Assembly (NCBI GenBank): GCA_050014195.1
Contig: JBEKDT010000002.1
Location: 123,775-187,774 of the forward strand
DNA from: Desulfomonilia bacterium
Lineage (GTDB): Bacteria; Desulfobacterota; Desulfomonilia; UBA1062
DNA: 64,000 bases
Direction of reading: 5' to 3'
Position numbers and translations under genes: made by a program
Shown: piece after piece, positions 1-64,000 of the stretch
How the letters are laid out: each line of letters begins with the position of its first letter
How positions within the stretch are numbered: the first letter of the stretch is position 1
The notes under the pieces: generated by a model
Database searches by the model: none
What the model was told of the DNA's origin: nothing
What the model saw: only the letters and a program-made list of their open reading frames with translations

Positions 1-315
1 GTTCTCGTTGCCCCCATCCTTGCCATACCCAAGGTATTGAAGAAGGAAGGGATCGGGCTTAAAGACGTGGACTTCTTTGAGATTAATGAGGCCTTTGCAG
101 GTTCGACCCTGGCGGTCATCCGTGAGCTCGGCATCGACATGGACAAGGTGAACGTAAACGGCGGCAGCATTGCGCTGGGCCACCCGATAGGCTCCAGCGG
201 TACCCGTGTATTCACCACCCTGATCCATGAGATGAAACGCAAGGACAAGACCATAGGCCTGGCAACGCTCTGCCTGGGCGGGGGCGAGGCAGTGGCTTTG
301 ATTGTAAGGCGTTAG
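1..315 (+). CDS. acetyl-CoA C-acetyltransferase (thiolase), C-terminal fragment entering from the left edge
   Basis: Frame 1 is open from nt 1. The translation ...INEAFAGSTLAVIRELG...NVNGGSIALGHPIGSSGTR...CLGGGEAVALIV shows the thiolase C-terminal His (GHP) and Cys (CxGGG) motifs. Track ORF 37..315 starts only at the first internal Met. Confidence 0.9.
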   Translation, partial: VLVAPILAIPKVLKKEGIGLKDVDFFEINEAFAGSTLAVIRELGIDMDKVNVNGGSIALGHPIGSSGTRVFTTLIHEMKRKDKTIGLATLCLGGGEAVALIVRR

Positions 316-353
316 TGGATATCGTTTCCCTCTAAATATAAAAGGAGCAAACC

Positions 354-1205
<852 letters not shown>

Positions 1206-1227
1206 AAACTAAAGGCGCCTGGTAATT

Positions 1228-1286
1228 GAGGAGCACCTTCCGGTGCGACCCATTCCCAATGTCGCGGCTAAAGCCGCTCCTACAAT
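1228..1286. repeat. REP-like intergenic repeat, copy 1 (contains hairpin GCGGCT-AA-AGCCGC)
   Basis: GAGGAGCACCTTCCGGTGCGACCCATTCCCAATGTCGCGGCTAAAGCCGCTCCTACAAT. A near-identical second copy lies 80 nt downstream. Confidence 0.8.
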
Positions 1287-1307
1287 ATACAACATATTAT
1301 CGAGATG

Positions 1308-1367
1308 GAGGAGAGCCTTCAGGCGCGACCCATTTTTGGATGTCGCGGCTAAAGCCGCTCCTACAAT
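1308..1367. repeat. REP-like intergenic repeat, copy 2
   Basis: GAGGAGAGCCTTCAGGCGCGACCCATTTTTGGATGTCGCGGCTAAAGCCGCTCCTACAAT. It is a direct repeat of copy 1 and produces the spurious VAAKAAPT..VAAKAAPT track ORF 1243..1467. Confidence 0.8.
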
Positions 1368-1438
1368 TATTCATTCTGGTCGGATGATTCAGTTTCTCGT
1401 CACTATTCACCAGTCGCTTCCTTTCCGATCACTGCTCA

Positions 1439-2194
1439 CTATTTGTCCGCCCTGTATACCTCAATAAACTCCACATACGAGATAGACTTTTCATTGGTGT
1501 TGTCAGAGTCGTTCATGATGCCGATGGTGGCGTGTCTGGGCGGCTTCTTTTTGAAGATTTCTTCGTAATCCTTCAGGATATTAACTTCTTCATCGACCCA
1601 TTGCCCTACATGACTGCTGCCTTTTTCAAGGAATAACATCCTGTTCCGGTCCGTATATGGGCTTGCAATAGTTCTCTCAGGAAGGACCTTGCTCGACCAA
1701 ACATAATTCAGGGAGCCCCATGGCGGATATTCGCCATAGATGAGCCTGGCTGCATTGAAGATGGCACGATCGATGGGCCCTGCCTTCTGCGGATCATACT
1801 CAAAGGCGATATAGATCCTGATGGGATAATCATCCCCGGATTTCACTTTTGGGTCGGCATTTTTATAGATGTTCGAGACCTTCCAGCGCCACCTTATATT
1901 CGGATATTCATAGACATCAAATGGTCTCTTGCAGACAAGCAGAGATGCGGATGCATCGCTCCTGGCCGCCAGATAGGATTCCGCACCCGATCTTTCAATC
2001 CTGTACACGGTGTGTTGTGATATCTTGGGAAAGAAGACATCTTTCCATGCGGACAGGTCATTGAAATCTTCCCGGAATAAGACCTGACCGCTTGCGGAAA
2101 AGGCAGGGCATGCAAGCACGCCGATGAAAAGTGCTAACCATGCCAGCGTTCGTACAAGGATTCCCTCATCGAGGGGGGAATTTGATGTGTGCAT
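1439..2194 (-). CDS. secreted DUF3047-family protein
   Basis: 251 aa with an N-terminal signal-like hydrophobic segment (LAWLALFIGVLACPAFSASG). The body (WKDVFFPKISQHTVY...ARSDASASLL...WRWKV...KSGDDYPIRIYIAF) matches my recollection of DUF3047. Confidence 0.65.
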   Translation of the reverse strand: MHTSNSPLDEGILVRTLAWLALFIGVLACPAFSASGQVLFREDFNDLSAWKDVFFPKISQHTVYRIERSGAESYLAARSDASASLLVCKRPFDVYEYPNIRWRWKVSNIYKNADPKVKSGDDYPIRIYIAFEYDPQKAGPIDRAIFNAARLIYGEYPPWGSLNYVWSSKVLPERTIASPYTDRNRMLFLEKGSSHVGQWVDEEVNILKDYEEIFKKKPPRHATIGIMNDSDNTNEKSISYVEFIEVYRADK

Positions 2195-2229
2195 AATGTA
2201 TACCCTTGTCTTTAAAAATCAATCCGTAT

Positions 2230-3618
2230 TCAGGCTCTGCGAGTTATTCTTTTTTTTGCAGCAATGATCAGCTGTTTCATCCATATGCCTATGGATCGCT
2301 CCCTGCTCCGATAAAGGACTGCAAGGTCATCAATCGGCATGCCGAGAAAGAACCCCACCATGGCGAGCTGGTTCAGGACCAAGGCTCTGAAGGGGCTGAT
2401 GGCCTGGAAGCGTCGTGAAGAGGTTGTGACCTTTGACTTCAGGGTTACGACCCTGCCAGTTTCGTGCATGGCCCGGATAAAGGCCACATCTTCCATGATA
2501 GGGACTTCGGGGAATCCCCCTGCATTATGGAAGGTACCTTTCCTCACAAAAAAACCCTGGTCGCCATAAGGAAGCTTCAGGTAACGCGACCTCAGATTCG
2601 CCCCAAAGGCAATGAGATCCATCACAAAATCGCCCTCATGGAAGCTCAGGCTGAAGGCCCCGGCAGCAACATCGGAATCGGCCAGTGCCGACCTGATAGC
2701 GTCATCATATCCACGTGGCAGCACGGAATCGGCATGTACGAAGAGGAGGATATCGCCAAGTGCATGCCCGACCCCCTCGTTCATCTGGGCCGCCCTTCCC
2801 TTGCACGTTGGAACAACCCTTGCCCCCAAGCTTGCTGAGAGCTCTCGTGTGCCGTCAATGCTGCCGCCGTCGGCCACGATCACCTCCACATTCTTCCCTG
2901 CAAGAGCACTCTTTAGAGTCTTCCTGATAAAGGTCTTTTCATCGATTGCAGGGATGATGACCGAAATCATGGGCAGTGAACGCGCTTTCGCCGCCTCATG
3001 CCATGAGGGAAGGTCCTCAGGCCGGTCTATGTCCGAGAGCCTGTCTAGGAGGACCGCTTGAAGGCCGATACCTTTTATGATCTCATAAGTATGTTTCAGG
3101 ACTTTGCCGGTGCCCCAGGGTATGGACCGGAAGATATCCGGTATGGGCCCTTTGAGCCCTATGAGATAATATCCGCCGTCAGCGCTTGGACCGATGGCAC
3201 AATCGCACCCTTTTAAGGCAGAAAAGGCCTGCCTGAGGATGGCCGTGGTAATGCCGGGGCAATCGGTTCCGATGAGCACTACACGCTGCGATCCGCCGGT
3301 AAATGCCCTTAAGAATGATGCGTGCATCTTTTCACCAAGATCGATACCTTCCTGGGGTATGAAGCTGAGCTCCGTTCCCAAAAGGGCCTCCATCTTCCGT
3401 TCATCACCACCATTATAATGAACTTCAAGGACAATGCCGTCGGTTGTCGCGAAATCGCGGGCTGTTTTCAATGTATGTTTGACCATGTCGTTCTGCAGGG
3501 CTGCTGCACCATCTTTGCCAAGAACGGGGATCAGGCGGTTCTTGACATTTCCCGGTTCAGGGTAACGGGTGAAAATGATCAGGGTGTCTTTTATCTTCAT
3601 ATCATCAACAACACTCAT
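2230..3618 (-). CDS. fused DUF2064 (TIGR04282-like) + family-2 glycosyltransferase (TIGR04283-like) protein
   Basis: 462 aa. The N-terminal half (LIIFTRYPEPGNVKNRLIPVLG...GTDCPG...DGGYYLIG...IPWGT) is DUF2064/CofC-like. The C-terminal half (ISVIIPAIDE...VIVADGGSIDGT...KGRAAQMN...LLFVHAD) is GT2. Confidence 0.75.
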   Translation of the reverse strand: MSVVDDMKIKDTLIIFTRYPEPGNVKNRLIPVLGKDGAAALQNDMVKHTLKTARDFATTDGIVLEVHYNGGDERKMEALLGTELSFIPQEGIDLGEKMHASFLRAFTGGSQRVVLIGTDCPGITTAILRQAFSALKGCDCAIGPSADGGYYLIGLKGPIPDIFRSIPWGTGKVLKHTYEIIKGIGLQAVLLDRLSDIDRPEDLPSWHEAAKARSLPMISVIIPAIDEKTFIRKTLKSALAGKNVEVIVADGGSIDGTRELSASLGARVVPTCKGRAAQMNEGVGHALGDILLFVHADSVLPRGYDDAIRSALADSDVAAGAFSLSFHEGDFVMDLIAFGANLRSRYLKLPYGDQGFFVRKGTFHNAGGFPEVPIMEDVAFIRAMHETGRVVTLKSKVTTSSRRFQAISPFRALVLNQLAMVGFFLGMPIDDLAVLYRSRERSIGIWMKQLIIAAKKRITRRA

Positions 3619-3647
3619 TGCAAGAACAGGCCAAGAGGAAATCAGTC

Positions 3648-4091
3648 TTATTTGCTCAAAGCACTTTCGAATCTCTTTCTGATCTCCTCCATGCGTTTCC
3701 GGTTCACCCCGAGGTCGGAGTAGCCCTTTCTGGAGGCGGAACGGAAGTTGATGAGCTTGTTCGTGTCATCAAAAGAGAACTCCACATCATCCACAAACCG
3801 GAATAAACGTGATGTGAACTCTGCATGAATGTAATCACCCGTATCAGTGATGACCTTTGCCCTTCTCATCGATGATATCACCTGTATAAGCCGCTGCTTT
3901 GCCTGCTCCATGGTCCCGGTGTACCTGATAGGATCGATGCGGTGAGTATCATCCTGTGCCTGGGTTGAAACGCAGTTGGGGCTGCCTGGACATGGTGCAA
4001 ACTTCCCTTCCTTCACCCCGAGCATGGATGGCCTGGTGCCCGAGCAGCATGATAGGAACAGACACAACATGATGGCACTGCCTATCTTCAT
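3648..4091 (-). CDS. DUF1499-family lipoprotein
   Basis: 147 aa. Lipobox LFLSCCSG. Motifs SPNCVST, YIHAEFTSRLFRFVDDVEF and RSASRKGYSDLGVNRKRMEEIR fit DUF1499. Confidence 0.7.
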   Translation of the reverse strand: MKIGSAIMLCLFLSCCSGTRPSMLGVKEGKFAPCPGSPNCVSTQAQDDTHRIDPIRYTGTMEQAKQRLIQVISSMRRAKVITDTGDYIHAEFTSRLFRFVDDVEFSFDDTNKLINFRSASRKGYSDLGVNRKRMEEIRKRFESALSK

Positions 4092-4420
4092 ATCTTTCTC
4101 CTTATCTTCTCATTTACCAGCTATGATCTCTTAAGCAATAAGCTTACTATAAGAATAAGGACGGGCATTGGGAATGTCAAAGGCTCCTCCCCGGATCAGG
4201 AGGCCTGTTGCCCGGCTCCGGATTAAGGATTTTCCCTGACCCGTCACCTAACTGATAAAAAACTATACCTAAGTTCTAGACTGCTTCATATGATTATTGT
4301 AATAGAGAATCCAAAAGTGTGCCGCTCCATGTTGTCTTGAATGCCAAATCCGGTTTTATAAATGCGGCAGGCTTTTCTAGAGATGTCGTACAGAACATAG
4401 GACAGTTGGAGGTCAGATAC

Positions 4421-6490
4421 ATGTCAATAAATTCGGAACTTGATGAGCGCTGCATCAATACCATCCGCTTTCTCGCAGCAGATGCCATCCAGAAAGCAAA
4501 CTCAGGCCACCCGGGCCTTCCGCTGGGCGCAGCCCCCATGGCTTATGTGCTGTGGACCAAACACTTGAAACACAACCCTGCCAATCCCCGATGGGTGGAC
4601 AGAGACCGCTTTATCCTGTCCGCAGGCCATGGATCAGCTCTCTTATATGCCCTGCTCCACCTTACAGGTTACGATCTGCCCTTAAGTGAGCTCAAGAAGT
4701 TCCGGCAATGGGGCAGCAAGACCCCCGGACATCCTGAAAACCGTATTACTCCAGGTGTTGAAATTACCACCGGCCCTCTTGGCCAGGGAATATCGAGCGC
4801 CGTTGGAATGGCTATGGCCGAGGCGCATCTGGCCTCGGTGTACAACCGCCCGAACCATACAATCATGGACCACTACACCTACGTGCTCGCCGGCGACGGC
4901 GATCTCATGGAGGGTGTGGCCTATGAGGCGTGCTCACTTGCAGGCCACTTGGGACTTGGAAAACTCATCGTACTCTATGACAGCAACCGCATCTCGCTGG
5001 CCGGTTCGACCGAGTTGTGTTTTACTGAAAACACGGAGATGAGGTTTGAGGCCTGCGGTTGGCATACCCAGCGTGTCTATAACGGCAACGATCCGACTGA
5101 CATAGACATGGCGCTCCTATCGGCCAAGGAAGAAAAGAGCAAACCATCACTCATCATCGTAGATACGATGATCGGTTTTGGAGCTCCGAACAAGCAAGGT
5201 TCCTACAAGGTCCACGGCTCCCCGCTGGGTGAGGAGGAGCTCCGTCTTGCAAAGAAGTCTTCGGGCTGGGACGAATCCAGGCAGTTCTTTGTCCCGGATG
5301 ATGCAAACTGGCACTTCCTCAAGGCCAAAGAGCGAGGTAAAGCCCATGAATCCGACTGGCAACAGGCATTTTTCCGCTACAGCAGGTCTAACCCCGAGCT
5401 GGCAGAAGAGTTCAGGCTGAGAATAGGCGGTGAACTCCCCAAGGGGTGGGATGCCGGACTCTCCGGGCTTTTCAATGACAAAAAGCCCATCTCGACAAGA
5501 AAGGCCGGTGAGGTTGTGCTCCAGCAGCTTGCCCGGAATATACCCGCACTGGCGGGAGGCTCTGCAGACCTGAACCCCTCGACACTCACCTGGATAAAGG
5601 AGTGTGGAGACTTCCAAAGTCCCGAGCTCTGCTGCGATGACGTCCAGGGTATGGTAGGCAAGTGCTGGAATTATGAGGGAAGGAATATCCACTTCGGTGT
5701 TCGCGAGCATGCCATGGCCGCCATTATAACCGGCATGTCGCTGCATGGCGGTATGATCCCCTATGCATCAACCTTCCTTACCTTCTCCGATTACATGCGG
5801 CCGGCCATACGTATTGCGTGCCTGTCCGGAGTCCGTGCCATCTATATCTTCACTCACGACAGCATCGGCGTGGGTGAGGACGGCCCCACCCATCAACCCA
5901 TCGAGCACATCATGAACCTTCGGGGAGTGCCGAACCTTGCAGTCATACGTCCTGCAGATGCTTTCGAGACCTTGCATGCGCTCAAGATTGCGATTAACAG
6001 AACCGAGGGTCCCACGGCCCTTATCCTCACCCGTCAAGACGTTCCTGCCATTGACAGGAATAGATGTGCTCAGGCAAAAGGACTCGAGCGCGGCGGGTAT
6101 ATCCTGTGGGAGTCGGCCAAGACACTGCCCGGTGTCATCATTCTTTCAACCGGCTCTGAGCTGAGCCTTGCCCTTGAAGCCGCATATGAACTATCGAATG
6201 AGAAGATAAAGGTGCGCGTAGTCTCAATGCCGAGCTGGGAGCTTTTTGAGAAACAATGCCTTGAGTACCGGGTGAGCGTCCTCCCACCGGAGGTCAGGGC
6301 GCGCGTGGCAATCGAGGCGGGACTGAGGCTTGGATGGGAGCACTATGTGGGGCTGGACGGGGTCATCATCGGCATGGACGGCTTCGGCGCCAGTGCACCT
6401 GCAGGCGTGCTCTACGAAAAATTCGGCATCACTACCCCGGCCATTATTGAAGCGGCAAAAGCACTGGTGAAGAAAAAAGGAAAGAAGTAA
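4421..6490 (+). CDS. tkt: transketolase
   Basis: Track ORF 4319..6490. ATG 4421 is preferred because GGAGG lies 8 nt upstream and the protein then begins [32 protein letters not shown], a typical Tkt N-terminus. The TPP motif GDGDLMEG is present. Confidence 0.92.
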
Positions 6491-6501
6491 GGAGTACATT
6501 C

Positions 6502-7590
6502 ATGGGAAAACTTCATGATCTTGCCGCTCTCGGGCAGGCTGTCTGGTTCGATTTCATTCAGAGATCATTGATCAGCTCGGGTGATCTTCAGGATCTCATC
6601 GATCAGGGCGTCCGGGGCGTGACCAGCAATCCCACTATCTTCGAGAAGGCCATCGCAGGCAGCCATGATTATGATGATGCCTTAAAGAGGCTCGCCAAGG
6701 CCGGAAAATCCGTGGATGAGATCTACGAGGAGCTCGTACTGCGTGATATCATGCTTACGGCAGATCTTTTCCTGAGCGTATATGTGAGAACCCGCGGGCT
6801 CGACGGGTATGTAAGCCTTGAGGTTAACCCTGCACTTGCCTATGATACCGACAAGACTGTTCAGGAGGCAAAAAGGCTCTTCAAAACCTTGGGCAAGCCC
6901 AACGTCATGATCAAGGTCCCTGCAACGGATGCCGGCATTCAGGCCGTTGAAGCACTCATCGCAGACGGGGTGAACGTGAATGTGACCCTGCTCTTCTCCG
7001 TGAACCAGTATGTAAAGGCTGCTGAGGCCTACCTCTCCGGGTTGGAAAAGTATCTGGCAACAGGTGGTGACATTGCTAAAGTCGCTTCCGTTGCCTCATT
7101 CTTTGTGAGCCGGGTGGACACTTCGGTAGATGCAGAACTCGAAAGGCTTGGTAACAGAAATCTGTTAGGAAAGGCCGCCATTGCCAACGCAAAGATTGCC
7201 TATGCGCGTTTCAAGGAGATCTTTTCGGGACAGCGCTGGGAGCGGCTGGCAGGGAAAGGTGCACATGTTCAGCGGGTCTTGTGGGCAAGCACCGGCACGA
7301 AGAACCCCGGATACCCCGATACCCTTTATGTCGATAAGCTTATCGGTCCCCATACGGTGAACACCTTGCCGCCCATTACCCTAGGCGCCTTCCTCGACCA
7401 TGGTCATATCGCATCCTCTCTCGATTCCCGCCTTGAACAGGCTGAGGAGGAGATTAACGAACTCATGAAACTTGGGGTTGATCTGGATGTAATCACCGGA
7501 AAGCTTGAAGAGGATGGCGTCAGGCTTTTCTCCAGGTCATTTGAATCACTTTTGAACAGTATAAAAAATAAGAAGAATGAGGTTTCATAG
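6502..7590 (+). CDS. tal: transaldolase (long form)
   Basis: 362 aa. GVTSNPTIFEKAI and MIKVPAT (Schiff-base Lys region) motifs. Confidence 0.9.
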   Translation: MGKLHDLAALGQAVWFDFIQRSLISSGDLQDLIDQGVRGVTSNPTIFEKAIAGSHDYDDALKRLAKAGKSVDEIYEELVLRDIMLTADLFLSVYVRTRGLDGYVSLEVNPALAYDTDKTVQEAKRLFKTLGKPNVMIKVPATDAGIQAVEALIADGVNVNVTLLFSVNQYVKAAEAYLSGLEKYLATGGDIAKVASVASFFVSRVDTSVDAELERLGNRNLLGKAAIANAKIAYARFKEIFSGQRWERLAGKGAHVQRVLWASTGTKNPGYPDTLYVDKLIGPHTVNTLPPITLGAFLDHGHIASSLDSRLEQAEEEINELMKLGVDLDVITGKLEEDGVRLFSRSFESLLNSIKNKKNEVS

Positions 7591-7592
7591 CC

Positions 7593-9293
7593 ATGGCAAA
7601 ATGTGAGATAAGCCTCGGTCCTTACCGATCAGCTGTGGACGAAGCCCTCAAAAAGATAGGAAGCAACAGAATTATAGAGCGCATATGGGACATGGACCAC
7701 ACGGTCTGGAAGAAAGAACCCGAAGAGATCACCAACAGACTCGGATGGCTCAGGAGCCCCATGTCCATGAGGCAGCGCACCTCGGAGCTGAGGGCATTCA
7801 CCGATGAAGTGCGCTCGGCGGGCTGCACACAAGCCCTTCTGCTCGGCATGGGCGGGTCTTCGCTCGCATCAGATACGGTGCGCCAAACTTTCGGAGTCAA
7901 GGAAGGATATCTCGACCTGGCTGTTCTCGACAGCACAGACCCTGCTGCGGTTGCCTATCAAGCCGGGAGGATTGACCCTGCAAAATGCCTTACAATCGTA
8001 TCTTCGAAATCCGGCACCACAACCGAGGTGTTATCGTTTTTTAAATACTTTTATAACCGGACGGCTCAAGCCATCGGCAAAGACAGGTCAGGCGATCATT
8101 TCATCGCCATTACGGATCCGGGCAACTCACTGAACGATCTGGCTCAGAAATGCCGTTTCCGGAAGGTGTTTGCAGGTGATGTAACGATCGGCGGCCGTTT
8201 CTCTATTTTGTCCATCTTCGGGCTCCTGCCTGCCGCCCTCATGGGTTTGGATATCGCACTCCTGCTCGACAGGGCAGTAGCCATGGTTGAGGCATGCGAG
8301 AATACGGATGTATCCTTATCCGGGGTTAATGAAGGCCTGAAACTGGGTGCGGCACTCGGTGCACTTGCACTAAACGGCAGGGATAAGCTCACCTTCTTCA
8401 TCTCTGAAAAGGCCGCAGGCTTCGGCGACTGGGTGGAGCAGCTCATCGCCGAGAGCACGGGCAAGGAGGGTAAAGGCATCCTCCCGGTAATCGGAGAGAC
8501 ACCCGACAGCCCTGAACTGTACGGCAAGGACAGGGTCTTCGTCTCCATGAAGCTCCCGGGAGATGTTGCAGACGAGCCGTCTTTAGGGAAACTCGCGGAT
8601 ATGGGCCATCCAGTGATACGAATCTTCCTGGATGACATCTATGATCTTGGCGCCCAGTTTTTCCTCTGGGAGTTTGCCATATCCGTGGCTGGAAGCGTCT
8701 TGAACATTAATCCCTTTGACCAGCCCGATGTCGAATCAGCCAAGGTGCTGTCCCGTAAGGCCATGGATGATTACCGGAAGCAGGGCCGCCTGAGCACAGA
8801 GGCACCGGCCTTGATCGATAAAAATATTTATGTGTTTGCCGATTTACCATCAAGCACCCTGAGGCAGGCCGTGCACAGTTTTCTTTCCGATGCTCCGGAT
8901 GGCGCATATATCTCCATACAGGCCTATTTAAACCCCGACCGGGAGGTTAACAAGGCTTTAAAGTCATTGAGGCTCTGCCTGTTGGATACATACCGCATCC
9001 CCACGACGCTCGGTTATGGACCGCGCTTCCTCCATTCAACCGGCCAGCTCCATAAAGGTGATGCCGGGAAAGGTCTCTTCATCCAGATCACCTGTAACGA
9101 CGTCCAAGACCTGCCGATTCCTGATGAAGCCGGCTCCGACAGCTCGTCCATGACCTTCGGCATCCTCAAGGCGGCTCAGGCCATCGGAGATGCGGCAGCA
9201 CTCAAGGCTGCAGGCAGGAAGCTCATCAGACTTCACATCGCCGGTTCCGACATCCCATCGGCGATTGAAGTTATTACTGAGGCTTTGCGTTAG
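7593..9293 (+). CDS. pgi: glucose-6-phosphate isomerase
   Basis: 566 aa. SIS-domain motifs LLLGMGGSSL and IVSSKSGTTTE. It starts 2 nt after the tal stop, in a different frame. Confidence 0.85.
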   Translation: MAKCEISLGPYRSAVDEALKKIGSNRIIERIWDMDHTVWKKEPEEITNRLGWLRSPMSMRQRTSELRAFTDEVRSAGCTQALLLGMGGSSLASDTVRQTFGVKEGYLDLAVLDSTDPAAVAYQAGRIDPAKCLTIVSSKSGTTTEVLSFFKYFYNRTAQAIGKDRSGDHFIAITDPGNSLNDLAQKCRFRKVFAGDVTIGGRFSILSIFGLLPAALMGLDIALLLDRAVAMVEACENTDVSLSGVNEGLKLGAALGALALNGRDKLTFFISEKAAGFGDWVEQLIAESTGKEGKGILPVIGETPDSPELYGKDRVFVSMKLPGDVADEPSLGKLADMGHPVIRIFLDDIYDLGAQFFLWEFAISVAGSVLNINPFDQPDVESAKVLSRKAMDDYRKQGRLSTEAPALIDKNIYVFADLPSSTLRQAVHSFLSDAPDGAYISIQAYLNPDREVNKALKSLRLCLLDTYRIPTTLGYGPRFLHSTGQLHKGDAGKGLFIQITCNDVQDLPIPDEAGSDSSSMTFGILKAAQAIGDAAALKAAGRKLIRLHIAGSDIPSAIEVITEALR

Positions 9294-9339
9294 AGACATG
9301 CCGACCTCGCTTTACCCTCTTCGTTAGGAGAAGAGTCAC

Positions 9340-10818
9340 ATGGCACATTTTGACTATGACCTCGGGATCATCGGCGGGGGAGCTGCAGGCCTTACGGCGG
9401 CAGCGGGTGCTGCACAATTCGGTGCAAAGACCATCATCATCGAAAAGTCAGGCTTGCTCGGCGGTGACTGCCTGCACTTCGGATGTGTACCGTCCAAGAC
9501 CCTCCTCCGAACCGCCTCTGTCTGGCAACTGGCCCGAAGATCCGGGGAGTTCGGCCTGCCGGGGTTAACCCTTCCGCAGGTAAACCTCGGTTCCGTCATG
9601 GACCGGGTGGCTGAAGTGATCGATACAATCCAACACCACGACTCACAGGAAAGATTCTGTTCTCTCGGAGCGCTCGTCCGTTTCGGAAATCCGGTCTTTG
9701 CTGATGACCATGTTGTGGAACTTGATGGAGAGCGAATATCGGCCAGGAGCTGGATTATAGCTACGGGGTCTTCTCCTGCCCTGCCCCCGGTCGGAGGGCT
9801 GAGCAATACCCCATTCTGGACGAATGAAACCGTGTTCTCCCAGAGAAAGCTCCCTGAGAGCCTTATCGTGCTCGGCGGAGGGCCCATCGGATGTGAAATG
9901 GCCCAGGCATTTAAGCGCCTCGGATCAAAAGTAACCATAATCGAATTTCTCGATCAGATCCTCGGACCGGAAGATCCTGATGTGGCGGATATCCTCAGAG
10001 AACGCCTCATAGGAGAAGGTGTAGAGATTCATACCAATACAAAAGCCATTACAGTTGAATCAAGGGACGCCCTCATCCTTCTCACCATAGGCCCGACTCA
10101 AGGAGAGGGCACTACACAGATAATTAAGGGAGATGCCCTGCTCGTCGCTGCAGGCAGGAAACCGAATGTGGATGGACTTGCCCTGGAATCGGCCGGTGTC
10201 TTGTATACTGGTAAAGGAATACCGGTAAATGATCGCATGAAGACGAACATCCCCCACATCTATGCCTGCGGGGATGTGAACGGCGTCATGCCCTTCACCC
10301 ACGTGGCCGGCTATGAAGGCGGTATTGCCCTGGCCAATGCGGTCCTGCGCATTCCGCGCAAGGCCGACTATACCAAGGTCGGGTGGTGCACCTACACCGA
10401 CCCCGAGATTGCGAGTATCGGGCTCAATGAGAAGCGTGCACAAAAAGAGGGCACCGCATATAGTGTCATTGAAGAGCGTTTCGATCAAAACGATCGGGCC
10501 GTTGCCGCAAGAGAACCGGGGGGCAAGATCAAGTTGCTGCTGAACACCAAGGGCTCTCCGATCGGTTGCCAGATCATCGGGGCGCATGCAGGCGAACTCA
10601 TCCATGAATGGATCATTGCCATGAACGGAAAAGTGAAACTATCCACCATGGCAGGCACCGTCCACCTTTACCCGACCCTCTCAGAGGTCTCCAAACGATC
10701 AGCCGGAGATTTTTTTGCTTCAAGACTCTTCTCTGATAAGACCAGATCCATACTCCGCCTGCTCTTCAATCTTAAGGGAAGGGCGTGCAGTGTGAATGAA
10801 GAAAGATTGAGTAAATGA
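9340..10818 (+). CDS. FAD-dependent pyridine nucleotide-disulfide oxidoreductase (dihydrolipoyl dehydrogenase / mercuric reductase-like)
   Basis: 492 aa. GGGAAG dinucleotide fold, redox-active CLHFGCVPSK, second Rossmann GGGPIGCE, and a C-terminal dimerisation domain with HxxxxE-like YPTLSE. Confidence 0.85.
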   Translation: MAHFDYDLGIIGGGAAGLTAAAGAAQFGAKTIIIEKSGLLGGDCLHFGCVPSKTLLRTASVWQLARRSGEFGLPGLTLPQVNLGSVMDRVAEVIDTIQHHDSQERFCSLGALVRFGNPVFADDHVVELDGERISARSWIIATGSSPALPPVGGLSNTPFWTNETVFSQRKLPESLIVLGGGPIGCEMAQAFKRLGSKVTIIEFLDQILGPEDPDVADILRERLIGEGVEIHTNTKAITVESRDALILLTIGPTQGEGTTQIIKGDALLVAAGRKPNVDGLALESAGVLYTGKGIPVNDRMKTNIPHIYACGDVNGVMPFTHVAGYEGGIALANAVLRIPRKADYTKVGWCTYTDPEIASIGLNEKRAQKEGTAYSVIEERFDQNDRAVAAREPGGKIKLLLNTKGSPIGCQIIGAHAGELIHEWIIAMNGKVKLSTMAGTVHLYPTLSEVSKRSAGDFFASRLFSDKTRSILRLLFNLKGRACSVNEERLSK

Positions 10819-10842
10819 GATAGGACAATCGAGGAGAGCATA

Positions 10843-11982
10843 ATGTCATTATTCCTGCTCACCATATTCAGCATTTATAGTGCCGTGCACGTCTATGCCT
10901 TCTTCAAGGTGAAGGCCGCCTTCCCTTTTGGGGCCGGTATAGGCATCCTGCTGGGAATCTTTTTGGCAGTCATGACCTTTGCCCCCATTTTTGTCCGGAT
11001 ACTGGAAAGGCATGGATATGAATTTTCAGCCCGGTTGATGGCTTACATCGGTTACAGCTGGATGGGCATCATCTTCCTGTTTTTCACCCTTTCTCTCTTG
11101 ACCGATCTCTATCACCTCTTCGTGAACGGTGCCGGGCTGATCTTTCGCAAGGACATGGGCCTGCTCACGCCCTCGGCAAGAATCGCCTTTCTCGTCCCCC
11201 TCTTCCTTGCCCTTGGCCTGGCCCTGTATGGATACTTCGCCGCACTGAACATCCGCCCGGAAATGGTCACCCTCAGATCATCCAAGATCCCTGAGGCAAT
11301 CGGCCGCCTGCGCATTGCACAGGTCTCAGATGTCCATCTCGGCATCATCGTGCGTGAAGCGAGATTAAGGAAGATCCTCCGGGTGATTAGGGATGCAAAC
11401 CCGGATATCCTCGTCTCAACGGGGGATCTGGTGGACGGCCAGATCGACAGCCTTGCAGGGTTGGCTGAGGCACTTCAGGAGATACATCCCCGATACGGTA
11501 AATATGGTATTACCGGGAACCACGAATTCTATGCAGGGCTCCCGCAAGCCCTGGAGATTACCAGGAGGGCCGGTTTTACCGTCTTGAGAAACGAGGCCGT
11601 GACGGTCGAGGGCATCATCAACATTGCAGGCGTCGACGACCCTACCGGGAAATCTTTCGGCCTGTCCGGAGGTATGCCGGAAGAAGAACTGCTCTCTTTA
11701 TTGCCGAGGGATAAGTTCACGCTTCTCCTCAAGCATCAACCCTCTGTCCGTATAAAGTCTCTGGGCCTTTTTGATCTCCAACTGTCGGGACATACGCACA
11801 ACGGACAGATCTTCCCCTTCAGATATCTGGTACAGCTCTTCTTCTCACACATTGCAGGATGGTATGACCTCCCCAAAGGGTCCCACCTCTACGTGAGCCG
11901 GGGAACCGGGACCTGGGGCCCGCCCATACGTTTCCTCTCTCCTCCGGAGGTCACGGTGATCGATCTTATCCACGGCCGGTGA
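10843..11982 (+). CDS. membrane-anchored metallophosphoesterase
   Basis: 379 aa. Four N-terminal hydrophobic helices, then calcineurin-like motifs SDVHLG, GDLVDG, GNHEF and GHTHNGQ. Confidence 0.85.
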   Translation: MSLFLLTIFSIYSAVHVYAFFKVKAAFPFGAGIGILLGIFLAVMTFAPIFVRILERHGYEFSARLMAYIGYSWMGIIFLFFTLSLLTDLYHLFVNGAGLIFRKDMGLLTPSARIAFLVPLFLALGLALYGYFAALNIRPEMVTLRSSKIPEAIGRLRIAQVSDVHLGIIVREARLRKILRVIRDANPDILVSTGDLVDGQIDSLAGLAEALQEIHPRYGKYGITGNHEFYAGLPQALEITRRAGFTVLRNEAVTVEGIINIAGVDDPTGKSFGLSGGMPEEELLSLLPRDKFTLLLKHQPSVRIKSLGLFDLQLSGHTHNGQIFPFRYLVQLFFSHIAGWYDLPKGSHLYVSRGTGTWGPPIRFLSPPEVTVIDLIHGR

Positions 11983-12109
11983 ATGGTGACTATAAGGAGG
12001 TGTTCACCTTTTTTGTTTTTTTAATTTTTTTATATCAACTGAACACATAAGTCTTGTCTGTATGACATTAAAACTTAATTATTACTATAAATCGAAAGGG
12101 AGGTAAATA

Positions 12110-12652
12110 ATGGCACGTGATCCCAGGGATACGAAAAAGAAAAAGGTGATCGAGGTGCTCAACAAGGCCCGGTCTATGGAGCTGCAGGCTATCTATCAAT
12201 ACATGAACCAGCACTATAACCTGGACAACATGGATTACGGGGATCTGGCACTGAAGGTCAAGCTGATCGCCATCGATGAGATGCGCCATGCCGAGATGTT
12301 TGCCGAGAGGATCAAGGAGCTTGACGGTGAACCCACCGCAGATGCTGCCGCAAAGGTCGAAAAGGGGCAGAAGATCGAGGCGGTCTTTCCCTTTGATGCC
12401 AAGCTCGAGGATGACACCATCGATATTTACAACCAGTTTCTGCTGATATGCCGGGAGAACGGCGACAGTACGAGCATGAAACTCTTCGAGACCATCATTG
12501 ATGAAGAGCAGATCCATTTCAATTACTTTGACAATGTCGCGGATCACATTGACAAGCTCGGTGCAGCCTTTCTCTCTCAGATTGCAGGGACTCCGGCCGA
12601 TACCGCGACACCGGCCCAGGGCTTTATTGCAACCCAGGGCGGCGGTGCATAA
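12110..12652 (+). CDS. bfr: bacterioferritin / ferritin-like protein
   Basis: 180 aa. VIEVLNKARSMELQAIYQYMNQHY...IDEMRHAEMFAERI...EEQIH di-iron ligand pattern. Strong RBS GGGAGG. It has a C-terminal Ala/Thr/Gly-rich extension. Confidence 0.8.
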   Translation: MARDPRDTKKKKVIEVLNKARSMELQAIYQYMNQHYNLDNMDYGDLALKVKLIAIDEMRHAEMFAERIKELDGEPTADAAAKVEKGQKIEAVFPFDAKLEDDTIDIYNQFLLICRENGDSTSMKLFETIIDEEQIHFNYFDNVADHIDKLGAAFLSQIAGTPADTATPAQGFIATQGGGA

Positions 12653-12732
12653 CTCAACATGCCCTGCTGAATCGTTTCTCTAAACGGTTAATCAGAAAGG
12701 CTCTGAGCATGAAATAAATTGAAAGGACTAAA

Positions 12733-13233
12733 ATGAGTCATTCGACGGGGCATTCTATGCATGAAAAGGCGTTTCAGGAGTACTATCCGGACCGCCTGAG
12801 CCATTGCTATGGATGCGGCCGCCTCAATGAGCACGGCCTCCATATCAAGAGCTACTGGGATGGAGATGAAAGTGTGGCGCTGTTTACCCCGCAGCCTTAT
12901 CACATTGCAATCCCCGGTTATGTGTACGGCGGGTTGATTGCATCCCTCATAGACTGCCACTCAACCGGCACCGCATCTGCTGCGGCATACCGGGAAGAAG
13001 GCCGCGAAATGGGGACTGAACCAGCCATAAGATTCGTAACCGCGTCATTGCACGTGGATTATCTGCATCCTACTCCGTTGGGAGTGGAGCTTACACTCAG
13101 GGGAAAGATAAAGGAAATCAAAGGGCGCAAGGTCATAGTGACCGTCACGGTCTCTGCCCGGGGAATTGTGTGCGTGCGGGGTGAAGTGGTAGCCGTAAAG
13201 ATGCCCGAGCATATGAATCCTTTAATGGAATAA
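12733..13233 (+). CDS. PaaI-family (hotdog-fold) thioesterase
   Basis: 166 aa. CYGCG...GLH N-terminal motif and GYVYGGLIASLIDCH core, typical of PaaI/YbgC-like thioesterases. Confidence 0.7.
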   Translation: MSHSTGHSMHEKAFQEYYPDRLSHCYGCGRLNEHGLHIKSYWDGDESVALFTPQPYHIAIPGYVYGGLIASLIDCHSTGTASAAAYREEGREMGTEPAIRFVTASLHVDYLHPTPLGVELTLRGKIKEIKGRKVIVTVTVSARGIVCVRGEVVAVKMPEHMNPLME

Positions 13234-13265
13234 AGGTATTCTCAACAAATAGGGAAAAGGAATCT

Positions 13266-13481
13266 ATGGGGCTGTTTAAAATTGATTTTCAGCTTGTCGT
13301 CATTACCGCAATTGTGTCTCTCGTTGCAACAGTTGCAATCGTCTTTATGATAAACATCATGCAACCGGGATTAATTGTTCTAAAAGGAGGAACCGCCCTT
13401 TTCATATATATAGGAGTTTTTACCGCGAACCTCATCATAGAAGCTGCCCGTCAACGCTCCGAGAGAAATAGAAAGATGTAG
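13266..13481 (+). CDS. small two-helix membrane protein, unknown function
   Basis: 71 aa with two clear hydrophobic helices and a basic C-terminus. RBS-like GGGAAAAGGAA lies upstream. No family recognised. Confidence 0.45.
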   Translation: MGLFKIDFQLVVITAIVSLVATVAIVFMINIMQPGLIVLKGGTALFIYIGVFTANLIIEAARQRSERNRKM

Positions 13482-13567
13482 TATGCATATCTGAGTTATT
13501 CATCCATTGAATAAAAAGGCCTTGGCTCCTTCATATGATCACTATGCACGCATTTCACAGTCACTAT

Positions 13568-14557
13568 TCACTTTTTCTGATCACTCATTACTGCCTCCAC
13601 CTGCCTGTGGATATACTCCTTGAAGTCCAACTTTTTTTTAATGATCCTTCTTATGTCCGATCGTTTGAGCCATCTGGTGTATAGCCAGATCCATTGCTCC
13701 GGGTGTTTCCTGACTATCGAAGCCACCCAAGACTGCATGAAGTCGCTCAAAGCCTGGATGGCATCATACCCCTCTCCGAAGTACCCGGGATCCATGGCCT
13801 TTTCGAAACAGATCCGATGAGTTCCGTTCAGCTTCACGGTGTACAGCGGCAGCACCAGGGCATTGCCCTTGAGGGCGATGAATGCAGGCCCTGGGTTGGT
13901 GATGGCAGGCAGACCGAAGAAGTTACACAAAAGTGCCCTTTTGCCCTTGGTCCGCAGGTCCACCATCATGCTGATGATCCTCCCTTTCTTCAGTTCCCTG
14001 ATGAGCATGAGGGCCTTGCCTTTGGGCGGCAGGAAGGTGATCCCCGAACGGGAGCGTATCTCGTGTATGATGGATTCAAGCTGCGGATCCTTGCGTAGTT
14101 CTGCCATGTGGCAGAGCTGAATGCCGAAAAGCCTCGGGACATTCGAGAGAATCTCCCAGTTCCCGATGTGGCCCATGAATATCATGATGCCCCGTTTGCT
14201 TGCCAGGGCCTCGTCCAGGTGCTCTTTGCCCTCCACCTCGACGCGAGCATTGATCTCAGCATCGCTCATGTAGGCATATCTTATTGCATCCACCAGGATC
14301 TCTCCCTGGTTTATGAATACCTTCAGCACTATGTACCAGACATGCTTAAGCCCGAGCGCTGCTTGCATTTGGATGCTGGCAATCTTTCGGTGGAACGGAT
14401 CTACAAGCCAGGCGATTACGCCGAGAGACCGGAAAAAATTGAGAACAAAGGAGTAGGGCAGGTATCGGATAAGCCAGATCAAGACAAGGAGCATATGATA
14501 TTTTATTTGTTGCACAATGGCGGAGAATAATTTCATGCCATTAAAGGTTTGTTTCAC
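13568..14557 (-). CDS. lipid A biosynthesis (LpxL/HtrB-type) lysophospholipid acyltransferase
   Basis: 329 aa. N-terminal membrane anchor, MGHIGNWE (HX4E-type acyltransferase motif), and overall LpxL-family length. GTG start with GGAAAGGG 8 nt upstream. Confidence 0.75.
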   Translation of the reverse strand: MKQTFNGMKLFSAIVQQIKYHMLLVLIWLIRYLPYSFVLNFFRSLGVIAWLVDPFHRKIASIQMQAALGLKHVWYIVLKVFINQGEILVDAIRYAYMSDAEINARVEVEGKEHLDEALASKRGIMIFMGHIGNWEILSNVPRLFGIQLCHMAELRKDPQLESIIHEIRSRSGITFLPPKGKALMLIRELKKGRIISMMVDLRTKGKRALLCNFFGLPAITNPGPAFIALKGNALVLPLYTVKLNGTHRICFEKAMDPGYFGEGYDAIQALSDFMQSWVASIVRKHPEQWIWLYTRWLKRSDIRRIIKKKLDFKEYIHRQVEAVMSDQKK

Positions 14558-14843
14558 GTCTAATGCCCTTTCCTCTCTGCTTTAGGACACGCCTTTGAGG
14601 TCTTTCGCCTGAGTGAGTATAAATGTCCTTTTGCGAACCGTGTCTTGTTCAGCCACTTTTCAGCGCAAAAACGCCAATCAGTGGGAATCTATATCTTTTT
14701 CTTACCATCGCATTTTTCAAGTCTTGCCCTCTTCCTAGTTTATAGACCCTTGTGCAATTAACTCATTTAGATATCTGACCCCAATTTACCCAATCTCTCT
14801 GGCTCCGGAAGCTGTATTTCCTCTACAAATCCGGTTTATTGAA

Positions 14844-16946
14844 TCAATGTGGAGTCTCCTGCTTTTCGAGTTCCTCTTTGGACTTCTGCTGCTTTTGGAG
14901 TTCCTCCTTGGACTTCTCCCGTTTAACCGGCTTTGCAGGATTCTCTTTCTTCGGGGCTACGCCCGGAGCCGGTTTTGCCGGTTTGACGCGTTCAGGTCCC
15001 GGCTGCTCGGGCCGTACCGGCTGCTTCTGTGGCCTGCCGATTTGACCGGGCTTTTCAGGTTGGCCGGGTATTTGTGGAGCGACCCGTTCCGGTATCCTGG
15101 TTTTGCCGGGTTTTTCCTGCAGAGCAGGCCGTGCCGGTTTGACGCGTTCTGATCCCACCTGTTCGGGCCGTACCGGCTGCTTCTGTGGCCTGCCGACTTG
15201 ACCGGGCTTTTCAGATTGGCCGGGTATTTGCGGAGCGACTCGTTCCGGTACCCTGGCTTTGCCGGGTTTTTCCTGCAGAGCAGGCCGTGCCGGTTTGACG
15301 CGTTCTGATCCCACCTGCTCGGGCCGTACCGGCGGCTTCTGTGGCTTGCCAAGTTGAACTGGACGTGTTTCTGTTGCTGCCTCTCCGCGCTTTTTGATTT
15401 CTTTTTGCTGAAACGGCACTTGAGATTCCGGCCGATTTACCTCTTTAGCTGGTACTATACGGTTCGTGATCTTGGGCGACGCAACCCGGGATTCCCGGTT
15501 AACCCTGCCTTCCGGGGTGCGCTTTACTTGCTGCTGAAGCACGGCGGCGTTTTCTTTACCCTTGTGGATGGTCGTTTCATTTTGCTGGATACGTTTGATT
15601 ACGCTATTGTGCGGCTTCTGGTTTACCGGTTTGTTCGTGTAGTTGTAACGCTGCTTGTTCGTCCCGTAGTTGTTAACCACCGTATTATTGACTACCGGCG
15701 CGGCACGGTAGTTGTTGATGATGGTGGTGTTGTTTATGTTGGTCACCCGGACATTTCTGTAATTGTTCACTTTATAAAAATTGTTCTGGTTGACCACGAT
15801 GGCACGATCTGCGTAGGCATAATTCCGGACGTTGATGTTGATCCGGGTGATGTTGACATTATTCACAACCACCGTATGAGGGCCTCCCCAGTGGCGGTGA
15901 CTGTAATAGGTCTCGCGCGGTGCCAGAGGCACCCACCCCACATAGGCCCCGCTGTGAATCCATGAAACCCTGCCGGGGTTCCAGAAAAAACCCACGTTGA
16001 GCATGGGAAGACCTATCTGCACCATTGCTACAGGCGGAGCCCAGTACCAGTTATCGCTTACATAAACCCAGTTGCCGTAATGGTGGGTGATGTAACCGAA
16101 AGGCTCTGCCGGGATCCATGCTTGATCCCCGTACCAATCGGTCCAGCGGCCCATGGTAAAAGGTGACCAGCCTACGGCTACGGTGGTAGGCCGCCAGAAC
16201 CAGCGCCCGCTTCCCTCATAGGGAACCCTCTCCCACCTCCCATTCTCCTCAAGGATATATGCCTCGTCCCGGAGGCTAGGCGGGAGATAATCGGCAGAAT
16301 GCCCCCGATGCCTTATCCTGTCCGCCCAAATATTTTCACGAGTGGAGTTCCACCGGTCCCAGTCCGGATCGACGGTTCCTTCACCTGATGACACCTGGTT
16401 CTGGTCGGCAAGTATCGATGGAGAACCGACCGCCACGTCGTATCTGGCCTCAGTTGCCGAGTGGACGAAACTCACTTTCCCCCTTACCGCAACCACTTCG
16501 ACGGAGTTGTCGCCCACGTAGAAGTCAAAGACCGTGCCCGGATAGGCCAAGACGTACCCGAACGGACTTGTGACTTTTATGGCGGTATTGGAGCTTTTAT
16601 TGTAGAATCGAGCCACGCCCGAAGCTACGTCCATTTCAGACAGGTCTGTGTCAAGGGCGATAAACTCGATCTGTGTGCTGTTCCCGGTCCTGATCCAGGT
16701 CCCGTTGGGAACAATCAACTCTGCCCTCCCCGTGCTTCCTGAATAGAGGGTGTCCCCTGCACCGAATGGCGCGTCCTTGACTACAGCCACCCAGTCCTTT
16801 TCATCGAGAACATAACCGAGCAGATCCCCTTCGATATGGTAGACGCGGCCAACCACCACGGCCGGCTCTTCAGCCGCCAGGGAGGGAAGAACCATAATAT
16901 TCATTGAGACAAACAGAAGGACCAGTGATTTAAACCATTTCTTCAT
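14844..16946 (-). CDS. secreted FecR-domain protein with Trp/Tyr-rich middle region and Pro/Lys/Glu/Gln-rich repeat tail
   Basis: 700 aa. Signal peptide (LLFVSMNIMVLPSLAAE) and a FecR-like beta region (GDTLYSGSTGRAELIVPNGTWIRTG). A W/Y-rich segment follows (GRWTDWYGDQAWIPAEPFGYITHHYGNWVYV). The C-terminus has 52-aa tandem repeats. RBS GGGAGGAG. Confidence 0.75.
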   Translation of the reverse strand: MKKWFKSLVLLFVSMNIMVLPSLAAEEPAVVVGRVYHIEGDLLGYVLDEKDWVAVVKDAPFGAGDTLYSGSTGRAELIVPNGTWIRTGNSTQIEFIALDTDLSEMDVASGVARFYNKSSNTAIKVTSPFGYVLAYPGTVFDFYVGDNSVEVVAVRGKVSFVHSATEARYDVAVGSPSILADQNQVSSGEGTVDPDWDRWNSTRENIWADRIRHRGHSADYLPPSLRDEAYILEENGRWERVPYEGSGRWFWRPTTVAVGWSPFTMGRWTDWYGDQAWIPAEPFGYITHHYGNWVYVSDNWYWAPPVAMVQIGLPMLNVGFFWNPGRVSWIHSGAYVGWVPLAPRETYYSHRHWGGPHTVVVNNVNITRININVRNYAYADRAIVVNQNNFYKVNNYRNVRVTNINNTTIINNYRAAPVVNNTVVNNYGTNKQRYNYTNKPVNQKPHNSVIKRIQQNETTIHKGKENAAVLQQQVKRTPEGRVNRESRVASPKITNRIVPAKEVNRPESQVPFQQKEIKKRGEAATETRPVQLGKPQKPPVRPEQVGSERVKPARPALQEKPGKARVPERVAPQIPGQSEKPGQVGRPQKQPVRPEQVGSERVKPARPALQEKPGKTRIPERVAPQIPGQPEKPGQIGRPQKQPVRPEQPGPERVKPAKPAPGVAPKKENPAKPVKREKSKEELQKQQKSKEELEKQETPH
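14975..15352. repeat. in-frame 156 bp tandem repeat (about 2.4 copies) inside the FecR-domain gene
   Basis: GGGCCGTACCGG recurs at 15009, 15165 and 15321, an exact 156 nt (52 codon) period. The copies are nearly identical. A smaller 27 nt x2 repeat at about 14867-14920 encodes KSKEELQKQ/KSKEELEKQ. Confidence 0.9.
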
Positions 16947-17620
16947 TCTTCTCTCCTCCCTGCAGGTTCATCTTTGACCTTTCCTTCAAAGCACATAAAT
17001 AATTATAAGAACTATTGTTCCAGAGAACAACTAGGGTACTGTGTGAAGACATATGTTAATCTTATAGAGTCAATCAACATGTTTGTTCTCATAGACCCGT
17101 TTTCCCTGAGTCTGATTTTTTATCAGCATTCCCACTGTTAGGCTATACGTCCCTGAATGAACCCGGAAATCAAAACAATAGGGAGTCCTTTTATTGGAAC
17201 CTTACATATATAATCATCAAATTGTTCCATACAAGGGCGCATGATGAGACCCTGCTTTTAATAAACAACCTGATACATCTTCTCTAAGGTTAGATTGTAG
17301 ATAACTTCGATAAATTAACGCTTTCAAAACAGCCCTAAAAGTTGAGGTTTTCGGATGTAATCTATACTCGAAAGCAACTCCTAATAAAGTCAATATAGTA
17401 TCACGATCGTTATACAAGTTTATTCTCTCAGAAAGTACACATAGCATGAGGTAATCTTTACTCTGTCACTATTGAAGATATCATTTGGAGATCTCTACAT
17501 GTTAAGCAGAGAGGCACAATATATAGATCTATAAGAGATGCAAGATCCTTGATCATCACAAATCGCACTTTACTGTACGATAGCATCATAACTACTGCAG
17601 CTTCATCGAATGATCAGATC

Positions 17621-18760
17621 TCAACTATTACATTTTAAACCCAAGATTTTTTCATAAAAATGTATGAGGGTTGATGCCTGTTTTTTATAGCTCCATCTGG
17701 TTTGTGCAGTCTCTTTTGCCTTTATCCCGAAGCCCTGCCTTTTCTCTTTGTTTGAAAGGAGTTCGATTATCTTTTCCGTAAGGACATCTTCTTCCGGCTT
17801 CACCACAAAACCATTGACCCCGTCATCCACGAACTCAGGTAGCATGCCAAGATCGGAAACTATAGGCGGTATCCCCATGGACATCACCTCTCTTAATGCC
17901 CTGGCCGTTCCATCCGTCCCGGCCCTCATCATGACAAAGATATCGAATGCCGAGATCATGGAAAAATAATCGTCTGAACGGTACCCTGCTAGTATCATGT
18001 CGTTTTCTATCCCGAGTTCTTTAATCAAACCGTTCATGACGATATTGTCCCGGGACCCTCCCCTTCCCAGAACAAGCAGTTTTACTTTATCCATGCGGCC
18101 TTTGACCATCTTGAATGCCTTCAGGATTATGTCATAGCCGCGGTCTTTTTTCAGTCTCCCCACAACCCCGATAATCCTTTCATCTTCATCGATATGAAAA
18201 ACATGGCGTGCATCTTCTATTTCACCTTTATACGATTTCACCCCGGGAGGAATCACACAGGTCTTTTCCACAGGATATTCGAATGTCTTCGTATCGTGAT
18301 CGATGTTCTTCTTGCTGTAGGCAACGAGTCCATCGGTTCCGGATAACGCCCATTTCATGAAAGGTCTGGCCGGTATTCCATCCCTTTTATGGTCAGTCCT
18401 CACGATCAGGGGTCTTCGTTTATAAAATCTTAAAGAAAGGAGAGCAAGAAAATGGTCATGGTCAAGATTGGTATGGACAATATCTATCCCTTCTTGTTCG
18501 ACATATCTCTTTATGTATTTTATGTCATAAAGCCAGTCCTTCAAAGAAAAGTACCGGTTAAGCCTGAACCCCTCAAAAGAGCGTAACCCCCTTTGTTTAA
18601 CCTCTTTCTCAACGGTATTTTCAGGAAAGTTTTGGTTGGGTGTCTTTCTGTATGCAATCCTGACATCGACCCCTTCTTTCATGAGGGCCTCGCAGAGGGA
18701 AACCACCGGTTCAGAAGACCCTGTCCATTTCCAGTCGCTTAATAGATGGAGAACTTTCAT
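17621..18760 (-). CDS. family 4 (GT-B) glycosyltransferase
   Basis: 379 aa. N-terminal WKWTGSSEPV and a C-terminal EX7E-like region (RAGTDGTARALREVMSMGIPPIVSD...EFV). Markedly lower G+C than its surroundings (32-35% on two sampled lines). Confidence 0.8.
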   Translation of the reverse strand: MKVLHLLSDWKWTGSSEPVVSLCEALMKEGVDVRIAYRKTPNQNFPENTVEKEVKQRGLRSFEGFRLNRYFSLKDWLYDIKYIKRYVEQEGIDIVHTNLDHDHFLALLSLRFYKRRPLIVRTDHKRDGIPARPFMKWALSGTDGLVAYSKKNIDHDTKTFEYPVEKTCVIPPGVKSYKGEIEDARHVFHIDEDERIIGVVGRLKKDRGYDIILKAFKMVKGRMDKVKLLVLGRGGSRDNIVMNGLIKELGIENDMILAGYRSDDYFSMISAFDIFVMMRAGTDGTARALREVMSMGIPPIVSDLGMLPEFVDDGVNGFVVKPEEDVLTEKIIELLSNKEKRQGFGIKAKETAQTRWSYKKQASTLIHFYEKILGLKCNS

Positions 18761-18841
18761 TGTTCTTGATCCTCAAGGAGACGCTAACATTGCTGCTACT
18801 CGCTGATCAAGTCCTATATGAAATCATCTCCGATACATACG

Positions 18842-19264
18842 CTATCTCTGATTCAAGAAAACCTCTTCGAGATGAATGCAAGCACAGGAACTTGATTTCA
18901 GCTCTTCAAGGGAACTGAAATCCCGGGCCTTTGTCCTTGTCTTATCATCCCATGCTACAAATATGATCACATCTTTGCCGTATATTCTGTCAAGGGCCGT
19001 CCAGAACCTGTAGAAAGTTGTTTCACCGTCTTTGAAAGGATTATTCTGATCCTGATGCCACCCTTCACGAAAATCCGATAGAGTAAGACTCTGGGCTCGC
19101 AATTCACAAAGCTTTGTATTCCCAAGGACTGTGGCCCGGGTGAGGCGTTCGCCATAGGCCTTTGCATGGATGCACGCAAGGTTCATCTTGGTAAAGGCAA
19201 GAATGCAGATCATGAGTATGCACAGCGAGATCAACACTTCAATGAGGGTGAACCCTTTCTTCAT
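18842..19264 (-). CDS. type IV pilus minor pilin / pseudopilin (PilV/GspI-like)
   Basis: Track ORF 18842..19402. ATG 19264 is preferred because GGAGG lies upstream, and it gives MKKGFTLIEVLISLCILMI, a canonical prepilin leader with the G|FTLIE methylation motif. This start overlaps the upstream stop (ATGA). Confidence 0.75.
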   Translation of the reverse strand: MKKGFTLIEVLISLCILMICILAFTKMNLACIHAKAYGERLTRATVLGNTKLCELRAQSLTLSDFREGWHQDQNNPFKDGETTFYRFWTALDRIYGKDVIIFVAWDDKTRTKARDFSSLEELKSSSCACIHLEEVFLNQR

Positions 19265-19854
19265 TCGAGCTGCCTCCAAGAACTTATGTATTGATATACC
19301 AACACGGTGCCGGATGCCGGAAGTATTCTCAGTGCGACCGACCGGTCGCTGGAGAATAGATAGACGGTCCCGGCATTGCAAGCGCCCATGGGAGAAAAGC
19401 ATACACGATCATCAACAAAGCTGATGCCATCAGTCGGGATTAACGTATTATTCGGCCCGACCCGGGCGCGGGATCCGAATTTAATACCTTGCCCCAGTGT
19501 GTATGGCCCAAGTCGCTGTTCGCCCGGGTCATACCGGGCGTTCCCATTGATATCACCGAAGGCGCTCCATTGCCCCACTTCAGGTATAAATACAATTCGC
19601 CAATGAACCCCTTCCTGGATAGAACGCTCACGCACATGATGAAAGAACGCGCCCATCTGATCTGCCTGGTTTATAATTGCCTTTCTTGAAGAAAATGCAC
19701 CGAGACCCGGAATGGCAATAGCAGCTATAATACAGATAATGGCAAGGGTCACCACAAGCTCTGCAAGGGTAACCCCTCCACAGAGTCCCAGGGATCCTAG
19801 ATGGTAACGAGGTCTGACCTTCCCATTTCCTTTAAAATAGCATTTGCAATGCAT
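19261..19854 (-). CDS. type IV pilus minor pilin / pseudopilin (FimT/GspH-like)
   Basis: 197 aa. GG|VTLAELVVTLAIICIIAAIAIPG prepilin-type N-terminus after an unusually long 27 aa leader. A GspH-like body follows (SSRKAIINQADQMGAFFHHVRERS). The start is uncertain. Confidence 0.65.
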   Translation of the reverse strand: MHCKCYFKGNGKVRPRYHLGSLGLCGGVTLAELVVTLAIICIIAAIAIPGLGAFSSRKAIINQADQMGAFFHHVRERSIQEGVHWRIVFIPEVGQWSAFGDINGNARYDPGEQRLGPYTLGQGIKFGSRARVGPNNTLIPTDGISFVDDRVCFSPMGACNAGTVYLFSSDRSVALRILPASGTVLVYQYISSWRQLE

Positions 19855-20105
19855 ACACCCCGGAAAAAATCGCCTTCATTGCCGAGACAAGCATATTTGT
19901 CCCGGTCACAGGCGTATATCCTCTCAATAGGAGTAATATAACGTCGCCAATGAAAAAGTGAAGGGGGGTTAACATCTTCGGAAAAACGGAACCAGGGGCG
20001 TATCATATCGTTGCCCATGGGATTGACCACTTCAAAGGACTGAAGCGGTACGGACAGAAAGGGCATAAGCCGAGACAGTCTCTTGGTTATCATCCCATGA
20101 CTCAT
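19797..20105 (-). CDS. hypothetical ORF overlapping both neighbours, doubtful
   Basis: 102 aa with no recognisable motif. It overlaps the FimT-like ORF by 58 nt and ORF 20032..20439 by 74 nt. Confidence 0.25.
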   Translation of the reverse strand: MSHGMITKRLSRLMPFLSVPLQSFEVVNPMGNDMIRPWFRFSEDVNPPSLFHWRRYITPIERIYACDRDKYACLGNEGDFFRGVCIANAILKEMGRSDLVTI

Positions 20106-20439
20106 GTGTGACGGCCCTGCTCCGTAGATGCCTCAAGTAGCGCTGTGGCTTTGTAGATGATTTTTTGATCAGTGAAAGATATGTCTCATTGCTCTTTTTG
20201 ACTCTGGTTCGGGTACTATCTGTTATTCCGGGTTCCCTGGTGATGGCCTCGAAGGAGTCCATCAATTGCAAAACAAGCCCGTGCTCAGGCTCAATAGATT
20301 TCATCAGACGTTTATCGATTTTACTCAGAATCGGTTCGAGGAGGCCCCTTGAAAACGTCTCGGTAATCAACAGAGGGGTATCTGCCAAGAGCTCGTCGTT
20401 GGGGATGTTCGGGGAATTGTCAACCCACAAACATGTCAA
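20032..20439 (-). CDS. hypothetical ORF (TTG start only), doubtful
   Basis: 135 aa. The first codon is TTG and the first ATG is 45 codons in. No recognisable motif. It may be one disrupted gene together with 19797..20105. Confidence 0.3.
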   Translation of the reverse strand: MTCLWVDNSPNIPNDELLADTPLLITETFSRGLLEPILSKIDKRLMKSIEPEHGLVLQLMDSFEAITREPGITDSTRTRVKKSNETYLSLIKKSSTKPQRYLRHLRSRAVTHESWDDNQETVSAYALSVRTASVL

Positions 20440-20515
20440 TCGTTTACTTGTGAGATGCGCACATGCAAAAAGCCCTGATATGCCCTCTCCTGATGCGATA
20501 CGTCATAGGTCCTTT

Positions 20516-20989
20516 TCACAACATTAGCCCATCTTCATTCATCAGGCTAAGCCCCAGGTCTATAAGCATCGCTGAAGTTACGCCATAACCGCGCTGTAAA
20601 TTCCCTTCTATCCAGACTGTATGGGTCCCGCACGAAGGGCTCTTCTCTTTTAGTATAGCATACCTCGCCCTGAGAATACGAGCAACTTTACATACCTGTC
20701 TGGCACCAAAGAGAAAGGCATGTGTTACATCCTGGTCATGTATATCTCTGAGAAAAGCCCTGCCCCTGACAACCGCCGCCCCGTCTCCACCAACAAAATA
20801 TGCATTCGGGCGTGGTGTGGGTAAACCTCCAAGCTGTTCGGGACAGACAGGAATCATGATAATGTCTTGTATTTCCAGAATGGACCTGCGGGTCTTTGAT
20901 GATCCGTCATATCTGCACCGGATGCCCAAGAGACAGGCGCTCACGAGAACCGGGCTTTCTAGCCGGCCAAAGGGGGATTGGCGATGCAT
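20516..20989 (-). CDS. DUF523-family protein (TudS/YbbK-like, Cys-rich)
   Basis: 157 aa. SACLLGIRCRYDG, CPEQLGGLPTPRP and LKEKSPSCG motifs are characteristic of DUF523. Confidence 0.8.
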   Translation of the reverse strand: MHRQSPFGRLESPVLVSACLLGIRCRYDGSSKTRRSILEIQDIIMIPVCPEQLGGLPTPRPNAYFVGGDGAAVVRGRAFLRDIHDQDVTHAFLFGARQVCKVARILRARYAILKEKSPSCGTHTVWIEGNLQRGYGVTSAMLIDLGLSLMNEDGLML

Positions 20990-21612
20990 GCCCCTTCATC
21001 CTTATCAAGGCCTTTGATGAATACCTTTCTCCCGACAATGGTGAGCCTGTCTTGTGCAAAAAGCTCTATTGCCTTTGGGTAAATCTTGTGTTCGAGCCGC
21101 AAAATGCGCTCTTTCAGGATGTCTTCAGTGTCATCCGGGTACACCGGGACCACGGCCTGGATAATTATGGGCCCGGTATCAACACCCTTATCCACAAAAT
21201 GGACCGTGCATCCGGAAAACCTCACTCCATAGTCTATGGCCTTCTGGCGGACTCCCAACCCGGGAAAAGACGGCAGCAATGCAGGATGGATGTTCATGAC
21301 CCTGCCGGGAAACTGCCTGAGGAATCCTGGTGTAAGCACACGCATGAATCCCGCCAGTGCCACCAGGTCAATCTCGAAGCTCTTAAGGATCTTAATGAGC
21401 TCCTCATCAAAGCTCTCTCTATCAGGATATTGGGTGTGAGAAACTACCCGGGTCGGAATGCCTCTCTTCTGTGCACGATCCAGCGCGAATACACCGGGAA
21501 GATTACTGATGACGATTGATACTTGGCCATCTATTTCCGAGCGATCACAGGAGTCCATGATGGATTGAAGATTGCTTCCGCTACCCGAAACCAGAACGCC
21601 AATGTGAACCAC
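20959..21612 (-). CDS. purN: phosphoribosylglycinamide formyltransferase
   Basis: Track ORF runs to 21681, which would overlap purM by 59 nt. In-frame GTG 21612 lies 10 nt after the purM stop, is preceded by AGGGG, and gives VVHIGVLVSGSGSNLQSI. NIHPALLPSFPG and the folate-binding region are present. Confidence 0.85.
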   Translation of the reverse strand: MVHIGVLVSGSGSNLQSIMDSCDRSEIDGQVSIVISNLPGVFALDRAQKRGIPTRVVSHTQYPDRESFDEELIKILKSFEIDLVALAGFMRVLTPGFLRQFPGRVMNIHPALLPSFPGLGVRQKAIDYGVRFSGCTVHFVDKGVDTGPIIIQAVVPVYPDDTEDILKERILRLEHKIYPKAIELFAQDRLTIVGRKVFIKGLDKDEGACIANPPLAG

Positions 21613-21622
21613 TTGTGTACCC

Positions 21623-22660
21623 CTACGAGAGGATAACCGCCTCACCACCCTTAGGCCGGGACTCGATATAGCCGATGACATCAGCTGATTCTTTGAGCCC
21701 TTTCAACCTGAGCATCACATCATCCGCATCTTTGGGGGATACGACCAGCGCCATGCCGATGCCCATGTTGAAGGTCCGATACATCTCTGCACCTTCGATC
21801 TTGCCGACGTCCTGAATGAAGCGGAATATGGGAGGGACACCCCAGGAGCCCTTCTCTATCACTGCGGACGAACGGGCAGGAAGCACTCTGGGGATGTTGT
21901 CAATAAACCCGCCTCCTGTGATATGCACGATGCCCTTGATCTCAAATCCCCTCAGAACATTGAGCACACTCTTCACATAGATTCGTGTCGGGGTCAGGAG
22001 TTCTTCGGCTAATGTCTTTCCAACATCTTCCAGATAATCATCAATGCGCATCTTGGCGCGCTCGAAAAGGACCTTTCTTACGAGAGAAAACCCGTTGCTG
22101 TGCAGGCCCGAGGAGTGTATCCCGATGAGGACGTCCTTTGCAGAGATGCGAGATCCATCGATGATCTTGTCACTATCTACAACTCCAACACCGAAGCCTG
22201 CAACGTCATACTCATCCTCGCGGTAAAAACCAGGCATCTCGGCTGTCTCGCCGCCGATCAATGCACAGCCGGCTTCCTGGCATCCTCTGGTGATGCTCGA
22301 TATAATGACCTTGGCACGATCCAGATTGAGCTTGCCGGTGGCAAAATAATCGAGAAAAAACAGGGGTTGTGCCCCCACGACGATGAGGTCATTGACCACC
22401 ATGGCCACAAGATCAATGCCGATACCCTCATGGTTGTCGGCCATGAATGCTATTTTCAGCTTGGTCCCCACACCATCCGTTGAGGAGACAAGGACCGGTT
22501 CGCGATAATTCCCGATATCCAATTTAAAGAGGCCGGCAAATCCGCCTATACCGCCTATGACCTCAGGCCCATGGGTGGACTTCACGCTTGACTTGATAGC
22601 CCTGACAAGAGTGTTCTGTTTATCAATATCAACACCTGCATCACGATACGTCAAAGACAT
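21623..22660 (-). CDS. purM: phosphoribosylformylglycinamidine cyclo-ligase (AIR synthetase)
   Basis: The track start 22672 is TTG, so ATG 22660 is preferred (MSLTYRDAGVDIDK). Motifs DGVGTKL and GGETAEMPG. Confidence 0.92.
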   Translation of the reverse strand: MSLTYRDAGVDIDKQNTLVRAIKSSVKSTHGPEVIGGIGGFAGLFKLDIGNYREPVLVSSTDGVGTKLKIAFMADNHEGIGIDLVAMVVNDLIVVGAQPLFFLDYFATGKLNLDRAKVIISSITRGCQEAGCALIGGETAEMPGFYREDEYDVAGFGVGVVDSDKIIDGSRISAKDVLIGIHSSGLHSNGFSLVRKVLFERAKMRIDDYLEDVGKTLAEELLTPTRIYVKSVLNVLRGFEIKGIVHITGGGFIDNIPRVLPARSSAVIEKGSWGVPPIFRFIQDVGKIEGAEMYRTFNMGIGMALVVSPKDADDVMLRLKGLKESADVIGYIESRPKGGEAVILS

Positions 22661-22742
22661 GGATACCCCCAACTTCCTACCTACTATATGAGAATATTGA
22701 GCTAGTCAATCCGCCAATGAAGGTGATGTTTATCACTTTAAG

Positions 22743-22780
22743 AAAAAACAGGATGGCGGTTTGGGCATTGCCCGCCATCC
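22743..22780 (-). terminator. intrinsic terminator (minus strand) inside the purM upstream region
   Basis: The minus strand reads GGATGGCGG-GCAATGCCCAAA-CCGCCATCC followed by TGTTTTTTCTT. This is a 9 bp GC-rich stem with a U-tract. Confidence 0.7.
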
Positions 22781-22889
22781 CTAGAGGAGGTAGTTAGGAG
22801 TTATGTGGCTTTGAAGAGGGGTTCCAACTCTCTTCGGTTTCTAGTTTCCTTTAGTTGTTGTTATCGTAATCCCCTTATTCACCAGATGA
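22743..22889 (-). ncRNA. candidate sigma-54-dependent small RNA (about 147 nt), novel/unclassified
   Basis: It is bounded by a consensus sigma-54 promoter (22916-22900) and the intrinsic terminator (22780-22743). No ATG occurs in the interval. It has an internal hairpin GAAGAG..CTCTTC and an unpaired CCUCCUC stretch. The TSS position is inferred, not observed. Confidence 0.45.
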
Positions 22890-22899
22890 CTACCTAATC

Positions 22900-22916
22900 A
22901 GCAATGGTCGTGCCAA
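22900..22916 (-). promoter_or_regulatory. sigma-54 (-24/-12) promoter
   Basis: The minus strand reads TTGGCACGACCATTGCT, a full match to TGGCAC-N5-TTGC(A/T). It is the only such match I found in the intergenic regions I scanned by eye. Confidence 0.7.
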
Positions 22917-23013
22917 CATATCTCATGACCATCTATCAATCTGTATTTCCAGGTTGATTTTGATAATTAGCCAAATTCTAACCCACTCAAGTGCTCACCA
23001 TGAAACCTCAAGG

Positions 23014-23062
23014 TGTATATTTTATATACAATGGAGGTATACAGTTGTATAAAAGATATACA
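23014..23062. promoter_or_regulatory. cluster of TGTATA/TATACA inverted repeats (putative enhancer-binding-protein UAS)
   Basis: TGTATAT-TTT-ATATACA (23014-23030), TATACA-GT-TGTATA (23038-23051) and TGTATA-AAAGA-TATACA (23046-23062). They lie 100-150 bp upstream of the sigma-54 promoter. Confidence 0.5.
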
Positions 23063-23119
23063 CTACCCCTTCATGGCACCATCTCTCAAACAGGGAGATT
23101 GCTTGCCGGGAGCGATGGC

Positions 23120-24910
23120 ATGAGAGTTGAAAAGCATAATCCAGGTAATTTTATGGATAATAGCGTTGGTATGTATTCCAGGAAGGCCTGGATCAAGATA
23201 TCACCCTGGGTGATCATGGGCTCCCTCATCGTAATGGTACCTATCTTCATCTTTACAACTATGGAGAGTATCAGGACCCAGAGGAAGAACATGTATCACA
23301 TGCTCAGTGAGAAGGGCGATGCCCTCATGCGCTCATTTGAGGCAGGCACCAGGACGGGTATGATGGGCATAGGTTGGAGCGGGGCCCAGGTCCAGCGCCT
23401 CATCATGGAGACTTCGCAGGAGCCGGATATCCTCTATATCCTTATAACGGATAAGGATGGGAAGATCGTTGCCCACAACAAGGTTCAGAATATCGGGAAG
23501 ATGTATGGACTCGATATCGACCAGGCGCGGTTAGGTCCCATTATCAGGTGGAGGGTGCTCACCGATGATAAAGGCAGGCATGTATTCGAGGTATATCGGA
23601 GATTCCATCCTTCCCGAAGCGGGATGATAATCCTCAGGCGCAAAACACCCCTCCATGACTGGTTCTACCCCCATATGATCCCGAAGATTGAAAGGCCCCC
23701 CATACAGACCATCTATGTGGGGCTTAATATGGAACCCGTTGAGCAGATCATTAATGAAAACATAAAACAAAAGATCTTCCTGGCTGTGATCCTGTCGATG
23801 TATGGCCTGCTCGGGATCGTCTCCATCGTCATTGCACAGAACTACCGGTCCACCAAGGCATCGCTGTCGCGGATCAAGGCCTTTTCAGATACGTTGGTGG
23901 ACAATATGCCCATAGGGCTCATCTTCATCGGCGAGAAAGGCCGCATAGTGACGCTCAATGATGTTTCAGAGAGACTCCTCATGATCGCGGCTTCCGAGGT
24001 AAGGGGCAAGAAGGCAAAAGACGTGCTGCCCGAACAGATCGTAAGCCTCATCGAAGATATTCATGACCCACGTGATATAGCCGTGCGAAACCTCCGTGTT
24101 CCCCTGCAGGAAAAGATCATGGTCTATGAGGCGAGCGCGAGTTTTTTAACCGATGAAGACAATAATTTCCTTGGCCATATAGTACTCCTGCGGGATATCA
24201 CCGAGATAGAGCACCTGAAGAGGGAGATGGAGCGTAAAGAGAGGCTTGCGGCCATAGGGAGCCTTGCTGCCGGTGTGGCCCATGAAATCAGGAACCCTTT
24301 AAGCTCCATCAAGGGTTTTGCCACCTACTTCCAGGAGCGCTACCGTGATATCCCTGAAGACCAGAGGATTGCCGGGATCATGGTAGGAGAAGTCGAACGC
24401 CTCAACCGGGCGATCAGCCAGCTCCTGGATCTCTCCCGGCCCATGGATCTGAGAATAAAGACAACCTCGCTGGTTGAGCTTCTTAATCGCTCTGTGGAAA
24501 TGGTTGAAAAGCAGGCCTTAGAAAAAGGCATCACTATCGACCGTACGGGGCTTCCTCAGGATCCTTGCAATGCGGAAATAGACCCTGATAAGGTGGGCCA
24601 GGTACTGCTTAATCTTTTTCTGAATGCCTTTGAAGCCATGGAACAAGGCGGTACCCTTACGGTTTCTATCAGGTGTGATGACAAGCCAAACAGATTTATC
24701 ATCCGTATCTCAGACACCGGCAATGGAATCGCACATGAAGACCTGCCTCATATATTCGACCCGTACTTCACTACCAAGCAATCCGGGACCGGCCTAGGAC
24801 TTGCCATTGTCCACAAGATTATGGAGGCTCATGACGGCGACATCAAGGTGGAAAGTATACCGGGTACAGGGACGACGGTTTCCCTGAACATGCCTGCCGG
24901 AGGAGTTTGA
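23120..24910 (+). CDS. two-TM sensor histidine kinase (ZraS/AtoS-like: periplasmic domain, PAS, HisKA, HATPase)
   Basis: Track ORF starts at GTG 22991. ATG 23120 is preferred because GGGAG lies 7 nt upstream and the 22991-23119 segment carries the palindrome cluster. H-box AHEIRNPLSSIKGF, plus N, G1 (DTGNGI) and G2 (GTGLGL) boxes. Confidence 0.85.
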   Translation: MRVEKHNPGNFMDNSVGMYSRKAWIKISPWVIMGSLIVMVPIFIFTTMESIRTQRKNMYHMLSEKGDALMRSFEAGTRTGMMGIGWSGAQVQRLIMETSQEPDILYILITDKDGKIVAHNKVQNIGKMYGLDIDQARLGPIIRWRVLTDDKGRHVFEVYRRFHPSRSGMIILRRKTPLHDWFYPHMIPKIERPPIQTIYVGLNMEPVEQIINENIKQKIFLAVILSMYGLLGIVSIVIAQNYRSTKASLSRIKAFSDTLVDNMPIGLIFIGEKGRIVTLNDVSERLLMIAASEVRGKKAKDVLPEQIVSLIEDIHDPRDIAVRNLRVPLQEKIMVYEASASFLTDEDNNFLGHIVLLRDITEIEHLKREMERKERLAAIGSLAAGVAHEIRNPLSSIKGFATYFQERYRDIPEDQRIAGIMVGEVERLNRAISQLLDLSRPMDLRIKTTSLVELLNRSVEMVEKQALEKGITIDRTGLPQDPCNAEIDPDKVGQVLLNLFLNAFEAMEQGGTLTVSIRCDDKPNRFIIRISDTGNGIAHEDLPHIFDPYFTTKQSGTGLGLAIVHKIMEAHDGDIKVESIPGTGTTVSLNMPAGGV

Positions 24911-26274
24911 TGATGGCAATCACGAGTAACAGAAACATATTGGTAGTGGATGATGACTTCAGCCATCGCACTATGCTCAAGACCTTGCTATCGGGATGGG
25001 GCTATGAGGTGAGTGAGGCCGACGACGGCCAGGCAGCCGTCAATATGGTCCAGGAAAGACCTTATGACCTTATCCTTATGGACATAAGAATGGTCAAGGT
25101 GTCAGGTCTTAAGGCACTTGCAGTCGTCAAGGAGACCAACCCTGCTATCCCGGTGATCATTATGACTGCTTATTCATCGGTCGATACAGCCATCGATGCC
25201 ATGAAAAAAGGGGCCTATGAATATCTGACAAAACCTCTTGACTTTGAAGAGCTGCGTTTGAAGATGGAACAGGCCATGGAACACAGCATGCTCAAAGAGG
25301 AGAACCGCCTCCTGCGCGAGCTTGTGGGTGACCGCTTCGACACCGGGAGCATTATCGGCAGAAGCCCGGCCATGATCCGGCTTCTGGAAACCACTGCCAG
25401 GGCCGCTTCCTCGGATGCAACAGTTCTCATCACCGGTGAGTCGGGGACCGGCAAGGAGATGATTGCCGGCGCCATCCACTTCAATTCTCCCCGGAAAGAT
25501 CACCCTTTCATAAAGATGAACTGTGCCGCCATATCCGAAGGCCTGCTCGAATCCGAGCTGTTCGGCCATGAAAAGGGATCATTCACCGGAGCATTGCGCC
25601 GTAGAGAGGGCCGCTTCAAACAGGCCCACGGCGGCAGTCTCTTTTTGGATGAGGTCAGCGAGATGCCGCTGGCCATGCAGGTCAAACTCCTGCGTGTGCT
25701 TCAGGAAAGAGAGATCACCCGTGTCGGCGGCGAAGAGGTGATACCGGTGGACGTTAGGATCATTGCGGCGACCAACAAAGACCTCCCAACCCTTATAAAG
25801 ATTGCCAGATTCAGGGAAGACCTTTACTATCGGCTCAATGTCATCAACCTTTCCGTACCCCCGTTACGTGAGCGCGCCGAGGATATCCCCGTGCTGGCTG
25901 AACATTTTTTAAAGATGTTTGCCATCAAGAACAACAAACCCTTGAAAGGCTTCACACCACAAGCCATGGACCGGCTCATTAAACACCCGTGGCCGGGTAA
26001 TGTACGCGAAATGATGAATACTGTTGAGAGCGCTGTAGTCCTATCCAGTTCAACCTTTCTTACGGACGGAGACATCCCCATCTTCAGGGATGAGTCGTAC
26101 AATGCTCCCCAAGAAATAGGGGCTGCAAATGCCATCAGTCTTGATGAAATGGAGCGTCTCACCATCTTGAAAACCCTGGAGTCAGTCCAGGGCAACAAGA
26201 GCGAGGCTGCAAGAAAGCTAGGGATTACACGGGCCACGCTTCATAAGAAGCTGAAAAAGTACTCAGTACCCTGA
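24910..26274 (+). CDS. sigma-54-dependent response regulator (NtrC family: REC, AAA+, HTH)
   Basis: ATG overlaps the kinase stop (TGATG) and GGAGGAG lies upstream. REC (VVDDD...DIRM), Walker A GESGTGKE, the GAFTGA-type loop GSFTGA, and a C-terminal Fis-type HTH (NKSEAARKLGITRATLHKKL). Confidence 0.92.
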   Translation: MMAITSNRNILVVDDDFSHRTMLKTLLSGWGYEVSEADDGQAAVNMVQERPYDLILMDIRMVKVSGLKALAVVKETNPAIPVIIMTAYSSVDTAIDAMKKGAYEYLTKPLDFEELRLKMEQAMEHSMLKEENRLLRELVGDRFDTGSIIGRSPAMIRLLETTARAASSDATVLITGESGTGKEMIAGAIHFNSPRKDHPFIKMNCAAISEGLLESELFGHEKGSFTGALRRREGRFKQAHGGSLFLDEVSEMPLAMQVKLLRVLQEREITRVGGEEVIPVDVRIIAATNKDLPTLIKIARFREDLYYRLNVINLSVPPLRERAEDIPVLAEHFLKMFAIKNNKPLKGFTPQAMDRLIKHPWPGNVREMMNTVESAVVLSSSTFLTDGDIPIFRDESYNAPQEIGAANAISLDEMERLTILKTLESVQGNKSEAARKLGITRATLHKKLKKYSVP

Positions 26275-26283
26275 TCACTGAAG

Positions 26284-26316
26284 GGGGCGGGTTTGAAGAC
26301 CCGCCCCTGCTTTTAT
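26284..26316 (+). terminator. intrinsic terminator between convergent genes
   Basis: GGGGCGGGT-TTGAAG-ACCCGCCCC followed by TGCTTTTAT. Confidence 0.6.
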
Positions 26317-26335
26317 ATCCGTAAACGGCTCACCA

Positions 26336-27403
26336 TCATTCAACTGCGTACCCGGCAACCTTGTCTCCAACCTGCGTAGTAGTGAGGCCCATCTTTCCTG
26401 CAGACAGAGACTTGATGTCGTGCTGAAGGGTTTGGACGATACCCCGCTCGATACGTGCTGCTGCTGCATCCTCCCCGAGGGTCTCCAACATCATTTGGGC
26501 GGATGCGATGGCTGCCAGCGGATTAATGATGTTCATACCCGTGTATTTAGGTGCAGATCCGCCGATGGGTTCGAACATCGACACGCCCTGGGGATTGATA
26601 TTCCCGCCTGCAGCTATGCCCATACCGCCCTGGGTGATGGCACCCAGGTCGGTGATGATGTCGCCGAACATGTTCTCGGTCACCAGGACATCGAACCATT
26701 CAGGGTTTTTGACCATCCACATGCACGTAGCATCCACATGGTAATATTCACGTTTGATATCCGGATAATCTTTTTCACCAATCTCGTGGAAAGCCCGCTC
26801 CCATAGGTCAAACACATAGGTCAGTACATTGGTCTTGCCGACCAGGGCCAGGATCTTTCTCTTGTTCCTTTTTCTTGTGAATTCAAAGGCATAACGCAGG
26901 CACCGCTCCACCTGGAAACGCGTGTATATCATCTCTTGGACAGCCACTTCATGGGACGTGCCCTTCATAGTAATGCCGCCCGAGCCCGTGTAAACACCCC
27001 CCGAGTTCTCTCTGATCACTACATAGTCGATATGTTCAGTGCCCTTATCCTTAAGTGGTGTTTCCACATTGGGATAAAGCTTAACCGGCCTGAGATTGAT
27101 ATACTGGTCCAGCTCGAACCTGAGGCGCAGGAGGATGCCCTTCTCCAGGACGCCCGGCTTTACATCCGGATGTCCGATGGCCCCCAGGTACATGGCATGG
27201 TGTTTTTTCATCTCATCCGTGGCCGTATCGGGCAGGATCTCGCCGGTACGCAGGTATCTATCACCACCAAAGTCATAGGTAGTAAAATCAATCTTAATGC
27301 CTTCAACAGCAGCAACTGCCTTGAGAACCTTGATACCTTCGGCAACCACCTCGGGACCTGTCCCGTCGCCGGGAAGAACCGCGATGCTGTATGAATGTGC
27401 CAT
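26336..27403 (-). CDS. isocitrate/isopropylmalate dehydrogenase-family enzyme, tartrate/D-malate dehydrogenase-like
   Basis: ATG 27403 is preferred (AGGGG upstream), giving MAHSYSIAVLPGDGTGPEV. Motifs IRENSGGVYTG and MFGDIITDLGA. The N-terminal region (FTTYDFGGDRYLRTGEILPD) looks more like TtuC than classical LeuB. Confidence 0.75.
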   Translation of the reverse strand: MAHSYSIAVLPGDGTGPEVVAEGIKVLKAVAAVEGIKIDFTTYDFGGDRYLRTGEILPDTATDEMKKHHAMYLGAIGHPDVKPGVLEKGILLRLRFELDQYINLRPVKLYPNVETPLKDKGTEHIDYVVIRENSGGVYTGSGGITMKGTSHEVAVQEMIYTRFQVERCLRYAFEFTRKRNKRKILALVGKTNVLTYVFDLWERAFHEIGEKDYPDIKREYYHVDATCMWMVKNPEWFDVLVTENMFGDIITDLGAITQGGMGIAAGGNINPQGVSMFEPIGGSAPKYTGMNIINPLAAIASAQMMLETLGEDAAAARIERGIVQTLQHDIKSLSAGKMGLTTTQVGDKVAGYAVE

Positions 27404-27525
27404 ATTGATACCCCTGTTCACTGATATACTTTTCAGAGTGCCCGTATATTTGCGCAATTCCTGGCTCGATATACTAAATCGGATGATGAAGTCAAGGGCA
27501 ATGGAGAATCCCTTTTTCAGCTTTT

Positions 27526-28221
27526 TTAGAGATAATCTGATGAGTGCTGGTCAAGGTAGCCTCTGATGTAGCTCTCTACGCGTGCTTTTGGCTTGTATAT
27601 CCCGAAGTGACCCTCGCAGAGGATGTCGGCGCCTAGATCCAGGAGCTTGTGCATGGATGACCGCCATTGGCTGATGTCGGACTTGAACTCTTTTGTGAAG
27701 GGTCCGTGTATGTCCTGGCCGAAGAGGATGCGCACCCCCTGACAGTCCATATAGATGGAGATGGAACCTGGGGTATGGCCGGGTGTATGGATGCAATGGA
27801 GTTCGTCAGCGCCGCAGGTGATGATCTCATGTTCCTGCTTCAACCGTCTGTCTACCGCTGTCGTGGGGAGCTTGGTGTTGTACCAGCGCGCAGCCGTGAG
27901 ACCGGGGTCTCCGGATTCGATGGCATCCGCATCAAGATCATGGGCAACAACACTTAACCGGAATGTTTCTCTGAAGAATGTTGTTGATCCGATATGGTCT
28001 ACATGACAGTGGGTCAACACCAGTGTAGTGATCCTGGCCGGATCAAGTCCCGTCTCCTTGATATTATCGATTATTGCCTTGGGTTCCCTGCCTGCGCCGC
28101 AATCTATCATAACAAGGTCCGCCCCGCATGTTATGATATATACTGCAGCATCATACGGATCTGAAAGATCCGAACCTCCGACCTGGTATATCCCCTCTGC
28201 TACGGTCACATATTCACCCAT
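27526..28221 (-). CDS. MBL-fold metallo-hydrolase
   Basis: 231 aa. THCHVDHIG zinc-binding motif and a downstream HTPGHTPGS. Confidence 0.85.
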   Translation of the reverse strand: MGEYVTVAEGIYQVGGSDLSDPYDAAVYIITCGADLVMIDCGAGREPKAIIDNIKETGLDPARITTLVLTHCHVDHIGSTTFFRETFRLSVVAHDLDADAIESGDPGLTAARWYNTKLPTTAVDRRLKQEHEIITCGADELHCIHTPGHTPGSISIYMDCQGVRILFGQDIHGPFTKEFKSDISQWRSSMHKLLDLGADILCEGHFGIYKPKARVESYIRGYLDQHSSDYL

Positions 28222-28402
28222 AATACCCTCCCAAAAAGACAGGCGATACCGCTATATTGTATGTGCTTATTACCCTGTGTGGATAACAAATACTTGTCTC
28301 AACCATCCAAGGGTCTTTGAACCGGGAGCATACCCGAAAGTCAGCTGCAAGGGCAATGTGGTAAATGATATGTCTATCTCTTATTTTAAATGCACGCAGA
28401 AA

Positions 28403-29791
28403 TCAGTTTCTCGGCTTCAGTCTGCGGTCAAGGAGGACCTTCAGGGTAAAGATGGCGCCCGGGTCGGCCTGGCGTACCACATCGATATCTCCATGTATCT
28501 TTACCATGGCTATGCGTGCCTCAGTCAGGCCAAGGCCCGTTTTCATCGGGTCAGTGGAATAAAACGGCGCGTAGATGGTCTGTGCCTTGTCACGAACCCC
28601 CGGCCCGAAATCTCGAACAGATATCATTGCAAAGCTTTTATCACAGGATATATCGATGATAACTTCATGAGTGCCTGTTTCTATCGCATTTTGAAGTATC
28701 CTGCTGAACGCGATGCGTACGTGTTCGGTGTCACAGAAGGCATGGATGTCTTTCGGTGCGTTTATCCTGACAGGGATCGGCGGAGCAAAAGCCGATACGG
28801 CCTGGCAAATGAGCTTGCATACATCCACCTGGCTGCAGGAGGGCTCCATCCGCACCAGCATTTCATACTGCTCAATGCGGGTAATCATGTCTTCTATTCG
28901 CCGGATTGAGGAATAGATACCGGAAAGGGCCTGCTCCCATTTTCTGGTCTTTTCACCCTTTTCACGCTCCAGTCGTTTGATATATGCCCCGATGATGGTT
29001 AATGGGTTGCGTAATTCATGGGATAATCCATTGATCATCTGGCTCAAATCATTTGCCTGAATGGTGAGTCTGCGTTGCATGGCCCGAATATCGGTGATAT
29101 CCCTGCCAATGACCGATAGTGCATAGATTTGCCCTTCTTCCTCCAATGGCGTGCTCAGGAGTGAAAAGATTCCGGTCCTCCCGCTTAAAAGGAGCATCCT
29201 CACTTCCGATCGAACAGGGACATTGTTGATATAACCTTTCTCAAGCATGGTTTTAAGGTATTGGCGATCCTCCTCCACAACAAAGTCGGCAAACGATCTG
29301 CCCATGATTGATGCACCTGTTCCTTGGAGATACTTCTTAAATGTATCATTGCAGAACATTATCTTCCCAGCGGGCCCCAGGATAAATATGAGGTCGTTGG
29401 CGTTTTTAATGATGGCATTGTGCCGTTTGCTGTCGCGAAGGATCAATCTCTGCTTTTCCTTGATGGTAAGATCTTTCTCATTCAGCGACTCGATGAGCAT
29501 ATCGCCTACCTCAAAAGATTCCCTCATTTCATTATGCAGTGTTGCCATAGCCCGTATAACTGAAGCGTCCTTCGGGATTACCCCCATGATCGCTAAAGGC
29601 ATCCTATTCGGACTTTTGCCATTATGTACCAGATAGATGCGGCGGGAGCCGGTATTCTTTCCCTTCACCGCCTTGGGGTCATCGATAAAAAGCAGGCAGC
29701 CGTCCTTTGTGTCTTCAAGTGCATGAACATGATGAACATCAGAACCTTCAGGAGGGGACGAGTTTCCAAGCCAATAGGCATCCATAGGCAC
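28403..29791 (-). CDS. cytoplasmic PAS-domain sensor histidine kinase (orphan)
   Basis: 462 aa. GTG start (ATG two codons later at 29785). Unrecognised N-terminal domain of about 130 aa, then a PAS domain, H-box LSHELRNPLTII and HATPase (RDFGPGV, GLGLT). No adjacent response regulator. Confidence 0.8.
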   Translation of the reverse strand: MPMDAYWLGNSSPPEGSDVHHVHALEDTKDGCLLFIDDPKAVKGKNTGSRRIYLVHNGKSPNRMPLAIMGVIPKDASVIRAMATLHNEMRESFEVGDMLIESLNEKDLTIKEKQRLILRDSKRHNAIIKNANDLIFILGPAGKIMFCNDTFKKYLQGTGASIMGRSFADFVVEEDRQYLKTMLEKGYINNVPVRSEVRMLLLSGRTGIFSLLSTPLEEEGQIYALSVIGRDITDIRAMQRRLTIQANDLSQMINGLSHELRNPLTIIGAYIKRLEREKGEKTRKWEQALSGIYSSIRRIEDMITRIEQYEMLVRMEPSCSQVDVCKLICQAVSAFAPPIPVRINAPKDIHAFCDTEHVRIAFSRILQNAIETGTHEVIIDISCDKSFAMISVRDFGPGVRDKAQTIYAPFYSTDPMKTGLGLTEARIAMVKIHGDIDVVRQADPGAIFTLKVLLDRRLKPRN

Positions 29792-29872
29792 TCATTCGGA
29801 AAAACGGATCATTTTCTTTACGGGTCATACAGAGACGTTGCTTACGCATGCCCTTTCGGGTACAAAAAGATC

Positions 29873-30976
29873 ATGGCTTCAAAAAACCCACACATAGGTT
29901 TAGCGCTCGATAGTGGCGGGGCTATGGGTGGTGCCCATGTCGGTGTGCTGGAGGTACTTGATGAGAATTCCATTCCTCTCGACATCATCGTGGGCTCCAG
30001 CGCCGGCGCTGCAGTAGGTGCCTTCTACGCTGCAGGAAAGCTTCAAGATTTTAAAAGACTCATCACCGATCTCTCATTTATCCACTCACTGAGTTACTAT
30101 GTGGATCCTGTATTTCCAATCTCGGGTCTGCTGGCCGGCAGCCGGGCATACAAGTTCATACAATCTCTCGTGGGCGACGTACTTATCGAAGATCTGCCGA
30201 TTACCTTTATTGCCATAGCTACCGATCTGCTTACGGGAGAGACCGTTGCCATTGACAAGGGTCCTCTGGCGGATGGCGTAATGGCAAGCATAGCCATACC
30301 CGGCGTATTCAGGCCTGTAGTCCATATGGGACGCCTGCTCACTGATGGAGGGGTGTCAGACCCCTTGCCGCTCGATATCCTCAAGGCTCACTCGCCTGAT
30401 ATTTCTATTGCCTGCAATCTCCACCCGCATATGCCTTCTCGATACTCATCGAAGAAGAGACGGGACATCATCAAGGCTGAGCAGATGGCTTCTGCAGGCG
30501 AAGAAGACCTCGCATCAGGCATGATAGAACGAGTCGCAGGACTTCTCCGTACTCAGACCATACACACAGGCCTCAAACCTCTGGCCGAAAATATCCTCAA
30601 ACTCGTCAATATACCGCGCACGAAAAAGGCTTCAGAGATAGATCTTGCCAAGAGCCTAAAAGACCATCTCATTATAAGCAAGCAAAAACTCAACGAGATC
30701 ATCTCGAAGCCCTTCTTAACCATGGGTTCGGAGCAGAGACTCAACATCATAGAGATCCTCCTGAGCACCACTAATATCCAGCAGTACCAGAAAAACCGGC
30801 TCATGCTCAGGTATGAGCCCCCGGACATCCTGGTCGAACCGGATGTAGTAGACATCGGGGCTTTGGAGTTCACCAAAGGGGCCTCTGCCATAGGGGAAGG
30901 GAGAAATAAGGCACAAGATGCTATTCCTGAGATCCTCAGGATGATGAAAGAAAAAAGACTCTCTACTTTACGATAA
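29873..30976 (+). CDS. patatin-like phospholipase
   Basis: The track ORF starts at 29624 and overlaps the divergent kinase. ATG 29873 gives MASKNPHIGLALDSGGAMGGAHVG (oxyanion GGxxG), nucleophile GSSAG and catalytic DGG (LTDGGV). Confidence 0.85.
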   Translation: MASKNPHIGLALDSGGAMGGAHVGVLEVLDENSIPLDIIVGSSAGAAVGAFYAAGKLQDFKRLITDLSFIHSLSYYVDPVFPISGLLAGSRAYKFIQSLVGDVLIEDLPITFIAIATDLLTGETVAIDKGPLADGVMASIAIPGVFRPVVHMGRLLTDGGVSDPLPLDILKAHSPDISIACNLHPHMPSRYSSKKRRDIIKAEQMASAGEEDLASGMIERVAGLLRTQTIHTGLKPLAENILKLVNIPRTKKASEIDLAKSLKDHLIISKQKLNEIISKPFLTMGSEQRLNIIEILLSTTNIQQYQKNRLMLRYEPPDILVEPDVVDIGALEFTKGASAIGEGRNKAQDAIPEILRMMKEKRLSTLR

Positions 30977-31694
30977 GCAGGTTTGCCTGTTTGAGTCTTT
31001 GGGCAAGTGTTGTTATAATCTTGTTGGCGATCTCGGGGTTATCATTGAGGATACGTTCCAGACCGCCTTCCTGGACAGGGAGGACCTCAACGATACTCTT
31101 ACCCATGGAACGGATGGTGGCACTTCTCGGTTCGTTCAGGATGAAGCTCATCTCGCCGAAATACTCGCCGGGTTTGGTGATGACACCGATACGGACACCC
31201 TTCTTGAGGACCTCGAGCCCGCCTTCGGTCTGGAATAACTTATAGATCTCGATCCCACTGGTGCCTTCTTCGATGATTATCTGGCCGTCATCATATTCCT
31301 TCAGGTCGAGATTGATAGTCTCGCTGTAGGGGATATTGGCTTCGGCAATAGATGTGGTCTGTTCGAGCTGAAGGAAGGCCGATCGCATAACCATAGCGGC
31401 TAGTGCCGGCTTGGCGTAGGCAATCTCGTCGATGAGTTCAGCTTCATAGGCGGCTACGCGTGATGTTTTGGTGGCCTTGGCTGTAGTGGTGTATGGGATG
31501 CCCCGGTAATAATTTTCCAGACCGAAGACATCCCTGTCCGACAGGATGCGGATAGGCTTGTCGAGCTGATAGATCTGCACTTCGCCCTGGAGTATCGCAT
31601 AAAAGTACCGGCTCGGCTCGCCTTCACGTACGATAACCTCGCCCGTCCTGTATTCACGGACCTCCACGGACTCAATAGGTTTTTCATCGAGCAT
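30963..31694 (-). CDS. tandem cyclic-nucleotide-binding (CAP_ED) domain protein
   Basis: 243 aa with two cNMP-binding cassettes (FYAILQGEVQIY...VFGLE and GEYFGEMSFILNEPRSATIRS). No obvious output domain. Confidence 0.75.
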   Translation of the reverse strand: MLDEKPIESVEVREYRTGEVIVREGEPSRYFYAILQGEVQIYQLDKPIRILSDRDVFGLENYYRGIPYTTTAKATKTSRVAAYEAELIDEIAYAKPALAAMVMRSAFLQLEQTTSIAEANIPYSETINLDLKEYDDGQIIIEEGTSGIEIYKLFQTEGGLEVLKKGVRIGVITKPGEYFGEMSFILNEPRSATIRSMGKSIVEVLPVQEGGLERILNDNPEIANKIITTLAQRLKQANLLIVK

Positions 31695-31742
31695 ATCAGC
31701 CCTTTCGGCATCAGGGAGGGCAAACTTAAAGAATTACCTGAG

Positions 31743-32750
31743 CTATAATGACCAGTATTGTGAATGGGCCTTCATGATATCATCAAGTTCAGGAAAAGAC
31801 TTTTCCTCGATCTTCGGTGCAGACCCCCCCTTCATGACATCGATCACGGCCTTAACGGAATCCCGCAATGCATCAAAATTATACCCCCCCTCAAGCGCAT
31901 AGATAATAGGGGAATTCACGTCTTGAGCAGCATCCCGGATCAACCCGGCCAAAGCGCCGAAACCCTTGGAGCTGATCTCCATGCCTCCTATGGGGTCCAT
32001 GGCATGAGCGTCGAACCCTGCAGAAACGAGGATCAATCCTGGTTTGAAAGCCTTGATAATGGGAACCATTACACTTCGGTAAAGAGCGACCATCTCCCCG
32101 TCCCTCTTGCCGCCTCTTAAGGGACAGTTTACCGTATACCCTTGTGCACTTTTAGATCCTGTTTCGTTGAGTCTTCCTGTGCCGGGATAGAATGGATGCT
32201 GGTGAGATGAAAAATACAGGACATCTTTATTGCTATAAAAGCTTTCTTGGGTACCATTGCCGTGGTGTACATCAAAATCGATGATGATAACCCTGTCTAC
32301 TCCGAATGCTCTAATGGCCTTATTGGCGGCAATGGCTACATTATTGAAAATGCAGAAACCCATAGCCTCATCAGGGGTGGCATGATGGCCGGGGGGGCGA
32401 ATGCTTGCAAACCCGGAATCGATATCACCCGACAATGCCATACGGACCAGCTCGATCACCGAGCCTGCAGCATAAAGCGCTGTTTCATAGGAATCCTGTG
32501 AACACACCGTGTCAGGGTCAAGATCAACGTATCTATTGGACGAACATGAGCGCTTGACACTATCTATGTAAGATCGCTCATGGTTAAGCACAATGTCCTC
32601 AATGCTTGCCTGGACTGGGTCGATGATTGCAATATCTGGGTCTTTGCCGGCGAAAAGTGTATGGATATAATGTATCCTCATGGGGGCCTCTGGATGGTAC
32701 CCCCCTGTGTCATGACTCATGAAAAGTGGGTCCGAGACAACTCCTATCAT
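31743..32750 (-). CDS. histone deacetylase-family amidohydrolase (AcuC/acetylpolyamine-type)
   Basis: 335 aa. RPPGHHA, DFDVHHGNGTQ and GFDAH, plus the terminal EGGY motif. Confidence 0.88.
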   Translation of the reverse strand: MIGVVSDPLFMSHDTGGYHPEAPMRIHYIHTLFAGKDPDIAIIDPVQASIEDIVLNHERSYIDSVKRSCSSNRYVDLDPDTVCSQDSYETALYAAGSVIELVRMALSGDIDSGFASIRPPGHHATPDEAMGFCIFNNVAIAANKAIRAFGVDRVIIIDFDVHHGNGTQESFYSNKDVLYFSSHQHPFYPGTGRLNETGSKSAQGYTVNCPLRGGKRDGEMVALYRSVMVPIIKAFKPGLILVSAGFDAHAMDPIGGMEISSKGFGALAGLIRDAAQDVNSPIIYALEGGYNFDALRDSVKAVIDVMKGGSAPKIEEKSFPELDDIMKAHSQYWSL

Positions 32751-32757
32751 GGTATCC

Positions 32758-33120
32758 CTAGACGATGATATCGAGTGAATAAGATGATGATTCGAGAACG
32801 GCTGGGTATGATACGGCTTGTTTGAAGTCCCGAGCCGTCTCTATACGGCCATAGGTCAGCTCATGAATTACCGATGCATAGGAGATCATAGGATCCATAC
32901 CCAGTGTGGTGACCTCGGCCTTTTTCGATATGATCACCCGGGAAAGTGCTGCGGGAGGATTTGCTTTGCTAGGAATTGTTACGTCGATGCTCTTTGCGGA
33001 TTTGGACTTTTCCGATTCCCCCCAGTCGACCTTTACATACTTGAACTTAACGAAGGGAAGCTCAATTGCAATCCCTTTCATAGTGGGATAGCGGAAAAAT
33101 TGATCCTCGTAGGGCATCAT
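32758..33120 (-). CDS. hypothetical protein, first gene of the HDAC/cNMP operon
   Basis: 120 aa. It ends 7 nt before the HDAC ATG, in the same orientation. No family recognised. Confidence 0.45.
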   Translation of the reverse strand: MMPYEDQFFRYPTMKGIAIELPFVKFKYVKVDWGESEKSKSAKSIDVTIPSKANPPAALSRVIISKKAEVTTLGMDPMISYASVIHELTYGRIETARDFKQAVSYPAVLESSSYSLDIIV

Positions 33121-33237
33121 CCTTTAGTATAAGCATCATGAAGCCTATTTGCAAGTGTTAATTCAATATAATCATATTGAACATAAAACGTTATGATGTT
33201 ACCGTTATGTGTATCTCATCCTGAAGGAGGAACTGAT

Positions 33238-33972
33238 ATGAGGAGAGTTCTTAACTTGGCACTATGTCTTTGTGTATTTTCCCTATTACCACTGGCCCTG
33301 CTCGCTGAAGACTTCATGGCCGAGGGTAATGCACTCTTAGATAAGGGTAAGACGAGCTATGAGAGCTACAAACAGGCAGGTGACATGTTTGTAAAGGCCC
33401 TTGAGGCAGCCCCCAATAACTATGAGGCAGCCTGGAAGGCGTCTCGCTCATACAGGGAGTTTGCCAACGAATCCGAGAAACATAACACCCCAAACTGGAA
33501 GGCCACCTGTAAAGAATATGGCAAGATGGGCATGAAATATGGTGAGAAGGCCATAGCACTCAATCCAAACGGTGTTGAGGGTAATTTCTGGTATGGGTGT
33601 TCAGTAGGTAATTATTCTGATAGCGTGAGCGTTCTTACAGCCTTAAAAGAAGGCCTGAAAAACAAGACCCAGAACAGCTTCGAAAAATCCTACCAGATTA
33701 ATAAGATGTACACGGATGGCGGCCCCATGAAGGCCTTGGGCCGCTTCTGGTTCGTCCTGCCCTGGCCCATGCAAGACAAAAAACTCTCGGTGAAGTATCT
33801 CAGGGAATTCCAGAAATCCTTCCCTAACGACCCTGAGGGACAGGTGTTCTTGGCCGAGACCCTCATGAAAACCGGCGATAAAGACGAGGCTAAATCACTG
33901 CTTCAGAAGGCATCAATTTCCAACGACAAGTACTTTGCCGATTGGGCGAAACGGCTTCTTGCAGAAATGTAA
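33238..33972 (+). CDS. secreted TPR-like repeat protein
   Basis: ATG 33238 with GAAGGAGG 8 nt upstream. Signal peptide MRRVLNLALCLCVFSLLPLALLA. Helical-repeat sequence (AEGNALLDKG...FVKALEAAPNNYEAAWKASRSY). Confidence 0.7.
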   Translation: MRRVLNLALCLCVFSLLPLALLAEDFMAEGNALLDKGKTSYESYKQAGDMFVKALEAAPNNYEAAWKASRSYREFANESEKHNTPNWKATCKEYGKMGMKYGEKAIALNPNGVEGNFWYGCSVGNYSDSVSVLTALKEGLKNKTQNSFEKSYQINKMYTDGGPMKALGRFWFVLPWPMQDKKLSVKYLREFQKSFPNDPEGQVFLAETLMKTGDKDEAKSLLQKASISNDKYFADWAKRLLAEM

Positions 33973-33995
33973 CAGTGCCTTTGAAAATATAAGAT

Positions 33996-34033
33996 AAGGG
34001 CGCCCCTCTTACATGAGGGAGCGCCCTTTTTTT
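33996..34033 (+). terminator. intrinsic terminator (probably bidirectional) between convergent genes
   Basis: AAGGGCGCCCCTC-TTACAT-GAGGGAGCGCCCTT followed by TTTTT. Confidence 0.7.
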
Positions 34034-34050
34034 CATATGGCCGGTATCAG

Positions 34051-34416
34051 TTATAGGTCAGTATCAAAAGCCGATCTGCTCAGGGCAAGAAGTGATGCCT
34101 GGTCGAGCTTCCTCATAGTGCTGATGAGCTTTTTAATCTCTCGGTTGTCCTGATCCACGAACTCGATGCCCATCCCCTTCTCGGGCTCACAGCGGACTAC
34201 CTTACCTTCCACATCAATGACCCTTCCCACGTCAACCGCATCCAGGGTCATGCGTATGATATCGCCGCGTTCCAGGGTATGAGGAGTTTCAACGTATACA
34301 CCTCCGATGCTGATGTTTCTCACCGTGCCCTTCAGAACTTTTCTGTTAGAGTCCTGGTACCTGGCCTCGATCTTCAAAGGTTTCCTGGTATACTGCCTTT
34401 TGTCTTTTACTTTCAT
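34051..34416 (-). CDS. PilZ-domain protein
   Basis: 121 aa. RKPLKIEARYQD...GTVRNISIGGVYVET matches the RxxxR...D/NxSxxG c-di-GMP-binding signature. Confidence 0.8.
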   Translation of the reverse strand: MKVKDKRQYTRKPLKIEARYQDSNRKVLKGTVRNISIGGVYVETPHTLERGDIIRMTLDAVDVGRVIDVEGKVVRCEPEKGMGIEFVDQDNREIKKLISTMRKLDQASLLALSRSAFDTDL

Positions 34417-34635
34417 GCGTACACCTTTACCTGAATTCTATCATCACTTATGCTATTCGTCAGAACCCTTCCCATTCTTTAACAACATTTATTTATAAAA
34501 GAGTGACTAATGCAGTTTTTTCTCATTTCTAAAATCTGCTGGATTCGGATCTCTCATGATCCTACAGCCCTTGACTCTGTTGGAATTGGACATACCATCT
34601 AGATTAGTACCAGATCACCCACGGGGGACAATGCC

Positions 34636-35091
34636 ATGAAAGTCAAAGATATCATGACAAGCAAGGTAATAGCACTGACAAAAGATATGGGTATTGTAGA
34701 TGCTGCCAAGATCCTCATGGACAACCACATCAACGGCGCCCCGGTACTGGATAAAAAGGGGAAGCTTGTGGGTATCCTCTGCAGGGATGATCTTATATCT
34801 CAGCAGAAAAAGCTGCCCCTGCCTTCTTTCTTTATCATACTTGACGGCATTATCCCCCTCATCTCTTCCAAGCACGTAGAAAGAGAGATGGCTAAGATTG
34901 CGGCTACAAATGTGGAACATGCAATGTCTATCAAGCCCGTCACCGTAACCCCCGATACCGACATAGAGGTAGTTGCAAGTCTCATGGTGGATAAAAAGAT
35001 CCATACCATCCCGGTCATTGATTCAAACGGCATCCTAGCGGGCGTTGTTGGGAAGGAAGATGTATTGAAAACCCTGATCCCCAAAAAATAG
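34636..35091 (+). CDS. CBS-domain pair protein
   Basis: 151 aa. Two CBS repeats (VKDIMTSKVIAL...INGAPVLDKKGKLVGIL and AMSIKPVTVTPD...IHTIPVIDSNGILAGVV). Confidence 0.85.
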   Translation: MKVKDIMTSKVIALTKDMGIVDAAKILMDNHINGAPVLDKKGKLVGILCRDDLISQQKKLPLPSFFIILDGIIPLISSKHVEREMAKIAATNVEHAMSIKPVTVTPDTDIEVVASLMVDKKIHTIPVIDSNGILAGVVGKEDVLKTLIPKK

Positions 35092-35124
35092 ACGCCAGGC
35101 ATCAATCGCCGGGTGTCTTAAGAA

Positions 35125-36570
35125 TCATGCCCCTTCAACATAATCCCCATAGGCACTGTCGCTCCGCCTGAGACGTTTCTCAAAGTCCGTTCTTTGTTGT
35201 GCCGCCTCCTTCATGAGATGATATCCATATTGTCTGTGAGAGACTTCAAGGGCTCTTACCGCTTCTTCAGGAGATACGAATAACGGTATTTTGTACTTGT
35301 TCCGGTAGAGAATAGTCTTTTCTGCTGCATTGGGAGTGTAGATGGCTGCAGGCTTGCCGTATTCATGGCACTTCTTCACAAGCTCCATGATGGCCTCGAT
35401 GACCATTGGGTGCCACAGGCTGGGCACAGGAAGGAGCCCGTCAACCTCTTCAGACGACAGGAGGATATCGAAGATCTCCAGAAAGGTTTGCATGGACAGC
35501 GCAGGTCCGAGATCTATCGGATTCGAAACATTAAAAATCCGGCCGGTCCTTGAAAGACGCTCCTGGGTTTCAGGAGACAGCTTGGCCATCTCAAGGCCTG
35601 CCTGGACGAGCAGGTCTGCCGTAATCCCGCCGAAGGCCCCGGAGTTTGTAAACATGGCAATCCTCTTGCCCTTCAAGGGCGGCATGTGGGTAAATATTTT
35701 GGGCAGTGAATGCAGCTCGGAAATGGAATCGACCCGGATGACACCTGATTGTTTGCAGGCATTCTCGAAGATAAGATCATTGTTCGCCATACCTGCGGTG
35801 TGCGACTGGGCAGCACGGACACCCTCGGTGGTCCTGCCCACCTTGAAGGCGAGTATGGGTTTGTGGACTTTTTTCGCAATCTCCATGAATTTACGGCCAT
35901 CCTTGATATTCTCCAGGTACATGCAGATGACTTTGGTCTTTTCATCGGTGTTGAGGTATTCGATCATGTCCGCCTCATCGATATCGCTCTTGTTGCCGAT
36001 ACTCACGACCTTTGCAGCCTTGACCACCTCACTCATAAAGGACTCCAGCACGATCACCACAATCCCGCCGCTCTGGATAATATACGATATCTCACCGCTT
36101 TCCTGGATAAAGGTATCGAAGTTGTCCTTCTGTACACCGTAGAAGCAGCAGAACTTATTTTCGGTATTGAGCACACCCAGACAGTTGGGTCCCATAATGC
36201 GCATGCCGTAAGCACGCCTGATCTTATCGATCTCTTGTTGGAGGGTCTTGCCCATTTCTCCGCCCTCGGAGAACCCGGAGCTCTCGATGACGATCCGCTT
36301 GATCCCTCTCTCACCGCACTGCTTAACGAAACCCGGTACCACCTTGGCCGGGGCAATTACAATGGCAAGGTCCACATCGCCTGGGATATCCGTAACATCG
36401 GTGTACCCGGGGCATCCATACACTTCTTCTCCCTTGCGGTTTACTGCATAGACAGCACCTTGAAACGGTGAGAAATCATGGAGAGATCTGCAGATTGTTG
36501 CCCCGAGATTGAATGGTGAATTGGATGCCCCGATCACTACAACAGACGAGGGATTAAAAAACCTATTCAT
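35125..36570 (-). CDS. ADP-forming acyl-CoA synthetase alpha-type protein (CoA-binding + CoA-ligase domains, no ATP-grasp)
   Basis: 481 aa. FNPSSVVVIGAS, MGPNCLG, IIQSGG and SHTAGMA (phosphohistidine loop). RBS AGGAGG. Confidence 0.75.
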   Translation of the reverse strand: MNRFFNPSSVVVIGASNSPFNLGATICRSLHDFSPFQGAVYAVNRKGEEVYGCPGYTDVTDIPGDVDLAIVIAPAKVVPGFVKQCGERGIKRIVIESSGFSEGGEMGKTLQQEIDKIRRAYGMRIMGPNCLGVLNTENKFCCFYGVQKDNFDTFIQESGEISYIIQSGGIVVIVLESFMSEVVKAAKVVSIGNKSDIDEADMIEYLNTDEKTKVICMYLENIKDGRKFMEIAKKVHKPILAFKVGRTTEGVRAAQSHTAGMANNDLIFENACKQSGVIRVDSISELHSLPKIFTHMPPLKGKRIAMFTNSGAFGGITADLLVQAGLEMAKLSPETQERLSRTGRIFNVSNPIDLGPALSMQTFLEIFDILLSSEEVDGLLPVPSLWHPMVIEAIMELVKKCHEYGKPAAIYTPNAAEKTILYRNKYKIPLFVSPEEAVRALEVSHRQYGYHLMKEAAQQRTDFEKRLRRSDSAYGDYVEGA

Positions 36571-36640
36571 GGATGCGCCTCCTGTGGTTGTTTATGAGTT
36601 ATGACCTTATACAGATTATTTGATCAGATAATTTAAGCTG

Positions 36641-37168
36641 TTATGGTTCTCCTTTTCTCCTTTTTAGTTCAATTGTATACCTTTCTTTAAGCATCTGAAT
36701 CATATCCACGATAGTGGAATAGATGAACCTCCCGTCATCATCACTTAGATCCTCAACCTCGGGGCGTATCTGTTCGAGGTCCTCAAGCTGCTCATCTAAC
36801 GAGCTGATCTCCCGCTCGAACTGCTTGAACATCTCATCCCGCTGCAAGAAGCGAAAGAAAAAGGCCCTGGTGAGGAAATCCAGCTGATAGTCGATAGGTA
36901 CCGGTGGATCAGAAAGAGATTGATAAAATTTTTTCCTGCCCCTTTCGGTTAAGGAATAGACATGCATGTTGGGCTTACCCGTTTGAATAACCACATCCTT
37001 TTGTACAAGCCCCCCTGCCTCGAGCTTTCGCAGCGCCGGATAAATCTGGTTAAGACTTAAGTTGTAGGCCATCATGAGCTTGCCCGTGATGTTCTTGATC
37101 TTATATCCGCTCTTTGGGCCGGACATGAGCAAGCCAAGGATTACTTGATCGGTATCCATGCATGGCAC
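36641..37168 (-). CDS. PadR-family transcriptional regulator
   Basis: 175 aa. ILGLLMSGPKSGYKI...IYPALRKLEAGGLV winged-helix signature. GTG start at 37168, or ATG at 37159. Confidence 0.85.
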   Translation of the reverse strand: MPCMDTDQVILGLLMSGPKSGYKIKNITGKLMMAYNLSLNQIYPALRKLEAGGLVQKDVVIQTGKPNMHVYSLTERGRKKFYQSLSDPPVPIDYQLDFLTRAFFFRFLQRDEMFKQFEREISSLDEQLEDLEQIRPEVEDLSDDDGRFIYSTIVDMIQMLKERYTIELKRRKGEP

Positions 37169-37379
37169 CTGATGCTATTTTCTCTGAAGATAATTTCTGC
37201 CACCATATTGTATAATAAAACATCATAGTCTTAATCAGTTGTCAACACATTCTCTGTCAGTATGAGATCGGATTGTAAGACTATCTCAATTATCAGAAAG
37301 GTATTATGCTTTCCCCGAACATGACGAAAAGAATATTATCAACGAAGACTCCGCATCTGTGAGACTTCTCCATAGAAGA

Positions 37380-37412
37380 CCGGGCAGCAAAGTGCTGCCC
37401 GGTTTCGTTTTT
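37380..37412 (+). terminator. intrinsic terminator-like hairpin with its better U-tract on the plus strand
   Basis: CCGGGCAGC-AAAGT-GCTGCCCGG followed by TTTCGTTTTT. On the minus strand (downstream of ltaE) the trailing tract is only TCTTCT. Confidence 0.55.
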
Positions 37413-37464
37413 ATGTCAATCTTTTCGAGGTATAAAATTTAATCTTGTCCAAGGGAATAGTCCC

Positions 37465-38511
37465 TTATGAGATTCGCTGCGCCAGAGTTGTTATATCCCT
37501 GATGAATTCGTGAATATCCTCATCTGTGGTGTCCCACGAGCACATGAGCCTCACCCCACCCTCGCCGATAAAGGTGTAGAAGCGCCACCCCATCTCATGG
37601 AGACCGTCTATAACAGATGAACGCATCTTCACAAAGACCGAGTTGGCTTCAACCGGGAACATAATCTCTATTCCTCGGATTTGTTTAAGCTCTTCGTGAA
37701 GGAGTCGGGCACAGCGGTTTGCATGCTCGGCATTTTTTAGCCAGATCTCATCACGTAAGAGCCCAATCCACGGGGCTGAGAGAAACCGCATTTTACTGGC
37801 AAGCTGGCCTGCCTGTTTGCACCGGTAATCGAATTCCCGGGCAAGCTCCTTTTCAAAAAAAATGACGGCCTCCCCTGCGGCAATCCCATTCTTTACCCCT
37901 CCGAAGCAGAGCACATCCACACCTGCTTTCCAGGTGATCTCCTTCGGTGCAACCTTCAAGGTAGCCAGGGCATTGGCAAGCCGCGCGCCGTCCATGTGGA
38001 GACGCAATCCCAGGCTTGATGCAAGCCCACCCAGGGCTTTAAGCTGATCCGCCGTATACACGGTGCCCACCTCGGTGGCCTGGGTGATGCTGATGACCTT
38101 CGGTTTGGGATAATGGATGTCGGTTCTCTTCAGGGCGACCTCTTCCACTTCTTTGGGTGATAACTTGCCATTATCTCCTCCTGCCAGGAGGATCTTGGTG
38201 CCGTTTGAAAAGAATTCAGGCGCCCCGCACTCATCGGTCTCGATATGTGCATGCCTTTGACAGATGATACTATGGTACGACTGGCAGAGCGATGCAAGGG
38301 CAAGCGAGTTGGCTGCGGTTCCGTTGAAAACGAAGAACACATCGCAATCTGTCTCAAAAAAATCTCTAATCAAGTTGCAGGCCTGTGCAGTATATTCATC
38401 CTCACCATAGGGAATACAGTGACCTGTATTCGCTCGCGCAAGGGTTTCAAAGGCCTCAGGACAGATACCCGAGTAATTGTCACTCGCAAACTGCCGTCTC
38501 ATTTTCCTCAT
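37465..38511 (-). CDS. ltaE: low-specificity L-threonine aldolase (beta-eliminating lyase family, PLP)
   Basis: 348 aa. FASDNYSG, NGTAANSLAL, HMDGARLANA and FGGVKNG (PLP-Lys region). Confidence 0.85.
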   Translation of the reverse strand: MRKMRRQFASDNYSGICPEAFETLARANTGHCIPYGEDEYTAQACNLIRDFFETDCDVFFVFNGTAANSLALASLCQSYHSIICQRHAHIETDECGAPEFFSNGTKILLAGGDNGKLSPKEVEEVALKRTDIHYPKPKVISITQATEVGTVYTADQLKALGGLASSLGLRLHMDGARLANALATLKVAPKEITWKAGVDVLCFGGVKNGIAAGEAVIFFEKELAREFDYRCKQAGQLASKMRFLSAPWIGLLRDEIWLKNAEHANRCARLLHEELKQIRGIEIMFPVEANSVFVKMRSSVIDGLHEMGWRFYTFIGEGGVRLMCSWDTTDEDIHEFIRDITTLAQRIS

Positions 38512-38532
38512 GGATCTTCCCCTTACCTTCTT

Positions 38533-40023
38533 TCAGTTTGCGGCCAGGGAGCTCCTGTACTCAGAATATTTTGAAACATGGCTCAGGGCCCTGAAGGCAT
38601 ACCCGAGATCGCTGAACACCGGGATGCCTTTCTCGAGAAAGACCTGCCTGGCTTCCCTGATGAGATCCGTTATATCGAGTGAATCCAGGCCCTGCTTGAA
38701 CTCAGGCATCACAAGAATCACGGGTTTGCCGGTGGAGTCCGCAGCATCTCTCATGGCATTGCTGAGCTCCTGATACGGGGTAATCTGCTTCATCGAGTCT
38801 ATTCCCAATCCCATGGCAACGGCCTTGTAGTGGTGCACAAGCTGGATGAGTACCTGGACATCCACCCGAGGGTCGCTGCCGGACTGGAGGAACACATGCC
38901 GGTATGCATCCGGGCCCACCAAGGGGTTTGCGGCGTCAATCGGGTTTCTTGCACTGGATCCGGGCCTGGGAAGCACTTCCAGGATCTTCTCGCTCAAGGA
39001 ATCATCGAATGTGGGCAGATTGACCCCGAACCGTTCGGCCATATCACCGGCGCTTACACCTAAGGCTCCGCCGCCTCCGGCGACACTGATGCCCTGGTAT
39101 TTCATTATGGGAAGCATGGAAAATGCAAGACACGTCTGGGCAAGCTCCCACAGATCCACCACTTGAATGGCCCCGGCCTGGCGCAGTGCAGATTCCCAGA
39201 TTACCTTACTGCCCCCCATGGATGCCGTATGGCTGGCAACAGCCCTGCCTCCTGCTTCTGACAGGCCGCCTTTATTGATGATTACGGGCTTCGTGGCTGC
39301 CACCTGTTTGAGGACCCTGAGGAACTCCCTGCCGTCCTTTACACCCTCCATGTACATGGCAATGACTCTTGTCTCGGGGTCCTTACCGAAGTACTCCAGG
39401 AGCTCTGTCTCTCTCAAGTCTGCCCCGTTGCCGAAGCTGACGACTTTTGAAAATCTCACCCCCATCCACTTGCCGATATGGGCAAAATCTATGGACATGC
39501 CTCCGCTCTGGGATATAAAGGCGACATGCCCGCTTTCACGGGAGAGGTCCGGGCCTGGCAGCAGAGTCAGGCCGCTTGCCGGGCAATAGATGCCGAAACA
39601 GTTAGGCCCGATCACCCTGATCCCTTTGGAAGCAATCTCCTTAATCTCTTGTTCCAGGCCGGCACCCTCCGGAGTGCCGGCCTCAGAAAAGCCTGCAGAA
39701 AGGATCTCGGCGCCTGCAATACCCATGATCCTGCAATTTTCCAAGGTCAGCGGAACATGCCCCGCTGGCACGGCGATAATTGCGAAGTCGACCTGTCCCG
39801 GTATCTCATCGAGACTCCGGTAGATCTTGGAGCCATTGATCTGGCCGCCATTCGGATTAACCGGATAGAGCTCGCCTGCAAAACCTATGGCGTTAAGGGC
39901 GCTCAGGATGCCGCTGCCAAAACCTGTGCCCTTGGGAGATACCCCGATGATGGCCACGCCTCTGGGATGGAAGATGCGATCAAACGCTTCATTGTTGTCT
40001 GCTTGTTCAATAGTACTTTTCAT
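38533..40023 (-). CDS. ADP-forming acyl-CoA synthetase alpha-type protein, second paralog
   Basis: Track ORF runs to 40044. ATG 40023 has GAGGGG upstream. FHPRGVAIIGVS, IGPNCFG, ISQSGG and SHTASMG. No ATP-grasp domain. Confidence 0.75.
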   Translation of the reverse strand: MKSTIEQADNNEAFDRIFHPRGVAIIGVSPKGTGFGSGILSALNAIGFAGELYPVNPNGGQINGSKIYRSLDEIPGQVDFAIIAVPAGHVPLTLENCRIMGIAGAEILSAGFSEAGTPEGAGLEQEIKEIASKGIRVIGPNCFGIYCPASGLTLLPGPDLSRESGHVAFISQSGGMSIDFAHIGKWMGVRFSKVVSFGNGADLRETELLEYFGKDPETRVIAMYMEGVKDGREFLRVLKQVAATKPVIINKGGLSEAGGRAVASHTASMGGSKVIWESALRQAGAIQVVDLWELAQTCLAFSMLPIMKYQGISVAGGGGALGVSAGDMAERFGVNLPTFDDSLSEKILEVLPRPGSSARNPIDAANPLVGPDAYRHVFLQSGSDPRVDVQVLIQLVHHYKAVAMGLGIDSMKQITPYQELSNAMRDAADSTGKPVILVMPEFKQGLDSLDITDLIREARQVFLEKGIPVFSDLGYAFRALSHVSKYSEYRSSLAAN

Positions 40024-40189
40024 GGTGACCCCTCGCTTAGACATGATGACTCATGGACCTCTCAATATCATTCTTTCTGTTTCCCGGGAATTTGTCAATC
40101 CTGACAGGATGGAACAAGGATATCTTTACAGGTCAGTCCGGCAACATTATACTAGTCACGGTACACTCATGAAAGAGCGGTAGGGGGCT

Positions 40190-41125
40190 ATGCCCAAAGA
40201 AAACACCCATCTTCATTTTGCATATGGTCTGCTTGAAGAGTTCCGGGGGCAGGACATCCTGAAGGATGTCTCTGAACATATCCGGCAGTATCTTTTGGGC
40301 TCCATCATCCCGGATACATGCTATTATGGCGTCAGCGCTTCTCTTAGGCGCATCTCCGAGACATTTCACGGCAAGGACGGAAACCCTACCAACACCACCA
40401 TCGTGCAGGTGCTCGACCATACACAGGACCTGAAGGATCTAGCTTTCATATGTGGGTATATCTCACATTGTGCCCTGGACATCACCTTTCACCCGGTCAT
40501 CTACTATCTCTCGGGTAATTACTATGATAAATCCCCTGAAAAGAGGACCCATGCCGTCTACCTTCACCGACACCTTGAAACCTGCCTCGATATCGACATT
40601 CAGAACACCATGCAGCTTCACAGGCTCATCAGGACAGTATATCTGAAAGGACTCATCTTTGAAGATATCATCTCACATGAATTCCAGGTATCAATAAAGG
40701 GCATAAGAAATTCTCTGAGAAGACAGATCGTCTATAACATGCTGTTCACGAGCATGGCGGCTTATCGCCTTGCCAAGGTATGCTCACGTGTCGGTCTGTT
40801 CAAAGATTCCTCACAACTCGGACTCTTCTATGGGGATGCAGAACAGGGTGAGCGTTTGCCATCCGTGATCGAAGTAGCCGATCTCGTGGACGGCCATGAA
40901 CGGTCCACGACGCTTAGCAATCTTTTTCAAGATGCCCGTACATTAGCCAAGGCCATGATAGAAGCTGCGTTCGGCTATTGGAATAAAAGATTAAGCCTTG
41001 CCGAAATGCTCCAGGTCATACCAGGCTTGAGTCTTGACACGGGCAAGCTCGGAATAAGCGCTTCAAGTGTTCACTACACCAGGGAAGGTGTTATGAATGT
41101 AATGGGGCAATCTTCGATATTATGA
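40190..41125 (+). CDS. zinc-dependent phospholipase C-like family protein
   Basis: 311 aa. N-terminal THLHFAYGLL, GSIIPD and GYISHCALDITFHP His/Asp pattern, as in the Zn_dep_PLPC-like family. This is a family-level call only. Confidence 0.55.
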   Translation: MPKENTHLHFAYGLLEEFRGQDILKDVSEHIRQYLLGSIIPDTCYYGVSASLRRISETFHGKDGNPTNTTIVQVLDHTQDLKDLAFICGYISHCALDITFHPVIYYLSGNYYDKSPEKRTHAVYLHRHLETCLDIDIQNTMQLHRLIRTVYLKGLIFEDIISHEFQVSIKGIRNSLRRQIVYNMLFTSMAAYRLAKVCSRVGLFKDSSQLGLFYGDAEQGERLPSVIEVADLVDGHERSTTLSNLFQDARTLAKAMIEAAFGYWNKRLSLAEMLQVIPGLSLDTGKLGISASSVHYTREGVMNVMGQSSIL

Positions 41126-41153
41126 AATTCGCTGATTCTCCGAAAGGTTTTCC

Positions 41154-41360
41154 ATGGCGTTTGTGCGGATGAAAGGTGTTGAAGGTCTGGTATATGTCCC
41201 AGAGGATAATGGGGGCTCGAAGAAACATTCATGTGATGACTGTTATTACTGCCAATGGTGCAGCGATAACAGATGTGAGCTGTGCCTCGAAACGAAACCC
41301 TGCAACAAGACCAAATGCCCTACAGGGATTATTTCACTTAAGGATGTCAAACGGGGTTAA
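41154..41360 (+). CDS. small cysteine-rich protein (8 Cys, CX2CX2CX2CX4CX2C core)
   Basis: 68 aa. It starts 28 nt after the PLC-like gene. ...HSCDDCYYCQWCSDNRCELCLETKPCNKTKCPTG... No family recognised. Confidence 0.5.
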   Translation: MAFVRMKGVEGLVYVPEDNGGSKKHSCDDCYYCQWCSDNRCELCLETKPCNKTKCPTGIISLKDVKRG

Positions 41361-41400
41361 ATCATCTAAAATCAGTTATCTTATCCCGCTATTTCCAACA

Positions 41401-41937
41401 TTAGATATTCGCCGCCATTGTCGCGGTTGATGGAACATCACTCAAGTGCTCTCCATAATGGGTAAACTTGATAGTTTTATCCGGGGCAACAATAAAAACA
41501 GCGGGAAGCTGTGTCTCTTTACCTTCGAATTTCCCGTGCTTGTACCCCTGAAGGGTTGCCTTGATAGCCATAATCAGACCTGCCGGATGCATATATCTGA
41601 GGATACTGCCAGGCTCCACATGATACAGCTTAAAAAGATCACCCTTTGGATCGCAAATGATGGTAAACGGCCAGTCTTCTTTCTTGGTGGCTGATGCGAC
41701 CGTTTCGGGAGAGCTTTGAATGATGACAAAAAGCACTGCCTTTTTTTGTTCAATGAGATTGATCTCGCGCTTCAGATTTGCCATATCGATCTGGCAGATA
41801 GGACAACCAAGGTAACGGAGAAAGACCAGAACCGCCGGGTTACCGTTCATTGCTTCATAAAAACCTCTCTCACCTTCCCATGGTGTTTTGAATAGAAAGT
41901 CAGGGGCCTTGTCGCCGACTTTAAGTTTTGCATTCAT
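41401..41937 (-). CDS. AhpC/TSA-family peroxiredoxin-like protein
   Basis: 178 aa. VGDKAPDF...VLVFLRYLGCPICQ thioredoxin-fold active-site region. Confidence 0.8.
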   Translation of the reverse strand: MNAKLKVGDKAPDFLFKTPWEGERGFYEAMNGNPAVLVFLRYLGCPICQIDMANLKREINLIEQKKAVLFVIIQSSPETVASATKKEDWPFTIICDPKGDLFKLYHVEPGSILRYMHPAGLIMAIKATLQGYKHGKFEGKETQLPAVFIVAPDKTIKFTHYGEHLSDVPSTATMAANI

Positions 41938-41997
41938 CTTAATATCCTCCTGGTATCTTCTCTCCGTATCAGCCCTTATGGTACCTGCAGGTAACTC

Positions 41998-43035
41998 TCA
42001 AACGAAGACCCCTACCATCCTTTTCTCGATGGTCTCGGCCTCCCTCACGATCCGATCGAACAGTTCCTTGACCGAAGGTTCATCGTGAATCAGGCCGGTA
42101 CACTGGCCCACCGGCAGCACGCCCTTCTGAAGATTGCCTTCTTCGGTTGCCAGCTGGAAGGCCTTGGAGGCATTAGCCAGGTAGGCAAGCTGCTTTGCGT
42201 TCTTCCATCCGGACAGCAATACGCCGATGAACAGCTTGATGAATGGAAGGCGGAGCGTCTTCGCAATATCCTGCGCATTGATGAATGCCGCGGGCAGGTT
42301 CAATCCGCGCCGTTTGACACGCTCGGCCGTATCGGTCTTGAGGACGCGGCACCACAGCCCATCGATACGCTTCGAGTAGAGGGTGTCCGTGACATCCATC
42401 TTAATGGATAGGTCTTTGTAATTCTGGTGAAGGGGACTTTCCTTGGTCGTCATCAGCCTGGTTCCCATTGCGATTCCTTCTGCGCCCAGGGCAATCGCTG
42501 CTGCGAGACCCCTCCCGTCAGCAATCCCTCCGGCCGCCACCACGGGGATAGTAAGGGCATCGACAAGGCTTGGTATGAGGCAGAACGTGGTGACGAATTC
42601 ACCATGGGCCGCAGCCTCATTGCCCGTGGCGATCACTGCATCGCACCCGTATTCCTGGGCACGCTTGGCATGGCGGGCACTTACCACGGTGGCCATAACC
42701 TTGCCCCCGTATTTATGGGCCTCCTGCACGATCCAGTCTCCTTTGCCAAGGGCAAAGTTGATCACCGGGACCTGCTCTTCCAAAAGGACCTTTGCAGATT
42801 CCTTGGCGCCAGGAAACAGCAGTGATGCATTGGCCCCGAAAGGCCTGTCTGTGAGCTTGCGGATTTGCCTTATTGATTCTCTGGTCGTATCCTTGTCAAG
42901 GGGGCCTGTGGCGAGAATCCCCAGACCGCCTGCATTTGAAACCGCAGCCACCATCTTGGGCACGCTGATCCAGCTCATCCCGGACAGCAAAATGGGGTAC
43001 TGAGTCCCCAACATCTCGGTAATCCTGGTTTTCAT
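41998..43035 (-). CDS. NAD(P)H-dependent flavin oxidoreductase (nitronate monooxygenase / FabK-like)
   Basis: 345 aa. YPILLSGMSWIS, VVAAGGIADGRG and GAEGIAMGTRL motifs of the NMO/FabK TIM-barrel family. Confidence 0.8.
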   Translation of the reverse strand: MKTRITEMLGTQYPILLSGMSWISVPKMVAAVSNAGGLGILATGPLDKDTTRESIRQIRKLTDRPFGANASLLFPGAKESAKVLLEEQVPVINFALGKGDWIVQEAHKYGGKVMATVVSARHAKRAQEYGCDAVIATGNEAAAHGEFVTTFCLIPSLVDALTIPVVAAGGIADGRGLAAAIALGAEGIAMGTRLMTTKESPLHQNYKDLSIKMDVTDTLYSKRIDGLWCRVLKTDTAERVKRRGLNLPAAFINAQDIAKTLRLPFIKLFIGVLLSGWKNAKQLAYLANASKAFQLATEEGNLQKGVLPVGQCTGLIHDEPSVKELFDRIVREAETIEKRMVGVFV

Positions 43036-43084
43036 ACTACTCCTCCTGGAAGCTCGGTTCGGTTATTGACAAACCAAGTGAACA

Positions 43085-44221
43085 TTAAAATCCTTCCATG
43101 CGCGCGATGATCTCGCACATGACTTCATCCGCACCTGCGCCGATGGACATGATGCGGGAATCCCTGAAATAGCGTGAGATCAGCGTCTCATTCATGAATC
43201 CCATGCCCCCGAACATCTGCAGGCATCCGCTTGCCACCTCGGAGATCAGCTGCCCGGCATAGAGCTTTCCCATGGATATCTCTCGGGTGACATCAAGCCC
43301 TTTCATCTTCATGCGGACGATATGGTAGGATAATTGTTTCAGGCATTCATTCTTCATGAGCCACCCGGCCAGCCGGTGCCGCAGCACCTGTTTTGTAATG
43401 AGGGGTTTGCCGAAGACAATCCGCTGCCTCAAATACTGAACCGTCATATCGATCATGTCGCGAACGCACACATAGGTCCCCGGCAAGACTGCAAACCGCT
43501 CATGCTGGAACTGCTGCATCTGATAAATAAACCCCTCCCCTTCAAAGCCTATCAGGTTCTCGGCAGGCACCGTGACGTTGTCGAAAAAGAGCTCAGCCGT
43601 ATCGCTGCTCCTCAGGCCCACCTTGTCGAGTTTCTTGCTCACGGAAAAGCCTGGGAGATTTGTCGGCACTACAAAAAGACTGAACGAATGATACCCCTGA
43701 TCATCCCCTGAACGCGCGAGCAAGGTCAGGAAGTCTGCCTGGGTGCCGTTGGTTATAAATGTTTTAGAGCCATTGATTATATAGCTGTCACCATGCTTTA
43801 CGGCCCGTGTCCTGATGGCAAAGACATCGGAGCCGGCATCGGGCTCTGTGACTGCAATAGCCGATACCATGTCGCCCGCGATAGCCGCTTTCAAATATGT
43901 CTCTTTCAGGTACTCGCTCCCATGAGCAGCAATGACAGGTGTAGCCATATTCGTCTGGACGGCAATGGCCGTGGATACACCCATTCCGTGGATATGCCCG
44001 ATCTCCTCGAGCAGGACGGTCTCATACCAGTAGTCAAGACCCAAGCCCCCGTACCGTGTATCATAACGGATACCTAAAAATCCGAGGTCCCCCATCTTTT
44101 TGAACAGGTCATGGAGCGGAGCAGTCTTTTCCTCCCATTCATCCATGGAGGGATTAATTTCCTTGTCCACGAATTTCTTTATAGAAGCCCGAAAAGCCTC
44201 GTGTGTCTCGTCAAAATACAT
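43085..44221 (-). CDS. acyl-CoA dehydrogenase
   Basis: 378 aa. AVTEPDAGSD, GSKTFITNG and a C-terminal QMFGGMGF...IGAGADEV. Confidence 0.9.
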   Translation of the reverse strand: MYFDETHEAFRASIKKFVDKEINPSMDEWEEKTAPLHDLFKKMGDLGFLGIRYDTRYGGLGLDYWYETVLLEEIGHIHGMGVSTAIAVQTNMATPVIAAHGSEYLKETYLKAAIAGDMVSAIAVTEPDAGSDVFAIRTRAVKHGDSYIINGSKTFITNGTQADFLTLLARSGDDQGYHSFSLFVVPTNLPGFSVSKKLDKVGLRSSDTAELFFDNVTVPAENLIGFEGEGFIYQMQQFQHERFAVLPGTYVCVRDMIDMTVQYLRQRIVFGKPLITKQVLRHRLAGWLMKNECLKQLSYHIVRMKMKGLDVTREISMGKLYAGQLISEVASGCLQMFGGMGFMNETLISRYFRDSRIMSIGAGADEVMCEIIARMEGF

Positions 44222-44346
44222 CCCGACCTCCCCTTTTTCTTAAGCGCCGTATCCGGAGTGAACCCCTTCATCCAGCCACATGGGTAGAGTTGCGAGTATA
44301 GCGTGCAATCTCTTAAGCATTAATCCCTTACCGGTTGCTGCACCTG

Positions 44347-46125
44347 TCAGACAGGTACTATGGATTCCGGCATCTCCACAAGGCGTGCCCGCAGATATTC
44401 GCCCAGGGTCTTTGCCTGGGGGTCCATACGGAAAGAAGCCGCTGCGCCCTCCCCCAGGATACCCTTGATATAGAAGTTCACGGCCAGCAGATTGGGCAGC
44501 TCATAACGGTCGATCTCATAGTCCTTCAAGTCCAGGAGCATACTTTTAAGCCTTTCTGTGGTCAGAAATTTCTGAAGGAAGGCATATGCATGGAGCGTCT
44601 TTGCCCATACACCGAGATTTGCATTGCCCCCCTTATCGCCCGAGCGGGTTGCAAACACCCGTCCGAACGGTACACGGGTAGTCTTGCCGCCGGGTGCAGC
44701 AGGCACATCTATCGTAAGGGGCTTTGGTGCGACAAACCCTTTCACAGACTTCACGCACTCCACAATGAATTCCTTGTCCTGAACCACTACCTTCTGGTGA
44801 ATCCGGCTGCTGGAAACAAGTGCCGGCCAGTACACGATTGCGGGCGTCCCCTTGGCAGGGGGGGCTGTACCGGTAAAGCCGGGGATATTGGCAAGGGCAA
44901 GCTCCACGATCTTGGACGAGATCTTGTCCACCTTTTTCTGGTCCGGGTCGATAACGGTGATGCGCAGATATGCGAAGGCCTCCTCATTTGTATCAGGGTC
45001 ATCCTTGTTGGACCGGATAAGCTGGATCTCGGCCTTCTGGAACTGCCCTTTCCCTCCGAGGGCATCGAAGAGCGCCTCTTCAAGGATGCGGGCCTTCTTA
45101 TCGATGTCCAGTCCGGTAAGGATCACGGTCATGGAGTTTCGATAGCCGCCCAAGGTGTTGATGCAGACCTTTGCCGTGGCGGTTGGTGGTTCCCCCTTGA
45201 CACCCTCCACTTTTACGCGGTCAGAACCTTGCTGGGAGACCCTTATGGTGTCGAAGCGGGCAACCATGTCCGGGGTCAGATAGCGTGGATCGCTGATCTC
45301 ATAGAGGAGCTGCGCCTTGACCGTATCCACCGAGACAAGTCCCCCGGTTCCCGGATGCTTGGTGATGACAAAGGAGCCGTCACAAAAGATTTCCGCAATG
45401 GGGAAACCCACCTTTTTGAAGTCCGGGACCTCATCGATGAATGAATAGTTGCCGCCGGTGGCCTGGGCCCCGCACTCGATGATATGCCCGGCCGTAGTCG
45501 CCCCTGCCAGCCTGTCCCACTCATCCTGCTTCCATCCGTGCCACCAGGCAGCAGGGCCGACTACGAGAGAGGCGTCCGCTATTCGGCCGCCCACCACAAT
45601 ATCAGCCCCCTCTTCCAGGGCCTTCACGATTCCCCAGCACCCCAGATAGGCATTTGCGGATATGACAATGGCCTTGGAATCTTTCAGGGCGATCCCCTTG
45701 TCCAGGTGGGTTAAATCCTCACCGGATGCCTGGAGCTCTGCAAGGCGAGGCATGAGGTCATCCCCCTCGATATAGGCGATTTTCGGGTGCAGGCCCAGCC
45801 CGCCGGCGATGCGCGTCAGCTCTGCGGCAAGCCCCTTGGGATTCAGTCCGCCTGCGTTCGATACCACACGGATCTTTTTATCGAGGCATTCACCCATGAT
45901 CTGTTCCATCTGCCTCAAAAAGGTCGAGGCGTAGCCGCCATTTACGTCCTTCATCTTAGTCCTGAAGAGGATAGCCATGGTCAGCTCTGCAAGATAATCA
46001 CCCGTGAGAAAATCAATAGGCCCACCCTGCACCATCTCTTTTGCAGCGCTCAGGCGGTCGCCGAAGAATCCGCTGCAGTTGGCGATGGTGACCTTGTCCC
46101 TGTTTTTGCGATCATTGACACCCAT
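44347..46125 (-). CDS. AtuA-family (DUF1446) protein
   Basis: Track start is 46131. ATG 46125 has better spacing to AGGAGG. The N-terminus IANCSGFFGDRLSAAKEMVQGGPIDFLTGDYLAELTMAIL is the DUF1446/AtuA signature. Its length of about 590 aa is typical. Confidence 0.8.
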   Translation of the reverse strand: MGVNDRKNRDKVTIANCSGFFGDRLSAAKEMVQGGPIDFLTGDYLAELTMAILFRTKMKDVNGGYASTFLRQMEQIMGECLDKKIRVVSNAGGLNPKGLAAELTRIAGGLGLHPKIAYIEGDDLMPRLAELQASGEDLTHLDKGIALKDSKAIVISANAYLGCWGIVKALEEGADIVVGGRIADASLVVGPAAWWHGWKQDEWDRLAGATTAGHIIECGAQATGGNYSFIDEVPDFKKVGFPIAEIFCDGSFVITKHPGTGGLVSVDTVKAQLLYEISDPRYLTPDMVARFDTIRVSQQGSDRVKVEGVKGEPPTATAKVCINTLGGYRNSMTVILTGLDIDKKARILEEALFDALGGKGQFQKAEIQLIRSNKDDPDTNEEAFAYLRITVIDPDQKKVDKISSKIVELALANIPGFTGTAPPAKGTPAIVYWPALVSSSRIHQKVVVQDKEFIVECVKSVKGFVAPKPLTIDVPAAPGGKTTRVPFGRVFATRSGDKGGNANLGVWAKTLHAYAFLQKFLTTERLKSMLLDLKDYEIDRYELPNLLAVNFYIKGILGEGAAASFRMDPQAKTLGEYLRARLVEMPESIVPV

Positions 46126-46191
46126 GCGCATCCTCCTTTGTCCTCTAACATCCGTTCAATGTGCTGTGCATTTCTTTTGATGAATCTACTA

Positions 46192-46293
46192 CTCCCTCTC
46201 CCTTGACGGGAGAGGGTTGGGGTGAGGGTGATAAAGGCTGAAACAACATGTTCAACCCCCCTCCCCTTAATCCCCTCCCACCAGGGGAGGGGA
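46192..46293. repeat. composite GC-rich palindromic element (two opposed GGGAGAGGG/GGGTGAGGG-type units)
   Basis: CTCCCTCTCCC-TTGAC-GGGAGAGGG-TTGGGGTGAGGGTGA ... AACCCCCCTCCCC-TTAA-TCCCCTCCC-ACCA-GGGGAGGGGA. It is related to the element at 50811-50921. Confidence 0.8.
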
Positions 46294-46321
46294 TATCAGT
46301 CTTTTTTCGAATACATAAATT

Positions 46322-47092
46322 TTATCTCCCTTTAAAGACTGGCTGCCGCTTCTCGATGAACGCCGTAATGCCTTCCAGGGCGTCCTCGGTGGAGGCCACC
46401 TCGGCGATCTTTCCGGACAGGTAGTCCAGGGCCTCTTCCAGCTTCATGCCTTCAGCTGCATGGAAGGCCTCCTTGCCGATCTTCATGCCGATGGGGCTCT
46501 TGGCTGTGAGGCTTTTCAAGACTGCGTCAATTGCACTGTCCAGCTCTCCTGCAGGCACTACCCTGGTGATCAGACCCAGGGCAAGTGCATCGGATGCCTT
46601 GATCCTCTCTGCCAGCAGGATCATCTCCATGGCCTTCTTCCTCGGTACGTTCCGGAATATAAGGGCACCTATCATCATGGGCCACAGGCCCACATTGACC
46701 TCGGGCGTGCCGAACTGCGAGTCGTCGCCGGCAATGACGATGTCGCAGGCGAGCATGAAACCCATCCCTCCTGCCAGGCAGTATCCCTTCACCCGGGCAA
46801 CAGTGGGCTTCGGGAATGATGCGAGTCGCTTCAGGAGCTGTGCATACTTTGCAAACACCTTCTTGCCTTCTGTGGACAGGCTGTCACCCAGCTGTGCACC
46901 CGTGCAGAAGGCCTTGTCCCCTGCCCCGGTGACCAGCACGGCTTTGACATCCGCATCTTTTTCAGCGCTGTCCAGATATTCCAGAAACAGATGTATGGCC
47001 TCGGGAGTAATGGCGTTTCTCTGCTGCTCCCGGTTAATCGTGATATGGGCTACATTGTTTTCCACACGGTAGAGAAGGTGTTCATCCGGCAT
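46322..47092 (-). CDS. enoyl-CoA hydratase/isomerase (crotonase) family
   Basis: Track ORF runs to 47179. ATG 47092 gives MPDEHLLYRVENNVAHITINREQQRNA. Oxyanion-hole region GAGDKAFCTGA...GYCLAGG. Confidence 0.88.
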   Translation of the reverse strand: MPDEHLLYRVENNVAHITINREQQRNAITPEAIHLFLEYLDSAEKDADVKAVLVTGAGDKAFCTGAQLGDSLSTEGKKVFAKYAQLLKRLASFPKPTVARVKGYCLAGGMGFMLACDIVIAGDDSQFGTPEVNVGLWPMMIGALIFRNVPRKKAMEMILLAERIKASDALALGLITRVVPAGELDSAIDAVLKSLTAKSPIGMKIGKEAFHAAEGMKLEEALDYLSGKIAEVASTEDALEGITAFIEKRQPVFKGR

Positions 47093-47606
47093 CTTTTTTC
47101 TCCTCTTCCTTCTCGATATCCACCAGGATCTGTCCGGGCATGACCTTTTCTCCCTCTGCAACATTGATCTTGAGCACACGACCCTTGAACGGTGCCTGGA
47201 GGGTTGTCTCCATCTTCATGGCAGAGACCACCACAACACCCTGGCCTTTCTCCACCTCATTGCCCTCAGCCACCATGATGCGCACCACAACAGAGGGCAT
47301 GGGCGGGGTGACCTCCTGGGGCAGCTCCTTGAGGCCCCTTCTGCGTGGGCCCGCCTGGGCAAGGGCATCGGCATCCTGGACCAGATAAGTGATGCCCCCC
47401 ACATTGATGAGCTTTCCTTCTTGATTATCTGTCAGGTAGGCGTTTACACCGGCACCGTCCACATCGAGGTGTATCTGGTTTGCCGAGATAACACGGTAAT
47501 GGGCAATCAGGCTGCGGCCGCTGATAGTGGCAGTTATTGTCCCTTCATCAGTGAAATCGGCTTGAACAGGTATGTCCTGCCCGGCTATTCGTAAGGTATA
47601 GTTCAT
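47082..47606 (-). CDS. stand-alone biotin carboxyl carrier (BT-like + biotinyl domain)
   Basis: 174 aa. Biotinylation motif SAMKMET near the C-terminus. RBS GGAGA. Confidence 0.85.
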   Translation of the reverse strand: MNYTLRIAGQDIPVQADFTDEGTITATISGRSLIAHYRVISANQIHLDVDGAGVNAYLTDNQEGKLINVGGITYLVQDADALAQAGPRRRGLKELPQEVTPPMPSVVVRIMVAEGNEVEKGQGVVVVSAMKMETTLQAPFKGRVLKINVAEGEKVMPGQILVDIEKEEEKKDAG

Positions 47607-47637
47607 CTCATGTCTCCGTTCTTACCCGCGTATACAC

Positions 47638-49131
47638 TTATGGCCTGAAATTACCCAGGGTCAGCCATGGAGAAAAGGCCTCGGCATCAGACTGGGCAAC
47701 AGCAGTGGGTCTCCTGCGGTTCGCTACGGCATCCACCACATATGCCAGGGCCACAAGATCAATGCCTTGTATTAAGGGCTGCCATTGAGCAAAATGCGCT
47801 TCAATGAAGTCGGTGTATGTTTCACCCTTGATGAAGGCCTCGTTCGAGAGGATGTCCACAAGGAACGGAATCGGAGTCAGGACACCGAGAATCACATAGT
47901 CCTTCAGCGCCCTGATCATCCGCCTTATGCAATCCTGTCTATTTTGGGCATGGACAATGAGCTTTGAAAGGATGGGGTCATACTCCACCGGCACGGTGAA
48001 TCCTGAATAGATGCCGCTGTCGTTCCTGATGCCCGGTCCCCGCGGCTCCTTGACGAAATGGATCTTTCCCGATGAAGGCAGGAAAGCGCTCAAGGGGTCT
48101 TCGGCATAGATGCGGCACTCGATGGCGTGTCCTCGACCCACGATATCAGCCTGTGAAAGCATCAGTTGGTTGCCCGCTGCGATCTCGATCTGCTGCCTCA
48201 CCAGGTCGATGCCCGTGATCATCTCGGTGATTGGGTGTTCCACCTGGAGGCGGGTGTTCACCTCGAGGAAATAGAAGCTGCCGTCCTGGTCGAGCAGGAA
48301 CTCCACGGTTCCTGCATTCACGTATCCGGCGGCCTTGGCTGCAGCGACTGCAGCCTTGCCCATTTTATCCCTGAGCGTAGGTGTTAGGGCAGGTGACGGT
48401 GTCTCCTCGATGATCTTCTGGTGCCTCCTCTGGATGGAGCATTCCCGCTCCAGCAGGTGAATCACGTTGCCGTGGCTGTCCGCCAGGACCTGGAACTCAA
48501 CATGGCGGGGCTTGTCGATATACTTCTCCAGATAGATGTCTCCGTTGCCGAAGGCGCTCTTTGCCTCCCTGGCCGCAGAGACGCATGCATCGGAAAAATC
48601 GCCCGGTTGCCGGACGACGCGCATGCCCTTTCCCCCTCCTCCTGCAGCTGCCTTGATGAGTACCGGGTAGCCGATCTGGCCAGCTTCACGGGCCAGAACA
48701 TGAGGATCCGTCTCGGGCTGCATCATGCCCGGGATGACGGGCACACCGCTCTTGATCATGGTACGCCTGGCATGGGTCTTGTCCCCGAGATCACGGATAG
48801 CCTGGGCAGGGGGCCCGATAAAAACCACACCTTCCTGCTCGCACCTCTGAGCGAACAGAGGGTTTTCCGCTAAGAACCCGTAGCCCGGATGGATGGCATG
48901 GGCCCCGGTCTGTTTGGCCGCTGCAATGATCTTGTCCATGTTGAGGTAGCTCTCCACAGGTTCCGAAGGTCCAAGACATACGGCCTGGTCGGCCTCCAGG
49001 ACATGCAGGGCATCCCGGTCGGCCTCAGAATAGACGGCCACCGTCTTGATGCCCATTTCGCGGCATGTTGCAATGATCCGCACAGCGATCTCGCCCCGGT
49101 TGGCTATGAGTATCTTGTCGAACATTGTCAT
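47638..49131 (-). CDS. biotin carboxylase subunit of an acyl-CoA carboxylase
   Basis: Track ORF runs to 49164. ATG 49131 (GGGAG 9 nt upstream) gives MTMFDKILIANRGEIAVRII. ATP-grasp motifs (GYPVLIKAAAGGGGKGMR, EMNTRLQVEH-type VNTRLQVEHP). Confidence 0.92.
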   Translation of the reverse strand: MTMFDKILIANRGEIAVRIIATCREMGIKTVAVYSEADRDALHVLEADQAVCLGPSEPVESYLNMDKIIAAAKQTGAHAIHPGYGFLAENPLFAQRCEQEGVVFIGPPAQAIRDLGDKTHARRTMIKSGVPVIPGMMQPETDPHVLAREAGQIGYPVLIKAAAGGGGKGMRVVRQPGDFSDACVSAAREAKSAFGNGDIYLEKYIDKPRHVEFQVLADSHGNVIHLLERECSIQRRHQKIIEETPSPALTPTLRDKMGKAAVAAAKAAGYVNAGTVEFLLDQDGSFYFLEVNTRLQVEHPITEMITGIDLVRQQIEIAAGNQLMLSQADIVGRGHAIECRIYAEDPLSAFLPSSGKIHFVKEPRGPGIRNDSGIYSGFTVPVEYDPILSKLIVHAQNRQDCIRRMIRALKDYVILGVLTPIPFLVDILSNEAFIKGETYTDFIEAHFAQWQPLIQGIDLVALAYVVDAVANRRRPTAVAQSDAEAFSPWLTLGNFRP

Positions 49132-49144
49132 CTTATGTATCTCC

Positions 49145-50761
49145 CTACATCCTGAATATCCCAAACCCCATTACATCGTCCCTGATGGGGGCGTTCAATG
49201 CGGCGGATATGGCAAGCCCCAGGACATTGCGGGTGTCCGCCGGGTCGAGGACACCGTCATCCCACAGGTTCGATGTGCTGTAGTAGGCATCACCCTGCAT
49301 CTTGGCGGCATCCACAATGGGCTTCCGGATAGCCTCTTCTTCCTCGGCAGTCATTGGCGGCAGGCCTGCCTTGGCGTTCTGATCGTTCTTCAGGGTGATG
49401 AGCACACCGGCTGCCTGCTCGCCGCCCATAACCCCGATCTGGGCATTGGGCCACATCCACAGGAACCGGGGCGAATAGGCCCTGCCGCACATCCCGTAGT
49501 TGCCCGCCCCGAAGGACGCCCCCACAATGACCGTAAATTTAGGTACAGTGCAGGTGGAGACGGCATTGACCATCTTGTGCCCGTCCTTGGTGATGCCGAG
49601 CCGCTCATACTGCCTACCGATGATGTAACCGTTGATGTTCTGCAGGAAGAGCAGAGGAATACCTCGCCTGTCGCAGAGCTGGATGAACTGGGTGGCCTTG
49701 AGCGAGCTGTCGGAAAACAGGATGCCGTTGTTCCCCAGGATCCCCACGGGGTATCCATGTATGTATGCAAAGCCACATACGAGTGTGGGCCCATAGAGCT
49801 CCTTGAACTCAAGGAACTCGCTTCCGTCCACCATGCGTGCAATGATCTCGCGGCAGTCGTAGGGCACCTTCAGGTCCCTGCTCACGATCCCGTAGATCTC
49901 TTTAGCGTCGTAGATCGGAGGTTTGGGCTCGCGCATGGTAAGCCGTGCCTTCTCGCCCTTGGGCAAGGCACTGACGATCTTCCTGACGATGGAGATGGCA
50001 TGGGCATCATCCTCGGCAAGATAATCCGAGACTCCTGACTCGATGCAGTGCACCTCTGCACCGCCGAGCTGATCGGCGGTCACCTCCTCGCCGGTGGCGG
50101 CCTTGACCAGCGGCGGCCCGCCCAGAAATATGGCGCCTGTGCCCTTGACATGGACTACCTCGTCGGACATGGCAGGGACATAAGCACCGCCTGCCGTACA
50201 GAGGCCCATGACCGCCGTTATCTGCGGGATGCCCATCTTGGAGATGACAGCCTGGTTGTAGAATATCCTGCCGCCGTCATCGACGTCCGGGAAGATCTCG
50301 GACTGGAGCGGCAGATATGCACCGGCCGAGTCCAGCAGGCTGACCATGGGAAGTCGGTTTTCCATGCAGATGGTCTGGCAGCGAAGGTTCTTCTTGACCC
50401 CCATCGGGTAGACGGCCCCGCCCTTGATCATGGCATCGCTGGCAACCACAAATACTTCATGGCCTTCGACTATGCCGATACCTGACACAAGACCTGCGGC
50501 ATGGACCCTGCCGTCATACATGCCCCTGGCTGCTAAAGGCGCGATCTCCAAGAACGGTGTATTCTTGTCAAGGAGCAAGTCGAGCTTGGTGCGTACAGGC
50601 AGTTTTCCCTGGGCCTTCAAACGGTCGATGTCCTTCTGGGGCCGCTCCTCCCTGGCCTTTTTCAGTTCAGCCTTGAGGTCAGCCACAAGGGCTTCCATGG
50701 CCTCAAAGTTGTTCCTGTACCCATCGGACTTTGTATCGATCCTGGTTTCTATGACATCCAT
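49145..50761 (-). CDS. acyl-CoA carboxylase carboxyltransferase (beta) subunit, methylcrotonyl/geranyl-CoA carboxylase type
   Basis: 538 aa. The N-terminal region through GKLPVRTKLDLLLD...GIVEGHEVFVVASDAMIKGGAVYP, and the length, fit the MccB/LiuB/AtuC family. Confidence 0.88.
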   Translation of the reverse strand: MDVIETRIDTKSDGYRNNFEAMEALVADLKAELKKAREERPQKDIDRLKAQGKLPVRTKLDLLLDKNTPFLEIAPLAARGMYDGRVHAAGLVSGIGIVEGHEVFVVASDAMIKGGAVYPMGVKKNLRCQTICMENRLPMVSLLDSAGAYLPLQSEIFPDVDDGGRIFYNQAVISKMGIPQITAVMGLCTAGGAYVPAMSDEVVHVKGTGAIFLGGPPLVKAATGEEVTADQLGGAEVHCIESGVSDYLAEDDAHAISIVRKIVSALPKGEKARLTMREPKPPIYDAKEIYGIVSRDLKVPYDCREIIARMVDGSEFLEFKELYGPTLVCGFAYIHGYPVGILGNNGILFSDSSLKATQFIQLCDRRGIPLLFLQNINGYIIGRQYERLGITKDGHKMVNAVSTCTVPKFTVIVGASFGAGNYGMCGRAYSPRFLWMWPNAQIGVMGGEQAAGVLITLKNDQNAKAGLPPMTAEEEEAIRKPIVDAAKMQGDAYYSTSNLWDDGVLDPADTRNVLGLAISAALNAPIRDDVMGFGIFRM

Positions 50762-50810
50762 CGTTTTCTCACCTCATCTTGCTTACTCGATTTATCCCAA
50801 AATACTTTCG

Positions 50811-50921
50811 CCCCCCTCACCCTATCCCTCTCCCGCCAGGGGAGAGGGAACTTAACACCCTCATGTCTGGTTAAATATCCCCTCTCCACCTTTTTAGGGG
50901 GAGAGGGCCAGGGTGAGGAGG
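50811..50921. repeat. composite GC-rich palindromic element (two opposed units, arrangement mirrored relative to 46192-46293)
   Basis: CCCTCACCCTAT-CCCTCTCCC-GCCA-GGGGAGAGGGA ... CCCCTCTCC-ACCTTTTTA-GGGGGAGAGGG-CCA-GGGTGAGG. Confidence 0.8.
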
Positions 50922-50999
50922 TACATTCTTATTCCCAGCAAAATTGTTACACATTCCTTGCATGTAAACCATCCGGCCTAGTAAATGGGTTAATCCAAA

Positions 51000-52160
51000 T
51001 TATGCCTGCACGTACCTGTCCAGCTCTGTTCGGGAGATCAATGCCCGCTGCATCTCGGATGTTCCTTCACAGATCTCACCGAACTTGGCGTCGCGGTAGA
51101 GTCTTTCCATATCGCTGCCTGCAAGATATCCATGGCCTGCCAAGATCTGCATCCCCCAGTTAGCGATTTTCGTTACAGCCTCACTGGAAAAGAGCTTGGC
51201 ACAGGCAGCCAGTTCCTCTGCCCCGTGTTCGGAGGTATTGAGCGACCAGGCAGCACGCAGGCCGAGCATCCTCCCCAGGTCATTGTTGGTGAACATGTCA
51301 GCCAGTTTGAATCCTACATCCTGGTACATGCCTATGCGTCTGCCAAAGGCGATCCTGGTCTTGGCATGGTTTGTAGATACTTCCATGCAGGCCATTCCGA
51401 TACCGACACACAGGGCAGCAATCCCAACAGCACCCATAGTCAATATCTTATTTATCTGTCCATAGCCCTTCCCAGGAACACCTCCCAGTATCCCTGCTGC
51501 AGCACAGTTCTCCATGGAGACCGAAGCAATAGGGGCACCCCGCAGACCTAGAGTCTCGATGGGGGCGGCTACTTTTAATCCTTCAGCACCTTTCTCCATG
51601 ATGAAAATGCTCATACCCTGCTCGGCTCCGGCATCTTTGTCATTGTATGCAAGAACCAGCAGCACGTCCGCTATGGGGGCATTCACCACGAAATTTTTCA
51701 TCCCGCTGATAACCCACGTATCACCATTTCTTCGCGCCACGGCAGCGATTGCCGCCATGTCGGATCCCGCCTGCTCCTCGGAGTATGCAAAAGCCCCCAC
51801 CTTCTCTGCCTTGAGGATGGCTGGGACATATCGCTGTTTCTGCTCAGGGGTGCCAAGCAGCTTCAATGTAGCGGCGCACAGAAATGCGCTTGCGCGTGCG
51901 CTGAGAAACGTTGCCGGACATGCCTTTGCAATCTCCTCACCGGCAATATAGTGCGCGATAAGGTCCAGGCTGTCGTCTGCATAGCCTGCCTCCAGCCAGC
52001 CGGCATTTGCGAGGAGCTTCAGGTTTTCCTTCATGTATGTGCATGCTTCATTACGCGAGCTTTGGTCGAGCATCTTGGCCCTGGGCGCGATCTGTGCCCG
52101 GCAGAAGGCAGCCAGGTCCTGCTGCAACTTTATTTCCTGCAAAGAAAGCTGGTAATCCAT
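51000..52160 (-). CDS. acyl-CoA dehydrogenase
   Basis: 386 aa. YSEEQAGSD, ACAD fold length, and a C-terminal ILAGHGY...ICEGTSEMQ. Confidence 0.88.
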   Translation of the reverse strand: MDYQLSLQEIKLQQDLAAFCRAQIAPRAKMLDQSSRNEACTYMKENLKLLANAGWLEAGYADDSLDLIAHYIAGEEIAKACPATFLSARASAFLCAATLKLLGTPEQKQRYVPAILKAEKVGAFAYSEEQAGSDMAAIAAVARRNGDTWVISGMKNFVVNAPIADVLLVLAYNDKDAGAEQGMSIFIMEKGAEGLKVAAPIETLGLRGAPIASVSMENCAAAGILGGVPGKGYGQINKILTMGAVGIAALCVGIGMACMEVSTNHAKTRIAFGRRIGMYQDVGFKLADMFTNNDLGRMLGLRAAWSLNTSEHGAEELAACAKLFSSEAVTKIANWGMQILAGHGYLAGSDMERLYRDAKFGEICEGTSEMQRALISRTELDRYVQA

Positions 52161-52180
52161 TGTCCACCCCCTTTAAGGAA

Positions 52181-53329
52181 TTACATCATCATGATCCGAG
52201 ACACGATCATGCGCATGATATCCGAAGTGCCGCCGCCTATGGCTGCAAGCTTGGAATCACGAAAATTTCTTTCTACCGGATATTCATGCATGAAGCCATA
52301 CCCACCGAAAATCTGCACAGCATCCGATGCCATCTCGAAGCCCCTGTCGCCGGCATAGACCTTGCTGACTGCCGCCTGAAGCGGGTTGAGCATCTGGCCC
52401 CTGTCCTTGGCAGAGGCGACCCGGTAAATAGCGAGCCTGGATGCCTCCACAAAGACTTTCATGTCCGCGACCCGGTGCTGAATGGCCTGGAAGCTCCTGA
52501 TGGGCCGGTTAAATTGCTGCCGCTCATTGGCATACCGGGCACACAGATCCAGGTTATAGAGCGCCGCACCCAGCATGGGCGAGAGCAGCGTGCAGCGGTC
52601 CCACTCCACCCCGGATAGGGCAATGATCCAGCCCTTCCCTTCGCCGGCCAGCACATTCTCGGCCGGGACTTCACAGTCTTCAAAGAAAACCTCGGAAGTC
52701 GCTGAGCATTTGCACCCCATCTTATGAAAAGGCTTGCTTGTGGACAGCCCCGGAGTCCCTTTTTCTATGATGAAGGCCGTAATGCCTTCATGTTTTTTTG
52801 CCCGATCCACATTGGCAAACACTACAAAGACATCAGAGACGGGTGCGTTGGTAATGAAGGTCTTTGACCCGTTGAGGATATAGCGGTCTCCCTTTTTGGT
52901 CGCTGTGGTCCGGATGGATGCGGCATCCGATCCTGCACCCGGCTCGGTCAGGCCCATACATCCGATCCACTCACCTTGTGCAAGTTTGGGGACGTACTTT
53001 TTTTTCTGCTCTTCGGTACCGAAATGAAAGATGTTATGCGCACACAGATAGGTATGGGCCCCCCAGGCAAGCAGGCTTCCGCCGTCAACACCCGCATGCC
53101 CCAATGCCTCTCCGGCCAGGCAGCAGGTGACGATGTCGGCCCCTGACCCTCCAAGCTCCTCGGGAAAAGGCAGCCCCAGTATCCCGAATTCCGCAAGCTT
53201 GCTCCAGATCTCGAAACTGAACTCTCCCTTGAGATCCGCCTCTTCGCAGAGAGGTGCTATCTCGTCCTTGGCATAGCGGAAGACGGAATCCCTGAACATC
53301 TTCTGTTCTTGAGTAAGATTAAATTCCAT
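52181..53329 (-). CDS. acyl-CoA dehydrogenase
   Basis: Track ORF runs to 53482. ATG 53329 (AGGGG upstream) gives MEFNLTQEQKMFRDSV. Motifs LTEPGAGSD, GSKTFITNA and QIFGGYGF...IGGGTSDI. Confidence 0.9.
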   Translation of the reverse strand: MEFNLTQEQKMFRDSVFRYAKDEIAPLCEEADLKGEFSFEIWSKLAEFGILGLPFPEELGGSGADIVTCCLAGEALGHAGVDGGSLLAWGAHTYLCAHNIFHFGTEEQKKKYVPKLAQGEWIGCMGLTEPGAGSDAASIRTTATKKGDRYILNGSKTFITNAPVSDVFVVFANVDRAKKHEGITAFIIEKGTPGLSTSKPFHKMGCKCSATSEVFFEDCEVPAENVLAGEGKGWIIALSGVEWDRCTLLSPMLGAALYNLDLCARYANERQQFNRPIRSFQAIQHRVADMKVFVEASRLAIYRVASAKDRGQMLNPLQAAVSKVYAGDRGFEMASDAVQIFGGYGFMHEYPVERNFRDSKLAAIGGGTSDIMRMIVSRIMMM

Positions 53330-53365
53330 AGGAGAACCCCTTTGATATTTATACTTAAAGTTAAA

Positions 53366-53383
53366 ATTACTACTATCAGTAAT
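53366..53383. promoter_or_regulatory. putative TetR operator, site 1 (palindrome ATTACT-N6-AGTAAT)
   Basis: ATTACTACTATCAGTAAT lies in the divergent ACAD/TetR intergenic region. It shares 12 of 15 positions with the reverse complement of site 2. Confidence 0.4.
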
Positions 53384-53506
53384 ATTTAAACCACCGGTTA
53401 ACTGCAATGTCAAGGCTATAACATACCTGCACAGGCTATTTTGTCTGTTTTGTATAGGATCGGCCTGCAATTTTCTTGACATTCTCCATTGCCGATGTTT
53501 TATCTT

Positions 53507-53521
53507 TAACTGTTAGTAGTT
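53507..53521. promoter_or_regulatory. putative TetR operator, site 2
   Basis: TAACTGTTAGTAGTT (reverse complement AACTACTAACAGTTA). It sits just downstream of a TTGACA hexamer (53475-53480) and 50 nt upstream of the TetR ATG. Confidence 0.4.
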
Positions 53522-53570
53522 TTTTTACCTTTGGTTTTATCAGCATGATTATAAAGGAAAGAGGTAGCGG

Positions 53571-54236
53571 ATGCACAGACATCGAGAGGTGATACAGAAA
53601 AGGAAAAAGAGAGAAAAGGACCAGCGCATCCAGGGGATTCTCTCTGCAGCTAAACAGGTCTTCTTCTCAAAAGGCTACCAGAGAACCACCATGGATGAAG
53701 TCGCCTTTGAGGCTGAGGTCAGCAAACCCACAATATATCAGTACTTCAGGACAAAAGACGAGCTCTATTCGGCACTCATGCTTCCCTTTCTTGAAGAATT
53801 CGGCTCCCACTTTGAGCGCATTGGCAAGAAGCTCGATGCAAATCGCTATACTACAGGCAAAACCCTTGTGAAAGATTTTTTCAGGGCCTTCCTCAAGAGC
53901 TATGAGGCCGCCCCTGATTCCCTCAGGGTGGCCAATACATTTTTTCAGCATGCAGATCTCATCAATGCACTCAATCAGGACACACGTGACGCCATCAGCA
54001 ATAAAGGTCGGTATGATTTCGAGCTGGCCAGGGGGATATTGGAAACGGCCATCGACAAAGGTCTTATCAAAAAAATCAACCCCTATGCCCTTTCCGACAT
54101 TATCTGGGGTCTGCTGCTTGGGATTACTCAGGTCATGGACATGAAGGCAACGAAACATGCAGATGCAAGTAAATACCTTAAGACAACACTTGCAGAGGCA
54201 GAGAAGCTCATCTCAGATGCTATTGTCCTCAAATAG
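53571..54236 (+). CDS. TetR/AcrR-family transcriptional regulator
   Basis: 221 aa. N-terminal HTH FFSKGYQRTTMDEVAFEAEVSKPTIYQYFRTKDELY. Divergent from the ACAD/carboxylase cluster. Confidence 0.9.
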   Translation: MHRHREVIQKRKKREKDQRIQGILSAAKQVFFSKGYQRTTMDEVAFEAEVSKPTIYQYFRTKDELYSALMLPFLEEFGSHFERIGKKLDANRYTTGKTLVKDFFRAFLKSYEAAPDSLRVANTFFQHADLINALNQDTRDAISNKGRYDFELARGILETAIDKGLIKKINPYALSDIIWGLLLGITQVMDMKATKHADASKYLKTTLAEAEKLISDAIVLK

Positions 54237-54356
54237 GTGATGGTGGGTTATGCTTCATGCCCCATCCTTGACGGGGTCTACGGAAATATTGTTTAGGGTT
54301 TGAACACTCACCCCAACTCGATTTGCATCCTTCAATCACTATTCACCAATCACCGG

Positions 54357-55802
54357 CTACGGTTCAAACTTGGCATCAGGGCATTCGGTGCAGATTGGAG
54401 GTATCGGGCTCATGGCAACATGCTCCTCAATGACCCGCATGGTTTTCCATTTACCCTGGAGGAAACGGCCGAAAAAGGCAAACCCCAGTACGATTACATA
54501 GATCGTGACGATGGTCCACCCTGCCATCAACCCATACCCCAGGGCCACTATGGACACGTAGGTGGGGATGACGAGCACAAAGGCCGAGACCAGCACGATC
54601 ATGTACATTACGAAGCGCGTGTCGCCCGCGCCCTTGATGGCTGAGGCGAAGATGACATTCATCGTGTCGAACACGGAATAGAAGGCCACGAATCTGAGCA
54701 GTATGATGGTGAGGCGCTCGATATCGGCATATTCCCCTGCATGGGTCTGGGCTGCAAAGGGTGCCACAAAGACATGCGGCACCGTTACGAACAGTACAGC
54801 AATAGTGCACATATAGATAAAGGTCATGCCGAATCCGGAATAAACACTCCTGGCAGCGAGGTCGGGCCTGTTTTTACCAAGGTACTGCCCCACGAGCACT
54901 GAGACTGCGATGCCGAAACCGATCATGGGCATGAATGCCAGCGTGTTGATGTTGAAGGCGATATTTGTTGCCGCAAGGCTCACCGTCCCGAGGCGTCCTA
55001 ATATAAGAACGAAAGCCGTAAACCCGGCCATATCGAGGAAAAACTGTACCCCGGCCGGGACCCCGAACTTCAGCAGGCGCACGAAGAGTTCTCTGTCGGG
55101 TCTCCAGCCTGACAGGGTATGATATATGCTGTCATACGAGGGGCGTAAAATGAGCGCAACATATGCAAAGAAGGAAAAGAACGCTGAGATGACCGTGGCA
55201 ATGGCCGCACCCTTCATCCCCATCTCGGCAAATCCCCATTTCCCGAAGATGAGCACATAATCAAGCACAATAGTGACAAGGGTGGAAAGCACATCCACCA
55301 ACATGATCGGCCAGGTCTTTCCTCTGCCCGAAAAGAACCCGGCCAGGGAAGCCGATGCGATCACCGGGCCCCCCCCGATGCAGAGATACTGAAAATAGAC
55401 TACCTCATTTTCACGAACCGCAGGATCATGCCCCACAAAGGTGAAGATGGGTCCGGCAAGGGGGATCAAGCCCAGGATGAAGACTCCGCCGGCCAGCGAC
55501 ATGTATATACCTTGCCACAGTGCCGGGCCGATCCTGTGTGGCATACCGGCACCATGATACTGAGCCACGAATGTACTCACATAACTGGCAGTTCCAATGA
55601 AGAAACTCATGACCGTATAGTTCAAAATACCTGCAGGCATGGCGGCTGCAATGGCCTCGGGCGAGTACCAGGCGAGGAACATCCGGTCCACGAAGTGCTG
55701 GATGGACCATGACCCGGTGCTGAGCACGAGCGGGAAGGCCAAGACAAGCACCTCGCGTATTCCCGCTTGGCCGGACCATCTTTCTTTGAAAAATCCCCCC
55801 AT
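54357..55802 (-). CDS. MATE-family efflux transporter
   Basis: Track ORF runs to 55910. ATG 55802 gives MGGFFKERWSGQAGIREVLVLAFPLVLSTGSWSIQHFVDRMFL, a typical MATE N-terminus. About 12 hydrophobic helices. Confidence 0.85.
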   Translation of the reverse strand: MGGFFKERWSGQAGIREVLVLAFPLVLSTGSWSIQHFVDRMFLAWYSPEAIAAAMPAGILNYTVMSFFIGTASYVSTFVAQYHGAGMPHRIGPALWQGIYMSLAGGVFILGLIPLAGPIFTFVGHDPAVRENEVVYFQYLCIGGGPVIASASLAGFFSGRGKTWPIMLVDVLSTLVTIVLDYVLIFGKWGFAEMGMKGAAIATVISAFFSFFAYVALILRPSYDSIYHTLSGWRPDRELFVRLLKFGVPAGVQFFLDMAGFTAFVLILGRLGTVSLAATNIAFNINTLAFMPMIGFGIAVSVLVGQYLGKNRPDLAARSVYSGFGMTFIYMCTIAVLFVTVPHVFVAPFAAQTHAGEYADIERLTIILLRFVAFYSVFDTMNVIFASAIKGAGDTRFVMYMIVLVSAFVLVIPTYVSIVALGYGLMAGWTIVTIYVIVLGFAFFGRFLQGKWKTMRVIEEHVAMSPIPPICTECPDAKFEP

Positions 55803-55996
55803 ATGAGCCCCTGTCTTAAAAATGTCGGCTTGAAGTCCAACGTCATAGCACGATGATCGTCTCAATGAAAACAGCCTTGCATCGATTGGGTCTTGATTCG
55901 TGCCATTCAATCAACTACAAAAGAAACGTTTTTCCATGCATGCCCATCAATACTATCGGGCTGTCATGAAAAATGAACCCCTTTAGGAGGTTGATC

Positions 55997-56230
55997 ATGT
56001 CCGTGAGTTTTGAACAGGTGGAAAAGGCGCTCGAAAAGACCCGCACCGTTTTGAAGGGTGACGGTGGTGATGTAGAGCTTGTGGATGTCACTACAGACGG
56101 TATTGTCCAGGTGCGGCTTAAGGGCGCATGTAACGGATGCCCCATGGCAACCATGACGCTGAAATCCCTCATCGAGCGTGTACTCAAAAAAGAGGTGCCC
56201 GAGGTCAAGGAAGTGAAGGCTGTTGCTTAG
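55997..56230 (+). CDS. NifU-like (C-terminal domain) Fe-S cluster assembly protein
   Basis: ATG 55997 with AGGAGG 7 nt upstream. GGDVELVDV...VRLKGACNGCPMATMTLK signature. Confidence 0.88.
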   Translation: MSVSFEQVEKALEKTRTVLKGDGGDVELVDVTTDGIVQVRLKGACNGCPMATMTLKSLIERVLKKEVPEVKEVKAVA

Positions 56231-56276
56231 TTACAAGTGATCAGTGACTTGCAAGTGACTAGTGAATAAGGAACTG

Positions 56277-57278
56277 ATGAATTACAACAGCTTCCCCAGA
56301 ACCGGATCCATCCGGGCCCTTACGGTTCCCCTTCCCGGCTTCCCCGATCTTATCTGTTCCAACATGTTTGTGCTGGGGAATGGGCCTGTAACCCTTATCG
56401 ACACTGCCCCGAAATTTCCGGGTTCGCTTTATACCCTGGAGAAGCAGTTGAATGAAACAGGCCTCACCTGGAAAGACGTGGAGCGTATCATCATCACCCA
56501 CGGCCATATCGACCACTTCGGCCTTGTGGGCCAGGTCCGCAGCGCATCCGGTCATGACATCCCCTGTTACATCCATGAAGACGACCTATGGAGGCTCGCA
56601 GGCGATTATATCAGAAACGGCATGTGGAGTGAGGAAGCCGAAGGTTTCTATGCAAAGGTAGGCATGCCTGCACAGACAGTAGAGCGGATGAAGCGACGCT
56701 CTCTCTTTTTTAAAAACCTCTGCGATCCTGTGGATGATGCAATCCCCATGAAGGATGGTGATATCTTCAGCGGAGACGGTTTCGAGCTTTCGGTCATCCA
56801 CACCCCCGGTCATTCACCGGGATGCTGCTGCCTGCACGAAAGGCACAGCCGCATCCTGTTCAGCGGTGATCACCTCCTCAAACATATCACCCCCAACCCT
56901 TTCCACGAGGTGAGCCGTTCCCGCCTGAAAGACCCCTCTTACAAGAGCCTCCAGGCATATATGGAATCGCTTAAGAGGCTTGAAAATCTCGATGTAAGCT
57001 ATGTCTTCCCTGCACATGGAGAGTATATCAACCACATGGGGACACTCATCGAGGGATATCGGAAGCATCACGAGCAGCGAACTGAAGAAATATGGCACGT
57101 CTTGAATAAGCAAGTAAGTTCAATCTATGGAATCATGCCCGATGTATTTCCGGGCGTCGAGGAATCCGAGGCATTCCTTGCCGTCTCCGAGATCCTTGTC
57201 CACCTGGAAATGCTCATTGATGAAGGCAGGGCTGAGCTTGTTGATGAGGGACAACCTGCACTCTTCCGCGCCATCTGA
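56277..57278 (+). CDS. MBL-fold metallo-hydrolase
   Basis: The track start 56262 is GTG inside the heptamer motif, so ATG 56277 is preferred. THGHIDHFG, HTPGHSPG. Confidence 0.85.
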   Translation: MNYNSFPRTGSIRALTVPLPGFPDLICSNMFVLGNGPVTLIDTAPKFPGSLYTLEKQLNETGLTWKDVERIIITHGHIDHFGLVGQVRSASGHDIPCYIHEDDLWRLAGDYIRNGMWSEEAEGFYAKVGMPAQTVERMKRRSLFFKNLCDPVDDAIPMKDGDIFSGDGFELSVIHTPGHSPGCCCLHERHSRILFSGDHLLKHITPNPFHEVSRSRLKDPSYKSLQAYMESLKRLENLDVSYVFPAHGEYINHMGTLIEGYRKHHEQRTEEIWHVLNKQVSSIYGIMPDVFPGVEESEAFLAVSEILVHLEMLIDEGRAELVDEGQPALFRAI

Positions 57279-57385
57279 ACCTTTCAAAAAGATTTCAATT
57301 ATAGTAAAGATCCATTCCAAGCCTTGATGTAACTGGGAAAATGATCAATATATGTTTCTAAAGGAGGGCGCTGGAAGTATTTGCT

Positions 57386-57997
57386 ATGCTTACAATTCCC
57401 GAACAAACTCATAATATCATAGAAGGCTGGATTCAACCCCGCAGCCGGGTGTTGGACCTGGGCTGTGGAGACGGCACGCTGCTGAACGACCTCATTGAGA
57501 AGAAGCAGGTGGACGGCATCGGCGTAGAGATTTCACAGGATATGATCGTGAAGTGCCTGGGTAAAGGCATCAGCGTCTACCAGGCGGACATCGACCGAGG
57601 GCTTTCCCAATGGGACGAACTCAGCTTTGACTACGTTGTCCTGAACGCCACCCTGCAGGTGATCCACCGGCCCGTGAGCGTGATCAACGAAATGCTCAGG
57701 GTGGGCAGGTGCGCCGTTATCTCGGTGTCCAACTTCGGCTATTGGGAGAACAGGGTAAGGATTCTCCTTAAGGGCTGCATCACCAACGAGATGAGGCTCA
57801 CCGGCAGTTGGCATGATACACCGGTGATTCGGTTCGTCTGTCTTTCCGAGTTCAGAAGTTTCCTTTATGACATGGGTGTTGAAGTGCTTGATGCCAGGTT
57901 CTTCCTGCCCTTTGACATCGCGGTAATGAAAACCAGGACACCCCTGGATAACCTCCTTGTAAAAGAGGCTATCTTCATGCTGGGACGTGGTAAATAA
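57386..57997 (+). CDS. metW: methionine biosynthesis protein MetW (SAM-methyltransferase fold)
   Basis: 203 aa. VLDLGCGDGTLL and the overall MetW pattern (QADIDRGL...FDYVVLNATLQVIHRP). Adjacent to metX. Confidence 0.85.
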   Translation: MLTIPEQTHNIIEGWIQPRSRVLDLGCGDGTLLNDLIEKKQVDGIGVEISQDMIVKCLGKGISVYQADIDRGLSQWDELSFDYVVLNATLQVIHRPVSVINEMLRVGRCAVISVSNFGYWENRVRILLKGCITNEMRLTGSWHDTPVIRFVCLSEFRSFLYDMGVEVLDARFFLPFDIAVMKTRTPLDNLLVKEAIFMLGRGK

Positions 57998-57999
57998 GC

Positions 58000-59133
58000 G
58001 TGGAGAACATTGTAGAGACCAGCATTCTGCACATCGACAGGCCCTTCAGGTTGGAGTCCGGCGAAATGCTTCCAGGCCTGGATATCGCATACGAGGCCTA
58101 TGGAAAGCTTAATGAGGCAAGAGATAATGCCATCCTCATCGAGCATGCCCTTTCAGGAAACTCCCATGCTGCATTCTATCACAAGGGAGAGACAAAACCG
58201 GGGTGGTGGGATGTCATGATCGGTCCGGGCAAGGCCTTTGATACGGACAAATACTTCGTGATCTGCTCCAATGTCATCAGCGGCTGCAATGGCACCACCG
58301 GCCCTTCCTCAGTCAACCCGGCTACGGGCATGCCCTATGCGCTGACATTCCCGCCGGTCACCATGCGTGATATGGTGGAGGTGCAGCGGCTTCTTCTCGG
58401 ACATCTCGGCATTGAACGTCTCAAGAGTATCGTGGGAGGCTCCATGGGCGGAATGCAGACCATGCAGTTCTTTTGCGACTACCCCTCTATCTTTGACTCA
58501 TTTATCTGCATAGCATCAACCATGCGGCATTCCGCACAACAGATCGCCTTTAATGAAGTGGGCAGAAGGGCTATCATGGCGGACCCGAGGTGGAACGGGG
58601 GGAACTATTATAATGAGGTCCCGCCGGAGGGCGGGCTTTCAGTGGCACGGATGATCGGCCACATTACCTATATTTCGGAGAAGATGATGCAGGAAAAGTT
58701 CGGCAGACTCCGTAAGGGTAAAGATTCTAAAGCTGTTTTCAGACCTTCTTTCGAGGTGGAGCACTACCTGGACTATCAGGGCATTTCCTTTGTCCGTAGG
58801 TTCGATGCAAACAGCTACCTTTACATTACCTCAGCCATCGACAACTTTGATCTTGTCTCCTCCATCAGCGGCACCACACGGTTCAGGGGGGATAATCGTG
58901 CCCGGGGAAAGGGTCTGGACACATTGAGGAAAAAGAAAGGCCTCGTTATCTCATTTACCTCGGACTGGCTCTATCCATCTCAGCAGGCTCAAGACATTGT
59001 TCGATTCTTCTCCGGGTTGAACGTGCGGGTTTCATATACCGAGATTGAAACCGACCACGGCCATGACGCTTTTCTTACAGACTACGTGCAAGTTTCCGTA
59101 ATGGTTAAAAGTTTTCTAGACTCACTGAGCTAA
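58000..59133 (+). CDS. metX: homoserine O-acetyltransferase
   Basis: 377 aa with a GTG start 2 nt after the metW stop. NAILIEHALSGNSH, nucleophile elbow GGSMGGMQ and a C-terminal DHGHDAFL. Confidence 0.9.
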   Translation: MENIVETSILHIDRPFRLESGEMLPGLDIAYEAYGKLNEARDNAILIEHALSGNSHAAFYHKGETKPGWWDVMIGPGKAFDTDKYFVICSNVISGCNGTTGPSSVNPATGMPYALTFPPVTMRDMVEVQRLLLGHLGIERLKSIVGGSMGGMQTMQFFCDYPSIFDSFICIASTMRHSAQQIAFNEVGRRAIMADPRWNGGNYYNEVPPEGGLSVARMIGHITYISEKMMQEKFGRLRKGKDSKAVFRPSFEVEHYLDYQGISFVRRFDANSYLYITSAIDNFDLVSSISGTTRFRGDNRARGKGLDTLRKKKGLVISFTSDWLYPSQQAQDIVRFFSGLNVRVSYTEIETDHGHDAFLTDYVQVSVMVKSFLDSLS

Positions 59134-59279
59134 TCCCATAAGATCTTTAATATCATCTCAAGTTACCCCCCTAAAAATAACGATAATTCCGTTAAGAGAC
59201 CATTTCGGGGGATCACTGTACACTCGATGAAGGATAGAGCGATGTTGCCGACCAAAGAAAAAATGAGAGAACTATAGGG

Positions 59280-62200
59280 ATGATCTATTCCTTCCTCACA
59301 CATCAAATAGACTACCTTGCCTTCATAACTGCCTTTTCACTGATGACCACCGGGATTGTGTTTCTCTTCCTTTCCATTGAGCACAAAGGCAGGCTGCCTT
59401 GGATATGGCCGGCTATGTTCGGACTGCTCCAGAGCATATACTGTCTCCTGACCATGCTTTCACTGAGCCTTCCCGACACGATTGTGTTACAGGCGGCTCA
59501 ACCGGTAATTTATATACTCTCTTTCCTTGCCCTGGCCGAGTTCTCCCGCCGCTCCATGAGAATCCAGGCAGGCCATAATCCTGGAATATTGATATATATA
59601 GCACTACTCATTCCGGTCATGGTATCCGGAATATTCTCTTTGAGCTGTTTTGAGGCAGCCTGTTACCTCGCTTTTGCACTGCCCTCAGGCTTCCTGGCGG
59701 CCCTCATTCTCTGGAAGGAAAGGAGTACAGGGCTGGAAACCCCGGCCGGGAAACGGCTTGGTCTGGCGAGCATATGCCTGCTCACCTATACCCTTATTAT
59801 AATCATCATCGGGTCGGATACAGGCTTCTCCTTTGTCACTTTATTCATACCGGATGCCTATAATGGCATCTTAACATTTATTCTCCACCTTGGTCTTGCC
59901 ATATCCTCGTTTGTCATGTTCATAGCATTCACCCTATTCTTCTCATCGCTGAGCGAGAATTCTGAACAAACAGAAAAACATCTGCCGGTCACGAAATGGT
60001 TTGTATGGGCAATTGGATTTGTTTTGGTTGCAGGTTGGTTATTCACTGAGTGGACAGGCACACTTGAAGATAATACCCAGCGCAAAATTATCCTTACCCA
60101 GGCACGCATAGCTTCAAAGGCCATTGACATACCCGCTCTGTTAACGCTTACCGGCAGTTCCGAGGACCTCGCCATACCTGGATACATACATATAAAATCA
60201 CATCTCATGGGTATTCACAGCGCCAATCCTTTGTATCGTTTTGTCTATCTCATGGGGAGGAAAGGCAAGAAAGTCTTTTTCTACGCAGACTCAGAGCTTC
60301 CTGATTCGAAAGACTATTCCCCTCCGGGCCAGCCCTATGAAGAATCCAAGGATGAATTCTTGCAGACATTCGATCCGGGTAATGAGATCACGGAAGGTCC
60401 CTTGAGTGATGAATGGGGAACCTGGATAAGCACCTCCATACCGGTCAAAGATCCACAATCGGGCAAAGTCCTCGCCGTTCTTGGGATTGATGTCAACGCA
60501 TCGACCTGGATGAGAAAAATCTATGCAGCCAGGAGGCAGCCCATCCTTGCGACAATGATCATAACACTGCTTGTGTTGGCCTTTGCCATAGATCGCAGGA
60601 GATCAAGGCTCTACCATCTCAAGGTCGTTCAGTCCGAGCAAAGGTTGCGCTATGCCATGGACGCAATGAGCGAAGGTGTATGGGACTGGGACATAAGGAC
60701 AGGCAAGATCGATTACAACAAGCATTGGGTGGCAACGCTGGGTTATTCCTTTGAAGAGATCCCCTTGCTCGGTGATATCCGGAAAAGCATCATCCATCCC
60801 GATGACCTTCCCGTTGTAACGGAGTCCCTTGAAGCATACCTTCTGGGGAGAACACCCATTTACGAATGTGAGGCCCGCCTGAAAACAGCGACGGGTGAAT
60901 ACCGGTACATCCTGGACCGGGGCAAGGTAGTGGAAAAGGATGCTGAAGGGGCGCCTATCCGGATGGTCGGGACCTTTACGGACATCACGTTGCGCAAAAA
61001 GATTGAACAGGACCGCAGGAGGAGCGAGGAGCAGTATCGGCAGCTGGTGGAAAACGCCAGTGATGTAATTGTTGAGACCGATGCTTCGGGATATATCCAA
61101 TTCATCAATCCTGCCTGCGAGAGACTCATAGGTTACACAACCGATGAATGTGTGGGAAAACACTACCTGGATTTTATCCGGTCCGATTTCCATAAAGAAT
61201 TTGCCAGGGCAACAGGCCGTCAGTTCGTGAAAAAAACCCCAAGTATTTATTTCGAGGCTGCCCTTATAAGAAAAGACGGGGGCGAGGTCTGGATCGGGCA
61301 GAATATAAAGCTTCTCCGCGATGGCGATACCCCCTTGGGGTTCCATGCAGTAGCCCGCGATATCACGGAAATAAGACGGGCAGAGGATGCCTTAAGAAAA
61401 AGCGAGGAACAGTATCGCCAGCTCGTGGAAAATGCCAGCGACATAATCTATGAGACCGATGCCTCGGGGTACTTCCGGTACCTCAATCCTGCGGCTGAGA
61501 AGAACTGCGGATACTCCATCAACGAGTTCATCGGCAAACACTATATGGATTTTATCCCGAAGCGATATCACAATGAACTTGCAAGGCTGGTGGGCCGGCA
61601 GTTTGTAAAAAAGATCCCGACCATATCCCATGAAATCCCCATGATCACCAAGGACGGCCGCGAGGTCTGGCTCTGGCAGAGTGTGAGTCTTATCTTTGAT
61701 AATGATACAGATACCGTCACAGGTTTCCGTGTTGTTGCCCGTGACATCACCGAGAAGAAACAGGCCGAGGATGCCCTCAAGGAGAGTGAAGAACGCCTCC
61801 ATGCGGTGTTCGACCACGTCCAGGCCGGAATCATCCTGATAGATCCAGCAACACATACCATAATAAGCACGAACAAGATGGCAGCGGATCTGTGCGGCAC
61901 AACCCCTGAACAGATGACAGGACGTATATGCCATGATCAAATCTGCCCTGCCGTTAAAGGAGAATGCCCCATTACCGACCTCGAGCAGACTGTTGATAAT
62001 GATGAACGTACATTGCTGACCCTTGATGGAAGGAGGATCCCCATCCTCAAGACCGTGATAAATGTCTCCATCGGAGGGAAGGCATATCTGCTGGAGAGCT
62101 TCATCGATATCACGGCCAGGAAACGGGCAGAAGAGGCCTTGCTCCAATCCAAGGAGGAACTGGAAAAAACCAACAAGCTTCTGGAACAGGCCAATCTTCT

Positions 62201-64000
62201 CGGTATCGAGATGACTATCAAGGCCGAGACGGCAAACAAAGCCAAAAGCGAGTTTCTGGCCAACATGAGCCATGAGATCCGCACCCCGATGAACGGCATC
62301 CTCGGTATGAGTGAACTCCTGCTGGGAACCGACCTTAATGCCAAGCAGGTCCAGTATGCCGATATCATCAGGAAAAGCGGTGATGCACTCATTAACCTCA
62401 TCAACGATATCCTGGACTTCTCAAAAATTGAGGCTGACAAGCTCGACCTTGAAGTCATTGACTTTGACCTGCGTGTGACAATTGAGGACCTGGCCGATTT
62501 GCTGTCAGTCCGCGCTGCTGAGAAAGACATAGAGCTCTCCTGTCTCATCGAGCCCGAAGTGCCGACCCGCCTGCGCGGTGACCCCGGCAGGCTTCGCCAG
62601 ATCATCATGAACCTCTCGGGGAATGCATTGAAGTTTACCGACCAGGGTGAAGTGGCAATAATGGTTGGCCTGATCGAAGAAAGAGATGAATCCGTATCAC
62701 TCAAATTTTCCATTTCCGATACCGGTATCGGCATCCCTTCCGACAAGATCCCCATTCTATTCAGCGCCTTTACCCAGGTGGATACGTCGACCACGCGCAA
62801 GTACGGCGGGACAGGCCTCGGTCTTGCCATTTCCAAACGGCTCGTTGAGATGATGGGCGGCACAATTTCAGTTGAGAGCACTGCGGGGCTGGGCGCTACC
62901 TTCACCTTCACGGCAATGTTCATGAAGCAGCCGTGGGTAGCCCCGGCGTGGCCGAAAATGCTTGAGGGGATATCAGGCCAGCATGTACTCATTGTTGACG
63001 ACAATGCCACCAACAGGGCTGTCCTGTCACTCCTCTGCGACACCTGGGGTGTGCGTTATGAAGAGGCATCGGGTGGAGAGGAAGCCCTTATACTGCTCAA
63101 AGGGGCCCATCAAAAGGGCGATCCATTCCGTGTGGCTATCTTAGATGCCATCCTGAAGGGCATGAGCGGGGAAGAACTCGGCCGCAACATAAGGAAAGAC
63201 CCGCTCATCAAGGACACGTCTCTCGTAATGCTCTCTTCTCTTGCCCAAAGAGGCGAGGCATCAAGATTGAAAGAAGCCGGATTCGATGCCTATCTCACCA
63301 AGCCGGTTAAACAATCACAACTATTTGACTGCCTAACAACGGTCCTGGGCATACAGAATGAAAGCGTGCAACAAGGCAGCCCCTGGCCGCTCGTAACACG
63401 CCATAGTATAAGCGAGGAAAAACGCCGGAGGGTGCGCATACTCCTGGTGGAGGATAACCATACGAACCAGCTGGTGGCCATGGGCATCCTGGAGAACCTG
63501 GGATATCAAACGTCTGTCGCTCACAATGGGATTGAGGCCATAAAGGCCCTGGAAACCTCGCACTATGACCTTGTTTTCATGGACTGCCAGATGCCCGGCA
63601 TGGATGGCTTCGAGACGACCTCCATCATCCGCGATTCTCATTCCGGTGTTATGAACCACTCTGTCCCCATTATTGCCATGACTGCGCATGCCATGAAAGG
63701 CGATCGCGAAAAGTGCCTGGCAGCCGGTATGGATGATTACCTCTCAAAACCCATCCGTTCCTCAGACATCGCCGATATGCTCAAGAAATGGCTGGGCAGT
63801 CTTGACGCAAAATCATCAGACAGGGAGCAGAAAAATCTTGTTCTTCCTGTTCCAGGCAGGCCTTCGCCTGTGATAGAACTTGAGTCTGCCCTCAATGCAG
63901 AGCCTGTCTTTGATACTGCAGATCTCCTAGACAGGTTTGATGGTGATGAAGAACTGGTGCGAACAGTACTCAGCGCCTTCTTCCAAGACATTCCGAACAC
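59280..64000 (+). CDS. multi-domain hybrid sensor histidine kinase, 3'-truncated by the window edge
   Basis: This ORF is not in the track because it has no stop. The frame is open from stop TAG 59235 to nt 64000, and the first ATG is 59280. Hand translation gives these domains in order. First comes a polytopic membrane N-terminus, an extracytoplasmic domain (YLMGRKGKKVFFYADSE...WGTWISTSIPV) and a TM helix. Next are four PAS modules. Then come HisKA (ANMSHEIRTPMNG) and HATPase (DTGIGI, GGTGLGLAI). Last are two receiver domains (LIVDDNATN; LLVEDNHTN...DCQMPGMDG) and the start of an Hpt domain. Confidence 0.9.
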   Translation, partial: MIYSFLTHQIDYLAFITAFSLMTTGIVFLFLSIEHKGRLPWIWPAMFGLLQSIYCLLTMLSLSLPDTIVLQAAQPVIYILSFLALAEFSRRSMRIQAGHNPGILIYIALLIPVMVSGIFSLSCFEAACYLAFALPSGFLAALILWKERSTGLETPAGKRLGLASICLLTYTLIIIIIGSDTGFSFVTLFIPDAYNGILTFILHLGLAISSFVMFIAFTLFFSSLSENSEQTEKHLPVTKWFVWAIGFVLVAGWLFTEWTGTLEDNTQRKIILTQARIASKAIDIPALLTLTGSSEDLAIPGYIHIKSHLMGIHSANPLYRFVYLMGRKGKKVFFYADSELPDSKDYSPPGQPYEESKDEFLQTFDPGNEITEGPLSDEWGTWISTSIPVKDPQSGKVLAVLGIDVNASTWMRKIYAARRQPILATMIITLLVLAFAIDRRRSRLYHLKVVQSEQRLRYAMDAMSEGVWDWDIRTGKIDYNKHWVATLGYSFEEIPLLGDIRKSIIHPDDLPVVTESLEAYLLGRTPIYECEARLKTATGEYRYILDRGKVVEKDAEGAPIRMVGTFTDITLRKKIEQDRRRSEEQYRQLVENASDVIVETDASGYIQFINPACERLIGYTTDECVGKHYLDFIRSDFHKEFARATGRQFVKKTPSIYFEAALIRKDGGEVWIGQNIKLLRDGDTPLGFHAVARDITEIRRAEDALRKSEEQYRQLVENASDIIYETDASGYFRYLNPAAEKNCGYSINEFIGKHYMDFIPKRYHNELARLVGRQFVKKIPTISHEIPMITKDGREVWLWQSVSLIFDNDTDTVTGFRVVARDITEKKQAEDALKESEERLHAVFDHVQAGIILIDPATHTIISTNKMAADLCGTTPEQMTGRICHDQICPAVKGECPITDLEQTVDNDERTLLTLDGRRIPILKTVINVSIGGKAYLLESFIDITARKRAEEALLQSKEELEKTNKLLEQANLLGIEMTIKAETANKAKSEFLANMSHEIRTPMNGILGMSELLLGTDLNAKQVQYADIIRKSGDALINLINDILDFSKIEADKLDLEVIDFDLRVTIEDLADLLSVRAAEKDIELSCLIEPEVPTRLRGDPGRLRQIIMNLSGNALKFTDQGEVAIMVGLIEERDESVSLKFSISDTGIGIPSDKIPILFSAFTQVDTSTTRKYGGTGLGLAISKRLVEMMGGTISVESTAGLGATFTFTAMFMKQPWVAPAWPKMLEGISGQHVLIVDDNATNRAVLSLLCDTWGVRYEEASGGEEALILLKGAHQKGDPFRVAILDAILKGMSGEELGRNIRKDPLIKDTSLVMLSSLAQRGEASRLKEAGFDAYLTKPVKQSQLFDCLTTVLGIQNESVQQGSPWPLVTRHSISEEKRRRVRILLVEDNHTNQLVAMGILENLGYQTSVAHNGIEAIKALETSHYDLVFMDCQMPGMDGFETTSIIRDSHSGVMNHSVPIIAMTAHAMKGDREKCLAAGMDDYLSKPIRSSDIADMLKKWLGSLDAKSSDREQKNLVLPVPGRPSPVIELESALNAEPVFDTADLLDRFDGDEELVRTVLSAFFQDIPN
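61023..61778 (+). repeat. tandem duplication of a 378 nt (126 aa) PAS module inside the hybrid kinase gene
   Basis: SEEQYRQLVENASDVIVETDASGY...ARDITEIRRAEDALRK is followed directly by SEEQYRQLVENASDIIYETDASGY...ARDITEKKQAEDALKE. The DNA restarts at 61401 with AGCGAGGAACAGTATCGCCAGCTCGTGGAAAATGCC. Confidence 0.85.

Follow-up and report, generated by a model that had tools for sequence, protein, structure and literature searches.

The interval between purM and a divergently transcribed kinase/activator operon raises the question of what is produced from a sigma-54-type promoter followed, after about 147 nt free of coding sequence, by an intrinsic terminator. The preliminary description had proposed that the adjacent kinase and activator drive a divergent sigma-54 small RNA, and all the comparative evidence gathered here agrees with this, from the spacing of the promoter and its upstream sites to the conservation of the 3′ 78 nt. 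Our reading, to which we give a probability of about 0.7, is that a sigma-54-dependent small RNA gene occupies this interval, one that originated as the 3′UTR of a zraP-like gene and has since been orphaned; we infer the expression of the RNA, its base-pairing action and its targets. The 3′UTRs of mRNAs are regarded as one of the main origins of new small-RNA regulators, and to our knowledge the transition from mRNA tail to independent small RNA gene has rarely been caught. The window (the whole 64-kb stretch of DNA analysed here, from an uncultured Desulfomonilia-like bacterium) and its orthologous loci display three states: the tail follows a complete gene, follows a truncated one, or stands alone.

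Promoter, activator sites and the divergent two-component genes

Table 1. Positions of the features discussed in the text, numbered along the window
Feature	Positions	Strand	Remarks
Sigma-70-type purMN promoter, TTGACT-N15-TATAGT	22683..22709	minus	Neighbour, outside the RNA; conserved in syntenic loci
Intrinsic terminator	22743..22781	minus	10-bp stem GGGAUGGCGG/CCGCCAUCCU; 12-nt loop including AUGCCC; U-run 22748-22743
Conserved RNA core	22743..22820	minus	Single-stranded C-rich region, terminator hairpin, U-run
Putative seed CAUAACUCCUAACUACCUCCUCUAG	22781..22805	minus	ACCUCCUC (22791-22784) invariant in the alignment
Variable 5′ part of the predicted transcript	22821..22890	minus	Without ATG or conserved ORF
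Sigma-54 promoter TTGGCACGACCATTGCT	22900..22916	minus	GG 22914-22913, GC 22902-22901
Proximal putative activator site TGTATATAAAATATACA	23014..23030	minus	Palindrome, centre about -133 from the predicted start
Half-site TGTATAC	23037..23043	minus	Between both palindromes; CCTGTATAG or ACTGTATA in relatives
Distal putative EBP site TGTATATCTTTTATACA	23046..23062	minus	TGT-N11-ACA palindrome, centre about -165 from the predicted start
ZraS-like sensor histidine kinase	23120..24910	plus	596 aa from ATG 23120; PAS, HisKA, HATPase_c (Pfam)
ZraR/AtoC-like sigma-54 activator	24907..26274	plus	Receiver, Sigma54_activat, HTH_8; GESGTGKE, GSFTGA

The sigma-54 -24/-12 match previously read at 22916-22900 is exact and conserved in orthologous loci. 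Its TGGCAC-N5-TTGC element (22915-22901, minus strand) is the sole exact copy in the 64-kb window. In shuffled versions of the window, 0.17 exact copies are expected and at least one match occurred in 16 of 100 shuffles, so a chance occurrence is not negligible and the weight of the argument is carried by conservation in the orthologous loci. Of 41 genome loci, 26 have a minus-strand sigma-54 promoter upstream of their orthologous kinase gene, as does every clade member with enough upstream sequence. From the usual promoter spacing, the RNA start is predicted near 22889-22890.

Upstream, three overlapping inverted repeats had been described; the sequence has two palindromes (TGTATA-N5-TATACA at 23062-23046 and 23030-23014, 32 bp apart) and a half-site lying between them. 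In close-clade relatives, whether these carry a zraP-like gene (long forms) or not (short forms), the distance from the start of the proximal palindrome to the downstream -24 element is 113-114 nt; for the distal palindrome it is 145-146 nt in most relatives of both forms. The promoter displays the -24 GG/-12 GC spacing of sigma-54 systems, with sites at about -133 and -165 and an adjoining activator bearing GSFTGA and Walker A motifs. A search of the window for a kinase-facing sigma-54 promoter gave no match, even when one mismatch was tolerated; the kept activator sites could partly serve the control of the kinase operon itself.

The domains and motifs of the divergent genes bear out their earlier description as a ZraS/AtoS-like kinase and an NtrC-type activator with Walker A and GSFTGA. 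The best NCBIfam model of the kinase is ZraS (395 bits against a cut-off of 479), and the AtoC and ZraR models tie at 528 bits for the activator (cut-offs 714 and 760, respectively); their likeness to ZraS and ZraR appears to be at the family level, not at the equivalog level. The suspicion that a kinase start at GTG 22991 over-extends the gene also seems sound, and translation most probably begins at ATG 23120: the resulting 596 aa match most homologues, and from GTG 22991 the conserved activator sites would fall within the ORF.

The RNA core and its distribution in orthologous loci

Only the last 78 nt of the ~147-nt transcript align with relatives. In the Desulfomonilia-like clade, this core consists of a C-rich stretch with an invariant ACCUCCUC, a hairpin GGAUGGCG...CGCCAUCC and a U-run. 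The invariant element is unpaired in the predicted MFE and centroid folds, and the seed containing it resembles the anti-Shine-Dalgarno sequence of 16S rRNA. Further upstream, positions 22821-22890 gave no convincing alignment to long-form loci and show patchy similarity to one short-form locus (L081) only; they are filler where a zraP-like coding sequence once stood.

The intrinsic terminator reported at 22780-22751 (GGATGGCGG-N12-CCGCCATCC, then TGTTTTTTCTT, about 110 nt downstream of the promoter) is confirmed by a strong fold, the last 78 nt forming a 10-bp hairpin at -19.2 kcal/mol (z = -2.7 against shuffles). Taken as a whole, the 148-nt RNA is predicted to be no more stably folded than shuffled sequences (z = -0.36), and the terminator alone stands out. 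A second hairpin noted earlier, GAAGAG..CTCTTC, does exist in the window, partly within the 5′ portion of the transcript, where conservation is poor. The accompanying statement that the interval has no ATG is true upstream of the hairpin and fails within the terminator stem-loop, which contains two (transcript positions 113 and 123).

A comparison of the intergenic regions had been proposed as a check on this locus: promoter and terminator are both kept in the close clade, and covariation was not found, none of the seven hairpin pairs (0/7) changing on both sides in a test of low power, most aligned sequences having been retrieved by a pattern that fixes the stem. The stem and the UGCCC loop are also invariant in the 11 loci whose retrieval made no use of the RNA. 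The argument for an RNA structure is that of the terminator anatomy alone. That neither stem nor loop varies in sequence points to a possible constraint, for example protein binding, beyond the base-pairing model.

A covariance model of the core (R1: single-stranded ACCUCCUC, 2-6 nt, hairpin GGAUGGC...GCCAUCC with a UGCCC loop, U-run) matches the window at 22816-22743 (72.9 bits, E = 9e-14) and detected no second copy of the core in the 64 kb. As the window sequence is part of the seed alignment, independent support comes from L209, L210 and L212 (the last being GCA_018434685.1), which were outside model building and score 56-71 bits. The RNA had been described as belonging to no recognised family, and the searches concur: Rfam 15, including GlmY/GlmZ, Qrr and CpxQ, gave no match in the window at gathering score, only two chance-level matches (a snoRNA and a microRNA) were retrieved between 22600 and 23150 at E up to 10, and no match overlapped the RNA element in seven related loci. 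The RNA represents a new family, not previously catalogued, built on a design that is already known and varied here in a new way. Traits of Hfq-type small RNAs are present in the predicted folds (Rho-independent terminator, U-tail and accessible seed), these being permissive rather than diagnostic, and a processed 5′ end near CUUCAAAGCC, around 22815, is possible.

In the orthologous loci, the divergent sigma-54 promoter precedes genes for PF13801/PF07813 proteins. The best NCBIfam model of the relatives' ZraP-like periplasmic protein (PF13801) is ZraP, at 42.5 bits and below the cut-off. The long forms (L083, L084, L087, L209 and L212) carry a Metal_resist gene of 150-161 aa followed by the core, and the short forms (the window, L081, L088, L002, L210 and L001) carry the core without the gene, a 54-aa remnant being kept in L086. 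Among loci retrieved without reference to the RNA, the core is present in 11 of 11 distinct loci with a kinase identity of at least 53% (E < 1e-9); R1 detected none at a kinase identity of 51% or less. Some of these more distant loci carry CCCTCCT just before the terminator of the zraP-like gene. Nucleotide identity to the window is 70-87% for the core, 66-79% for the kinase gene and 71-83% for purM. Two metagenome contigs (L128 and L156) are nearly identical to the window.

In the window, nothing that lies between promoter and terminator is coding, and what has been kept is the promoter, the activator sites and the core. These comparisons show that the core corresponds to the 3′ end of the zraP-like mRNA of relatives and that the window RNA is the surviving 3′UTR of a deleted zraP-like gene; in the lineage of the window, the loss of the coding sequence has fused the promoter to a short filler and the core.

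This loss seems to have been repeated. In a tree built from kinase and activator, gene-less states occupy at least five separate positions, the groupings that separate them having bootstrap values of 74-100%. Each gene-less lineage has retained the promoter, the activator sites and the core, and the spacers of the short forms have unequal lengths and unrelated sequences. As promoter and core outlasted the deleted chaperone gene not only in the window but in four or more further lineages, the RNA itself appears to be a selected product. In addition, about 40 stand-alone paralogues of the core, including a tandem pair, occur on related metagenome contigs behind another promoter-like motif, TG(C/A)ATCC-N15/16-CATC(A/T)AAA, which is absent from the window. 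One contig bears both kinds of core, stand-alone and sigma-54-linked, and in L164 an activator site, the promoter and the core occur without an adjacent kinase. The contigs come from anaerobic-digester, sludge and sediment samples (JGI Ga0116xxx series, ERZ795xxx), and members of the RNA family abound in metagenomes from anaerobic digesters and sediments.

A sequence of events can be proposed from these elements. The ZraS-like kinase would, going by its family, sense an envelope- or metal-type signal and phosphorylate the ZraR-like activator, which, by anatomy and conservation, would bind the TGT-N11-ACA palindromes at about -133 and -165 and remodel the sigma-54 RNA polymerase at TGGCAC-N5-TTGC. 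Transcription would then run from about 22889 to 22743 (~147 nt), ending at the intrinsic terminator. The working part would be the last ~78 nt, that is, a 39-nt unstructured C-rich stretch with ACCUCCUC, the hairpin and the U-tail. The C-rich stretch would most likely pair with G-rich ribosome-binding regions and repress the corresponding mRNAs, perhaps with the assistance of a chaperone and perhaps after trimming of the RNA.

A bolder version, which we find tentative and somewhat short of even odds, holds that the small RNA and not the ZraP-like chaperone is the indispensable output of the ZraSR-like system, that it mimics the anti-Shine-Dalgarno sequence, that the chaperone gene was discarded at least five times and that sibling RNAs answer to a second, non-sigma-54 stress promoter. 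If true, this would describe a two-input post-transcriptional envelope regulon and a documented route from a 3′UTR RNA to an autonomous small RNA gene. Because the losses are repeated, with the sigma-54 promoter and enhancer kept each time, two questions become directly testable here: whether selection on the output of a ZraPSR-type system acts on the RNA or on the protein, and how an orphaned 3′UTR RNA evolves. The new family, for which a covariance model is now defined, comes from a bacterial class in which post-transcriptional regulation is an unstudied field.

Alternative readings of the locus

The proximity of purM invites a reading in cis, already raised in the preliminary description, in which the RNA is a sigma-54-driven, terminator-attenuated purMN leader. 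In the window, as in L081 and L182, the relatives closest to it, purM lies 69-90 nt beyond the terminator, and its start region ranks second of 1217 for seed pairing (-25.1 kcal/mol); however, shuffled seeds reach -24 to -30 kcal/mol, and the predicted pairing is weak in L086, L099, L088 and L002. Across 19 loci, the seed pairs with its cognate purM marginally better than with a non-cognate one (p ~0.05), a difference confounded by relatedness and missing in several lineages, and purM was set aside both as target and as leader. The adjacency is also not conserved, as purM is not found downstream in L001/L137, L212 and L164 and is separated from the RNA by 1.6 kb in L103 and by 6.5 kb in L105; the stand-alone paralogues occur in unrelated contexts. 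Moreover, the terminator before purM is strong in the predicted fold, and beyond it purM (ATG 22660) owns the separate sigma-70-type promoter that had been suggested for it (TTGACT 22709-22704, TATAGT 22688-22683, spacer of 15 nt), which is conserved in syntenic relatives. The leader reading is thus highly improbable. As a point against the small-RNA reading, the terminator could persist simply as insulation of purM. The scan of the window for targets, in which the single-stranded region of 32 nt was paired with each of 1217 candidate start regions, performed no better than with shuffled seeds, the best real pairing being -30.8 kcal/mol and shuffled seeds going down to -30.2.

That scan, which identified no target in the window, would also suit an inert relic, in which promoter and terminator were left after the deletion of the zraP-like gene and are transcribed or silent without function. 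The middle ~70 nt of the window transcript have neither homology nor a structure signal, and decaying ORF remnants are present in L086 and L001, the latter frameshifted in L137. A relic should decay, however. Five or more lineages that lost the gene independently, with kinase identities as low as 53%, still carry a near-consensus promoter, activator sites at fixed distance and the core. ACCUCCUC, which lies outside the terminator, never varies, the core is better conserved than purM, and paralogues with their own promoter-like motif occur elsewhere; we consider a relic improbable. Less improbable, though still unlikely to us, is an RNA with a function other than repression by base pairing: it would bind or sponge a protein through the hairpin and UGCCC loop, or act as a feedback element of the two-component system. 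The stem GGAUGGC/GCCAUCC and the loop are invariant, with no compensatory changes, in independently retrieved loci, and this invariance implies more constraint than termination needs. Nothing here indicates a specific protein partner, though, and the most conserved single-stranded element is the C-rich stretch, which is seed-like; C-rich stretches serve as seeds in many small RNAs. The idea that the region encodes a small protein could draw on L001, where an ORF of 39 aa preceded by a Shine-Dalgarno sequence separates promoter and core, and on a 33-codon frame opened by an ATG within the window hairpin. The latter has no ribosome-binding site and its frame crosses the U-tract, no ORF is common to the short forms, and the small-ORF reading is rejected as negligibly probable, given the absence of an ATG upstream of the hairpin in the window and the frameshift of the L001 ORF in its close relative L137.

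Comparison with known systems

In Escherichia coli and Salmonella, ZraR activates the divergent sigma-54 promoters of zraP and zraSR (PMC4987338). The window shares with this system a kinase and an activator scoring best against ZraS and ZraR/AtoC, and a divergent sigma-54 promoter with upstream sites, which in the orthologous loci drives a ZraP-family (PF13801) periplasmic protein. In contrast, the window has no zraP-like gene and keeps only the promoter and the mRNA 3′ end, it shows no kinase-facing sigma-54 promoter, and the kinase, the activator and the relatives' ZraP-like protein all fall below the NCBIfam equivalog cut-offs.

CpxQ is released from the 3′UTR of the cpxP mRNA (PMC4817254) and, similarly, the RNA of long-form relatives lies at the 3′ end of an mRNA for a periplasmic protein of the CpxP/Spy/ZraP superfamily. 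As a CpxQ-type mRNA is induced by its cognate envelope-stress two-component system, one transcript has two outputs, and the long forms are arranged likewise. There is no sequence or Rfam similarity between both RNAs, and the promoter is of the sigma-54/EBP type instead of CpxR/sigma-70. The CpxQ-type position, with the RNA at the mRNA 3′ end and a shared terminator, is found in the long forms and not in the window; lacking the coding sequence, the window RNA descends from the 3′UTR-derived class without being any longer a member of it by position. Since its parental gene is deleted, it is predicted to be a primary transcript, unlike CpxQ.

Within the phylum-level group of the window, sigma-54 non-coding RNAs have been predicted beside activators in Desulfovibrio vulgaris, in the DVU0653, DVU0679, DVU1419 and DVU2359 regulons, DVU1419 being annotated as envelope stress response plus non-coding RNA (PMC4641369). 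As described, they follow the same design principle, and R1 gave no match in the orthologous locus of Halodesulfovibrio (L031). A sigma-54/NtrC promoter also transcribes the parental mRNA of the small RNA GlnZ. GlnZ arises from the glnA mRNA 3′UTR in Enterobacteriaceae (PMC9731577); it is 3′UTR-borne like the RNA of the long forms, differs in gene, lineage and sequence, and keeps its parental gene.

GlrR/glmY is among the sigma-54 systems listed in PMC4987338, and the layout known for glmY beside glrK-glrR and for qrr1 beside luxO, which had been invoked for this locus, does match: an activator adjoins a short, terminator-ended RNA gene of the sigma-54 type. The RNAs themselves are non-homologous, without Rfam match at E up to 10, and unlike GlmY and Qrr the window RNA is traceable to the 3′UTR of a protein gene and has paralogues under a non-sigma-54 motif. 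As the RNA is the remnant 3′UTR of a zraP-like gene, its closest analogue is zraP-zraSR together with CpxQ/cpxP, rather than glmY or qrr.

The sigma-54 promoter and the adjoining kinase and activator

All sequence features listed in the preliminary description were found in the window where it had placed them (Table). The exact motif TGGCAC-N5-TTGC occurs once in the 64-kb window, where 0.17 matches are expected by chance and at least one match arises in 16 of 100 shuffles; therefore, the match by itself is suggestive, not decisive. One-mismatch variants lie at 2809-2823 (+) and 35655-35669 (+), a number within chance expectation. Taken together, sequence and comparison show a sigma-54 promoter of the consensus type, and the distance to its two activator-type palindromes is conserved. 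The last 78 nt of the predicted transcript fold into exactly the terminator hairpin (-19.2 kcal/mol, z = -2.7). The claim that the transcribed interval lacks ATG holds upstream of this hairpin and fails within the terminator stem-loop, which contains two; the second hairpin proposed is present in the window, partly in a 5' portion that cannot be aligned with relatives.

Features of the window and forms of the homologous loci (L-numbers); percentages after locus names are kinase identities to the window, those under Remarks are bootstrap support
Feature or form	Position or loci	Strand	Remarks
Sigma-54 promoter TTGGCACGACCATTGCT	22916-22900	-	
Terminator hairpin	22781-22750	-	9-10 bp, G+C-rich; ~110 nt downstream of promoter
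Terminator U-run	22748-22743	-	
Two TGTATA-N5-TATACA palindromes	23062-23046 and 23030-23014	-	32 bp apart, half-site in between
Long form	L083 (76%), L084 (72%), L087 (66%), L209 (56%), L212 (57%)		150-161 aa Metal_resist gene
Short form	window, L081 (80%), L088 (60%), L002 (54%), L210 (53%)		no called gene
Remnant form	L086 (67%)		54-aa signal peptide and N-terminus remnant
Remnant form	L001 (57%)		39-aa ORF, frameshifted in close relative L137
Gene-less position 1	window, L081		within 100% clade with gene-bearing L083
Gene-less position 2	L086		within 100% clade of gene-bearing loci
Gene-less position 3	L002, L210		100% sister to gene-bearing L103, L185, L209
Gene-less position 4	L088		sister (89%) to whole L002/L210/L103/L185/L209/L212 group
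Gene-less position 5	L001, L137		base of block-bearing clade
Class B (stand-alone)	L090, L094, L100, L113, L117, L142		and ~35 more metagenome loci

One of the divergent genes encodes a PAS/HisKA/HATPase kinase, the other a receiver/Sigma54_activat/HTH_8 activator in which the motifs GESGTGKE and GSFTGA occur. The suspected over-extension of the kinase is probably real: it most likely starts at ATG 23120 (596 aa, a homologue-like length), leaving the regulatory DNA free of overlap. Homologues of the kinase are labelled in their source records as Desulfomonilia or "Deltaproteobacteria" MAG proteins; the organisms concerned are uncultured. A genome collection was scanned with a kinase alignment, and a minus-strand sigma-54 promoter lies 110-510 nt upstream of the kinase in 26 of 41 orthologous loci. 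Nearly all of these promoters precede a gene whose small secreted product combines a signal peptide with a Gly-rich stretch and a helix of the LTxxQ type; Pfam assigns these proteins to Metal_resist (PF13801) and in some cases additionally to LTXXQ (PF07813; ZraP/CpxP/Spy group). Among NCBIfam models, the kinase scores best with ZraS and the small protein with ZraP, and ZraR and AtoC tie for the activator; every score is under its equivalog cut-off. ZraR activates divergent sigma-54 promoters in zraP-zraSR (PMC4987338), and the orthologous loci share this design of a divergent sigma-54 promoter with a ZraP-like protein gene. From sequence and comparison, the activator adjoining the promoter looks cognate. 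Nine more distant orthologous loci (L003-L008, L013, L015 and L017) have a further sigma-54 promoter, TGGCAT-N5-TTGC, directed at the kinase operon and lying ~25-65 nt ahead of the kinase match start, an autoregulated layout as in E. coli zraSR; no kinase-facing promoter of this type was seen in the window.

Relation of the RNA core to zraP-like 3'UTRs

Contigs with kinases 53-80% identical to that of the window mostly carry purN-purM, a variable segment and then the divergent kinase-activator pair, the purM context being absent from L212 and L001. Whether this segment holds a zraP-like gene (long form), no called gene (short form) or a remnant, all loci read side by side finish with one common block, (C)CUCUUCAWAGC...CUAWCU-ACCUCCUC-N2-5-GGGAUGGCG-loop with UGCCC-CGCCAUCCC-U7-8, which in the long forms is the final ~80 nt of the zraP-like mRNA 3'UTR. 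In pairwise comparison with the long forms, the window transcript shows homology only at the promoter (~27 nt) and in these last ~80 nt (22820-22743); unrelated filler makes up the intervening 70 nt. Therefore, the window "gene" consists of the promoter and the 3' end of a zraP-like unit that has lost its coding sequence by deletion, and sequence and comparison show that the RNA core descends from a zraP-like 3'UTR. Outside the clade, the zraP-like genes of L020, L021, L023, L010 and L031 carry CCCTCCT(C/T) directly 5' of the terminator; the covariance model of the core did not match these 3'UTRs, and the motif could represent a C-rich 3'UTR element of older date or of convergent origin.

The kinase and activator sequences were concatenated (1005 columns) for a neighbour-joining tree with 300 bootstraps. 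In this tree, the zraP-like gene is present in every outgroup and the gene-less states occupy five separate positions (Table); gene-bearing L212 branches just outside the group of L002, L210, L103, L185 and L209 (100%). Since it is implausible that the same orthologous gene was acquired anew, the tree implies a minimum of five independent losses. Separate events are further supported by the spacer from the -24 element to ACCUCCUC, which measures 81, 124, 160, 193, 98-129 and 274 nt across gene-less loci and is filled with unrelated sequence. The sigma-54 promoter is kept in every gene-less locus with sufficient sequence, and nearly all have at least one palindrome, which begins 113-114 or 145-146 nt ahead of the -24 element; the strict pattern matched none in L001. 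The Lys/Cys-rich 39-aa ORF between promoter and core of L001 is disrupted by a 1-nt insertion in L137, and is therefore a decaying remnant, not a gene. A further short form without an adjacent kinase, L164, has an activator site, the sigma-54 promoter and the core (~880-1170, oriented) with an 88-nt spacer; it lies between an upstream PP-loop ATPase-like ORF and, just downstream, a tRNA gene (1608-1679) and a homologue of window ORF 13568-14557 that is present twice.

Extent of the RNA family and its stand-alone members

The RNA family, which the preliminary description had not recognised as a known one, is new to Rfam. Rfam 15 gave no match at the gathering score over the whole window; the region 22600-23150, searched at E up to 10, gave only chance-level matches, to a yeast snoRNA and to a microRNA, and the element itself was without a match in seven related loci. 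A metagenome collection was scanned for ACCTCCTC-N2-6-GGATGGC-N8-22-GYCATCC, a pattern that fixes part of the hairpin, returning 119 stretches. Together with previously collected loci, 77 have the pattern and a U-run, and ~40 other matches without a U-run are chance matches within G+C-rich coding DNA. The loop UGCCC and the U-run are common to the loci though outside the search pattern, which supports homology. The covariance model R1, from 38 non-redundant copies including the window, finds exactly one copy in the window (22816-22743, minus strand, 72.9 bits, E = 9e-14) and also detects the block in every clade locus that had been retrieved via the kinase; L209, L210 and L212, left out of model building, score 56-71 bits. 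It has no match in ~78 loci with kinase identity up to 47%, nor in L211 (51%), and the block-bearing loci form one clade (100% bootstrap).

Nucleotide identity of the window to its relatives is 70-87% in the block, 66-79% in the kinase gene and 71-83% in purM, a very conserved enzyme, while the remaining intergenic DNA is unalignable apart from promoters and activator sites. ACCUCCUC, the stem GGAUGGC/GCCAUCC and the loop UGCCC are invariant, and no compensatory changes were found in the terminator stem (22743-22781 and all family members). Termination alone does not explain this invariance of stem and loop.

In around 40 metagenome loci (class B) the core forms a stand-alone unit, and the gene contexts are unrelated. 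No sigma-54 promoter was found there; a bipartite motif, aTG(C/A)ATCC-N15/16-CATC(A/T)AAA, which is not sigma-54-like, lies 21-47 nt upstream of the core, and 26 of its 27 occurrences in 3.6 Mb scanned precede the core. Two tandem copies in L174 (~815 and ~1079, oriented; 264 nt apart) each have their own motif. A 54-kb contig (ERZ795051 NODE-581) bears both a long-form copy (L103) and a stand-alone copy (L141), so both kinds coexist in one genome, and proteins beside some class B loci share 58-71% identity with proteins of the window, so these loci belong to the same broad lineage. The covariance model finds no class B copy in the window.

Possible function and alternative readings

The kinase/activator pair would activate the sigma-54 promoter, and the transcript would act in trans, either at its full ~147 nt or after trimming to ~75 nt. 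The C-rich 5' half of the core is predicted by folding to be single-stranded; this stretch, which resembles the 16S anti-Shine-Dalgarno sequence, would pair with ribosome-binding regions and repress translation. Sigma-54 small RNAs beside their activators are known from GlmY/GlrR and Qrr/LuxO. Non-coding RNAs in this position have also been predicted in Desulfovibrio (PMC4641369). Functionally, the RNA comes closest to CpxQ, which is cut out of the cpxP mRNA 3'UTR, so that a single stress-induced transcript yields both the chaperone and the small RNA (PMC4817254). The design principle is already known, both for sigma-54 small RNAs by activators and for small RNAs that derive from the 3'UTR of an envelope-stress chaperone gene. 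We found no literature report of a zraP-linked 3'UTR small RNA, and orthologous transitions from 3'UTR to orphan RNA that retain the sigma-54/enhancer module seem to be a new feature.

That the core is merely an inert relic of the lost gene is hard to square with its five independent retentions, the invariance of its non-terminator part and the existence of paralogues. The RNA may instead have a function other than pairing, because the sequence of stem and loop is under more constraint than termination requires. The preliminary description had offered a purMN leader as the alternative to a small RNA; this is contradicted by loci in which purM is missing or kilobases away and by purM having its own conserved promoter, and pairing between seed and purM is not significant. 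A small-protein reading was excluded because no ORF is common to the loci. The purM promoter, TTGACT-N15-TATAGT, with a short G-rich leader UUGGGGGUA ahead of the ATG (window 22660-22709, minus strand), is highly conserved across the clade.
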